A stretch of 64,000 nucleotides of DNA from Gekko japonicus (taxonomy: Eukaryota): positions 434,001 to 498,000 of the forward strand of contig NW_015162475.1 in NCBI RefSeq assembly GCF_001447785.1. Reading direction: 5' to 3'. Positions 1-64,000 of this stretch are shown piece by piece. A program made the translations under genes and the position numbers. The notes beneath the pieces were generated by a model. The model did no database searches, was not told where the DNA came from, and saw only the letters and a program-made list of their open reading frames with translations. How positions within the stretch are numbered: position 1 is the first letter of the stretch; each line of letters starts with the position of its first letter.

Positions 1-929
1 ACAGAGCATCACTTGCCCCAGAGTCCCTATCTATACCTTGTGGCTAATAGCCACTGATGGACCTCTGCTCCATATGCTTATCTAATTCCCTTTTGAAGCC
101 GTCCATGCTTGTAGCCGCCACCACTTCCTGTGGCAGTGAATTCCAAGTGTTAATCACTCTTTGGGTGAAGAAGTACTTCCTTTTATCCGTTCTAACCCGA
201 CCGCTCAGCAATTTCATGGAGTGCCCACGAGTTCTTGTATTGTGAGAAAGGGAGAAAAGTACTCTTTCTCTACCTGCTCTTTCCCATGCATAATCTTATA
301 AACCTCGATCATGTCACCCCTCAGTCGTCGTTTCTCCAAGCTAAATAGCCCTAAGCGCCTTAACTTTTCCTCATAGGGAAAGTGTTCCAACCCTTTTATC
401 ATTCGAGTTGCCCTTTTCTGCACTTTTTCCAAAGCTATAATATCCTTTTTAAGGTGTGGTGACCAGAATTGCACACAGTATTCCAGATGAGGTCGCACCA
501 TTGATTTATATAGCGGCATTATGATATTGGCTGATCTGTTTACAATACCCTTCCTAATAATCCCCAGCATAGCATTTGCCTTCTTTATTGCAGTCACACA
601 CTGTCTCGACATTTTCAGTGAGTTATCTACTACGACTCCAAGATCTCTCTCTTGATCAGTCTCTGCCAGTTTGGACCCCATCAACGTGTATTTATATTTA
701 GGATTTTTGGCTCCAATGTACATCACCTTGCACTTGGCCACATTGAACCCCATTTGCCATGTTGACGCCCACTTGCCCATCCTTGACAGATCCCTTTGGA
801 GTGCCTCACAATCCTCACTGGTTTCACCACCCTGAACAATTTCGTATCATCCGCAAATTTAGCCACTTCACTGCTTACTCCCAACTCCAAATCATTAATG
901 AACAAGTTAAAAAGTAGTGGACCAAGTAC
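1..929 (-). mobile_element. CR1 LINE, 5'-truncated 3' portion (ORF2 RT C-terminus plus 3' UTR running off the window start)
   Basis: Minus-strand ORFs 723..977 and 214..780 give VLGPLLFNLFINDL...KFADDTKL...[13 protein letters not shown]...LGLFSLEKRRLRGDMIEVYKI, typical CR1 ORF2, with frameshifts. The 3' UTR matches the copies at 22926 and 48276. Confidence 0.95.
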
Positions 930-1034
930 TGTCATCACTGATGTCATCACATCGGGGACATTGTGCAACACACACACCCAGAATGCCCCCCATAGTCCCC
1001 AGCCAAAGTAAGACCTGGCAATCCTAGTTTCTGG

Positions 1035-1480
1035 GGCTCAGTTCAAGGTGATGGTTTTGACTTTTGACCATATCCTGAACAGGTTAGATCCACAGTACAT
1101 GAAGGACCACCTCCTTTTGCACCAGCCTGCCCAAGCCAGACTCTGATGAGGGAGGCCTTCCTACTGGAACATGCTTTGTCTGAAGACAAATTAGCAGAGT
1201 TTGTGGGGGAAACGTCTCAGCTGCTGCTCCAAAGCTATGAAACTCCATCCACAAGAACTTGGCACCATCTTTACAGGCCTTCTGCAGAAAGATGAAGATA
1301 TTTCTGTTCCTTAAAACCTTCAAGCTGAATGACATATTTGACGGTTCCATGTCCTTTTTTACTATGCCCTATGGTTGATTTTATGATGTTTAAAGTTTTA
1401 TGTTTTCAATTATTGTTGTGAGGCACCTTGGGAGGCTATATGGGCTGAAAGGCGGAAAAGAAATTAAATGAAGTTAAATG
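1035..1480 (+). mobile_element. Degenerate L2 LINE 3' end
   Basis: TTCAAGGTGATGGTTTTGACT (FKV-VLT motif, compare the L2 at 32350) and a terminal GTGAGGCACCTTGGG...GAAAGGCGG...AAAT tail. Confidence 0.6.
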
Positions 1481-4400
1481 AAGGGTTGGAAGCTACCAAG
1501 AATAAAACCTATTTACTGGAAGGCTTTTAAATTTACTTTTCATATTGCACTGGAGAGTGACTATGAGTATTAAGGGACTAAGTGAACTGTGGTATGATAT
1601 GCTGTTGTAATGAAAACACCAGACAAACTGAAACTATTCATAACAAGCATCTCACACTCAATCATTTCTAATTAAAATATTTTTTAAAACAGCGGAAAGG
1701 CTCAGCTTCTATAATAGTCTAATTCATGCCTTCTTTCACTTAAGAACAGAACAGTACTTTAAGAATATTTAAATTTATCTAGTGCGGTGCATGGGTGAAC
1801 TGCTTACATACACTTTGCTTAGGCTTATGAATAACCAGAATCCGGGCCAAGACTTAAAAAGCTGTCTTAAGCTACATTTATGTGCTATTAATTTATGTCA
1901 TTTGGTTGCATTTGCCATGCCTCCACATTTCCCAGTGCTCAACTCAGATTTTCACACAATCGACCAGGTGACAGTGACATATATTTATTGGTCACATATA
2001 TCCGTGTCTTTTCCATGTACCAAGAAAGGCCATTATGCCATGACTGGGTAAGGAATGTGAAAATACGTATGTAGATCCTTCTTCATTCTCATACTTGCCA
2101 TTCCACAATGCCATTAACTGTTAGCTAAAAATACACATCCAGAATATTTGAAAATTAATTCACATCAGCTCAGCTCTCCATCCTCCTGTTTCTTAGTCTT
2201 TGCTGCCTCAATAGGATTTCACAGTTAGGAGACAATACAGTATGACACCACAAGTGAAGGTGCATGATGAGGAATTCTCCCTTCTTGTAACACTTCTACA
2301 CAATACTTTTTAGAGTCTAGACCTGGAAACCATACGTTTTTTGTCTGTTGGATCCTGGGACCACAGTCACCAAGTTTCCAGAGATCCAGCGATACCTAAA
2401 ACAGAACTTGTAAAAATGATCACTTGATCTTTTCTAAAACAGATACCATGTTATAGGTGCCTCAGGTTGGACATGTAATTAAATTAGTGGTCACAGTGGA
2501 AATTAGGCAACCAAAGGCACAATTCTTTACAAAATATGGAGATTACAGGATAATTTAAAAGTTCATATCTAAACAAAGACAATTGATAAATAAGTTCAGC
2601 GATAATTACAACGTTCTTCCTTTGTCAAAACCAACCAGTGTTAGCTAATGTTCCATCACTCCAGCTGCACTGGGTGCATTTCCCATGATTGTACATGACG
2701 TAATTCAAGTAATTTGTAAATTCTGCACATCTCATATCCTGTTCCAATTAGAATTTCTCTTCAGGATTTTAGCTCAAAAGTTAGTACCTTATTTAAAAGA
2801 TGTGAAACTTGCCACAAAATCCCCAATGCTCATGTGGACTAATATCTTCCAGTAGCCTTGATCCTTCCTAGTGCCCCATTGTTCCTTTCCCAAATGACAC
2901 TGAGTATGCACATTTCCACTTTTTCCTCCATTCTTGCCCAAAAGGCGCATTTTTATTTGTTCTATTTTTCCTTTTTAAATTGCTTAGCCCCTAATATTTG
3001 TGGAGGCACATTTCAAAAATTCACTGACCAAATAACAATCCCCCACTATGCCTGGACAGGAAATGCATGAAGAAATAGACACCAATAGCTGAGGTCAAAC
3101 AAAAACAAAAGAGAATCCGAAGAACAGATACAAACGAGTGCTGATGCAGAGATGCCCTTAATCCTATTCAAACAAGGGAGGATACATCAAGTACTGAATC
3201 AGTCACAAAGAAAAAGGTATTTCATTCATGTAGTACAACTATCTTTCTTATTTTAAAGGGCTGAGAGTCTGAAACACAAGCCATTTTTTTCTCACATGAA
3301 ATGGAGATCTACTTGCAGGACTAAGATTTACAACTGACTTGGAGTATGACCTTGGATTAAATCCTTTGTATCTTAGCTTTGCCATCAGCCCACTCCTACT
3401 CAGTCTATAAAGTTATCTAGCCATTTTTGTAAATCTTTAAATTACAAAGATTAAAAAAGTAGTCTCTTGTTATTTATTTATTAGGTGAGTTGGGCATTAC
3501 AGGTTCTTCCTTAATGCTCTTTTCTTCCTTTTCCCATTAAATCTATCAAGCAAATTATTGATTCATTACCACATCACCTTCTCACTAAAATTTAAAAGCA
3601 ATATAAATATGCCTGTGCCTCATAAAATCACCCATCCTGCACAAAATAAGCTTCCCTAATTGTGCCTGTTTACTTTAATGCAATTTGTCTTCTAAAGCTT
3701 TCAAAAGTTTAAATAGTTACACTTAATTTATTTGTGTAACCCAGTCTGTGCTTACATTTCAGAGCAGTTAACAACATTCTTAACATGTGTGAAAAACACA
3801 GGAATACAAAATTATACTTTTCACTTAATTTCACTATATTAATTTTACTATATTTACCCTACTTTACTATATATAAACAAACTAAAATAACCTCAGACAT
3901 GGTTACCTTTGCCACTTAAAATCATTCTGGGCTTTTTTTTTTTTTTTACGTCTTACTATGCTTTTGGAAAATATACACAATTTGGTAAGCCTCCAGGGAA
4001 ACAGTTTTCCCAGCAGTGATGCAGCCAAGAAAAGTAGCCTTTGGGGATGCAAGTCAAGCTAGGTCTGGGTCTATGAGGTCTGGGTTTGGAAAAGATTTCC
4101 AACATTACTTATCCCAATTTTCATCAACTAAAGAGCCCCCTTTGTGCTCTTCCTTGTTTTCTGTTGACATAATGTGAAAAAGGTTGCAAAAATGTTTTCT
4201 TTTTCAATGAAAATCTTAAATTAAGAAAGGGTTGCCATTGACAATATGGAATGAGATGCTAAAATAATTCTCTCTGTCAAGTATTTACAAACTGTTTACC
4301 TGAATTTTTCTTGCCCAGGTTATGAGTTCCAGCCAGTCAAAGACAAAAAGAAGTAAGTATGAAAGAGGGTCATCAAGTCAGTGCCCTTATATAACCTGAG

Positions 4401-7400
4401 ATGGAAGGAAGCTTTTCTTGCAGAACTTCAGCTTCCTGGATATTTCTTAAACTGGAAAACAGTCCTTGATCTCAGGATTCACTCTGAAAAACCTTTGGTA
4501 TGGTCTGACATAATAGTCCTGTTCAGGCATCAAAATGAACATGCAAAGGTGTCAGTCCTCTATCGTGATCTCCATCCGTTCATTAGACCATGGTTGACAA
4601 ACCCCGGTTGCCAGGTCACTATGATGCCTAGAAATTTCATTGTGGTGCTTAGTGTTATCAGCAATGATTTTCTGGTAGCATCTCTCAGCAGTTCTTCATG
4701 GAAACTGAAAATGTTGGATCCAATTAGTAATAGGGAGGTGGACTGGCTGAGAGAGTAAAAAACCTGGCTGGATCAAACTCAAAGTTTATTTCTCAATAGA
4801 ATGTATTTCTGCACGATACAAGCATTCATGAAGTTCTCGCCATTGCTTGTTTATATGTAAAATTAAGTTTATGCCATTTAATGGCAAAAGATGAATTCAT
4901 TTCTTAACCAGGTGCATTCTATACTGCTTCCAGTATTAAATTACACTGAGCTTTTAAAAATAATAACGGAATTATAAGAAAGGTTGGTGATCACAAGAAA
5001 GGTTACCCCTTATATTTCTTTACATACTGCAACATTTTTGTCATAGCTTTAACAGAGCTATGAGAAACTGTGAAAGAGTTAAGATCAAGTTTTGTGGAAG
5101 CAATAATTACAAAATTTGGCCATTAAATTACAAAACCTTGAAAGCTGAAATTTGGTCTGGCTCCTAATTTTATGGGCTGGTTCCCAGATCCAGATAATAT
5201 CTCCTCAACGTGTTCATTTAATAACTGAACATGAATTATGTCTGCATACATATTAATGGAATTAAAGATGGCTCAAATTCTCCTTCTTTATCTTTCTTTT
5301 AAAGGATCTCTCCTTTCCCTCACAATTAAATAACTGAACTCCCTGATCATAATTTTTGTGGGTGCCATGCTGACATTAGAAAAGTAGTATTCCTGGCTTT
5401 TGAGTATTTATGAGCTACCTGAAAAGTTGTCTTTGTATTATAATTCAATTACAAACTCCTTACAATGACCGTATGAGATGTTCAGGTAGTAAAACTAAAA
5501 AAGCACATTTTATTGCTTGGCTTCTTAGGGATGGCACTTATGAAGAACAGCCAAGAAAGTCTCTCATTTTAGGGCAACATTTGACAATTAATCCCAAGGG
5601 GGGGGGGAATCACTTGATTTATGGGACAGCAAAGAAGGTTATAACTATTCCATACATATTCAGAACATCAAAGATACAATGTTAAAGCCTTACTTTTTAA
5701 TTAGTGAAATCTACAGATGCTGATTAGGAATATTCTCTTTGAAGGTAACAGAGATTAAACATTATCAATCACTATGGTATGTCCATGGGCATGCAGCCCA
5801 AGTTTAGAGGGCATACACAGAATAATTTGTAGGGAGGGTACGAGTAGGGAAGCAAAACTATTTGCTTGCAAAAGAACATAAATAGGATTTCTCCAGAATT
5901 TCATCCCAAGTCAGTGACGATTTGAGATAAGCTTAATCACTGAGAAAAGAGTCCAAAATACAAAGCTTTCCTCGGTTATATATATTCTGACGACACCCGT
6001 TATTTGAGGATGTATGGATAAAGGGATAGGCACTGATGATATCGTTTGATAGGACAGAAGAGCTCATGTTCATTCAGCTTTCCAGTTACTACCAGGACAA
6101 AGCTGTTCCAGAGGATTTCTGCAACTACTGCCTAAAATGTAAACTTGCTATGCTGTCATTTATTATCACCACCCGATGCAACAGATCCTGTTCTTTCATT
6201 TTACAGCATCTAATACCTAAAAGACACAAGAAACGAATATGCATATATTTGTCACAGGAAGCAGACTCTTTAACTATACTAAGGAATCAGAATGGCTAGG
6301 ATGTAAAAAAACACCACAGTGATTTGATACAGGAGTATCTATTGTACTAGCAGCCAAAACAAATACAATTTTTAGTTTAATTCAGATACTGAAAGAAAAG
6401 GATGACATTACCTAAGTTCTGTTACGGAATTTTTAATTCTTTGTTTGCTTTTTGCTTTAATGGGGGGCGAGCATGTCGTTCCAATCAACAGCATAAAACT
6501 GATTAGGCAATATCAGTAAGAAACTACGGCATCAATAAGATAAAAAAGCCCAACACGGTTTAGAATTATGGAGTTCCACCAAACCTAAGGCTAAACTCTA
6601 TGTAACAAACAGCCATTTCCAGTGTTTTCTAAAAGTCAGAGAAATCTTGAGAATGAACTGATGGACACATCGCAATCTCTACAGAATACTTTTTGGGTAA
6701 TACAGATCTTCCAATTTTAATACAAAGCAATTTTTTAAAGAGAATGCTGCCTACATTCTTTTATGGCTGTTCTGCATACAAAATCAACTTAGTAAATCCA
6801 GGGAAAGTTTCTCAGTAGCTCAAAAGTTCAAATCAGCACATCAGCATCTGTGAAAATATACAATGACGGCTCAGTGGCTACTTCACAAGTCTCTGTACAA
6901 TCAATGAATTTAGCAGGAGGCTTAACTACTTTTCCTGCTACAGATCTCACTAAACCAACCATTGTTTTGATTCTCATCTGAAAGCAATGAAAAATGCAAT
7001 TGCCCCCATTAGAACAATACCACATAGAATACCATCCTTTAAATAAGGTTTACCAAGGATTTCATTGCTTTGGATAACATCCAGAGAATGCTTACAATGT
7101 TAAACACACAATCCAACCAACAGAAGGAAAATTCAGGGTTCGTGTATACCAAGCTCAATAGCATAGTGCCAGAGAGGGAGAGGGGCTGGACCTCAATGCA
7201 TAGGCTAAAATGGCAATTCTTAAATGCATCCAAACTGGACATTCAGATTCAAAATAAATGAGACCTCACACGTAGATACTCTCCAGTGGATAGTTTCAAT
7301 TTAAGTATTACATTTAGTTGAATGGGGATTTACTTCACTTATAGAGTGTTAAATTTTAATCTGGAACTTTAAAAGTGCCAAAAAGAATTGTTACCCATAC

Positions 7401-7721
7401 TGACAGAAATTGCACATTAACACTTTGAACAACTTACTCACAGGAGAACAAACTATCAAATTACGTTTTGTCTATGATGCATTTCCTCTTTTACAACCTA
7501 AATCTAGGAAGGTGGAGGGGAGTGAGGAAGAGTCACTCAGAATTTTAACAGAGGGTTTGGGAGAAACAAATTCAGACTAATATAGTAATTTTATTCATTG
7601 GCAGAGGATTTATAGTACAGTACCAGCTATCTCCTAAAAGCCACAAAGCAGTATCTGAGGATGAAGTCCAGTAATTTGCTTTAGATTTTTATAGAAATAT
7701 ATAAAATTGCAACAATTCTAT

Positions 7722-8235
7722 GGTCCCGATCACACAGAGCATTAGCCACGCTAGAGGGACAGAAGATAGGCGGATTTTCCAGGAGCGATCTCACCACCAC
7801 ATCTGGGAAGCGTAGAGCTCCCGTGGCTCACCCGAGGCTTCCCGCCGAAGACGAGCGGAAAAAAACTAGTACCTCAGAGGTACTAGTTTCCGGAAACCGC
7901 GGGGCAAGGGCGGGCATCTGATCGCGTTTTCAGTGGCAGCTGGCGCCCGCCCATGCCTCATTGCGAAAAGGTTTTTTTCCCCTGAAGACTCCACGGATGC
8001 GCACAAGCACCCAACGGGGCATGCGCATAATTCAGGTTACAAAAAAACCCCAACACAACCCCGTTTGCCGTGCCGCGCCGCTTCTTTGGCGCGTCGTGTG
8101 ATCGGCACCTCCCCCCTAACCACAGTACCTCGACGTTACCGCGAGGGGACGCCTGATCGCACAGTCGCGCGTTATTTTGCTGTGGGGCAAACAGCCACGC
8201 CTCCCCCCATGATATCTGGCCCATGTGACCGGGCA
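7722..8235. mobile_element. CpG-rich non-autonomous DNA transposon (PIF/Harbinger-type MITE)
   Basis: Imperfect TIRs GTCCCGATCACAC / GTGACCGGGCA. TATG occurs at both flanks (7719-7722, 8236-8239). Internal TGATCG motifs and an abrupt CpG-rich block in AT-rich DNA. Confidence 0.6.
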
Positions 8236-9032
8236 TATGTAAGGCAGTCAGTGATTTATTTATTTTTGGCTCAGTTGACCTATAGGCAACATTTGGAATA
8301 TCACAGAGTTCCTTGTACTCATTTTACTCTCCTTCTTTAGACGGAAGAGCATTCCCAAACATTTAGTTATGGACTACTCAGGCTCTCAAAGAGGTTGCTA
8401 TAGTAAAAATCCAGGGCAGACTACTTACAATGGATATTGTATATATTAGCTTGAGCAATATGTGCTTGTTTCTGCCTCTTCCATGCCACTCAAGTAACAT
8501 GGGTAGAATATGCCAACCACTCAATCACATAGATGGCAGCTGCTACACAGCTAATAGCTACACTGGGTCACAGTTAAAGACCACTAAGTCATATTGATTT
8601 CAATGGAAGTGCTTGCTTAAATCTTTCTCACAGCCTCCTGGTTTTAATGTTTCAATTATCCTAAATGTTCTTTAGGACTCTGATGTAACTCTGCTTACTC
8701 AAAATCCTATCCAGAGGTAACAGATATAATGGTGATGTAGTGAAATGTGATGTTCTTCTGCTCCTTATATGTAAGTTCATCTTAATTTTCTATTACTGTG
8801 GAATGTCCTATTTATATAAAATTCACTTTTTGGCACAAAGTCTGAATATTCTACGAAGAGACCACTAACAGTGATATTCGTCTGATTTTTACAAATTGCT
8901 AGGGGAGAAAAGGGGAGATGTTTTGATACATCATCCGCTGAAGAACTACCTTTGTTGGCAAATGGCTTATAATAACACTCCAACAGCAGACGAGACAGAT
9001 AAAGCCAAAATGCTACAACGACATCTTCAATG

Positions 9033-9315
9033 GAAGGAGGAGGAGGAGGAGGAGACTGGATTTATACACCACCCTTCATTACCTGAAGGATTCTCAAGAG
9101 TGACTTACAATCTCCTTTCCCTTCCCCTCTCCACAACAGACAGTCTGTGAGATAGGTGGGGCTGAGAGAGCTGTTTCGAGAACTGTATGTGAGAGAACAG
9201 TTCTGAAAGAACTTGTAACTGACCCGAGGTCACACCAGAAGCTGCATGTGGAGGAGTGGGGAATCAAACCTGGTGCTCCCAGATTAGAGTCCGCGCTCCT
9301 AACCACTATACCAAA
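9033..9315 (-). mobile_element. tRNA-derived SINE with L2-type 3' end and (CCT)n tail
   Basis: Minus strand has box A TGGTATAGTGG and box B GGTTTGATTCC. The 3' end GTAAGTCACTCTTGAG...GGGTGGTGTATAAAT resembles the L2 terminus. Same family at 20406, 43275 and 56650. Confidence 0.85.
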
Positions 9316-11065
9316 TAACACAGAAGTCTTCTTTTAAACCCATATAACTCCATCAGGGAATTTTAAAGTTGTTGTAGGGAGATGCAATTCTTTCCTCTGT
9401 CCCAATTTACTGAATGCCTGGTCATTAATCTTCTAGTAAAGCATTTTCCTAGTGATCAACTGCAAAAACAAACCATGAGGTTTTGACATTCAACACATTT
9501 ATTGGCAACAATCAGTAGGATAAATCCCCCATATTGTCAGCCCAATCAACTATAGGAACACATGGGTGCTTCTATAGAAAAACAATGGGTGTAATTAAAC
9601 CTCAGAAATGAATTCTACCTCCAACTCCATCCCAAAAGGCTGAAGCTGCCTTTCAACAGCAGTCACTGAAGGAAGGAATACTGCTAAATCTTTCTGTAGG
9701 ACTTACATATAAGCAAGATAGGTGCTTCAGGGCATTCTGTTGGGAGGAAATTTGAAACAAACAAACAAAAATATGAAAGAGACCTGTGGTAGGTACACAA
9801 GGAGCGGTTTATTCAATTTTCCTTTTATCTGTGGTACAGTTTTATAATGGCAGATGTGATCTAACTGAGCCAAATTAATCTACAAACCAAATTAAAAAGA
9901 AACACTAATTGAGGCTTACCTCTCTTACTTCAGGGATTTAAGTTCTTAAATTACTCATTCTTTCCCCGCATACAAATACACTATACTCTTCTTTCATGCC
10001 AGAAGTTCCATAAATATATGAATACTTTAAATAGTTTTTTAGCAAGTCCTAACCCATGCAGTCATCCTACCTATCTAAAGTGAAGCGCAAGAAGAGAAAG
10101 AAAATCTCTCTTTAGTCTAATCCTTGACTTCTGTCAAGAGCTATGAAATCGTATGGTAAAGCTAATTAATTATGGAGTCAATTGGGGTTTTGTACCCAGA
10201 TATTTTCCTGATGTAGGTCTTTGAACGTCTGCCCACACTAAGCTCATGAATCAGTGTCATTTACAAAGTGCATCAAGATAATTGAACATAGTAAAGAGGA
10301 AATATATACAGGAGAGCTAATATTTCATGTAGAAAAGCTCATTTTATCAGTGCCAGAGTAGCAAGTCAGACCACCACATAGTTGGCATCTTTGGAACAAA
10401 GCTTTATAGGAACTTCCAGTGTTTTGCATTCATTTCCTCAATGGATGAAAAAGATCTGGTGAAAAACATTAAAATTATACCCCTTAAACAATAATGTTCA
10501 GTGGTCACAATCCTAAAACCTAGCTTAGGTGCATTTGATGGGATTTTAAAATAATCCTGATCTGGCTGGACATGCAGAACTCCATGCGTGAATACCTGAA
10601 TTCTAGACAAAATATTAGAAAGGAAATTATTTGTATACCTTTTCTTAACTCAAAACATAACTTTCTAGTAACAATGGTGGTTGTTCACTTCAGATTGGAT
10701 TCTGCAAATAGAAGGAAAATAGACACAGGTTCGACAAAGAGCTCTTCTAAAGCTACAGTTGCCCATGCTCCACTTGTGTGACAGCTTGTATAACCTTTTT
10801 GTGCAACAGAAAACCAATTCTGGATTTAGTTTCATTCTTCCTATGCAGCGTTCTAGCACAAAGGGTAAAACTACCCTTCTGTGAGCATAAGACACCCTCC
10901 ATGTACAGCAGGGCAGCTTTGGATCCACCCAACTTTGACTCACAGCTCACCTGTTTAAATGCCAAGCATGCTTTGCATCCTGTCTTGTGATACTGCACAG
11001 ACACATCATTTAGTATACCTTACCCAAAACATGGAGTCTTACAGAGCAATCCTATGCAGTCGCTT

Positions 11066-11265
11066 GGCTTACTAACCTCAAGGTGGGTCCTGCAATTACA
11101 ACGCCCAGAATTACAATTGATCTCTAGACTACAGAAGTTAATTTGACTGGAGGAGATGGCACTTTTAGAGAGTGAACTCTATATGGCATCACATCCATAC
11201 TGAGTGTCCCCCCCCCATTTGTCTCCAAATCTCCAGGAATTTCCCAGTGTAGAGTTGGCAGCCTT
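11066..11265 (+). mobile_element. Degenerate hAT-like MITE (TAGGGTTGCCA family)
   Basis: Internal similarity to 16208-16403; ends GTTGGCAGCCTTA. Confidence 0.55.
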
Positions 11266-13847
11266 AAGTGTTAATTACCAGAAGTACTCTACACAGGATT
11301 GTACTATTAACCTTCTTGGAATATAATCAGGCATAACATTTCCATTCAGTATCAGACTATAACAAAGTTATTTAAATATAGTCAATACATTTATTTTATT
11401 TTTTATTTTATTTATTTATTTATATTTTACAACAAACTCTAAGCTCAATGGAGTCAGGAGTTCACACAACATTGTAGATATACTTCTAGGCACACAAAAA
11501 TTACATCTGTCAAATGAAGATAGAGAAATAAGGAAAGAATAGCATCTTAGGCATTATTAATTAAAATTATTCAGAAGATGTCATGCAAACAAAGCCACCA
11601 TTTCAAATTAGATCTGACCATATTGACATTCAACTTATTCACATGCAAAAATCCGGGCCACCTTTTCTCAATTCTCAATTGAACACAATTTTAGAATTGT
11701 GATAATGGAAACATACGCACAATTCTAAAAAGACGTATCTAAGTGGCTGTTGTCGGGTACGTTCAGTGAAGAAATCTAGGTTTATTTGGCATCGCTTTCA
11801 TAAGTGTTTATATTCTTAAAGGCAAAGATAATGAAATGTAAGAGCTGTCTAATTTCAGATAAGGAAATCTGAATTAAAAGAGTACATGCTCATCCATTAA
11901 GAGGATGACACTCTCTTGACTGGGCAACTGAGCTTATCTAATAAATGTCCAAGGGAGAGTGCTCTTGAAGCCATCTTATAAATTAACTGCTTTTCTTTTG
12001 GAATCATTTCAAGTTAGATACCACTCAGTATATAAATCTTAGAAGCAGGGCTCCATTCCACTCTCCTTCCACAGACACAAATGCAGCTCATTCAGCTACT
12101 GAGATTCTTAGTAGAACACAAAGCAGAAAATTGCAAGAAACATTGAGATAAAGGCAAGTAAGTTCTTTAATTTTTATCTTCTTATTTAACAAGTGTAAAG
12201 AAATTAATTTTTGATGGCAAATGACACTGAAAAAGATACCTCTGAAGAACAGAAAAATCAAATCCTCCGAATTTGATCCAAATAATTGCAGTCAAGGAGC
12301 AAGGGAGGGAGCAAGGGTTAAGGAGAAATTAACTATTTTTTGATGGCAAAGAACACTAAAACATATCTTTGAAGAAGAGAAACATCAAACAGTCCAAATA
12401 ATACTTTTTTAAAAAAAGTTACCATTTCAGTTAACAGTCAACATATCAATTAAAAAAAAAGAAACTGATCATTATACCTGCAGTGGTGGTCCCTCATGCT
12501 GCATCAAATTACTTCAAACATGTTACAGGGTAAAACAAATTCTAGATGACAGCTTTTAGTCTAGTCTAAGTAGGGTTGCCAGAATCTAGATACATTTTTT
12601 ATTTGTTGGCTTCTTGTAAACCCTTATGTCCATGTGTGCATTTTGGGGCGGGGGGACAGAATATAGGCAATAGGGTCCTAGGGGAAGTATCTGGACATTG
12701 GTGCTGCACCCAGGACGCAAGCAGATCATGTCTTCATTTATAAAGCAATACGCATGTTCTCAAAAACTGTAAAAACTAGTACCAAGAAAGGTCTCAAAGC
12801 ACAAAATTCACCAGTTCACAATAATTTGCTCACTCATTTTATTGAAACTGTCAATTTTGCACATGGATTTCTTCTCATCCACATTTCTTCTCATCCCACT
12901 TATATCAATTAGAAGATTTTGGCAAAAGATGCCCAGTCCCATCTGACTGCAGAGAATTAGGAGGACAAAGAGATAATTTCTAAGGCCCACGGAAGCAAAA
13001 CTTTCACTGATTTTACTTAATGGATACTAAGATACAGATTCTAAACGTATGTACCAGAAAGTACAGAACAAGGTTTATGAAACTGCAGTGAACCCCCACC
13101 TAGCCATTTATTAACTTTTCTTTTGGGCATAATCGACATTTAGCAGGTGTTTCAATTTTCCAATTACTCTTACCAATCTGAATTTAAACTCACCCAGCAA
13201 GTACAAAGCTATTGCAGTCTCCCCACTGAAATAAATGGGATTAGAGGAAAGTAACTCTGCATAGGAATACACATTGAAAGAAGTGCCTTAAATGGCAAGG
13301 TATGACCAAAATGTGGTTGAAAAAGCAATGAAGTAGTTGGGGCTTTTGGAAAGCTGTGTTTTACTTTGCCTTACTCAAGTGGTGGTCTGAATAAGAACAA
13401 GCTTGATTTTGGAAAGATGTGAGGTGCATAGCTTTTTATATTAAAACTGTAATCTAAATTTTCCTGGTACCATTTCAAAAATGGGGAAAACCTCAGATAA
13501 TATTATGAAGCTGTTGTTTATCTAAAATATCATAAGGTCCCCCACAAACTATTCTATTGGGCAAAGGCATGTTATTTGGGACAAAGTATAGTATATTAAA
13601 GTTCAGACCAAATCTGGACTTCATAAATCTTTAAATACAGTTTAATTCTATTTTCCATATCTATCTTATGAACTCAAAAGCTGCCAAATTTCATTTTAAA
13701 ACGTCAGTTTGAATACTAGTCAACTAAAAGAAATAGTAAGAAAGAAAGAAAGGAGAAAGAATGATGTCTTTTGAGCCCTGCTGAGCAAAACCCCACAGAA
13801 GGCCCAAATCAGTCCTGTAAAGCTGAAGTCTCTCTGCTAAAGTCACT

Positions 13848-13926
13848 GTGCAATCCTACAAACATGTTCCTGGGAGTAAAGCTTATTGAATAGAGTAGGA
13901 TTCTGAGATCGGTTTAGGATTGCACT
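13848..13926. mobile_element. Short palindromic MITE
   Basis: GTGCAATCCTA ... TAGGATTGCAC inverted ends; a related copy lies at 38716-38805. Confidence 0.55.
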
Positions 13927-15199
13927 CAGAAGACTTTTTTAACGTCATAAATTTTGCTATTCTATTATGTCCATTTCTAGAGTTACTATGGATGCCAAAC
14001 AGTTACTAGGCACTAGATTTATCTTTTACCTTTGAAAGGTAATTATTTATATTTTGCTTCATGTATTCCAAAATTTCAGTATGGGTGTCTTAATGAAATA
14101 TTCAAGGAACTATAAGATAACATACAAATTAATAATTACACAATGACACCAGAAAGAACAAAATAATTGTTCCACAGCAAATTCCAAAAACAAGTCATGC
14201 AATAACCTTTTATTAAGACCAGGGCTATTTTGGGGGCGGAACGCCCCAGAACGGCATTCCAGCTGGCTTCCAAGCCCGTCCCTCCCCTTCCCCTCCCTCC
14301 AGAGGAGGCTCTGACTTTGGCGTTGGGGACAAGCAGCCCTCCTTGGTGAGCGGCGGCGGCAGCAGGAACATCACTGCCGTCCAACCCAGCAACCAATCTG
14401 GGCACCCCGCACCCTCCCACCCAGCCCTGGCGCAGAGGGGGAGCATGCAGCACTGCCCTGGGCTGGTTCTGCCCGCGCCAGGGCTCTGGAGCATGTCTCC
14501 CTGGCCTCCCCAGTCCCCACCACCCTGACGCCTCCCTGCTGTCTTGACCCACCTCTCCGGGGGCCACACCGCACCACTGGGGCCTCTGCCCGACTCTGGC
14601 CAGCCCCTGGCTTGGCAGTCCAGGCAGCCTTGATGCTTCTCTGGGCTGCTGCTGTCCTGCGCCTCCTTCTGAGCTAGCTCCTTCCTCCACCAGCTCCAAC
14701 TGCATTCGCTGCCTGTTGCCATTGCCCACGGACTCCGTGTCGCCCCTGGCGTCTCATAAGGCTGGGGGTTGACTTGTCTGGAGCTGGGGGGGGGTCGGTC
14801 AGGGGCCTCCTGGGCCCAGGAGGAACTGGGACAGTGCCCAAAAGGAGTGAGGGAAAGGAAGTCCAGGCACTGCCCTTGCTCTGGGTGGGTAAACAGCAGC
14901 TGGAGCGGAGGCGGCTGAACGCCAAGGAAGGATCTGATCTGATCTCTTGACAACAGAGAACAATTCACCTGGAGAAAATGCCCGGATTGGAAGGTAATAT
15001 TCCATAGTGTTATACCCCATTGAAGTCTGCCCTTCTCAAACATCCCCACCCCCAATCTCCAGCTATTTCCAGACCCAGCAAATGTACATAGCACCCTTTT
15101 ACTCATGGAAAGAACACTGTATGGTGCGTGATCCCAGAAGAATGCTCTACATATGGGGGGCATCTGTTTAATTTTAAAAAGCAAGCAGCTGTGTGATTT

Positions 15200-15276
<77 letters not shown>
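15200..15276. repeat. Compound (TG)n(AG)n microsatellite
   Basis: Directly visible. Confidence 0.98.
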
Positions 15277-15279
<3 letters not shown>

Positions 15280-15659
15280 ATCACAAAATGTTTTGGGGTT
15301 CAGCAAAATGTTGAGTGGGTCAAAACCATGCCACTGTTTCTGAATGTGTTCCACCTTTTGGAACAATTACCATTTGAGCCAAGCTCCCTGCAGACACAAA
15401 GGTGATGCTTCAGTAAAGTGGAGGGAAGCTAAGACTCACTTTCAGGTTTGGGGAAGAAGAAATTTGGTATCAGGAAATACATCAGCACCTCTCTAAATAC
15501 TGAATCTCTCAAACCTTTCATACTTTGTGTTTTTAAGCTTACTTCAGAAACTATAATGGCTACCAATTTACAGATTATATACTCTTAATGTTTTTACCAT
15601 CTGCTGCTTCTGATCTAAGGAAACCGCAGCAACCATTTGACCTCAGACAACTTCTGGGG

Positions 15660-15810
15660 ACGGGGACCCCGCCAGGGGCTTGCAAGACAAGTGAGAAGCA
15701 GAGATGGTTTGCCATTCCCTTCCTCTGCAGAATCTTCCTCAATGGTCTCCCTTCCAAGTACTGACTCTGCTTAGCTGCCAAGATTTGATGAGATCGGGTT
15801 ATATCATGCC
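15660..15810 (-). mobile_element. Degenerate 5S rRNA-derived SINE with BovB/Sauria-type tail
   Basis: GGTCTCCCTTCCAAGTACTGA..CTGCTTAGCTGCCAAGATTTGATGAGATCGGG is the reverse complement of the 5S rRNA internal control region with a deletion. The adjacent TGGTTTGCCATTCCCTTCC resembles an RTE-type tail. Confidence 0.7.
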
Positions 15811-16207
15811 AAAAGCAGCCATAGAGGCAGTCAATTTGAAACGGGGCTGTTGTGCTGAGAAAGGAGAGATTTACATTGAAAACTGCCCTCTTGGACGTTA
15901 GCCCTGACAGACAGACAGACATCTTCTCGTTGCCCTTGTTTTTCATGTGCAAGGGCTACCAGCAACCCAGCAAGGTAGGGGGCTGGTTTTGTTTAGGGAA
16001 GTGACACCTTCCCTTCCTCTGCACTGCTTCTCTTATACTAATTGGGGGTGTGTGTGTCAGAGCTTCATTTTAATGCTAAACTACGTGAGGTCTGAAAATA
16101 GATCCCCAATGCCATATTTCATTTTGGCCTTATATTTGAATACAGAGATAACAAGAAAGCTCTGGTGGAGCTTTGCTTCAAACCACTGGATCGTCTCAGT
16201 AGCTCTC

Positions 16208-16403
16208 TAGGGTTCCCAACCTCCAGGTGGGGGCTGGAGATCTGCTATTACAACTGATCTTCAGACAATAGAGATCAGTTTCCCCAGAGAAAATGGCTGT
16301 GTTGGAAAGTGGACTCTACGGCATTGTACCCCTGCTGAGGTCCCTCCCTTCCCCGAGCCCCACCCTCCTCAGGCTCCACCCCAAAAATCTCCAGATATTT
16401 CTC
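16208..16403 (+). mobile_element. hAT-like MITE (TAGGGTTGCCA family), inside the 14220-17511 element
   Basis: Inverted ends TAGGGTTCCCAAC / GCTGGCAACCCT. Related remnants at ~11066, ~14940 and ~24780. Confidence 0.75.
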
Positions 16404-16759
16404 AAACCCACAGCTGGCAACCCTCTCTCTTACACACCTAGAAGCTTGTGATTCCTTAGTTACCTATACTGTTACAGCTTTCCCTTGCTCATGATTTTTT
16501 TCAGCTAGGCTAGTAGAAGAGAACCAGAAAGCTACATATTTTATTTTTTCTAGTATGTGAAAGGTAGCTGTCATTATCCAGTAGAGGTTGTAAGTCACTG
16601 ATGATGCATTGAACTGTTTTGAGTTGAGAGCTGCATGTGACTCTTTTGGGCCTGTCTTGGAAGAAGGCTCTCACATTTCTTTAATTCTGCAAACTATGTA
16701 ATGGAGTTGCTTGGGAGGGCATTTTTATAAAGCTTATAGAGAACAGGACTGTAGTCTAT

Positions 16760-17040
16760 GCCACAGTGTATGCTATATATTATTGATTTGTTGTATGTTC
16801 TATCACACTCTTACAGCACTGTTTTCATTTTTTGTAATTTCATTTTCTGCATTACTGGACATAACATAACTTTTTTTTTGCATTTTTGTAAGCCTAGTCC
16901 TATTGCATTGTTTATTAGATCTCATATGCTATTTGATTACAATATTCTATGACATGTAATCCACCTTCAGTCTCAAGAAGAAAACTGGTAAGTAACTAAT
17001 GAAGTATGAATAAATAAATAATAAAGTAAATAAATAATGA
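16760..17040 (+). mobile_element. Degenerate L2-type 3' UTR/tail
   Basis: T-rich UTR, then GTAATCCACCTTCAGTCTCAAG... and a (TAAA)n tail. Confidence 0.45.
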
Positions 17041-18344
17041 TGGGCTGACCACCACTGTTCTCATTTGCCCCTCCAATAAAAATTTTCTGGCTACAGGCTG
17101 TGTCTGGAAAGAAATGGGCAGAAAGACAGCTTCATAGTTGCAAGAAAGGGGAGAACAGTAGGGAAATTCTGCTGTAGCAATGTGCAGAGCACAACTGCTG
17201 CAGAGGAGCAAGTGTTACTGTTAATGTTACTTTTAAAATAAATTTAAAGTATGGAATTGATTTTTTTTTTTTAAAATAACGATTTTATTGGTTTTGTCAA
17301 AACCGTTTTGATGACAAGGTAAACAGAATAAGAAGCAAAAGGTGGGTGTGGCTGAATGACCACACTTCTGGCAACATGGGGGTGTGGCCTAATATGCTAA
17401 TAAGCTGTGCTGTTACAGGTGTGGCCTACTATGCTAATGAGTTTTGTCTGTTGGGTGTGGCCTATTATGCCAATGAGTTCCTGCTGGGCTTTTTCTACAA
17501 AAAGAGCCCTGATTAAGACCAACCAAAATAATGCAACCTAGCTTTCAAGTTCTTCAGAACTGGTTATCAGGCTAGATGTTAATTAAAAAGCAAGAGGTAG
17601 GTAGATATCTCTTGGGCCATGATTTTAAAGCCTTTTTCAGCATGTTGTATGGAATGGGAGGCTGACATTAATGGGCTCATGTGTATTACTTTTTGAATAC
17701 TGTAATCTAGCCATTAAAAGAAGAGATACTTAAGAGAATAAAAAGAATCCTAAGCAGAAACTAGGTAACGTTACTACAATTTGGCCTTCATGCACTTTTT
17801 ACTTAGTGCAGTGGTACTCACTCTATGACTCGGAGAGAGACCATAGTATAAATGTTTATGAATCCCTTTTGACCCAGCAGGGTATTGTTTAAGTCCATTA
17901 TGAATGCAGGGAACAAGGCATCATCAAAACTTTCAAAAAAGGAGAACCATGCATTCTCAAACATGTCACCATATTTACTCTGTGTTTACTCACATTGAGT
18001 TCTGCTACTTTTTCAATATAAATAGCTACTCAGACAACAGTTCTTCTCTATGAAATCACACTCCGTAGCATTTATACAGCTTTTTTCAGCACTTAAAGCA
18101 CTTCTCACATGTTGTCTTTTTATGACACAGCATCCCAGCAAAGTAGTATTCCTATTTAGAATTTTTATACCCCTGTTGTAGGGCAGGGTTGAGGTGGACA
18201 GCTGAAGCTGAGAGCCAACAACTAATGAGTTCTTGGTGGAAGTGAGTTTTAAACTCCCAGGTGATAGCCACTTTACTACATGATCTTCAGTACACAGATA
18301 AAGGTATCAGGGGCCTCAATGAAAGTAAACTTCAAAATGACACA

Positions 18345-18775
18345 AAGAACATAAGACCACCCCTGCTGGATCAGACCAGTGGTCCATTGAGTTCAGCATC
18401 CTGTCCCACACAGTGGCCAACCAGTTCCTCTGGAAGGCCAACAACAGGGCACAGAGGTTGTGGCCTTCCCTTGATGTTATCTCCTGGATCTAGAATTCCA
18501 TGGTTTAGTGCCACTGAATGTGGAGGTTCCCCTCAGTCACCATGGCTAGTAGCCATTGATAGATTCATAGAAGATAGGTGTATCTAATCCCCTTTTAAAA
18601 CTGTTTATTCCTGTGACCATGATTACATCCTCTGGCAGCGAATTTCACATTTTCATCACTCTCTGTGTAAAGAAGAATTTCCTTTTGTGAGTCCTGAATC
18701 TACAGCCCCTCAGCTTCATTGGATGCCTTTGAGTTCTAATATTTTAGGAGAGGGGAAAAAAATTCTCTTCATCAG
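18345..18775 (-). mobile_element. Older CR1 3' end
   Basis: AAGAACATAAG tail, CTGGATCAGACCAGTGGTCCA 3' hairpin region, and similarity to the CR1 ORF2 end at positions 100-270. Confidence 0.8.
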
Positions 18776-20202
18776 CTATCTCAAGTCAATATGGATCTAG
18801 CTACAGAAAGCACTGTAAGTACTGGAGCTTCAAATAAGTAACAAGACATTTTCCCACCTATGTGCAGAATACCTACGGTATAGTGCCAGCTATGTCCACT
18901 GCATGCTGTCACAACATTCTTATCATAGTAAGCTTAAAACAGGCGCTTCACTTAACTAGTTAAGCTTAAAGAGAAAACGTTTGGTCTGAACCTTACTACC
19001 TTCAAGGAGGAGTCAGAGATTAAACAAAATAGAACAAGACGCCTCCCACTTATACAACAGGTGGTTCAGACATTCTATATAGAATGTACCTTGATTGTCC
19101 CTAGAGTTCAGGGAAAGAACGGCAACATGTGATCCAGCACAACCACCAATACAGCTAATGACTAAAAATGTTTCCTATGATTGTGACAGCTGAAAAATAT
19201 TCTAGTGCGACAGCAGAAATTGCCATCAGGAAGGTGCAGCTGTAGCCATGAAAGTGCTGGGTTACATATTACCATGCCCCTCAGAGATAGCCAGAGTGCA
19301 TTTTATGATCCATGGAAAAGATTTTTTGTATGTCTGAACTAGAAATCTGGACATATCCCAGATACAATTAAAGAAAGAAAATAATTCAGCATATGAAAAT
19401 TCTTAAAACCATGTTTTCAACGATAGCCTCATTAATAAAAATGAAATGTTTTGTATACATGTTGTAAAGATGAAACAATACTTTGCACACATTATGCACT
19501 CTCACGCTCTCTTTCATGTGAAACATCTTTCAGAAAGTTCAGAGCAGCTGCACTGAAATGTATGGATTTGAATGTAAATCTTTTAACTCCTTGGGACATG
19601 GTACATATGAATGAAGAAGCAAATGCGATGGCTGGCATGTTTTATATCAAGCTACAACTGCAACAGGAATAAGCAGGAAGTCAATTGCAAAGGCTTATCA
19701 AGTAACACTGAAGGCACTAATAAACTAAAATGAAACATTATTTTAAAAAGCAAAAAGGAAAGGAGAATTCAATCACAGACCACTTTAGACAGATACTTGG
19801 AAACTAACCAAGTGCACTTACAAGTGCACTTTCAAAGGCAAAAAGGTGGCCGACAAGTTCACAGCTTGATTACAATGTTTTAGTACTTTTCAAAAACTTA
19901 CAAATTCAATTGCATACTAAAGCATCAAAGTTAAGGAAAACAAGTTACACTTAAATATACTGCAATTATAAAAACTATGTCTAAAACAGATATATAAAAT
20001 ACAGCACAGCAAAACTCTACTACTTAACTGTTCTCCTAATACCTACCCAAACAGAAAGCTTTTGTTTCCAATTCCAAAATGCACCCTTTTCCCAAAATTT
20101 TGCTGCAGTCTTTACCAAAAACAATTAAGAACATATAGAGAGAGGCTTGCAGTATTTCCAATTTTAGTTCCAAAAAGGAAGTTATCCATCTTGTAAAACT
20201 TA

Positions 20203-20786
20203 CAGAAGGGTCCCCAACATGGTGCCCACCAAGTGTTTTGAGAAATGGATTGAGCCAGGTGGGCTTTTTGCCCAGTAAGGCTACTGATTGGCCATTGGAG
20301 ATTTGACTGGCTGAGCAGATTTTTTAAAATGTTCCTTGGGCAGCAGCTGCCACAACAGTACAATGATCTTGACAGAAGGTACATTAAAGCAGCCATTTTG
20401 TGGCTGAAGAAGAAGAAGAAGAGGAGGAGACTGGATTTATACCCCGCCCTTCACTTGGAGTCTCAGAGCGGCTTACAAACTCCTTTCCCTTCCACTCCCC
20501 ACAACAGACACCCTGTGAGGTGGGTGGGGCTGAGAGAACTCTGACCCAAACTGCTCTTTTCCAAGGACAGCTGTGCCACAGCTTGTGATTGACCCAAGGT
20601 CACATCAGCAGGTGCAAATGGAGGAGTGGGGAATCAAACCCGGTTCTCCCAAATTAGAGTCTGCGCACTTAACCACTACATCAAACTGGCTCCACCACCT
20701 GCAACAGACATTTTGTGGCTGCGCCCACCACCCTGTATCAGAATTCCAAAGCTGCCCACAGGCTCAAAAAGGTTGGGGGGTCCAGA
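20203..20786 (+). mobile_element. hAT-like MITE interrupted by a SINE
   Basis: Ends CAGAAGGGTCCCCAAC / GTTGGGGGGTCCAG. The sequence resumes across the SINE at a duplicated TGGCT. Confidence 0.55.
20406..20690 (-). mobile_element. tRNA-derived SINE (same family as 9033)
   Basis: A and B boxes on the minus strand, (CCT)(CTT)n tail, high similarity to 9033-9315. Confidence 0.85.
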
Positions 20787-20818
20787 CTTACAGCAAGTTC
20801 TAGCAAATAATGGACATA

Positions 20819-22053
20819 TCTCTCATATATATTTGTCACTTGAGGTGGCAAGATTCGATACGCGGCAAAATCAATACGCTCCGTGAAGTGCCACTCAAAA
20901 ATGGGTCCCTGGCTACTGGCTGCGTTCCCTTCCTCCCGCCCACAAACGTGCCGCGCAGCCTCTCGCCCTCAGTGTTCTGGGAGTTGATGGAGGAGCCGGA
21001 TGCTCGCTGACGCTCCACAGAGGTTGCTGGTGGGCATAGGGGATGCCAATCCAGGTGGGGCGAAAACCCTGGCGGAGGGCGGCCGATGGCCCCGTGTCAT
21101 CCTCTGTGTAGGGAGCTGAAGACAGCAGCGGTGCTCTTTTGCTCCTCTGTCTCCCTCATGGAGCACTCTGAGGAGGAGGAGATGGTCGTCTCTTCCCTCC
21201 TGGCCGAGCCGCTCATGCAGCCCCCATCCGCTCCCACAAGTGCTCCGTGCTGCGGGGTGACAACGCAGGGCCCCGCCAGACACGCAAGTGGCCAAGGACC
21301 AAGTGGTGGCTGGGTGGCTGCGGCTGCTACGCCAGGAGTGAGTGCCTCCGCTGCCTGACCTGTTACTGCAAACTGCTGGGAGGCCTCCAGGAGGGCCAGG
21401 TGGTGTGGGCTATGTCCTTCCCCGCCACACCGCCCGTCGGTGGCCTGTCTTCGCCCCCCCCAGCTTCTAAAGCCGCTGGGAGGGCCGGGTGGCCTGCAGC
21501 CTCTCCGTCGGCCCGTCTTCGCCCCCCCCATCCAGAGAAGCTGGGAGGGTCAAGTGGCATCTGGCCTCTCTGTCCCCGGCGCGCTGCACATCACCGTCCC
21601 ACCTCCCCTCCGTTGCTTCTGCAGCCGCTGGGAGGCCCAGATGGCACATGGCCTCTCCATCACTGGTGCACCACACATTGCCAGCCCGGCTCCCCCCCGC
21701 TTCTACAGCATCCAGGAGGGCCAGCTGCCGTGTGCCCTGTCCTTCACCAGCACGCAGGCTGTCTTCGGCCCCCCTCTCCGGAGCTGCTGGGATGGCCGGG
21801 TGGCGTGCGGCCTCTCCTTTGCCACCACGACACCTGTTTTTGCCCCCCACACACACACTTCTGCACCCGCTGGGAGGGCTGGGTGGCATGTGCTCTCTCC
21901 TGTGCCGCCTGTCGCCGGCCTCTCTTCCCCCCCCCGCCTTTTAGATAGCTATCTGTGGGGCGGATGCGGGCCACGGTTGCAGGCGGGAGCACTCTCCCAG
22001 ACCCTCTCCCTAGAGCTCATTGCATTCCTTTCCACAATGGACCTGATCACTAG
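20819..22053 (+). mobile_element. Probable non-autonomous Helitron with internal GC-rich minisatellite
   Basis: 5' A|TCTCTCATATATA. The 3' end has a hairpin (CATTG...CAATG) ~10 nt before CTAG|T. No TIR or TSD. Confidence 0.6.
21375..21940 (+). repeat. Degenerate GC-rich minisatellite, ~7 units of 65-95 bp
   Basis: Recurrent core GCTGGGAGGGCCGGGTGGC..GCCTCTCC...CCCCCC near 21375, 21471, 21540, 21624, 21711, 21783 and 21868. Confidence 0.8.
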
Positions 22054-22925
22054 TAATTTTATAAAACAGGCCTTATTTCAATGTAATATAGTGTGTGTGT
22101 GTGGGGGGGGATACTCCCAAACGTTAACCTAGTAAGTCTACACATCTTGGAAGCTTCATAATAAACCATGGTCAGATATTTACTGTAGCATAAAGGCATT
22201 TAAGAACTAACAAGCAAAAGTTGAAAATTTGATGCTTAAGTAGTCAGATTTGATGTATGAAATCAAATTCAAGTTGAACGATCTGCACTATTTGCACACT
22301 TGATTCAGCTTGCAGAAATTGAGGCCTGGTTGTATTGGATATTGTGAGAAGCACACCAGTGCTTAAAAAAAAACGTCAGCCTTGTTTGTGTCTCCCCCTC
22401 CTCTTCACACCTAAATGCATGATATAATGCCACTGTGCTGAGAGCTTTTCTGGCAAATTTCATACTTTGCATTTGGAAGGACAGAGGATGAATAAGGGGG
22501 GAAAGATATGGGACAGTAGCCATGTGCCATAATATCTAATTCTGGCCTGAGTGACTTAATATTCAGCAAATAGTTTGTATCATAAAAAAATGTGTACCAA
22601 GACTAAATTAAACACTCATTTTAATTATAAAAGTGATACTTAACATAAACTATGCAAAGTTTTCATTTTGTTTGAAGTATTGTGTGGCTCTTTTCTGAAA
22701 GTTATATGAAAACGACTATAACCAAGAATGTTTCTGTCCCTTAAGAGTTACCTTATAACCAAAGCAGAAATAATACACTCGAAGAGAATTCTCCCTGAAT
22801 TATTTTAGTAAAACCATTTTACTGCACTGTGGCACGTAAAAAAGACCAACAATAAACCTTTCTTCAAATACATTAGAAGTAGGAAACTGTTATTAAATAA
22901 CAGTTCAAGGCAATCTGGCTAACAC

Positions 22926-23306
22926 TTAGAACAAATAAAAGGAAGTTCTTCTTCACCCAAAGACTGATTAACACATGGAATTTACTGCCACAGGAGGTGG
23001 TGGCGGCTACAAGCATAGACAGCTTCAAGAGGGAACTGGATAAACATATGGAGCAGAGGTCCATCAGTGGCTATTAGCCACAAGGTATAGATAGGAACTC
23101 ACAGGCTGAGGCAGGTGATGCACTGTATTCTTGGTGCTTGGGGGGGGGGGCAACAGTGGGAGGGAAACAGTGGGAGGGCTTCTAGTGTCCTGGTCCCACT
23201 GATGGACCTCCTGATGGCACCTGGTATTTTTGGCCACTGTGTGACAGAGTGTTGGACTAGATGGGCCATTGGCCTGATCCAACATTGGCTTCTCTTATGT
23301 TCTCTT
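22926..23306 (+). mobile_element. CR1 3' end with (TTCTCTTATG)n tail
   Basis: Near-identical to 48555-48856 and to the reverse complement of 1-190. The tail is interrupted by BovB. Confidence 0.9.
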
Positions 23307-23653
23307 GACTCTTGAGAGTCCCTTGGACTGCAAGAAGATCAAATCAGTCAGTCCTAAAAGTAATCAACCCTGACTGTTCCCTGGAGGGCCAGATAATGAA
23401 ACTGAAGCTCAAATACTTTGGCCACCAAATGAGAAGGGAGCACTCATTGGAGAAGACCCTGATGCTGGGAAAGATTGAAGGTCAAAGACGACGGGATGGC
23501 AAAGGATGAGATGGTTAGACAGTGTCATAGATGCAACGAACATGAAATTGAGCCAGCTTCAGAGGACGGCGGAAGACAGGAAGGCCTGGCGTGATCTGGT
23601 TCATGGGGTCGCAAAGAGTCAGACTCGACTGTGCGACTGAACAACAACAACAA
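23307..23653 (+). mobile_element. BovB (RTE LINE) 3' fragment
   Basis: RVPWTARRSNQS..LKLKYFGH..SLEKTLMLGK, (CAA)n tail, 10-bp TSD ATGTTCTCTT (23297-23306, 23654-23663). Confidence 0.95.
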
Positions 23654-24101
23654 ATGTTCTCTTATGCAACAAACTGCATCACTGGAAAAGTTTATCATGG
23701 CCTAAACTAAACTACCTAATCCGCTATACTCAGAGGACAACATATATATGTATGTATGTTACTGGATTCAAAGGACCTTGTGGGTGGGGTCTTCTCCCCT
23801 ACTTCCCACTGCAGCCTCTTGTGACCCCTGAAAAAGGTGTTCCTAAAGAGAACTTGATGCAGCCTAAGGCATACAGCCAGAAGAGAAGATCAGAAACTTG
23901 CCTACCCTCACGGCTTGTGCATGGGGTTATCTGGATCTTTAATGAAAGAACAGGCAGTACCAAAAAAACTCCTAACCAAAAAACTGCTAACAGCCTGTTT
24001 AATACTGAAGTACCTGGTGCCAAATAGAAGGCAAAGACTGTGATGTAGTTCATATCTAACATAATAATACTATTTATAGTCTTGAGCTGCCTTGTCTAGA
24101 G

Positions 24102-24205
24102 TTAGTACAACAGTTTGTAGGGTGCTCTGACATAGCACAGAGGAGCAACAACATATTTGTATACTCCTTTCTTGTATTTCAAAAGGAAAAAAACCCTTAC
24201 AAGAT
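24102..24205 (-). CDS. BBS9: Candidate BBS9 terminal coding exon (uncertain)
   Basis: Acceptor ttctttgctttcag lies 114 nt after the donor at 24319 and gives (D)LVRVFFLLK...LLY*. ATTAAA signals follow downstream (23998, 23938). No recognisable similarity to the mammalian C-terminus. Confidence 0.25.
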
Positions 24206-24319
24206 CTGAAAGCAAAGAATTAATCAAAAGCAATTTAGTGGAGCCACTTGATCATTGTGAACAATGTTGTGAGTGCAGTTTTCTTGTCTTTATTGTAAGA
24301 AAACATTTTCTTTTCTTAC

Positions 24320-24430
24320 CAGGCTCAGTCTTCTGCTGGATGAGGTGCCTGTGATTGGTAAACATCACTGTGGAGTCCTGAGAGGCTGGTCTTTCCTCCA
24401 TGTCAGATTCCAGGATGGTAGCACAGCCAC
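24320..24430 (-). CDS. BBS9: BBS9 (PTHB1) penultimate coding exon, 111 bp
   Basis: ttag|GTGGCTGT...GAGCCTG|gtaag. It translates as GCATILESDMEERPASQDSTVMFTNHRHLIQQKTEP, matching recalled human GCTTIPESDLEERSVEQDSTELFTNHRHL. Phase 1 fits the upstream exon. Confidence 0.93.
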
Positions 24431-27132
24431 CTAAGGGTAAATAGAACATTTTGTTTTTTAAAAGTGTTTAAAAGAAGAAGAACACAAAAAGGTCAAATCA
24501 TCCCCCAAAATGTATTATAAACAAAAGCTAAATGCTGAAAAAGTTATACTTCAAGCTGGTGCAGACAGGTTGTCTCCTTGAGCAATTACACTGTGTGATT
24601 CAAGCAGTATGCCCCCCCCAATCCCTTCCTGGATCAAAAGACTGTTGTGTGCTATCAGCATCTTCCTGCTTGCAATAACATGGAGTGCACTAAATTGATC
24701 ACACATTATTTCCCTAAAACACTGACAATATTGCCATTGCAAGTAATATAGGTTGTCTCTTTGAGTTCCATAGAATTAGAGGTAGGACATCCATGTCCAG
24801 GTCACAGCACCTAAAGTCTGCATGTGATCAACAGTTTCCCCATGGAGAAAATATTCCTACATATGGAAAACTAGGATGTCAAGGAGAAGTTCTCCCTGAC
24901 ATAATGATATCTGTATGGTTGTTGGGTTTTTTAATTTCAGGAACCATTATGCAATCTCTACCTGCAGCCAGGAGTTCTTCAGTCTAGACACAAGTTTACT
25001 ACCTCTGTATTTAGACCAAAGAAAGTATAGAATTGTGCATCTGTCAGCTATTTATTGATTTAAATCACTTTATCCCACTCCTCCTCCAAGGAGCTCATGG
25101 TGGCCTCCATGACTCTCTCCCCTCTTCCAGTTTATCTTCCCAACAACCCTGTGAGATAGGTTGGGGAAAGGAAGAGAATATGGACATGTGAGAAGCTCCA
25201 CACATGCACAGGCCATTTACCCATCAAAAAGGAGAATGAGAAGCAGCGATAACCTATGGCTACTATGTAGTAGTAAATCCGATGCATGCAAAGAGCTTGG
25301 AGATATACAGAGGATTTCTTCTCAAGGCAAACGAAAAATCAATATGAGGAATGGGAATAATCCATGTATGTGCAGAGCATTTCTTTTCACAGTTAAAAGT
25401 GTCATGCCTTCTCTTTCTGCATTTAGGAAGGCGTGTAAAAGAGACGAGAATTTCATAAACTTGTGACCAACATTTGAACTTTATTCAGAAAGCCCTTTTG
25501 TCAAGAGAAGCCTATCATTGGATTACTCCGAGGATTTGGTCTCAGGCAGCACTGAGAGCAATTTGCCATCTGAGCAGAGGCAGCAATCGACAGGGTAGCT
25601 GGGTGACTGCTGATAATATATGCACAATTACTATGCCTCAGGATAGCATGGAACACCTTTTAAACCTTTGGCTGTACGAAATACATGTTGCTATATTTAG
25701 TTGACAAACAACATTATCAATTCCTATACTACACATTTCATACAGCCAGCTTCATACAAGTCTCTGTTACAAATGCAATGTATTTTTTTAAAAGGAAAAA
25801 AAAACACATTCCTTTAATCTTATATAATCCTTGTGTCTCAGATAAGATCAAATTTTATGAACATAATAAGCTATTAAAATTTACAAAAATAACTCCTTTA
25901 GACAGTATTTTGTAACACTGAAATTGAGTAAAATGTCACGTACTCCATTAGCACGTATAAGATTTCTCCGTATAAGTAAAAAATTCTCAAAGTTTATTTT
26001 GAAAACTGAAATCCCAATGGTTACATATAGCCTTGAAAATTAATACCTTTTATACCAAACTATTTCATTAGGCATCAGCACAACTTTCCAGTTGAGGTAA
26101 CTTAATCGCTGTCAAAAAATGTCGCCTTGCCCTTAGGCACCTCATGCTATTGGCTGGAAGGAAGCACGACATCCTGACTTTGGTTTTGATCCCAGGTCTG
26201 GTAAGAGCTGCTTGTCAACTGACACTGTCAAAATGCACCAGTATTACAAGAGTCATTTTTCCATTGTCTTACTTTCCTTACACACAATTTATATAATTCT
26301 TTTTAAAAAAAAAAAAATACAGGAAATACATGGACAGATTAAGAGACTTGAAAAGGAAAGCAGAAAATTAACTGAAAACTGCTTATTTTTCACCCCAATC
26401 CAAATATTTCAGTATTCTTCAGCACACTGTGCTAGCAACGTCATTCCTTTCTGAAGGAGACAATGAGCCATAATTAAGGTCCTTAACTCCCTTGCCCTCC
26501 TTGTATTAATCTGCCCCAATTTTAACTGATGGCCAGTTCCCTCTTTCTCTTTTCCTGCTAATCCATCGATCTCAAAGACTGGTTGATATGCCCCCTTAAA
26601 ATACTGGGGAGGGGCCATCAGGGAAGTATCAACCACCATTAAAAAAAATAAAATAAAGAGATCAGCCATAAATCTTATACACAGAAGGGTATTTATTTTA
26701 TATTTGGTTTTTGGTATCCATATTAGAGTGTACAACATAGCATGTGTTCCTGCCCTAAATATCAAAAAGAATTTTTTCCCAGTAACAGCATTTAAACGTA
26801 AAGTGTGTGGATTGGTGGTTAGTTTCACTCACTCTCAACATCGCCCTCTGGTAGTCACAGGCACTGCTTTAAGCAAACTGTGTTTCTACAAATCATATGT
26901 GCCATATGCATTTTGTAGGACTGTTACCACCAAAAACAGTTTCATAGAAAATAATGTGCATATGCAACTTGACCTTACCCAGCTGTGTAACACACACAAT
27001 GTATGATCAAAGCTTTCTAATGTAGAAAAGTTGCAAAAATCTGAATGCACTGCCATAATCATGAAGTTGCAAGCTTCAAGGGTATCCTGAAGCCAATCAC
27101 TCATAAAGGAAAAATTTAGAAACAGCTATTAA

Positions 27133-27209
27133 AGGCTCATCCATTGCACTTCGGGTGTGCTGAGCCCTGCGATTTCCCCAAATGCGGGAAACTCGACTGC
27201 ATAATTTGT
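27133..27209 (+). pseudogene. RNU1: U1 snRNA internal fragment (stem-loop II, stem-loop III, Sm site)
   Basis: AGGCTCATCCATTGCACTTCGGGTGTGCTGAGCCCTGCGATTTCCCCAAATGCGGGAAACTCGACTGCATAATTTGT closely matches the middle of vertebrate U1. The 5' end and stem-loop IV are absent. Confidence 0.92.
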
Positions 27210-27215
27210 AAATAA

Positions 27216-28456
27216 TGTTAAAGTGCTGCACTCAATTTGCCAGCAAATGTGGAAAACGCAACAGTGGCCACGGGATTGGAAAAGGTCAGTATACATTCCA
27301 ATCCCAAAGAAGGGCAATGCCAAGGAATGTTCAAACTATCGCACAATTGCACTCATATCACACGCTAGCAAGGTCATGCTCAAGATCCTACAAGCTAGGC
27401 TTCAACAGTACATGGATAGAGAACTGCCAGAAGTACAAGCTGGGTTTCGAAGAGGTAGAGGAACGAGAGATCATATTGCCAACATTCGCTGGATTATGGA
27501 GAAAGCAAGAGAGTACCAGAAAAACATCTACTTCTGCTTCATTGACTATGCTAAAGCCTTTGACTGTGTGGATCACAACAAACTATGGCAGGTCCTTAAA
27601 GAGATGGGAGTACCAGACCACCTCACATGTCTCTTGAGAAACCTGTATAAGGGCCAAGAAGCAACAGTTAGAACCGGATATGGAACAACTGATTGGTTCA
27701 GCATAGGAAAAGGAGTACGACAAGGATGTATACTGTCACCTTGCTTATTTAATATATATGCAGAGTACATCATGCGAAATGCTGGCCTGGATGAATCACA
27801 AGCGGGAATTAAGATTGCTGGGGAAAAGATCAACAACCTCAGATATGCAGACGATACCACTCTAATGGCAGAAAGTGAAGAGGACCTAAAGAGCCTCTTG
27901 CTCAGAGTAAAAGAGGAGAGCGCAAAAGTGGGCTTGAAGCTCAACATCAAAAAAACTAAGATCATGGCATCCGGCCCCATCACTCCTTGGCAAATAGAAG
28001 GGGAAGCTGTGGAAGTAGTGACAGACTTCACGTTCCTGGGATCCCAGATCACCGCAGACTGTGACTGCAGCCATGAAATTAAAAGACGCCTGCTCCTTGG
28101 GAGGAAAGCGATGGCGAACCTAAACAGCATGATAAAAAGTAGAGACATCACCCTGCCAACAAAAGTCCGCATGGTCAAAGCAATGGTATTCCCAGTAGTC
28201 ATGTATGGCTGCGAGAGTTGGACTATAAGGAAGGCCGAGCGCAGAAGAATAGATTCTTTTGAACTATGGTGCTGGAGAAGACTCTTGAGAGTCCCTTGGA
28301 CTGCAAGAAGAACAAATCAGTCAATCCTCAAAGAAATCAACCCTGACTGTTCCCTGGAAGGCCAGATAATGAAACTGAAGCTCAAATACTTTGGCCACCA
28401 AATGAGAAGGGAGCACTCACTGGAGAAGACCCTGATGCTTGGAAAGATTGAAGGTC
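27216..28456 (+). mobile_element. BovB (RTE LINE) RT domain, young copy truncated at both ends
   Basis: Stop-free ORF 27223..28485: WPRDWKRSVYIPIPKKG...FIDYAKAFD...GVRQGCILSP...LRYADDTTL. Similarity ends at GAAGGTC, before the 3' UTR and (CAA)n tail seen in the 23307 copy. Confidence 0.97.
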
Positions 28457-29131
28457 GGTCAGGCTTAATCTCAGTTTCTTATTAAATCACAATACATCAC
28501 TTTCTGCACATCCTTGAATGCTTTTCACTGAAACAAAAGTAGTCAGTCCTCTTTATGGGTGTGCATGAATGTTCATTTTTCTGGGTGCGATCAAGTGAAC
28601 AAGCATGTCAATTTTATGTGGGCTCTGTCCTGTACTTTAAACATTGCTCCTTTATTACTTCTCAATGATTGTTATGCAGGAAGTGGTTCAAAATCCACAA
28701 AAATCCTACAAATAAATCACATTTCTAAAAGGAGAATGGAGAAGACCATTGCAAAAATTCTATTTTAGAGAACGAAGCAAAACCATTTCTGGGATTAATT
28801 ACCAATTTTCTTGGAAAATTTCCTGTCACTTTCAACACATATAATTCTTTTTTCAGCACAGTGAACTAAAGCTGCCGAACCCCAATAAAGTGAACTTAAA
28901 GGTTGCAGATGGATACAGCAACCTTCCCACCCAGCCCAGGTGCCTTAAATTACCCTCACCCTGGTTTTACAGGAATTTGGCATGTCATGAATTGGATCAT
29001 GTAGCTGTTGAGTCTGATTTGGCTCCCCCATGAGGCAGTGGCACAATTCGAAGTTTTGGCACCTACTAATTAGAGTAATTATTGTATTTCAACCATGACT
29101 CTACTGTATTAATGTTGTTTTTATTGATATA

Positions 29132-30995
29132 CATTATGACGGACCCCTGCTTCTTCACAGTGAGGCAGAATTTCCCAGCAAAACGCTGTTCCCCACTCTG
29201 ACTTAGCAGCCTCTTAGTAGCATATTTTAATTATAGAATTATAACGTCCTATGTGTCCCACCTTGTGATATAAAAGTTATTTGGCTTTTCCCCAGGCCAG
29301 AGATTTATTGTAACTAAGCAGGAGCCCTCTTATAAATCCTTTTGGAAATGGCACTTGACATAAAGTTCAAACAGAAAGGTTGATTTTATTGAACAGGCAT
29401 AGGGCAGGGGATGAGAAGCTGAGGTAAATTGTGTTGTTTATACAAATTTTATTATTTTGAACAGGCAACAGAGTATAATTGAAGCTTATATTCTTAGATG
29501 CTCAGTTCTTAACTGTGAGAGGTTTGTTTTTCTTGGAGATTTCTTTCAGCAACAATGTGTCCTAATAAAGTTTCATAAAACTTAGTGTCCTAGAAGTTAA
29601 TACTTTCTTCCTATATTTACATACTTCCCTTGTGAGATTATAAACTTTTCCTTTTTTAGTCTTGAGATGTTTAAGACCGTTTCCCTTTTCACACAATGAG
29701 GGGTCCCGAGACTCCCTTCTGAGTTGAACCCTCTGAATAACTGGGTAAGAAATATCCTCCTCTTTCCAGGAAATAATAATCCTTGGGTGCGTTCAGACGG
29801 GCCATTTGAGCCGGTATACATGCCGGTTAGAAACGGAGTATTTACGCGCGATCACATGGTCAACATCTGCCTCCCGTCCCCAGCCATCGCTTTCCAGCAC
29901 AAACCCCCTATAAAGTGGAGTATTTTGATACCAGGTCCCCAAGTGGTGCTTTCCTGCTTCTCCGGTTCCAGCCACATTTTCCCCCTGTGTGATCGCTCCT
30001 CCGCCAGTGTAGAGCCACTTATTGTTCCCCGCTCGAAAGCGGCCTGAGGCTTCCGCTTTTTACCCACCATTTAAAAAAAAAAAAAATTAAGCGGCGGCAA
30101 TATGCACGTGGGCAGAGCTTCGCCCCCATGTTAGTAAAACCAAAGTTTAAATGGTGCCTAGTTTTGCTGTGTAAACGAGTTCGGGATCTCACAGAGGCCA
30201 GTTTCGGGGTAAAAGTGTGAAGGGAAGTGTTCATTTAAAGTTTAAAGGGAAGCGTTACGGCAGTTGGGTTGAAGGGGAAATTGCTGTTCTGCGCACGCGC
30301 GAAAATGTTAATACTAAGGATGTCCGCCTGCGCGTATGCCCAAACTGAGAGGGAAGAAACTTGTGTGAACGGTCGGGAGCGATATGGCTGTGCAGCGATT
30401 CGGAACAAGGAGGTAAGTGTGATCGTGATTTTTCCAGCTTAAAAAAAAAGCGCCTAGGATCAGAGCAGTTTAAACCGCTCCAGCACGCCGTCTGATTGCA
30501 CCCCTTTTCTGTTTGGCTAGACTGGCAATTTTCAGCCTCCTGTCCAGTCGCTTCTGTCAAACCTAAACTCCAGTTCTGGAGAATGAATAAACGGAATTCA
30601 GTTAGGGCTGACACTTAAGACTTTAAGTTCTGATTTCTGAACTTTTCCTCAAATGTGAGGGTACACAGTAAGAACTAGGAGTTGTGTCCCTTCACTTCCC
30701 AAGTGAACTTGTCTGTTTCCCTCAGACCAACATACACACTTTTCCTGACTGGCAACGGCCAAGCCAAAGTCCAAAGGACAACTGACTCTTTTCCTTAGCA
30801 CTCAGCTGCTCTTAAAGTACTCTTCAGCTGGCAGTGGCCAATCAGAGAGAAAGGAGGGGGTGCATGCAGGCAACAGCCTGTTAACCAAAATGTGCCTCTC
30901 AGTGAAGCATTAACCCTTAATCTCCCAGCGCTCTGCTTTTGAAGCACTAAGCATCCTGCTTTTGGAGGTCAGTTCATCAAATACACTGCCCTGGC
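29132..30995 (-). mobile_element. Solo LTR interrupted by a MITE (boundaries approximate)
   Basis: Colinear blocks shared with the reverse complement of 41641-42616 (TTATGACGG, TGTCCCACC, AAATGGCACTTGA, CCAATCAG, TTAACCCTT). AATAAA on the minus strand at 29385-29390. Confidence 0.65.
29785..30503. mobile_element. CpG-rich PIF/Harbinger-type MITE nested in the LTR
   Basis: 16-bp TIRs GGGTGCGTTCAGACGG / CCGTCTGATTGCACCC (14/16). 3-bp TSD CTT (29782-29784, 30504-30506). Confidence 0.85.
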
Positions 30996-32349
30996 TCTGT
31001 TCTACAGTGGAGGGTGGTCTAGAAAGCATATTTAATAATAATCATTTAAAAAATTTAAAAACTGAATACTTCTACCAGCAGTTATACTGTACACCTACTC
31101 ACTACAACCTTCAGCTGAGCAGCATAACTGACTACACATACAGAAGTCCACGGTTTTCTTCCAGCTGATTTGTACAAGCACTGGATGAGGACAGCAAGTA
31201 TAAAGTTAAAACTTTTAACAGGACAGTCTTCTATTGTGGCCCAATTTGAGAACAACCATCAGGAGTGGAAGAAAAATACTAATGCGGAACAAGGCACTGA
31301 TAAAAATTTCCTTACATCACGTTTGCATCTTGCTTTCAGCCTTCAAAACCCTATGGAATGGCTATTCCCAACCATATGAGTACTCATAATGCTTTCTTTT
31401 CCTGTATTTTACATTGCTTTCAATTTAAGAAGAAATTTAAGCAACCTACTCAAAGGACTGAAAAAACAGAGCATAATTATTTGTATCCACTGGTAATTAC
31501 TTAAGGAAACTATACCAAGAACAAGAGCAAGATAGATGGATAAAAGGGGAAAAAAGACTGGCACATAAATCTGACAGTTTGGAAAACATTCAAGTTGAAA
31601 AGTTCTCCAGATGTAAGTCTGTAAACAGTGATTCATAAAACGAATTTCCCTATTAATTGTTGGCAAAGACAGCATCCAGGATATGTTATTGTATTATGAC
31701 CTATTCTTTCCCCTTTTTCTGTGTAGCTAAATTCTTGTTTGACACCACAGATCTTTTATCAGTTGTGATAAATCCAGCAAGCAAGCTGTGGTCAGCAGAA
31801 CTATTTGATAGCTTATAACATTCATAACATTACAGCCAAGCAATTGTGAACTTTGCTCATTGAAGAAAATGGGACCCCCTTTTGTTTATTTTTGCTTACT
31901 GTGCTCAACACCACATTTTGTGCTCAACTTTGGGGAAAAGACACATATTGACAGAAAGCATACAAGTAAAACATGTCAGTATTTTATGAATATACTAAAC
32001 ATTTTGTAAAAGGTTCCCAATACAATGTTTTGAACATACTACAATAACAAAAAATACAAAAGTACTCAAAAAGAAATTTAAGATTTTTTTACACTGTTTC
32101 ATTGTCTCCCCAGCCTGTAATTTTATATACCTTCAATCACAGAATGCAAATTGTGGGCATGATCCGAAGAGTATAAGTTGCTGGACAATCTAACAACGCA
32201 TTATAACAGAAATGACTCCATGGTTCTCAAAGATAAACCATGGCCCTTTTCAGGGATAACTTTGTAACGAAAGAACTTTATAATAATAAATAATTCTAAT
32301 TACATATATAACAGCTGACAATAATATGATTACTGTTATAAGAACAGTA

Positions 32350-34240
32350 TTCGAGGCCCCTTGCACACCTTCGGTTCTGGGTTTGTATTGTTTTAGCCCA
32401 CTCAGCCTGGAGGAAGTCGACAGATTGCTCGTATCTGTGTGCCAAACCACATGCAACCTTGATCCGTGCCCTTCCTGGCTCATTAAAGCTGGCCGTGAGG
32501 GGTTTTGAGGTGCCTTCAGGGAGATTATCAACAAGTCCCTCTCTGAGGGGCAGTTCCCTGAGGCACTCAAAGAAGCGATGGTCCGCCCCCTCCTGAAAAA
32601 ACCAACCTTGGACCTGACCGAATTGGCCAACTATCGGCCGGTGTCCAATTTGCCCTATTTGGGCAAATTAATCAAGAGGGCAGTGGCGATACATCAACAG
32701 AGCTTCCTGGATGACGCTTCCATCCTAGATTCTTCTCCAGTCCGGTTTCCGCCCAGGACATGGGACGGAGACAGTGCTGGTTGCCCTTACTGACGACCTC
32801 CGGAGGCACCTGGATCGAGGTGGGGTGGCGGCACTGTTGTTGTTAGATCTGTCAGCCGCGTCGACCACCAGTTGCTGACCCACCGCCTCGCCGATGGGGG
32901 GATACAGGGGCTTGCCCTTCAATGGCTTGCCTCTTTTCTCCAGGGTTGGAGACAAAGGGTGGCGCTAGGGGAGCAGCAGTCCCGAAGACATTCGCTCGAA
33001 TGCGGTGTGCCCCAGGGGGCGGTGCTCTCCCAGATGTTGTTTAACATCTATATGCGCCCCCTTGCCCAGATTGTCTGGAGGTATGGGCTAGGGTGTCATC
33101 AATATGCAGATGACACCCAGCTCTATCTGATGTTGGGCAGCCGGTCGGACTCCAGCCCAGAAGATCTGAACCGGGCTTTGCAAGCCGTGGCTGGGTGGCT
33201 CAGACTGAGTAGGCTGAAACTGAACCCAGGAAAGACGGAGGTCCTGTGTCTGAGTCTGGGTGGTCCAGGATGGGGATCCCTCTCCCGACCTTCGGTGGGG
33301 TGCCTTTGGTGCCAGTGCCAGAGGTTAGAAGTCTGGGAGTGCTCCTGGATTCCTCCCTAACTATGAAGGCCCAGGTAGCAGCCACTGCCAGGTCGGCCTT
33401 TTACCATCTTAGGCTGATTCGGCAGTTGGTTCCCTTTCTCGACCGCGATGACCAGGCTACAGTGATCCATGTGACGGTCACCTCGAGATTAGACTACTGT
33501 AACGCTCTCTACATGGGGCTGACTTTGTTGCAAATCCGGAAGCAGCAGCTAGTGCAGAATGCTACAGCCAGGCTGTTGTTGGGTCTCCCTAGATGGGAGC
33601 ACATCCAGCCTGTGCTGAAAGCGCTGTACTGGCTGCCAATAGTGTACCAAATTCACTTCAAAGTGCTGGTTCTTACCTTTAAAGCCCTATATGGCCAGGG
33701 TCCGACATACCTGAGGGACTGGCTTTCCCCATATATACCCCAAAGAGCAATACAGTTTGGGGCACAACATCACTTAGTGATCCCAGGTCCCAGGGAGGCC
33801 TGGCTTGTTGCAACCAGGGCCAGGGCCTACTCAGTGGCAGCTCCAACTTGGTGGAATGAGCTCCCGGAGGAGATCAGGGCTCTGCAGGAACTTGTACAGT
33901 TCCGCAGGGCCTGCAAGATGGAGCTCTTCCGCCAGGCTTTCGACTAGGAACCGCCACTACTACCAACGAGGCCAGCTGATAACTGGGAACGGAGCGGCCC
34001 TATGACGATCCCGTTGTACTGGGATGGGGGCAACATCTACTGGACACCATCTTGTCTTAATTCAAGAGTAACAGCATTGAGCACTTTATGTAATCTTTGG
34101 TCATTTATTCTGTTTTATCCTGTTTTATTCGGTTTTTATATATTGGCACATGGTGCCCCTGTTTGTTAGCCGCCCTGAGCCCATTCGTGGGGAGGACGGG
34201 GTAGAAATTTAAATTAATAAAATAAAAAAATAAAAAATAA
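32350..34240 (+). mobile_element. L2 LINE, 5'-truncated (RT domain plus 3' UTR)
   Basis: Frameshifted ORF pieces TTCNLDPCPSWL, VRPLLKKPTLD...NYRPVSNLP, GVPQGAVLS..YADDTQLY, SRLDYCNALY, FKVLVLTFKAL. A-rich tail. Confidence 0.95.
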
Positions 34241-34658
34241 AATATTCATGCTTTACATCCTACAGTGATATAAGATGGAGGAAGATTAAAAAAGCAAGTG
34301 AAATCCTAGGCACTCTATTTGCTACAGTTTTTTTTTGGTTATTGATATTTGATCTTAGAAAGTACCATGATAACAGATAACAGATAACTACGACAATGCC
34401 TGCTATCTATTGGAGTACTTTTTGATGAACAGATAAATATAAAGTTTGCCAAATGAACTAGTTTGACACGTATGTGTCCAACTAAGGAATACTATTCACT
34501 GCCTAGACAAAGACAAACAAAACCATAAAAAAAGCCTACAAATCACATGTTTTATTCCAGATGTGATATCCCATTTTTGCTTATTTTCAAAGATTAAATT
34601 CTCCTACAAATGTTTGTGTGGGGGAGAGGATCATGAGAAGTGTGGCTAATGTGGCAGG

Positions 34659-35015
34659 CAGTTCCGCAGGGCCTGCAAGATGGAGCTCTTCCACCAGGCT
34701 TTCAACTAGGAGCCGCCACCCCCAACCACCAACGAGCCGTCCCATAGTACTAACATCTGGCCGCTACCACTGTGCTCCAGAAGATCATTGAACGAAACTG
34801 TCTGGTTGTATGGTAATCTCAGCACACCATCTTATGCATTCAATGTATAAGCACTAGCACTTTATGAGGTTTTGTTTTATCTTATTGTATTGAATTTTAA
34901 ATTGTTTTTATGTGAATGTACAGTCACCTATAGACCAATTATGTAAGCCGCCCTGAGCCCATTTGTGGGGTAGGGCGGGGTATAAATTTAATAAATAAAA
35001 ATAATTAAAAAATAA
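34659..35015 (+). mobile_element. Second L2 3' end
   Basis: Repeats CAGTTCCGCAGGGCCTGCAAGATGGAGCTCTTCC..CAGGCTTTC.ACTAGGA of ~33897, and has the terminal AGCCGCCCTGAGCCCATT..GGGG with a (TAAA) tail. Confidence 0.9.
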
Positions 35016-38000
35016 TGAAGAAAATATGTAAACTATGTAAAGAAACATCACTACTTCAATGAGTCCATCAAATGACGGAACTACTTAAATTCTCTTTCTC
35101 ACAGGAAACCTTCCCAGATTCTAGTCCAATTCATAATTGAGTCTCTGTCTGCAAATTAAACGGAAACATTTATGCTCAGTATTCTGTGCATAAAAACAGA
35201 GATCACAATGCCAAATGTGTCTCTTAAATCAGGTTAGACCCCTGTAAAGTTAATGAGATTGGCTTAAATCTAATTTAATTGGGGGGAGGTGGATCCTTTT
35301 ACTTGCTTTTCTAAGGCTTTTACTCCAGGCTTTGCTTTAATTTCCTCAAAATAAGAGAATACCTTTCTTTATGAACACCAAGACTCTCAAATAAATTACA
35401 AAATTCCATATGTTAAACAAACACAGTACATTGTAACAGTATAGAAACAAGCAAAAGATGGTATTGATTAAGGGACACAAATCTGCAGAGATTTGGGAAC
35501 ACATTCCTCTGTCTGATGCCTCTATTTAGTGTAGGATTCTTTACCATCACTGTGACTCCAGATAAATGTTCTTTTTTGTACTTTCTTTAATTAACAGAAG
35601 CAGTCATGGTCAACCTCTAGAACTCCTCATAGAGACATTAATGAGTCAGAATATTTTGCCCTAGAGACCTCACATCTCCTAAAACTGCTGGATAGGGATT
35701 CTGAAGGAGAACTCTTGAAGGATAATGATACATTGGACAAACCATGGACCAATGACTGAGGCCTTTTGGATGAGGGGTATGAATCAATCATTCCTGTAAA
35801 GCCTTGCTGTTAGAGAAGGCAAAAGGTGGAATTTGTCACTCCCCATCAGAGTATCAAGCTTCAAATTTCTTGCAAATACACTTGAGGGACAATGCTCTGC
35901 CAGTCTGCAAGTCTCTGGAGGAAAATAAAGTTGAGATTTGGAGTCATTTCTGCTAGTTCCTATGAGATCACCAAGGTCCCACAATACCTAATCTGACTGG
36001 GTAGCTAGTAACTTTCTGTTGGCAACTGACCTGCCCTTTTCTGCCTGCCAATTATTGCTTTATATAAGAAAAAGAATCACTATCATTTTGTGATACTTCT
36101 CTGACAAAAGCAGATAAATCCTCTGATCAAAGAACCTCTGCATTCTACTACAGAGTAGCAAATACATAATTAAAACACTGATCAGTGGTTAAATGATTAG
36201 CTTTGCATTATTATAGACTACCATTATACAGTAGTTGGCAAAAATGTAAATCTGTCATTTACAGTTTGTTCAGCAGTGCTCATACATTTCACATGCCTAC
36301 TGGTATACTGTACAGGGGGAAATGATGGACATAGCAGGTTTTCGTTTCAGAATACAAACATTTCTGCATGCAAATCCTCCTTTAAATCGCCAGACCTTTT
36401 CACATCCTTGAATATGCACAATATTTCAGCAGTAGTACTGCTTGCTGAAGTCTTCAAATTCTTTTGGCCCAATTTCCAGGATGAGGTTGAGCACATGTGG
36501 AATGCAACGCACAGGAATAGCACTGGGAAACAAACCACTGCATAACAGATTTAACAGCTGTTTTCTTTAGCATCACAATATCATTCAGTACCAGAAACAC
36601 TTCAGTGGTGCTTCAATAAATCATGGATCGTGTAGAATAAGCATATCTTTGCTTTTCAGGAAGCACTGAAAAAGTCTCTTCATTCTAAGCAAATTATAAT
36701 TAAAAACAATAAATTGCATGGGTTCTGTATTCCCTGCACCCAGCCGCCATACCTTCTATTCTGATCAAAGCAGAGATTTGGAACGGTCCCCTTTTCCCAA
36801 GGCTAATGGGCATGAAAAATCACTTTAAATTAAGGCCTTTACAACAAGAGAACTATCAACTTAGACAATATCTTGCAAACTTCAGACAAATTGTCTAGCA
36901 TGTTTTATAAATTTAAAATTGTCTGAAATCAGTGGCCTTCCCCCAGTTCTAGATTTGCACCCTCTTGCATACTTCTTTGTTTCAAATACATTCAGTAAAA
37001 CCAACGTATTTTTTAAAAATATTGTACAATGACCGATGTTTAATGCAATCTATACGTTAAAAAAAAAAAGACCCTGCAAGGAGCTAAAGCTCATATAGCT
37101 TAACTCTGTGCTCTGAGGCAGGCCAAATTCTATTTAACAGATGTCTGATACATATGTAACCTGGCCAGAATGTGCCGTGCAGAGATTTGACTATTCTCTT
37201 CTTTAAAAAGCCCCCCTCAAAAGCCTGAGCATCTTTCAAAATTCTACGAAACCAGGGGATCTACTTCTGGAAAAGAAAACTGCTTTGTGCAAACTTGCAA
37301 GCCTCTTTGGATCTCTCTTTTTTTTTAATGTCCAAAAGACGACAGTTACACTTTACAGTAATAACTTGATTCATAGCCAAAAATCTCCTGAATGATGGTT
37401 AGCATCTCACCCCCCCCCCAAATTGTCATAAACTTTCTACAATAGGTCTGCTATGGAAGGTGAGCACGTAAAAGTGTAACCTTGCTTTCCTTTCTTCTTC
37501 ACTACTTCCTCCTCCAGACTGCATCCTGAATGCATGCTGCCTAGTGGGAGACACCAGGAATATAAAATGGGAGACAAATCTTACTGGCAACTGTTCAACA
37601 ATAATAATCAAAACCGGTATTTGCAAGAAAGTAAAGAATTGCTTTCCTTATTCCTGAAATATTACTATGGAATAATCAAACCTGGTGAACAAATAAATAG
37701 GGACTATAAACCTCCAGCTTTCTCATTTTGGCAAATCTTCCTCTCCTGAGTCATTAAAGACCTCTGTATAATCTTTTGGGTGCTTATGAACGAGTCAGGA
37801 AAAGTAAAAACAAAAAACAAAAAAACCCAACCTGTAGTAAAAGCATAGCCCACTACTATAATATGAAACCATACCTTCTGGGATCTGAAATAAATTAGAA
37901 ATTACGAATGAATTTAAGCCAACTCTGTTACTCTTAATGAACTATAAACTTAAAGGTTGGTTGCTGATGGCACTTGAAAGGGTGAGTTTAATTTGGAAAT

Positions 38001-38236
38001 ATACCATGGGAGTTTTGTGCAGCTTAACATTTTACTATTACGTCTTCCTCCAAGGAGCTTGAGCAGCATACATGGTGTTCCCACATGTTCTCAAAACCAG
38101 GTACTGGCCAGGAACCCAGGGCAACCTATCCTCAGAGATGGAACTGTATCAGATGCCCTCAGACCATGCTCCATACATGCTGGGACATTAAAAAACACCT
38201 TTTCATATGTTCAACCTAAATATAAATCATTACAGT

Positions 38237-38446
38237 CAGGGCTATTTTTGGGCAGGAACGCACAGGAACAGAGTTTCGGCTGGCTTCAGAGTTGGCCATG
38301 CCCACTACAGCCAAAACCTCTGTGTGTTGTGCCTGGCTACAGAGGGAAGGCCTGGAGAGTGACCCCCCTGTGACTAATGAACTGTACTGTCAGGGTGTGG
38401 CCTGATATGCTAATGAGTTTCAGCTGTTGGGTGTGGCCTATTATGT
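38237..38446 (+). mobile_element. Short hAT MITE of the 14220 family, right end missing
   Basis: Left TIR CAGGGCTATTTT, GGAACGC..GGCTGGCTT, and GGGTGTGGCCT..TATGCTAATGAG repeats. Confidence 0.75.
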
Positions 38447-38715
38447 GAACAGTTATACACAGGAATTTAGTGGTGTTAATAAAAATTACTGTCTACAAAT
38501 ATCAGGTAGGAGAACAGAGAATAGTACTCACTAATGTTAACTTGACTCTGTGCACCAAGATTTGGTTTATGGTGGTTACATGCTATGATATATTATTCTA
38601 AAGAGTGTAATCACTGGCACTTAGCATGAGTTTGCAAAGAAAATCCAGTAATTTTATTCAAACAGTATCTGTTTTTGTAGCAAATGCTTTAGATGCAATG
38701 GTTTGGGAGCACTGG

Positions 38716-38805
38716 AGTGTAATCCTAAACAGGTATGACTCAGAATCCTACTGGGGGACAAATTCATGGAGCTCACTCCCAGAAAAGTAATTTTAGGATT
38801 GCACT
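38716..38805. mobile_element. Short palindromic MITE
   Basis: AGTGTAATCCTAAA / TTTAGGATTGCACT inverted ends. Confidence 0.55.
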
Positions 38806-39231
38806 GTGATGTTCTCTCATTGTTGAGCTTGGCCAGTGCCTAGAGGGGAGTCAATTGGGATTGCCATGTAATTTTTTTTATTTCTTAAAAATATTTCTGT
38901 GCTGAGTTTGCACCCAACTCAAGGTCCAGAGGGTGGGGACATTCTGAGCATTCTAAACGGGAATGACAAGGACATATGTTTAACAAAAGAATAAAGAACA
39001 GCATTGTGACTTAACAAATCAAAATTGCAGCAGGTGAAAAATGAAAGATACATGTAAATAAATTACTATGTCAAAGAATAGCCTTGTGCCAGAGGCTATG
39101 AGTAGCTACTGTGGTGACGAATAGGCTCATAGGACTGGCTACTAAAGTCTAAGTGTTGGTAATTAAGCCGCAACTTAAGCTTTTGTGGCAGTTTTCTAAC
39201 CACAACCTATGGCTGGCTGAAGAACGTAAGC

Positions 39232-40157
39232 CAGGGGTGTCAAACCCATGGCCCACAGGACAGAACCAGCCCACCCAGGGCTTTAATCTGGCCCGCAAGC
39301 AAGTGGCCAGAGGGAGAGAAGTGAAGGGAACCACCATTTCAGCTACCCTGGGGAGCATGCATTTTGGGGCTCTCTTTCTCCCCCCCAAATGAAATAGATG
39401 GGGCCAAATACCCCCGTCTTTTCCCATGCAAATACCACCCCCTCATTATTTGGGTCCTCCTCCCCCTCACCTTGCTACTGTGCGTCTGTGTGGGTGTGAA
39501 ACAAATTTTGAGTCCAGTGGCATCTTAAGACCAATGAAGTTTTCTTAAAGATATGAGCTTTCCTGTGCCTTGCCATTCTCTTCTCTCTGTTCTGTTGGGC
39601 TCGTTATGCTGCAGTTCTCCCGGGTGCAACTGGGTCTGCTTCCCCCTCCCATACCTCTTCCCCTTGCAACTGTGTGCACATCTGTGTGTGCAAAGCAACG
39701 TTTGGGTCTAGTGGCATCTAAGTTTTCTTCAAGGTATGAGCTTTCATGTGCCTTGTTTTGTTGACTTGGTTATGCCATGGCTCTTCTGGGTGCAACTGAG
39801 TCTTCCCTCCCCTCCCGTTCCTTTTCATTGTATTCATGCCTGCCTCATAGGAATTGTAGTTATTTTTCTGGGGAAGGCTATAGTTTTGTAGACAAACACT
39901 CCAGTTTAGTTTTGTAGAATCCCCACTCCAGAAAGCATGGGGGCATCAGCAAGAAAATATTACAAGAGTGTTAATGTTTTCAGCATGTTTGTATTTTAAG
40001 TAAAAAATAATATATTTAATTATGTTTGTCTGTGTCCTTTATAAAGTTTATATTTCTGCTACCTGGCATTACAGTTTTATGACACACATGGCCTGGACCG
40101 ACAAGGTCCCATTTATATCAGATCCAGCCCTCATAACAAATGAGTTTGACACTCTTG
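39232..40157 (+). mobile_element. Non-autonomous hAT (Charlie-like) element
   Basis: TIRs CAGGGGTGTCAAAC / GTTTGACACTCTTG, subterminal GGCCC motifs, decayed 8-bp flanks ACGTAAGC / GCTTAAAC. Confidence 0.75.
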
Positions 40158-41640
40158 GCTTAAACTAACAGTGCTTTGGCACAACAACGCTATACCACAC
40201 AGGCAGGAGTGATGGGAACAGGGTTTTTTCCTGCAATGGTGGCCTGGGCAAAGGTTTTTGCAATTGGTGTCTACTTTGTGCCATTTTGATCCTATTCAGC
40301 TCCCAGGCATCAACAGCTCAAAATAATGAAAAAACAAGATCTTTTGTTTTTTGATTACAGCTTATTTCCAAAAACAATCAAGTTCAAATGTTTGCTTTAA
40401 AAAAAAAATCAGGACAGCAATGGTAGGGAAAAACTTTGAAGAGTATGATATCCAAGAATAGTATTTTATCAGAATAGGTCACAACGAATTGTTTTAGCTG
40501 CAAAATCACCCACACAGCTTAACTGGAATGATACCAGGAAGGACAGCCTTTTGTCAAGAATAAATATGTTCTAAGTAGTTTTTTAAAAGAAAAAAACAGG
40601 AAAAAACCCCTCCACAGCTTGCCAGAAATTTTTCTTTCTGACACAGAACTGCAATTCCAACTGGCCTCAGCAGAAACCACACCAATTTATCAAAGAAAAG
40701 GATTTGATTGGCAAAGAATGTTTAAACTTCTCTGCTCAACACAAGGCCTAGCTTATTCTCCCTTAAAAATGCCATCTCCTTGCCAGTAAGAAAACTTTTA
40801 CAGAAGGTCTTTAACAACGGTAGTCCTTTTGTGCTTCAAGCAGATAAACTGACATCATTTCGAGTTCTGTATCTGATTCAGCAGGCTGACCTAAAAAGCA
40901 GAATGCAGCAGTGGCCTCAACATCTATTTTTACTGGGGAATAAGACAAACACATTATTTTTCTTCATTTGGTTACAAAATAGACTATTGTGCTGGTGTAT
41001 AGTTCATAATGAGGTGTTTGAGAGGATAAGGTTGTTGGTCACTGCATGAGAAGGCCCCCAGAAGACCAAGAATATTACAAGAGAAGCTCTGAAAAATAGC
41101 GGTTTCCCAATAATTACCTATTTAAAATATATTCCATGGAAATATAGCTATAGGTTTTCTACAGAGAGCTTTGGCTTTGCATAATGTGTGGTACTGAATT
41201 TAATACTTCAGAGTAGCCTATACTTTAGGGTAATGGAACTAACACTACATCATATGTGATGATGGAAAACCAACAAAAGCACAGACAGAAAAGACAAAGT
41301 AAATGCCAACTGATCTGATAGACTTTTTCTTCTCAGTTATTTTCAAAGAGTTCAAGATTGGATCAGCCCTTTTTACTTAAACCAATATACCCTGTGGGCT
41401 TTATTCTGACTTTCACAGATTTACATGTAAATATGCTTTGTTTCTTAATGCTGAGGTCCATAAAACCACAGCAGTGTGCAATATACTTAACATCTTACTT
41501 CTCCATAGGCTTTGGAAGTGTGTGGCTTCTGCCACAATACAGAGACATGTGGAATGAGTGCCCCTAGCAGGCCTTTGACCTTGAAAGAGTATCCTCTGCC
41601 ACACCAATTGCTACATTTTAAACTCAAGGGAGTTTACATT

Positions 41641-42616
41641 TGTGTCAGACTGCAATATTTAAAAAGCTTAGAAGTGCTGTGTAAACAGATAAAGGACTGT
41701 GAAGGGTTAATTCTTCATAGAGCCTTGAGTGACAAACTGTTCCAAGAGATCTGATTGGTTAGTATCTGCTGAGCAGAGAAAGACTTCTGAACTGGATGCT
41801 GAGGAGCATTCAGTCTGATTTCAGCCCTAGCTGAGAACAGTTGAGTACTGACAGTTTTGGAATTCAGCCTTAGCTGAGAACATTTTAACACAGACAGGAG
41901 AACTGGGGGAAAGTTGACAAGGAAGTTTGGGAAGTAGGAGAAAACTCCCATTCTGGCCAAAGAAAGGGGATAGATCTTTTAGTGAGAGGAGAATTTCCCT
42001 ATCCAACCAAATAGGGAGTAAGCTCTGAAGAGTGCAGAGATCCCTGGTCTGGTGTGGTTAGAAACTGTCTGAGAAACCTTAAGACTCAGTTAAAAACTCA
42101 AGACGAGTACTGGTGTTTCAAGAGAAGGGGTTTGGGTACTGGAAAGAGCCTTCTGGAAACCAAAAGAGTCAGAGAATACTCAAAGAAAGTGTACTGAGGT
42201 GTTTGGGGAAAATACTGGAACAAAAGCCTTTCAACATAAAGATTTAAGTCACTTTGAAAAGCTTAAGAAACTCTCATTAGCCTAAAACATAAGAACTAAA
42301 GTCTGTTCATGTACTGGTTTTACCTCAGAAATTTCAACCCCTGATTTCACCTAACCTTTCCACTCTTATGTAAAATAAAATACTTTGTTATTTTTGAATT
42401 TCAAAACACCTCAAGTGCCATTTAAGTTGTTTAAGTTAAAGTGGGCGCCTGATCCTTCCCTCAGGTTCCTGGGCTGAGCCAACAGCTAAAATATTGTACT
42501 GTGACAGGGTGGGACAGAATTCTTCTGGAAAGAAGAAAACATATTACTAGGGTGGCTCAGTCAGAAAGGCAAATCTTGCCTCTGAGGGATGGAAGTGGAC
42601 GGGGGCCGTCATAACA
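41641..42616 (+). mobile_element. Solo LTR
   Basis: TG start and ...GTCATAACA end, CTGATTGG (reverse CCAAT), duplicated 20-mer TTCAGCCYTAGCTGAGAACA (41820, 41863), AATAAA near 42374. ACATT occurs at both boundaries, so the exact end is ambiguous. Homologous to 29132-30995. Confidence 0.7.
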
Positions 42617-42804
42617 TTACTTGCAAAGAAATTGAGAGTGTCTACTTATGAGCAGAAATCTGAAAAGTATCAAGTGCGCAAGCTATCAGACCCATACAAC
42701 TTGTGACCCACTGGGCCCAATACAGTCATTGTATCCCTTCCCACTGCTGTTCTCAGCCTCTTACCCTCCAGAAGCTGCCACTCAGTTGTAGAAGTACAAA
42801 CATC

Positions 42805-43006
42805 CAGTGTTCCCTCTAAGCTGAGTTAGTGTGAGCTAGCTCACAGTTTTTTAGCCTCTGGCTCACACACTTTTGTCTTAGTTCAGGAAGGCTCCAGAGC
42901 AAGTTAATTTATGCAGTAGCCAGATCGCTCACTCACAACTTTAATGCCAGTAGCTCACGAAGTAGAATTTTTGTTCACAAGACTCCACACCTTAGAAGGA
43001 ACATTG
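42805..43006 (+). mobile_element. hAT MITE, copy 1
   Basis: TIRs CAGTGTTCCCTCTAAG / CTTAGAAGGAACATTG; 8-bp TSD CAAACATC / CAAGCATC. Confidence 0.9.
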
Positions 43007-43274
43007 CAAGCATCCCTCCTATACCAACACCTTCTGTTAAATCCAGGGATTCCACCACTCACATACAATAAGTATGAATTTCCTTCTACAATTTAAAAAA
43101 TGGTAACTAATTCAGGAATGTCACTGTACAGAACTTCAACTTCAAAGACTCACAGAGGTTCTAGCCAAAATTTGGTGATCCACAATAGGGTTGCTCTGTA
43201 CAAATAATAGCAGTTATAACAGAGACTGGGCACAGACCCAGCATTCTAGCATCTGTGAAACCTGATGGCTGCTA

Positions 43275-43726
43275 GAAGAAGGAGGAGGAGTCTCAGAGCA
43301 GCTTACAACCTCTTTTCCCTTCCCCGCACCACAACAGACACCCTGTGTCCCTCTAAGCTGAGTTAGTGTGAGCTAGCTCACAGTTTTTTAGCCTCCGGCT
43401 CACACATTTTTGTCTTCGCTCAGGGAGGATCGCTCCAGAGCAAACTAATTCATGCAGTAGCCAAATCACTCGCTCACAACGTTAATGCCGGTAGCTCACA
43501 AAGTAGATTTTTTGCTCACAAGACTCCACAGCTTAGAGGAAACATTGCCTGTGAGGTAGGTGGGACTGAGAGAGTTCATTCAAAAACTGCTCATGAGAGA
43601 ACAGCTCTGAAAGAACTTATGAATGACCCAAGGTCACACCAGCAGCTGCATGTAGAGGAGTGAGGAATCAAACCCGATTCTCCCAGATTAGCGTCTACGC
43701 TCCTAACCACTACATCAAACTAGCTC
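43275..43726 (-). mobile_element. tRNA-derived SINE (9033 family) split by a hAT MITE
   Basis: SINE sequence resumes at CCTGTGAGGTAGG after the insertion. Confidence 0.85.
43348..43547 (+). mobile_element. hAT MITE, copy 2 (left tip deleted)
   Basis: Highly similar to 42805-43006; CCTGTG duplicated on both sides. Confidence 0.9.
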
Positions 43727-45908
43727 TCTCTCTCTCTACCTGCTGGATTGTTTTGCCTGCAGTTGCATTTACTTTATCCTTAGTTATGGTTTATAGATAG
43801 AAATAGACGAAAATAAGTAATGCTTCTTTGGACTTTGGATAGTATGGATATCATTTAAAAAATGATCATAGATGAAAATTGCTGGTACTGTTCGATATTT
43901 TCTATTGCTGTGTTGTGGCTGTATTCTACAACACATCTCTTTGATCACTACAACCAGCTTTAATCTCAGTATTCTAAATATCTCATCTTTAATATATCTG
44001 AGATGCAGTTAGACTGAACAACAGGGCTGGCTCAAGGTGAAAAAGTGAGGTTCACAACTGAAATGAGATCTGAATGTGTTTATGTTCCAGTCTAGCTATG
44101 TTCCACATTCTAGCTACTACACCCAATAGTACGTTACTAGTGGCTGTATTTTCAACAGACAGCTTCCATTTATGCTTCTTCTTCCCAGCAGTATGATCTG
44201 ATACCAGTCAGCCACATCCTGTGCCAGCTGAAAACAGCTAAGTGTCTTACAAGCATCCTATCTGATGCAGACAAAGGAGCCTTAATGTCCTGGTCAGAAA
44301 GGTGTGTCTCCTAACCCTCCACTTTTTGTTTATAAATATCCAGTCTGATGAAAAGGTTCTTGAGAATTTGAAAGCTTGCACAATGTGTTAAGTTATTTTT
44401 GAACTATCTCAGAGATAGGGCATATCAAAAAGAAATTAAAAAGATGAAGTCATTTTATTCATGAGAAATTTCATTTAGTTTAAAAAGTTAAAAAGTATCG
44501 GGGTCACATATAACCTTTAAATAACAACATATTATATATTCTTTGTTACCCCAACCAAAGTCATTTTAGAAAACAGAGCAGATTTATGAACTTCTTAAAG
44601 TTTTCATAAACATACTTTTTCTGTGGCTTTAAGAAACCAGCTTGTGCATCAGGTGCAGTGGGATTACATTTGGCTGCAATCGCCCAAAGAAAACAAACTG
44701 TGCAGAAAATATACAGAGACAAATATGGTCATCAGTGAAAATACTATTTGCCCGTTATTTTCACTGAACGCTGACATCAACATTATTAATCATTGGTGAC
44801 TACTTACACTTTAGCTGCACATATTAAAATTTAATGCTTTTAACGCAAAGAGCCAGCCATAGGATTCCACAGAGTTGCTAATGTGTAGATCCCAACTGTA
44901 CTTAAGAGTAAGAGAAGGAGGAGGAGGACTTGGAATTGTAGAACTGCCAGCTAAATTTCATAGTCCAAACAACCAATAAGTCCCACGTCTCCAATGGGAT
45001 TTTTAAAAAATGCATTATGCATGACTTTTTCCTTTTTAAATTATTCATTTTTTAAAATGTTGTTCCCATTTTAATGCTCTCATTGCTTCATTGTCTTGTG
45101 CTTGCTAGCAGACATACCAATGGAGTGTTTATTCATTGAGCAAATAGATGTCTTTCCACTATACAGCATCCTTATTCATCTTGCTGCCCCTATCAACTTT
45201 TTACTCAAGGGAATATCAGTCCACATGCGATGTAGCAAGCTAAAGGAAGTTAAATATGTTCTCTCTGTAATCTCTCTCTGTAATCACTAGGATATGCCAG
45301 TTGGCCCTCTCCTCTGAGAAATCAGAACTTTGCACTGGGTAAAGACTCAGACAAGGATGCTCTACTTGTATCTGGGTCTAAGTCTTAGCTTTGTCTGATT
45401 TCATATTCATGATATCATACAATACACTTCTAACATAAAGCCTGAAAGTATAAGTAAACGTATCCGATAACCAATAAAGGTAGCCGAGCCTCCAGGCCAT
45501 AAAGAGGACAGAACTAACAATCTCCAGCTTCAAAAATATCCCTCAGATTTGCAGGGCTTGTTTACCATACTGTGACATTTGGCCAAGGGGGACTCTGCCA
45601 GTGCAACAGACTACTTTTTAAGTTTGTAATCACTGATTATTACAACCCATAGCTCTCCTTGAACTCTTGAAGCACATGATTTTTTTCCGAAGCATGCCAG
45701 ATTTTTCTTTCATTACAAGATTTTAATTTTTCTTTCATTACATTTTTAAAAAGTAATCTAACATGAGACTTATAAACAAGCGGGTCCTGACAAGGGGTCT
45801 ATCATACATATGCCTCTTCAATTGAAGCCTAAAAGATCTGGTTTGCAACTTCACAGTATCAGTTCTAGCTCACATCATTAGGATGTGGAGGAATGAAAGC
45901 AGTTAGGA

Positions 45909-45939
45909 NNNNNNNNNNNNNNNNNNNNNNNNNNNNNNN
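45909..45939. other. Assembly gap (31 N)
   Basis: Run of n. Confidence 1.
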
Positions 45940-47853
45940 AGATTACTATAATAGCCAGAAGAATCTCTACCAGTGAGGCATTGTATCAAATTAATACCCC
46001 AAATCCCAAACTCTCACACTGTGATGTTTCACTTGGGAAATCATTGTACTACTCTTGCTAGTTCTTTCCTATGCTGCACAATATACTTGCCTGTAGGGAC
46101 ATAATAACAATTACAATTTCCCCCAGGTTTTCATATGTCAAAGAAACTCCCGGTGCCATTCCCTTGCACCCACATAAATTCTAGCTGAGTTGAAGGTGAT
46201 TTTGCACTGGGCCTCTTACCTCCATCCCCAAACAGTTCTTCATCGCTTTCCCTCTCCCTCATTAGTCTTCTGTAAAATAACCCAGTAAGTTCTTTGGAGG
46301 TAAGAACCAAATTTTGTAACATAATGAAGTGCTGGGTGCTTACTGCATATTAAGGGTACTAAAAACCACCATGACTTCTAAGCATGCTATACTGGTACCT
46401 ACAGAATGAGAAGTGGAATAAGGCTGGCAATTACTTTAACAAGTAATAAGACACCCCCCAAGAGTTTTGAGAAATATATTCTATTCTAATGTTTCTGCCC
46501 CAACATTTTCCAGTTTGCTATATTTGGGGAAACTAGAATACTTCATCATGTGTTGAAAGATATATGCCAAGTTCAATACAAGGAACCAGAACATTAAATT
46601 TCAAATCTTTGGCAGTAGGTACTGCAGGAGTGCAGCTTGGACAGGAATTGCATCACCATTTTGTGTCTGAGTTTTAATACCTACACATTAAAAGAAAAAC
46701 ATTTTATAAACCCTCAAAGCAAACACTTATGGCTGAATCACCATGTTCTTGCATCTACTTCATTAAGGTTTGAATCAAAGACATTTCTGGTGACTTGTGC
46801 CCTCAGAAAATGTAAGTTCTTAGCACACTGAACTATACACTTTAGGAACACTGTAAGAATAAAAGCTGCCTTGTTCCACAAGGAAAGACAGGATATAGAT
46901 ATTTTAATAAAATAAAAATTTTAAAAACTCTGAAATGGAACAAATTAATTTCTTAAAAATGAAGTTTCCAGTCTTATACACAAATGCTAAACTTAAATAA
47001 CCTTAGTTGTACCAATAATGAATGTTACTTCACAGCCTGGAAAGATATGAAACCACACTCAGACTGCTACACAAAGGGCAGGTAAGCAATCCCCCTATGC
47101 TTTTGGAAAGTGTAAGGATCTGACCTGGTTGTCCACATATAAATCCAGTAGGTATCACTGCAACATACTTGATTAATATTGCATTCCAATGTTCATATTC
47201 TACCACTTCCATCTCTATAGTTTACTGCTAATGTCTATGCTGTAAAATGAAAACAATGACATATTTAACAAATGGATTGTATTACAAAAAAAGAAAGACT
47301 GAAGATACTGCAAGTTTTCAGTTGTTCTCATACTCACGGGGATACCTACAAATGTTTCGAAATTGTTGGGAATATGTGGTACAAATCCCCTGCTGAAGCT
47401 GAGCTAGTCCCTAGAATCATCATGGGGACTAATCAAGAAACCGTGATTTATGTTTTTTTTAGAATAAATACCATGGACACAGCAATAATTGAGCATTCAT
47501 TGGGATTACAACTGTTTTTATAATAATCTTTATAAGCATAGGCCATTTTTCTATAGTGCTTCAGATATTCCTCTTTTGCCCTCGGTTTACTTTTCTTGAT
47601 ATTTGATTATTTTTCCATTCTTCTATTCTATTCTGTATTCAGTGATCATTGTCAAAAATATAACCATGTACAAATGAGTAACAGAAACAGACTAAGACTA
47701 CTACATGAAATCTCCAAAATCATAGAGTAAAAAGTTGGGGTTGTCCACAGGAGAATTAAGTTATTTGAGAACCTAAATAAGTCAACCCATGATAGTTACA
47801 TATGCGGAATTGTTTAAAAAAGGATCAACATTTAGTAAACAGACTGACTTTTT

Positions 47854-49253
47854 CAGAATCATAAAGCTGAAAGGCACCTCCTGGGTCATTTAGTCCAACC
47901 CCCTGCACAATGCAAGAAATTCACAAATACTTCCCCCCACACCCCCAGTGACCCCTATTCCATGCCCGGAAAATGGCAAAAAAAAAAAAAAAACCTCCAG
48001 GATCCCAGGCCAAAACTGGACTGGAGAAAAATTGCTTCCCGACCCCAAAGTGGTGATCAGCATTTCCCTGAGTGTGTAAGAAATGGACCTGAGAACTAAG
48101 CACTGATGCAACCCTTCCTGCCCTCCTTCTCATGATCTGCCTAAATTCACAGAATCAGATTGATGTCAGATGGCCATCTAGCCTCTGTTTAAAAATCTCC
48201 AATGAAGGAGAGCCCACCACCTCCCAAGGAAGCCTGTTCCACTGAGGAACTCCTCTAACTGTCAGGAAGTTCTTCTGTGTGCAATTCTGGTCACCACACC
48301 TCAGAGAGGATATTATACCACTGGAAAAAATGTAGAAAAGGGCAACTAGAATGATAAAAGGGTTGGAACACTGTCCCTATGAAGAAAGGTTAAAGTGCTT
48401 GGGGCTCTTTAGCTTGGAGAAACGACTGAGGGGTGACATAATCGAGGTTTATAAGATCATGCATGGAATAGAGCAGGTAGAGAAAGAAGTACTTTTCTTC
48501 CTTTCTCACAATACAAGAACTCGTGGGCACTCAATAAAATTGCTGAGCAGTCGGGTTAGAACTGATAAAAGGAAGTACTTCTTCACCCAACGAGTGGAAC
48601 AACACATGGAATTCACTGCCACAGGAGGTGGTGGCAGCTACAAGCATGGACGACTTCAAGAGGGAATTGGATAAACATATGGAGCAGTGGTCCATCAGTG
48701 GCTATTAACCACAATGTATAGATAGGAACTCTCGGTTTGGGGCAAGAGATACTCCGTATTCTTGGTGCTTGGGGGGGGGGAACAGTGGGAGGGCTTCTAG
48801 TGTCCTAGCCCCACTGGTGGACCTCCTGATGGCACCTGGTATTTTTGGCCACTGTGTATGTTCTTATGTTCTTCCTAATGTTTAGCCAAAAACTCTTCTG
48901 ATTTAATTTCAATCCACTGGTTGTGGTCTGACCTCCTGGAGCAACAGAAAACAACTCTGTACCATCCTTTATATGACAGTTCTTCGAGTACTTGAAGATG
49001 GTTATCATACCACCTCTCCGTCATCTCCTATCCAGGTTAAACATACCCAGCTCCTTCAACCTTTCCTCACAGTATTCGGTCTCCAGACCCCTCACCATCT
49101 TCATTGCCTTCCTCTGGACATGTTCCAGCTTGTCTATATCCTTCTTAAATTTTGGTGCTCAAAACTGAACACAATACTCCAGGTGAGGTCTAACCAGAGC
49201 AGAGTAAAGCAATACCACCACTTTGCATGATCTGGACACTATACTTCTGTTGA
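47854..49253 (-). mobile_element. CR1 LINE 3' portion (second subfamily), interrupted
   Basis: AGAATCATA tail. ORF 48805..49008 MITIFKY..ELFSVAPGGQT..SGLKL..FWLNIRKN continues across the inserted element at GGAAGTTCTTC|CTAATG. Confidence 0.88.
48276..48867 (+). mobile_element. CR1 3' fragment nested in the opposite orientation
   Basis: MIKGLEHCPYEERLKCLGLFSLEKRLRGDIIEVYKIMHG; tail ATGTTCTTAT; GTTCTTC on both sides. Confidence 0.92.
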
Positions 49254-51059
49254 CTTTGCAAAAAGGCTTAGAGTTCCTCTGACAGAATAGCTCTTTTGTC
49301 CACAGAGAAGGGGCATGGTTGGGGTTTTTTGCTGATTCTCCTTCTGCTATAGAATCCTAATTTACTCCCCACGTTTAGCTGCCTTCGGCCCTATATGAGT
49401 GTAGTTTTAGGAGACACAGAAGACTGCAGTGAGAGGCAGGGAAATTGCTTCCTCTAGCACTACTCCACTCATGTTGCTTAGGATTCAGGCTCATTTGGAG
49501 GCCAGAAGCTTATCATATCATTGATTATATTTAAATAAATAAATGATTTCATCTTGAAAGTAAAAGGTCACAGATTTCAAGAAAGGAAGTCAACTTTCAG
49601 CATCAAGAGAAGAAAAGAGATTAAAAGAGAAAGGAACGGTCTCTGAAGGGGAGTATATCTCACTAAAACACAGGACAACAGTAAAATGATGCTCTAGCCA
49701 AGCCAAAGGACAAAAAATGGTACGTGTATGTTTGCAAAATTTCATTATGAGAAGTAGGTTAGATCTAGAGGCTGTGGTATATGATACATACTTTTAAAAA
49801 CCCAACCAAAATATACGACTAAAACACCCTACAGAATTCATTCACTGTATTTAGACTTTTTTAAAAAACGCCCACCCACTAACAGTCACCAGGGTGGTCT
49901 AAAACCACGTTTTGGTGGAACCTCTATAGCCTTGACCCATACTAAAGATTGGCGGAGTTCCTCAAACCCCTTTACTTCCTCCTTAAGCCAGCTGTTTAAC
50001 GAGCTGCCAAAGGCAACATACTATAAAACACACTCTGATTTAACTTGTAGATCTGTAGATCATCCTTGTAGATAATCCTATTTGTGGGATGGCTTCTAAT
50101 CATCTTTCTTTTTGTAGCTTTGTGAATTGTGATTTCGGAAGTGCTATTTGAAGGCAACCTTCACCATTGCTTTACGAAAACACTGGGAAGGAGCAAACAT
50201 TGCAATTTAAGACTTTTCCCCAAAACATATTCATAGATGTAATAAGAAGGCATGTGGCCACTATTAATATTTCTCTTTAGCTAAAGAACCACTAAAATTA
50301 AAATCTACTTAACCACACCCATTAAAATCCACTTTAGCCACACCTATTGAGTTCTAAACAACACAGGGTAGGAGTCAAACAGCTTCTTTGTTTCATGGTA
50401 CTGACTTGCATTAATCCAGAGCAATACTTAACTTTTTTCTTGAAAAGCTACCTCCCCCTTCTCTCTCTCACAAACACACTATCACAAAAATTTTTGAGAC
50501 TCCCCTCACTTTCAATAGCAAATTACCCTTTTGTAATTTGTGGGTTGTCCACTAACAAATCAAAAGTCTGGTTTCTTTTGGGCTTAGGGAATTAGTTTCA
50601 TAGATTTTTGGATCTTGGCCCTGCTTTTCTGTACAATTAAATCGATCATGCCTATACTGGGGCTGGTCAGTTGCCTTTTTTTAAGGGCTTACATGAGTAT
50701 TCCAGTTGTCAGAAAAGCTGAATATTTAGTTGCCCCTTTACTGGCCATGGTAGCTGTACTTTAGAAAAATAAAGTACACATATATGATAAAATATATAAA
50801 GCATTAATCAGATTCTACTGCTGTAATGACTGACTCATTATGTTAGAAAATAAGTAACTATATAGCAACTTAGTCAATGTCAGAGTTGGTTTACCTTTGC
50901 AAAAAAACACAATTAAATACCTATTAAATTTGTGTGCATGTGCATGTCTAATGCTTTAGTATTTGAATGGAAATGAACCCCGCACCCATAACTTTAATTG
51001 TACCGTGTTATTTCTGTATTTATTTATTCTGATAATTATCTTCTGCCTTATCTTATATA

Positions 51060-51405
51060 GGTAAAGGTAAAGGTTCCCTTGCTCGAAAGCCAGTCGAATC
51101 CGACTCTAGGGTTGCGGTGCTCATCTCCGTTACAAAGCCGAAGAGCCAGTGCTGTCCGAAGACGTTTCCGTGGTCATGTGGCCGGCATGACTAAACACCA
51201 AGGCGCATGGAACGCTGTTACCTTCCCACCGAAGTGGTCCCTATTTATCTACTTGCAATTTCTTGCTTTCGAACTGCTAGGTTGGCAGGAGCTGGAACTA
51301 GAGACGGGAGCTCACCCTGTCTTGCGGCACCCGGGTCTTGAACCGCTGAACTACTGACCTTCCACAGCCTGCAGTTCAGCGTCTTAACCACTTGAGCCAC
51401 CGCAG
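51060..51405 (-). mobile_element. Sauria SINE
   Basis: (ACCTTT)n tail, characteristic GTCATGTGGCCGGCATGACT and GTTACCTTCCCACCGAAGTGG blocks, tRNA-like head, 8-bp TSD CTTATATA. Confidence 0.92.
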
Positions 51406-53419
51406 CTTATATACAAGAGGACATAAAATCTATTAAAAGAACAATCAGCAATATTTAAACAGAAAATGAAGACACAGCAACCCTAAAAAGATGGATTTTA
51501 CATCTTTTTTCCAAAAAAAAAATGTGATGAACTTCCATTAGGAATTCAGGTCCAGAGTGTCTGGGGCAAGGATTATAAAAATCTCTGATCGCAAGTACAG
51601 CTTCCCCAGAGAACAGAAGTGAAAACAGGGTTTTCCCACCTAACCTTAAGTGACAAGGGAAAACATTGGGAGAAATGCGAAGCTGTGAAGATGCCAATTC
51701 ATTAAGTGCTTTAAAATTAATCAGACGCTTTTACTGGACCCTGAAATGTAGCATGCAACAGCCATAGAACCAACCAGTTGTATATACTGTCTCCTCCACA
51801 TACTCACTAGAAACTGAACCATTGAGCCCTGCATATATGAAACATTACTGTAATGTGCTGTAATGGGGCCTGCACTAGAGTAGCAGTTTTTCTCAAAATT
51901 ACAACGGTATTAAAAGACAATAGAAAGATCCTTACTTTGTAGAAGGGGATTCAGTTGATGTATCAAATCTAAGTGATAAAAATTAATGCAATTCCACTGG
52001 TGTAGAGTAGCACCAGGTTTAGGAGCATTCCCTAGGCTCTGTACCAAATCCAGTTATATAGCTGTTGCTCCACCTATGAATAGCAAACTCACAACTCCAA
52101 AAGAGGTAGGATTCTCCAAGAAGATTAGTACCATCCTATTTCAAATAATTTGAGCCAAGTTGGTGTACACCCATTTTACTGCAGCTCCTTAAAACCAGTT
52201 TAACATACAGACGAGTCTTGGTTACTCAATTAGAAAGAAGCAGGGGTCTCAGCAGAATGACAATACTACACTGCAAATCTGGACCACCTCTCCCACAGCT
52301 TGACAGATAAAGAGTTAGAGTGTATGTATGTATAATGTGTGTGTGTCTGTGCTCATTTATTCTGTGGATCACATTAACCACCACAGTGCTGTACAGATAC
52401 CTTCCACAGCTATTCTCCAAATCTGCTCTAAGAGATTAAAGCCAATTGCAGGCTAGCCTTCTGATGCCAAACTTGTTCGAAGTAGTGCAATAACTTGTTA
52501 TAGACCAGAGTATTAAAAGCTGCCAAATAAGCAGAAAGTGTGTGTCACTAAATCACAAAATTTTTAGATGCAAATCATTCCCAGGGCCACTAGAGTGATT
52601 TCATACATGGGTATGTAGTGGGAAAGAGGAGGGAAGTATAGACTCTTTACCTTAATGCATTTTCATGAAATTAGCATAGGAAGGAATGAGTCCTCTCCTC
52701 CCAGTCCCTACTAAATGTTTTCCAATGTTGTGTTTGATAATTCTGGGTGGGTATTTCCTTTTATCTTGTAATGATGGCCTTTGGCCATATACAATAAATT
52801 CCTACCTAACTACCTATTCAATAAGAAAAAAATAAAGGTTTGAGACCATGGAAAAGAAGAGTCATGTGAATCAATTTCTTATGGCTGCCCCCTTGTTAGG
52901 AAGCTACTGTTTTAAGGCATTTCTAGGAGCTCACTATAAAAGACACTATAACCTCAGTTGTGTACATACATAAACATCCTCAAAGAAGAAATGCATATCT
53001 CTGTGTGCCTTTCAACTGAACTTAATGGTTAATTTTAAGGTAGCAGAAAACTATCATCTGGGGTACGTTAACTTCTGTATTAGTCTATTTATGTTCCTGA
53101 AATATGGCAACCAGTGATCAAGTTTAGACAAACGTTAGCTCAAAATGGTTTTATTCTTTAATCCACTTTTTATTGGTTAGAAAAAAACCCATAATGGATC
53201 ATATTTAATGCTACAGCAAAGAAATACATACCATTCTAAAAATATTTGGCATCTAAATTCTGCTAGCATATTTATTCAGTGGTTACACTGGAATTTCTGA
53301 GGGGGAGAGAAAAGTCATTTCTCCTGACTGTCACTATTTTAGCAGGAAACTTAAACTGCAAACCTCAACCAAAGTTGCATTCCTTTATTTCTGAACAAGG
53401 TGTATATCAAATATCTTAC

Positions 53420-53636
53420 CTGGCAACATCGTAAGCTGTTGAGAGTCCGTATCTAGAGACATATGACCACCTTTAGCCAATCTATCATACAGCAAGGTTA
53501 TGTGTTTCTTCAGCCTATTAGTATCCCTAGGGATACTCAACTGATTGGCAAGATTCAGGGCATGCTCTTTAGAACTCTTGGACAAACATGTTTTCAGCAA
53601 GTGAGAGACTGAAGCATCCACACATTCTTCCCAACC
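53420..53636 (-). CDS. BBS9: BBS9 (PTHB1) coding exon, 217 bp
   Basis: ctccttttgtgtag|GGTTGG...TTGCCAG|gtaag. It translates as GWEECVDASVSHLLKTCLSKSSKEHALNLANQLSIPRDTNRLKKHITLLYDRLAKGG..MLP, matching the recalled human BBS9 C-terminal region. Confidence 0.96.
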
Positions 53637-54443
53637 CTACACAAAAGGAGAAAAAAATATTTCTGTGTTAAAATTGAAATGAAAAAGCAACTTGCTGTTT
53701 TGCGTTGCTCTGCTTTGAGGAAGAAATTTTAGTAAATGATACAGAAACACACTTAGAGAATTAGCAAGTCTAAACATGTGTGTGAAACAAAAATAAGTAA
53801 GAGAAAACCTAAGGGTTTTTTTCAGCCCCATAAGTCTAATGACTACAGAAGACCAATTTGAAATAGTTAACTAACATTAACAGATTTAATGTGGTCTATT
53901 TTTCAATTTATGAGCTAGCTTTCAACTGTTTATTATTGGTAAGGCAACTTTTCAGTTCTTCATAGGGGGCTAATTTCATGCAAATAGTTCCCAATATGAA
54001 AATAATACGGACCCACTCCTCTGCCCAAATTGATATGTATGATAAATAAGCGAAAAACAGAACAAAACAAAACATTAAAGTAAATGACCTCACAGACGCT
54101 GTGAATTCTGCTGTCCAATCGGACAACATTTTGGGGGCAATAACAAGCTTGCTGTCGGATCCTTGAGTCACGTTTCTTTCCTGCCTTCGCTTAATGTGCT
54201 GTTTCAGGGTTCTGCATACCTTTTGTCCATGTACAAGAGGCCAAGTTCCATCCTTGGCATCTCCCACTGACAAAGTCTCTGGTGATCAAGATCCTTTCAC
54301 CTCTGTTTTATCCACCAGGCTTCCTGCAATTCTATGTGCACCTGTGTCACTTGGTGGGCTTAGATCCAACAATTTGCCCTCCTCTCCTCTATATGAGGGC
54401 TACCGGTCTCCAATTGATTATATAATTCAATTTAGTGATAAAT

Positions 54444-54650
54444 GGGGAGGATCTATAGCTCAGTGGGAGAGCATCTGCTTAGCATGCTGATGGTCCTAGG
54501 TTTAATTTCTGGCCCTTCGGTTAACGGTCTAGCGGTGAGTTATGGGAAGGACCTTTCTCTGCCTGACACCTTAGAGAGCTGCTGCCAGTCTGAGTGGACA
54601 GTACTGACCTTGATGGACCAATGGTCTGATCCACTATAAGGCAGATTTGA
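54444..54650 (+). mobile_element. tRNA(Ala)-derived SINE with CR1-type 3' end
   Basis: Head TATAGCTCAGTGGGAGAGCATCTGCTTAGCATGC...GGTTTAATTTCTGGC. Tail GATGGACCAATGGTCTGATCCA resembles the CR1 3' hairpin at ~23260-23281. Confidence 0.8.
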
Positions 54651-55299
54651 GGTGTTCTGTTGCATTCCCCCCCCCCCCGGGCAGGAAAAATGATGTGATT
54701 TCAGATTATTCTTATGTCTTCAGTGCAGCATCTGAAGAGAAGCCTATGTTAGGTCCAGATACGGTGACTCATAATACATGTCTTTTCCTGGGCAGTTCTG
54801 GGTCTTGACCGCTCTACTGTTCCTGCAGACAGTATCCCTCTTGTTGAAGAGGGACGTTTCCAATGGTAGAATTCCAATGTTCCCCTTTACCGGGTTTATA
54901 CTTAGCTACCTCTCAGTGTGCATAGGGATTAGTGTGGCCTATGTGAAGCCTCTATATTAATTTTTCCCTGCTACTTTGACAGGTCTTTATTGATCTTTTT
55001 CAAAGCAACCTGCCTGAATTTTCCCGCCTTGTTTTACTAAGATTGTCAGCTCTGTTCAGCTTCCACTGCTGTGTTTCCTGGCATTTTTACATATCTATAT
55101 GTGACACCGTAAAACAAAACTGTGGTTTTGCTGTGTCTTTTACCCTTTATGGGATGCCCAGACTTAGTTTTCTTTCTTTCTGAGACAGACCTAATATGCA
55201 TCATGCATGTGGTCTCAGCACAGTCCTTTCTCTCACTGCATTTCTTTTGTCTATGATCTTCTAGAAGTAGTGCAGTCTCCGATAGCTTCTTCGCTATGT

Positions 55300-56632
55300 G
55301 TGGGAACCTTTCCCAGTAACTCATGGTGTTCTGCAATATTAATTGTCTTGACATCACTTTACCTTGACATGATGGGCATATTTACTTTGTCTCTGGTTTT
55401 AGTGCAAACTCTCCACAGAGTCGAAGGAGGCACTGTAATCATGTTTTAACTGATTAGCAGACATCAGTTCCCTGGTATTCTGATTGGGGGTCTGGGTTAC
55501 TTGGCACAATATGACATTCCAGGCCATGGCCTTTATGCTTTTTTCCTGACAATAACCCATCATTGAGGAATGCACTTCTAATCCCTCACAAAGACAACCT
55601 GTTTTTATGCCTTTATCTCTGCCTATATTGCTGCACAGATTACTCTGCAGACTACACAAGTTTTTTTCCCTTGTGGTGCATTATGTCCATCCTTTCTTTA
55701 GCCACATCACACCTCTTTTCACAACCTTTCATTATCATAGTGCAGATCCACTTATTCTCACTCCTGCTGATAAATTAATACTTTGATCAGCTCCTTTCCT
55801 GCACTGTACCAGTAGCCTCCCACTTTTCTGAGTGGCAAACACCACTCTTGTCGTACCAGACCTTGCAACTCTAGGTGGGGAGGAGAGTCTCTACAGAAAC
55901 TGCAGCAAGGTTTGGACCCTGCTTATTGTGCTGTTGAATGTTTTTGCCAACTGATTTGGACAATAATTTTAAAACCCCCGAAAAAAACTCACAATCTTTT
56001 CCTTGTTGGGTTACTAAGCATGCTACAAAAGAGGGGTATAACCCCTCATTTTATTTTTGGCACTTACATGGTGCTTCATTTATGATAAGGTCCTAATTTA
56101 TACCTTCTCCATGCATGAAGTTTCAAAAGGTGATGTCCTGCTGGAACGCCCTACCAAGGGTTGTCTCTCACTCCTCATGTAATGCATGGTCAGCGTCCTC
56201 ACACAACCCATCCTTGTGGGTCGGTTGATGCTGTCACACTGTTTTGAGCTCACAGTCCTTCATTACCACTCTATGTATGATGGCTCTTTTCAAAAGAGTG
56301 CTGTTTTTTCTTTGCTACATTCCCACATGTATTTTGGTGGTGACACTTGCACAGAGCTTACTGCTCTGGTATAAGAGAGTTCTGGGTGAAGGTCAATTTG
56401 TGCCGCTAAACAACTGTTGATAAAGGGGTCCTCTGTGGTCTCCTTCTGAGAGATTCACACCCACCTCCTTCACTCAGTGACCTTGCTAATCTTCCCATGC
56501 GAGACTGCACAGAAGCCACAACGATGAAAACAAGGTTGCACTTACCTGTAACCATTGTTCATCGAGTGGTCTTCTGTGCAGGCACACATCCCTCCCTCCC
56601 TCCTACCCTGCTGTGAACTCTCTGGAACTCTC
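55300..56632 (+). mobile_element. Decayed DIRS (tyrosine-recombinase retrotransposon) 3' portion; left limit uncertain
   Basis: Inverted repeat 56506-56537 / 56550-56580 around GCACTTACCTGT, typical of the DIRS ICR/terminal repeat. Only faint RNase H/YR-like traces upstream. Confidence 0.55.
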
Positions 56633-56649
56633 TGGACCACTTGCACCTG

Positions 56650-56890
56650 GCTGGATGACCTTGGGCAAGCCATAATTCTGGCACAGCCGTTCTTGAAAAA
56701 AAGAGCAGTTTCTGTCAGAGTTCTCTCAGCCCCACCTAACTCACAGGGTATCTGTTGTGGGGAGGGGAGGAGAAAGGAGTTTGTAAGCCGCTCTGAGACA
56801 CCTTTGGGTAGTGAAGGGCGGGGTATAAATCCAATCTCCTACTCCTCCTCCTCCTCCTCCTCCTCCTCTTCTTCTTCTTCTTCTTCTTCT
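56650..56890 (+). mobile_element. tRNA-derived SINE (9033 family), headless, long (CCT)n(CTT)n tail
   Basis: Reverse-complement match to 9033 and 20406; microsatellite tail at ~56857-56890. Confidence 0.85.
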
Positions 56891-56892
56891 TG

Positions 56893-57440
56893 TTTGTGTT
56901 CTCTCAAGAGACCTAATTATCCTAAAAAACTGAGCTGGGCAAGAGCTAGTGGATGTGATGGAGGCAGCATAAAATTCTGTTTTAGCTGACTTCACTACCA
57001 TCTCATAGGACTTTATAAACATCCTATAAGATGCTCTTGTAGCTTTGTCATGAGAAAGTTGTCAAACTCGCTCTGGTTGTCAAAGCTCCCATTTCTTCCC
57101 CCCAAGCTCCATCATGGTATACCATGGGGTTAGTTTGGGATGGGAGTGAAGAGAACAACGGGGAGCAATTTCATTGATGGCTTCAAAGAGACAGGTGTTC
57201 CCGTCCTCTATCAGCTCATCTAATGAATAGACGGAGGACACTGGATACCTCAGAGCATTCTGGAACCCAACTGGGTCCATTAGTCTCTGTGGGCAAGCAT
57301 AAATCTGCTTGCCACCTAGACAGGAGAGAGCTGGGGTACCCAGCCAGATCTTCAGGGCAAAACGATCTGACCATGGCACTACATCAAGACTATACTGCAG
57401 CCACCATTATTCAGATACATTGCATGGTGATTTCTAAAGA
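56893..57440 (-). mobile_element. Old L2 ORF2 internal fragment
   Basis: PWSDRF..QIYACPQRLMDPVGFQNALR..AINEIAPR..TPWYT and SYEMVVKSAKTEFYAASI..PAQFFRIIRSL, consistent with the EN-RT linker. Confidence 0.7.
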
Positions 57441-60400
57441 TGGCCTGATTCCTTCTACAGGAAGAAGTTTCACTACTGTAGAAAATTACCTAATGAGGCA
57501 TCCAAGTCACATAGCTCACAATATATTAAACCAGTGCTACAACATATGAAACTGTTTCCATAACAACTTCACCATGAAGCTATTTAGAGCTAGGTCTGCA
57601 TTACATCACTGTAACTAATCCGTTCACCTAATGTCAGATGGATAATTGTGGGAGAGGTTCTTTGACTTCTGTGAAGGCAAACTCCCACAGCAGGCAACAG
57701 TAATATTCTCCTTGGGAAAAGAAGCAACTGGAATGGGCTCAAGTGGTTGGGGCCTGATAAGTGAATGGGGCTTGGCTGGAATTGTAATACTACAATTTCT
57801 GAAGGGCACTAGCTGCCATGTTGTACAATGTGAATTAGAAATACTATTTTAAAGTCGATTTTCCAGGTCTCCAGCTGTGGCCCTCCACCGCCTGCCCTCT
57901 GCCTCATATTCTTGCTGCCGCTTGGCAGCGCAAAAAGGTGGGGAATTGCTATGCCAATGACACAACGTCACTTCCCATGCAGAGCTGGAAGTGACATCAC
58001 ATTGGCATCATGCTTTAGGATCCCCCCCAAAAAAATCCATGGTAAAATATCATTCCCCGGTCCCCTCCCTCTCCCACATCCATGTCCCCCTCTCTCCCAC
58101 TCTATACATAAGACGCCTAAATAGGAGTGCTTCCTTGTGAACTTAACCTGAGATCTAAAGAATCATGAATATTTCAAGGTTGTTATTTTTTAAAGAACAC
58201 TCCCTCTTACTACAGCCTTGAAAAGCTGACACTGAAGGGATTTGACATGGCACATGCTGTTAGCATGAGCTGATTTGCAAAATACAGAACCATAACCAAA
58301 AACAATGTTAAGGCTATCTTTCTTATCACTGCAAACAAAGATCAACAGCGCTGCTTATTTCATCATATGAAAGAAATTTCATTCAATAATCCGTGCCTTC
58401 TTTCAAACACTGTATCAATGTAGCAACTGGCACTGGAGAGAAGGAGCGGAATATGATGCACTGCTCATATCATAGTCAACAACATAATGACATAGAATGG
58501 AGACACCACTCCATGACACGTTTGTAGAAGACATGGTATGTAATAGCTCCTTTGGCCAGATCTCATTTAGAGCTTTGTGTTGCAGCAGTAACTTTTAATT
58601 CATAGATTGACCAGTTAGAATTTGACATTATTTAAGATGTGTAATCACCTTCCAGACTCTTCACAGAAAAAAAATATAATAATCTTTTCCCTACTGTTCC
58701 ATACTATCCATATACTCAGCGATTAAAAGTCTTAGGCTGTCTGCTACTTTCTTGACGAACTGTTCACTGGTCTTATACAGAAACTCAGGCTATAACATTG
58801 TGGCCAGTACTAAAAGCAGTATTTAGACAGCCAAACTCTGATCAGAGCTATATATCAGGTGGCTATATAGAAGACTGATCATGCATAGATAACAGGTGTT
58901 TCAGTCAGAGGGATTACTGCAATGACAGCTTTAAAGATAAAGGTTAAAAGGTACTTAAAGACATTGATAAGGAAGATCAGAAAGGGATATAAATCTCCTT
59001 GCTTCTTAAAAACCCTAAATGAACTGTGCTAACTTTACTTCATTAAGATGTGTAACATGGATTACAAATCCACAGTGGCCTAGTTTCTATAAACAAAGCA
59101 TATAAAGGATTCTTTAAAAATGTACACACACAATGCCACTTTCAAAGGAAACTAATTATCCACATGTATCAAACACTTATGTACAAGATTTATAGTTTTG
59201 ATAAAGTATTTTTGCATTAGCTTTGCCCCATTACAAAACAAACAGATTAAAAACCAAAAGGGTGGGAGAACCATTACTATTTCAGGTGTTGCTCCATGTC
59301 ATTTCAGCACTTCCGACAACATAAACACTTCCGACAGCTTGAGTTCTTCTATGACAAAGTACAAGCTTAACTGCTTTAACAACAAGGCTATTGGGGGGGG
59401 GGAGTTCTTAAAACAAGATGTAATACACAAAAACTGTCTGATATGATACAGTTCCAGTTTGAAGGTCCCATTTCTCCCCCTCATTTGTGTTAAAGCATCA
59501 GCCCAAGCAGGGGGATCTCCCAGATGGAGACTGACTAGTTTGTTTTGGCATGAACTTACTCGCTTATTTTGGCATGAGTTTTTGTAAGCAGCAGCCTACT
59601 TAATTAGATGTATGAAGATGACTGAGAAGGTGATGGTTTATATACAGATTGAATGAGCTACACTGGAAGATAAACCCGGTTTAAATAAATATTTTAAAAG
59701 GAAGTTAACAAGATCACAAATATATACTCTGAGCATTAAGATACTATGCAGCCAAGTGCCAGATAATTACTTTGTGTACCGAAATGACATCAAGCTCAGT
59801 GCAGACATAATACTTCCTGATCTCTTTACCAGAGTTAAGAGACCTGGAGGCTTCCTCCCAGACCCCTCTTTTCAGGAGTAACCAATGGTATCTAATTTAA
59901 TCAACATACAATTAACACTAGCTATGATTAACCAGGGTCAGCAAATTCACCTTCAAACTCTGATTTTAAAACCTGGCTAAAGCTAATCATAGCTTTTTTT
60001 AAAAGGAGGGGTAAGGGTTCCATGTGTGAAGAGGGCGGGAGGGCACAAATTTGTAGGATACTCCCATTAACTCAAATACAGCTGAGAAATCTGGGAAAAG
60101 TACATATATTTATAGATTCGATTTATAGATCTATATTAGGCCTAAGAAAACTCTAAAAAATGGTAGTAGTCATCATCTTCATGAGAAACCTTTATGAAGC
60201 CTGCAGACTGTGGAATGACTGCAGGAGAAAAAAGTTTTGCCTTTCAAATCTGCTCATATTGCCAATAAATGCAAAGGATTTGTAGAAAGCCTAAAAATCA
60301 GTAACCCAAAAACCAACATTTACAATCTCTTTTTTTTTTGCACAGTATGAGAGATGTCACAAAAATAATACCACCACTGTACAGACCAACGAAATTGGAT

Positions 60401-61535
60401 TTTTCAAAAAACAGAGATCAAAAATGAAGATAAATATTTCTGTATTAGAGAAATCTCAGTTGTGCAGATGTCTCTGGATCTGTGATGGGATAAATGTTGG
60501 CTACAATTCTAAAGAGAAGCTTGCTTTGCCTATAGTTGGGGCGACTACTGTCTCTTCAATGTCTGCTGTGGCTGACTGGGCAAGATAGGACTAGAGATCC
60601 TTCACAGTGTTTGTGTCACTTTTAAGCTTTTAAGCTAAGTTTTCCCAGTAGATTAACAACATTAAAGGCTAAATAGCCTATTTAACTGTAAATACAAACT
60701 AACCATTCAATACCAGAAAGAGACTTCTCTATCACTTAAGAGCTAGCTCATTAATCTGTTTTGATAAAACTGGCCTTTATAAATGACAAACATCCTACTG
60801 CTTATCTGTTTTCCCCATCCACCTCTTCCCTTGCCCTAGGAATGCAAATAAAGAACAGTCTTCAAACATGCAAAGCAGAAGAAAACATGATGCTTAAAGT
60901 ACAGAGGTAACCTCACCCTCTGCAAAGAAAAAACAATGCCAATGTTATGAACCCACATTTCTGCAAATGGCCGAGCCACATGGGCACACATTTTGGTTTG
61001 GTTATAAGAAAAAGGTGAGATCTTCAGTCTCATATTGTTCAGAAGACACTGCTGGTTTACAGCGGAAGGTCAAATGTTCTTCCTTGCAGGACTGTAATTC
61101 TTCAGCTCCACATGGAAAACCTCATCTTCTCCCATACTCTTTTGGCTGCCATGAACTAAAAACTATTTCAGGAGATAACTTAGATACCCCACCTCAACAA
61201 AATGCTCATCAAGCAACTGGGTCTGTGCTTGCATAGCTGATTAAAGGAAACTGAGTCGTGCCAATAAACTGTTTGGCTGTGATGGGGAAATGGAAAGGGG
61301 TGGGGAGAAGGGAGATGAAATGACTTCTGCACAAAGGCTAAGCAAGTTTAAAAAATGTTTAAATTAGGCTAAGTACAAATAGTATTCCCATTACAGCTAG
61401 AGAACACAAGGGGGAGTAAGTTTCTAATCATGCATCTGATCTAAATAGCAGACAGGTTTGTGCAATTAATGAATTTATTATGGCATAAACTTTCAAGAGT
61501 CATAGCTCACTTCATCAGATGCATGCAGTGTTATC

Positions 61536-62260
61536 TTATCTATCTGTCTCTATTTATCTATCTAGTACTGCTCATACGGTTATCACCCTAAGTAGAAATT
61601 AGAACCAAGAAAATATTTTAGAATACCTTACTCAGTATTATTTCTCTTATATTGGATTATTGCGCCTATGAATTTTGCCACTGAGAAGGTCACACGATCA
61701 TTTGTATCCGATAGTAGCCATGACACCTGGGCTTGCATATTTAGCAATTTTGTATCTTTAAGTAAAGGGGTAACTAAATTAGCCCTCAAACTATTGAATA
61801 CAGGACATTCCATAATCATATGTCCAATGGTTTCATTTTTATTATATGAGCATCTGCATGTTCTATTAGAATCTGATACGCTATTATGTCTGCCCTCCAA
61901 AACTGCTGAGGGAAGAACATTCATTCTTGCCAAAGTAAAAGCCCTTCTTAGTCTTGGGACTGTCAACTGATAAAACATATTTCAGCAGTTGCGTGGGGAG
62001 TGTCTAACATAACCTGTGCACCCTAATAGATGTACTTGTAGCATAAAACTTCCTTATATATTTTTAAAATTTGTCTTACAATGTCTTTAGTTTCTGTATT
62101 CTTAATCATATCATTTGTTATTCCTAGGCATTTCATTTTCTTTTCTAATAGTTGAAACCACTGGCTATAATGTTTATCTGCCTGGATAAGTCCACGTAGA
62201 GTAGATCCTCCCTCAAATTTTAAAACCTTTACTTTGAGTACAGTTGCCAGACAGATGTAT
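61536..62260 (-). mobile_element. LINE 3' end with C-terminal zinc knuckle (RTE-X-like)
   Basis: ORF 61628..61978 RRAFTLARMNVLPSAVLEGR..RTCRC..ETIGHMIMECP..R has a CCHC-type motif. (TAGA)n-like tail at 61536-61564. Confidence 0.7.
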
Positions 62261-62543
62261 ACATACAGATACAAATAGCAGAAGGACAGGTTATTAGGGA
62301 GAAGTTATGAAGAGAGGCCAGAGAGGCCAGTGTCACAGTTATGTAATATGGCAGGGCACAGACCAAAAAGAGATCTAAAAAGAAGAGTCAATGGCTCACC
62401 CTCAACTGCTGATGAATTTTATTATTAATGAAAATCCAGGGAGGATGAAATGCTGCTCGCTGGTTTCCATTTTTAATGTCTGACTTGTGTCCATTTATTC
62501 TATTACACAGAGATTTCCTTTGGCTGATGTGAATGACAGAAAG

Positions 62544-62754
62544 CAGGGGTCATTTCGTAGAAAAAGAGCTAGGGGGACTCATTAGCATAACTCATTAGCA
62601 TATGCCACACCCCCTGACATCACCGGAAGTGTGTCCTCCCCACAGCCGGCGGCGACCTCCAGCGGGCACCAGCAGGGAGCTCCAGGCCCCGCCCTCCCGC
62701 ACCTCACCCGGGGGGATGGCATCCCCCCGCGTCCCCCCCCCCAAATGACCCCTG
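62544..62754. mobile_element. 211-bp hAT MITE
   Basis: Perfect 12-bp TIRs CAGGGGTCATTT / AAATGACCCCTG; perfect 8-bp TSD ACAGAAAG. Confidence 0.93.
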
Positions 62755-64000
62755 ACAGAAAGTATTACTGCCACACCATGGTATATATCAAACTAGAGGA
62801 TATATATGTGATTGAACTCTTCCTTGATTATATTGGGTGTTGTGATTGTATCAAATAAATAAATAAATGAGTGGATATGCTAGTCTTTAATGTGCCACAA
62901 GACTTGCTGCTTTGCCTACAACAGACTAACACTGCAAGCCCTTTGGAATGTGGCCCCCAAATGGACTATAGTTAAAATCTTAGTTATTTTGGAAGTCAAT
63001 GACTTTTCCCTGCTAACCTTACCTATGTCCCGAAACATCCCCTCAAAGGAAAAAAGAAGCAAAAACATATGTTAGCCATTAACAGCAAAAATACATTTAC
63101 AAGAGTATGACTTTCAAGTTAAATACAGAGCTAGCAAAATAATACTTATTAAAAATATACTGTTTGATCTTTAACAAAAATAAATAAAACATTGCAAGTC
63201 TGACTAGCAGAATAAAGCAACGAGAGGACCCATCATTTACATAATGCAAGCCACAAAAAATATTGACTCTTTTTAAAAAATGCATGTACACATTATTTAT
63301 ATGAGGGTTCTCTACCAGTGATAAAAAATTATCTATCAACACTGACAGATATTTTTCTTCCTAATCTTTTAAACAAAGAGAGTATTAATGAGTACACTGA
63401 TCAGAGGCTGAGTCATAACTCACACTGAAATGTCAAACATTCACTGTATCAAAACTCTATTGTAATGCATGGAACCTTTTGAACCCTTTAAATTAGCTGG
63501 GCTTAATGCCCTTTCCTAACAAAAGGAAACTGCAAATTTTTCTATCAAATATTACATTGCCATAATTCAGAATTATGTTCTTACTTTGATCCATTAATAG
63601 GCAGATCAGAAAATAAACACACACACAAACATTAATGCACCTCCTTAAAATGCTCCTGTCTTCCTTTTGTACATGCCACGAAACCTTTTTGGTAAGTATG
63701 CAGAAAATGTGAATAGGATTATTCTTCTATAAATCATTCAGTATATGAAACCTATGTCCTAGATATGAAATTATATCAAACAATACAAAATATTTATAAA
63801 ATAGAAATTATATAAAAATGCTCCTCCCAAAGTATTAACCTCCAAAATAATACAGAAGTTTTCCCCCAACAATCGTCCTTTACATTGTATAACTAATGTG
63901 ACTGATATATGTCTAAATAGTATAAAACAAATACATCCAAAATTATACATAAACTAGGTAACTTAATATAGTAATATATAACGTAATAGCCAACACTGTA

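Follow-up and report, generated by a model that had tools for sequence, protein, structure and literature searches.

We propose that the U1 snRNA fragment and the BovB segment lying side by side in the window (the whole 64-kb stretch of DNA that was analysed) are a one-off chimeric retrocopy, that is, a single cDNA made by the BovB reverse transcriptase (RT) in a template switch, and we put the probability of this reading at roughly 0.55. The unit has a three-part anatomy of U1 piece, short filler and BovB piece, in which U1 and BovB share a common orientation, the BovB piece is truncated at both of its ends and neither piece is decayed (Table 1). It is most likely a small RNA-LINE chimera of a known sort, here of U1 with BovB, in a degenerate and tail-less form. 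As it stands the copy is inert, as it lacks the 5' end of U1, a complete Sm site, stem-loop (SL) IV, the BovB endonuclease and the BovB tail.

Table 1. Coordinates in the window of the parts of the U1-BovB unit, of its surroundings and of the second BovB copy.
Feature	Position	Strand	Basis or remark
U1 snRNA fragment	27133-27209	+	Rfam RF00003 alignment, model positions 55-132
A/T filler, 6-7 nt	27210-27216	+	Resembles neither U1 nor BovB
BovB (RTE-clade LINE) RT segment, truncated at both ends	27217-28456	+	Open frame, RVT_1, relatives, second copy
Candidate 7-bp target-site duplication (TSD), left copy, TATTAAA	27127-27133	.	Last base is the first U1 base
Candidate 7-bp TSD, right copy	28480-28486	.	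Exact 7-mer, 23 nt past the BovB break
Stretch of 23 nt between BovB break and right TSD candidate	28457-28479	+	Unique in the window
Second BovB, 5'-truncated, canonical 3' end with (ACA)n tail	23307-23653		Match to the U1-linked copy
Clean 10-bp TSD of second BovB copy	23297-23306 and 23654-23663		

The presence of a genuine 77-nt piece of U1, as described in the first-pass annotation, is borne out by Infernal: cmscan of positions 26000-30000 returned RF00003 at 40.5 bits (E = 5.6e-8) as the sole U1 match there, and a scan of the whole 64-kb window returned the same single match (E = 9e-7). The score lies below the gathering score of 69.5 because the piece is a fragment and not a gene, and a full-length U1 gene is not what the match describes. 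The span reported by the program is 27112-27239, of which everything outside 27133-27209 is low-similarity padding from the global alignment, and confident U1 homology, as read from the printed cmscan alignment, amounts to the 77 nt in between. Kept within them are the loop and upper stem of SL II, the entire SL III and the beginning of the Sm site; the 5' end that pairs with the splice site is absent, as are SL I, SL IV and the bulk of the Sm site. The earlier statement that SL II and SL III are both present therefore holds for SL III, which is whole, but only in part for SL II, which is incomplete in that its four basal pairs have no 5' strand (model positions 49-52). In neither 26000-30000 nor the window did cmscan return another Rfam match that could be the rest of U1, on the downstream side of BovB, or U1 nt 1-54, on the upstream side. 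Nucleotides of U1 are numbered here in what we take to be the numbering of human U1, and model positions are the output of the tool.

At the inner junction, mismatches to the U1 consensus begin at 27210 and protein homology to BovB begins with the codon at 27217, the two preceding codons being unmatched, and the filler in between looks untemplated. With U1 ending at 27209 and BovB starting at 27217, both on the plus strand, the two pieces abut in the same orientation at the 5' truncation point of the LINE, and the co-oriented joining of U1 to a 5'-truncated BovB through a short A/T linker (27210-27215/6) is thus confirmed. Only 83 nt separate the flank-U1 from the U1-BovB junction. Twin priming is rejected on account of the shared orientation of the U1 and BovB parts. 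The one match of 27212-27231 in metagenome contigs was set aside as due to chance, the contig being an unrelated one whose sequence diverges right past the 20-mer.

The BovB segment belongs to an ORF at 27223-28485 (420 aa) with an RVT_1 match of 1.4e-40, and its frame is free of stops, as had been claimed, over 413 codons, the other two frames having 21 and 24. In a large protein search, the database of which does not hold the host's own BovB copies, the closest proteins, from Podarcis muralis, Varanus komodoensis and Bos, are 86% identical in amino acid sequence and no relative exceeds that value; no exact copy of the 420-aa or 412-aa ORF product was found in the protein collection. The joint occurrence in ruminants and squamates marks the RT as BovB, a class that we assign on the assumption that host distribution defines it. 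Several of the top RT matches come from contigs of 2-3 kb that are assigned to Staphylococcus aureus, Mycoplasmopsis arginini and Babesia ovata, and these microbe-labelled BovB matches look like contamination of microbial assemblies with cattle DNA.

By pairwise alignment the protein homology covers 27217-28455 and begins at residue 188 of 652 in a Podarcis protein (P0016) or at residue 233 of 697 in another protein (P0007), and the C-terminal 52 residues of P0016 fall past the point where BovB breaks off. The copy is thus far from a complete BovB: the match starts past the N-terminal part, and it has neither the endonuclease, nor the C-terminal 52 residues, nor a 3' tail. The open frame of 413 codons and the 96% identity with a second copy in the window mark it as young. 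The observed/expected ratio of CpG is 0.36 in the BovB piece and 0.25-0.35 in the flanks, and is uninformative as a proxy for age. A different LINE lies at 32872-33947 on the plus strand in the form of two overlapping ORFs, the first of which matches RVT_1 at 1.2e-15 and is 30% identical to the BovB RT. This second RT was considered as a cause of the truncation and rejected, as it belongs to a different LINE and is 4.4 kb away.

The 3' end of the U1-linked BovB is also truncated, which is an addition to the earlier description: the element breaks off at 28456 and unrelated sequence follows. The second BovB copy provides the measure of what has gone. Its positions 23307-23483 are 96% identical to 28280-28456 (7 differences in 177), and the U1-linked copy lacks the roughly 170 nt that come next (23484-23653), with the (ACA)n tail. 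The second copy is a textbook 5'-truncated TPRT insertion, and its tail and 10-bp TSD indicate that normal BovB retrotransposition has left copies in the window and was recently active. Directly upstream of it, 23100-23296 contains a run of G, a tandem repeat of 14 nt (23144-23178) and what resembles the last part of a squamate SINE or LINE tail, and the second copy seems to have been inserted in or beside another repeat.

For the U1-linked copy, the missing BovB tail was not found elsewhere in the 64-kb window, neither flank is repeated in the window, and no clean TSD was found around the unit. The 7-bp TSD candidate is suggestive only: of 60-nt pieces drawn at random from the window, about 1.4% contain a word like it. 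The 23 nt that precede its right-hand copy occur once in the window at up to 3 mismatches, and a comparison with both BovB copies on both strands gave just chance matches of 8-12 nt; they could be filler, the remnant of a third template or plain flank.

What argues for a single cDNA is that a real fragment of U1, the sole one in 64 kb, lies 6-7 nt from the 5' truncation of a BovB and in the same orientation. What argues against a single TPRT event is that the LINE part stops short of its own 3' end and tail, on which a stringent LINE should start TPRT, and that a clean TSD is absent. The interpretation put forward in the first-pass annotation is partly supported: a template switch fits the orientation, the abutment and the filler, and is weakened by the lack of a BovB tail and of a clean TSD.

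In the course of events that we favour, the BovB RT, while copying BovB RNA, would have halted within the RT-coding region, would then have added a few untemplated A/T bases, and would have resumed on U1, either at an internal site or, if the U1 molecule had previously been cut back to the Sm site, at its 3' end. A second halt would have followed at U1 nt 55, after which the cDNA, now composite, would have been joined to the chromosome. We infer the occurrence and direction of the template switch, as well as which form of U1 was copied and by what route the cDNA was integrated; that the switch occurred at the single-stranded Sm site is suggested by one breakpoint. The absence of the BovB tail implies either a non-canonical integration or a later deletion. 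In the first case the cDNA may have been captured at a break, or may have been started on a template other than BovB, the 23 nt then being what is left of it; in the second, a deletion may have taken the tail together with the right-hand TSD. Insertions of L1 that are independent of its endonuclease, or captured at breaks, are reportedly 3'-truncated, without a tail or clean TSDs, often accompanied by a deletion at the target, and sometimes carry extra pieces of cDNA. The BovB described here is like them in being 3'-truncated and in having no tail, and its 7-bp TSD candidate is ambiguous.

For the form of U1 that may have served as acceptor, the RT of R2 offers a comparison: in its end-to-end jumps it goes to the acceptor RNA's 3' terminus, with a small number of untemplated bases added. 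Jumping of the R2 type would imply that the U1 was already shortened at the Sm site. Human cells hold shortened forms of U1 (U1-tfs) of 118-127 nt (PMC3936765), and an RNA like these might have been the acceptor, a lead in which the lengths are not exactly coincident with the end of U1 here.

Instead of a single cDNA, the unit may have been built sequentially, which we regard as unlikely. A 5'-truncated U1 retropseudogene would have come first, BovB would have inserted at its A/T-rich Sm site with the 5' end towards U1, and a deletion would then have removed the BovB tail, the TSD and the remainder of U1. Because BovB has lost its 3' end and no clean TSD is present, a deletion or a non-canonical route is needed in any case, and by a rough estimate about one chance insertion of BovB into a U1 pseudogene could be present in a genome that has numerous BovB copies and a number of U1 pseudogenes. 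Doucet et al. (2015; PMC4476161) allow that chimeras without TSDs may be sequential. The sequence of events, however, comprises three at one spot, all of them recent because the U1 and BovB parts both look undecayed. It also leaves the co-orientation and the facing of U1 by the BovB 5' end as outcomes with a chance of one in two each, whereas template switching expects both, and the Rfam scan found no further piece of U1 downstream.

The first-pass annotation had raised the possibility that the unit is a member of an undescribed U1-headed RTE family. That there should be an amplified U1-headed family dependent on BovB or RTE, with this copy as a member, is in our judgement very unlikely, even though SINEs headed by snRNA sequence (SINEU) do exist (PMC4494074). 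The copy lacks both U1 nt 1-54 and the BovB tail that would be needed for recognition, snRNA genes are without an internal promoter (PMC4494074), and the joining point falls midway along the ORF, within an RT segment of 1.2 kb that does not resemble the body of a SINE; nor was a second copy found within the 64-kb window. A related and equally improbable idea is that the BovB/RTE RT jumps recurrently onto U1 ending at the Sm site, which could be decay or quality-control intermediates like the U1-tfs, and has thereby given rise to a squamate class of U1-BovB junctions in which the U1 end is always the same and the BovB breakpoints differ. If true, such recurrent jumping would tie snRNP surveillance to LINE activity.

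A patchwork made at the DNA level is a shade more improbable still. Repair of a break would have copied pieces of a U1 gene or pseudogene and of BovB by replication-based template switching, with no RNA intermediate, and the features that it would explain are that both pieces are internal fragments, that there is filler at the junctions and that there is neither a tail nor a clean TSD. A templated patch of 1.2 kb is long for such break repair, which counts against it. So does the collinear orientation together with a break at the LINE 5' truncation point, as these are typical of retrotransposition (Doucet et al., 2015). An assembly artefact, with the BovB halves derived from different loci or a chimeric read used in the assembly, is extremely unlikely, as one short read can span both junctions, a U1 piece of 77 nt is too short for a repeat-mediated misjoin, and two other samples of the same organism contain 0.76 and 0.69 of the words sampled from 26300-29300, fractions that are not specific to the junction.

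Reading the unit as a single-event chimera places it among structures that are already documented, and the first-pass annotation overstated its novelty, since chimeras of U6 with an RTE-clade LINE in Anolis, of U6 with L2 in platypus, and of an internally 3'-truncated sense U5 with L1 have all been published (Doucet et al., 2015). It is most readily compared with the U6/L1 chimeras (Buzdin, 2002/2003; Garcia-Perez, 2007; Doucet, 2015; Moldovan, 2019, PMC6789731), in which there is likewise a sense snRNA at the 5' truncation point of a LINE and the formation of which is ascribed to RT template switching or to prior ligation of the RNAs. In these, however, a U6 that as a rule is full length is joined through its natural 3' end to a LINE that has its own 3' end and poly(A), and the whole unit lies between TSDs. 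The present unit differs in that U1 has lost sequence from both of its ends, the partner is a tail-less BovB and the TSD is doubtful.

Closer in some respects are the U6 chimeras of Anolis, platypus and opossum (Doucet et al., 2015), as their partners are non-L1 LINEs, including RTE-clade elements in a lizard, the snRNA is often 5'-truncated and the TSD is small or absent. In Anolis the partners of U6 are L1-like, L2-like and RTE-like (RTEX-2) LINEs; in the L2 chimeras of platypus U6 is 5'-truncated in nearly all cases and TSDs are of 1-9 bp; and in opossum there are U6-RTE (RTE_Mdo) cases without a TSD. The small RNA in all of them is the Pol III transcript U6, and neither BovB as a partner nor a U1 breakpoint at the Sm site is reported in that work. 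Like the present unit, the U5/L1 and U3/L1 chimeras join an Sm-class or small nucleolar RNA internally and in sense with the LINE (PMC4476161; PMC11838501), but they are driven by L1 and have TSDs and the L1 3' end. In the sense U5/L1 chimeras the snRNA is 3'-truncated internally, and in one such case the tail and the duplication on the right were subsequently lost by deletion (Doucet et al., 2015). The human U1/L1 cases in the same study are inverted and involve twin priming, in contrast to the present unit. A survey published in 2025 adds truncated U3, U5, 5S and tRNA to the partners (PMC11838501).

Two further systems invite comparison. The crocodilian SINEU resemble the unit in that sequence derived from U1 forms the 5' side of the retroposon, and their origin has been put down, as a proposal, to template switching (PMC4494074), but they form families of many copies that share a 3' region and have poly(A), whereas here there is one observed copy and no mobilisable tail. 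For MINE in Magnaporthe, double template jumps are reported to yield tripartite chimeras (PMC2104539), and a possible three-part insert here (23 nt, BovB and U1) would similarly need two jumps; unlike in that system, no family is seen here.

Doucet et al. (2015) concluded that non-LTR retrotransposons in general are capable of template switching. If the unit is a single-event chimera, it would be one more sign that such switching is general to non-LTR RTs and that BovB was recently active here, and it adds U1 (Sm-class, made by Pol II and in sense) and BovB as a partner to the list of LINE-small RNA chimeras. Taken alone, the U1-BovB copy shows no evident function and raises no question of long standing, and wider interest would need a recurrent class with a fixed U1 end.

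Three other features of the window were recorded. A G+C-rich region at 21247-22132 has overlapping long ORFs on both strands and a 65-nt tandem repeat (21442-21574), with no Pfam match. A run of 31 N at 45909-45939 is either an assembly gap or masked sequence. Lastly, 54449-54504 on the plus strand gives a weak tRNA-like match (RF00005, 29.5 bits, E = 0.043) and is possibly the head of a tRNA-derived SINE.
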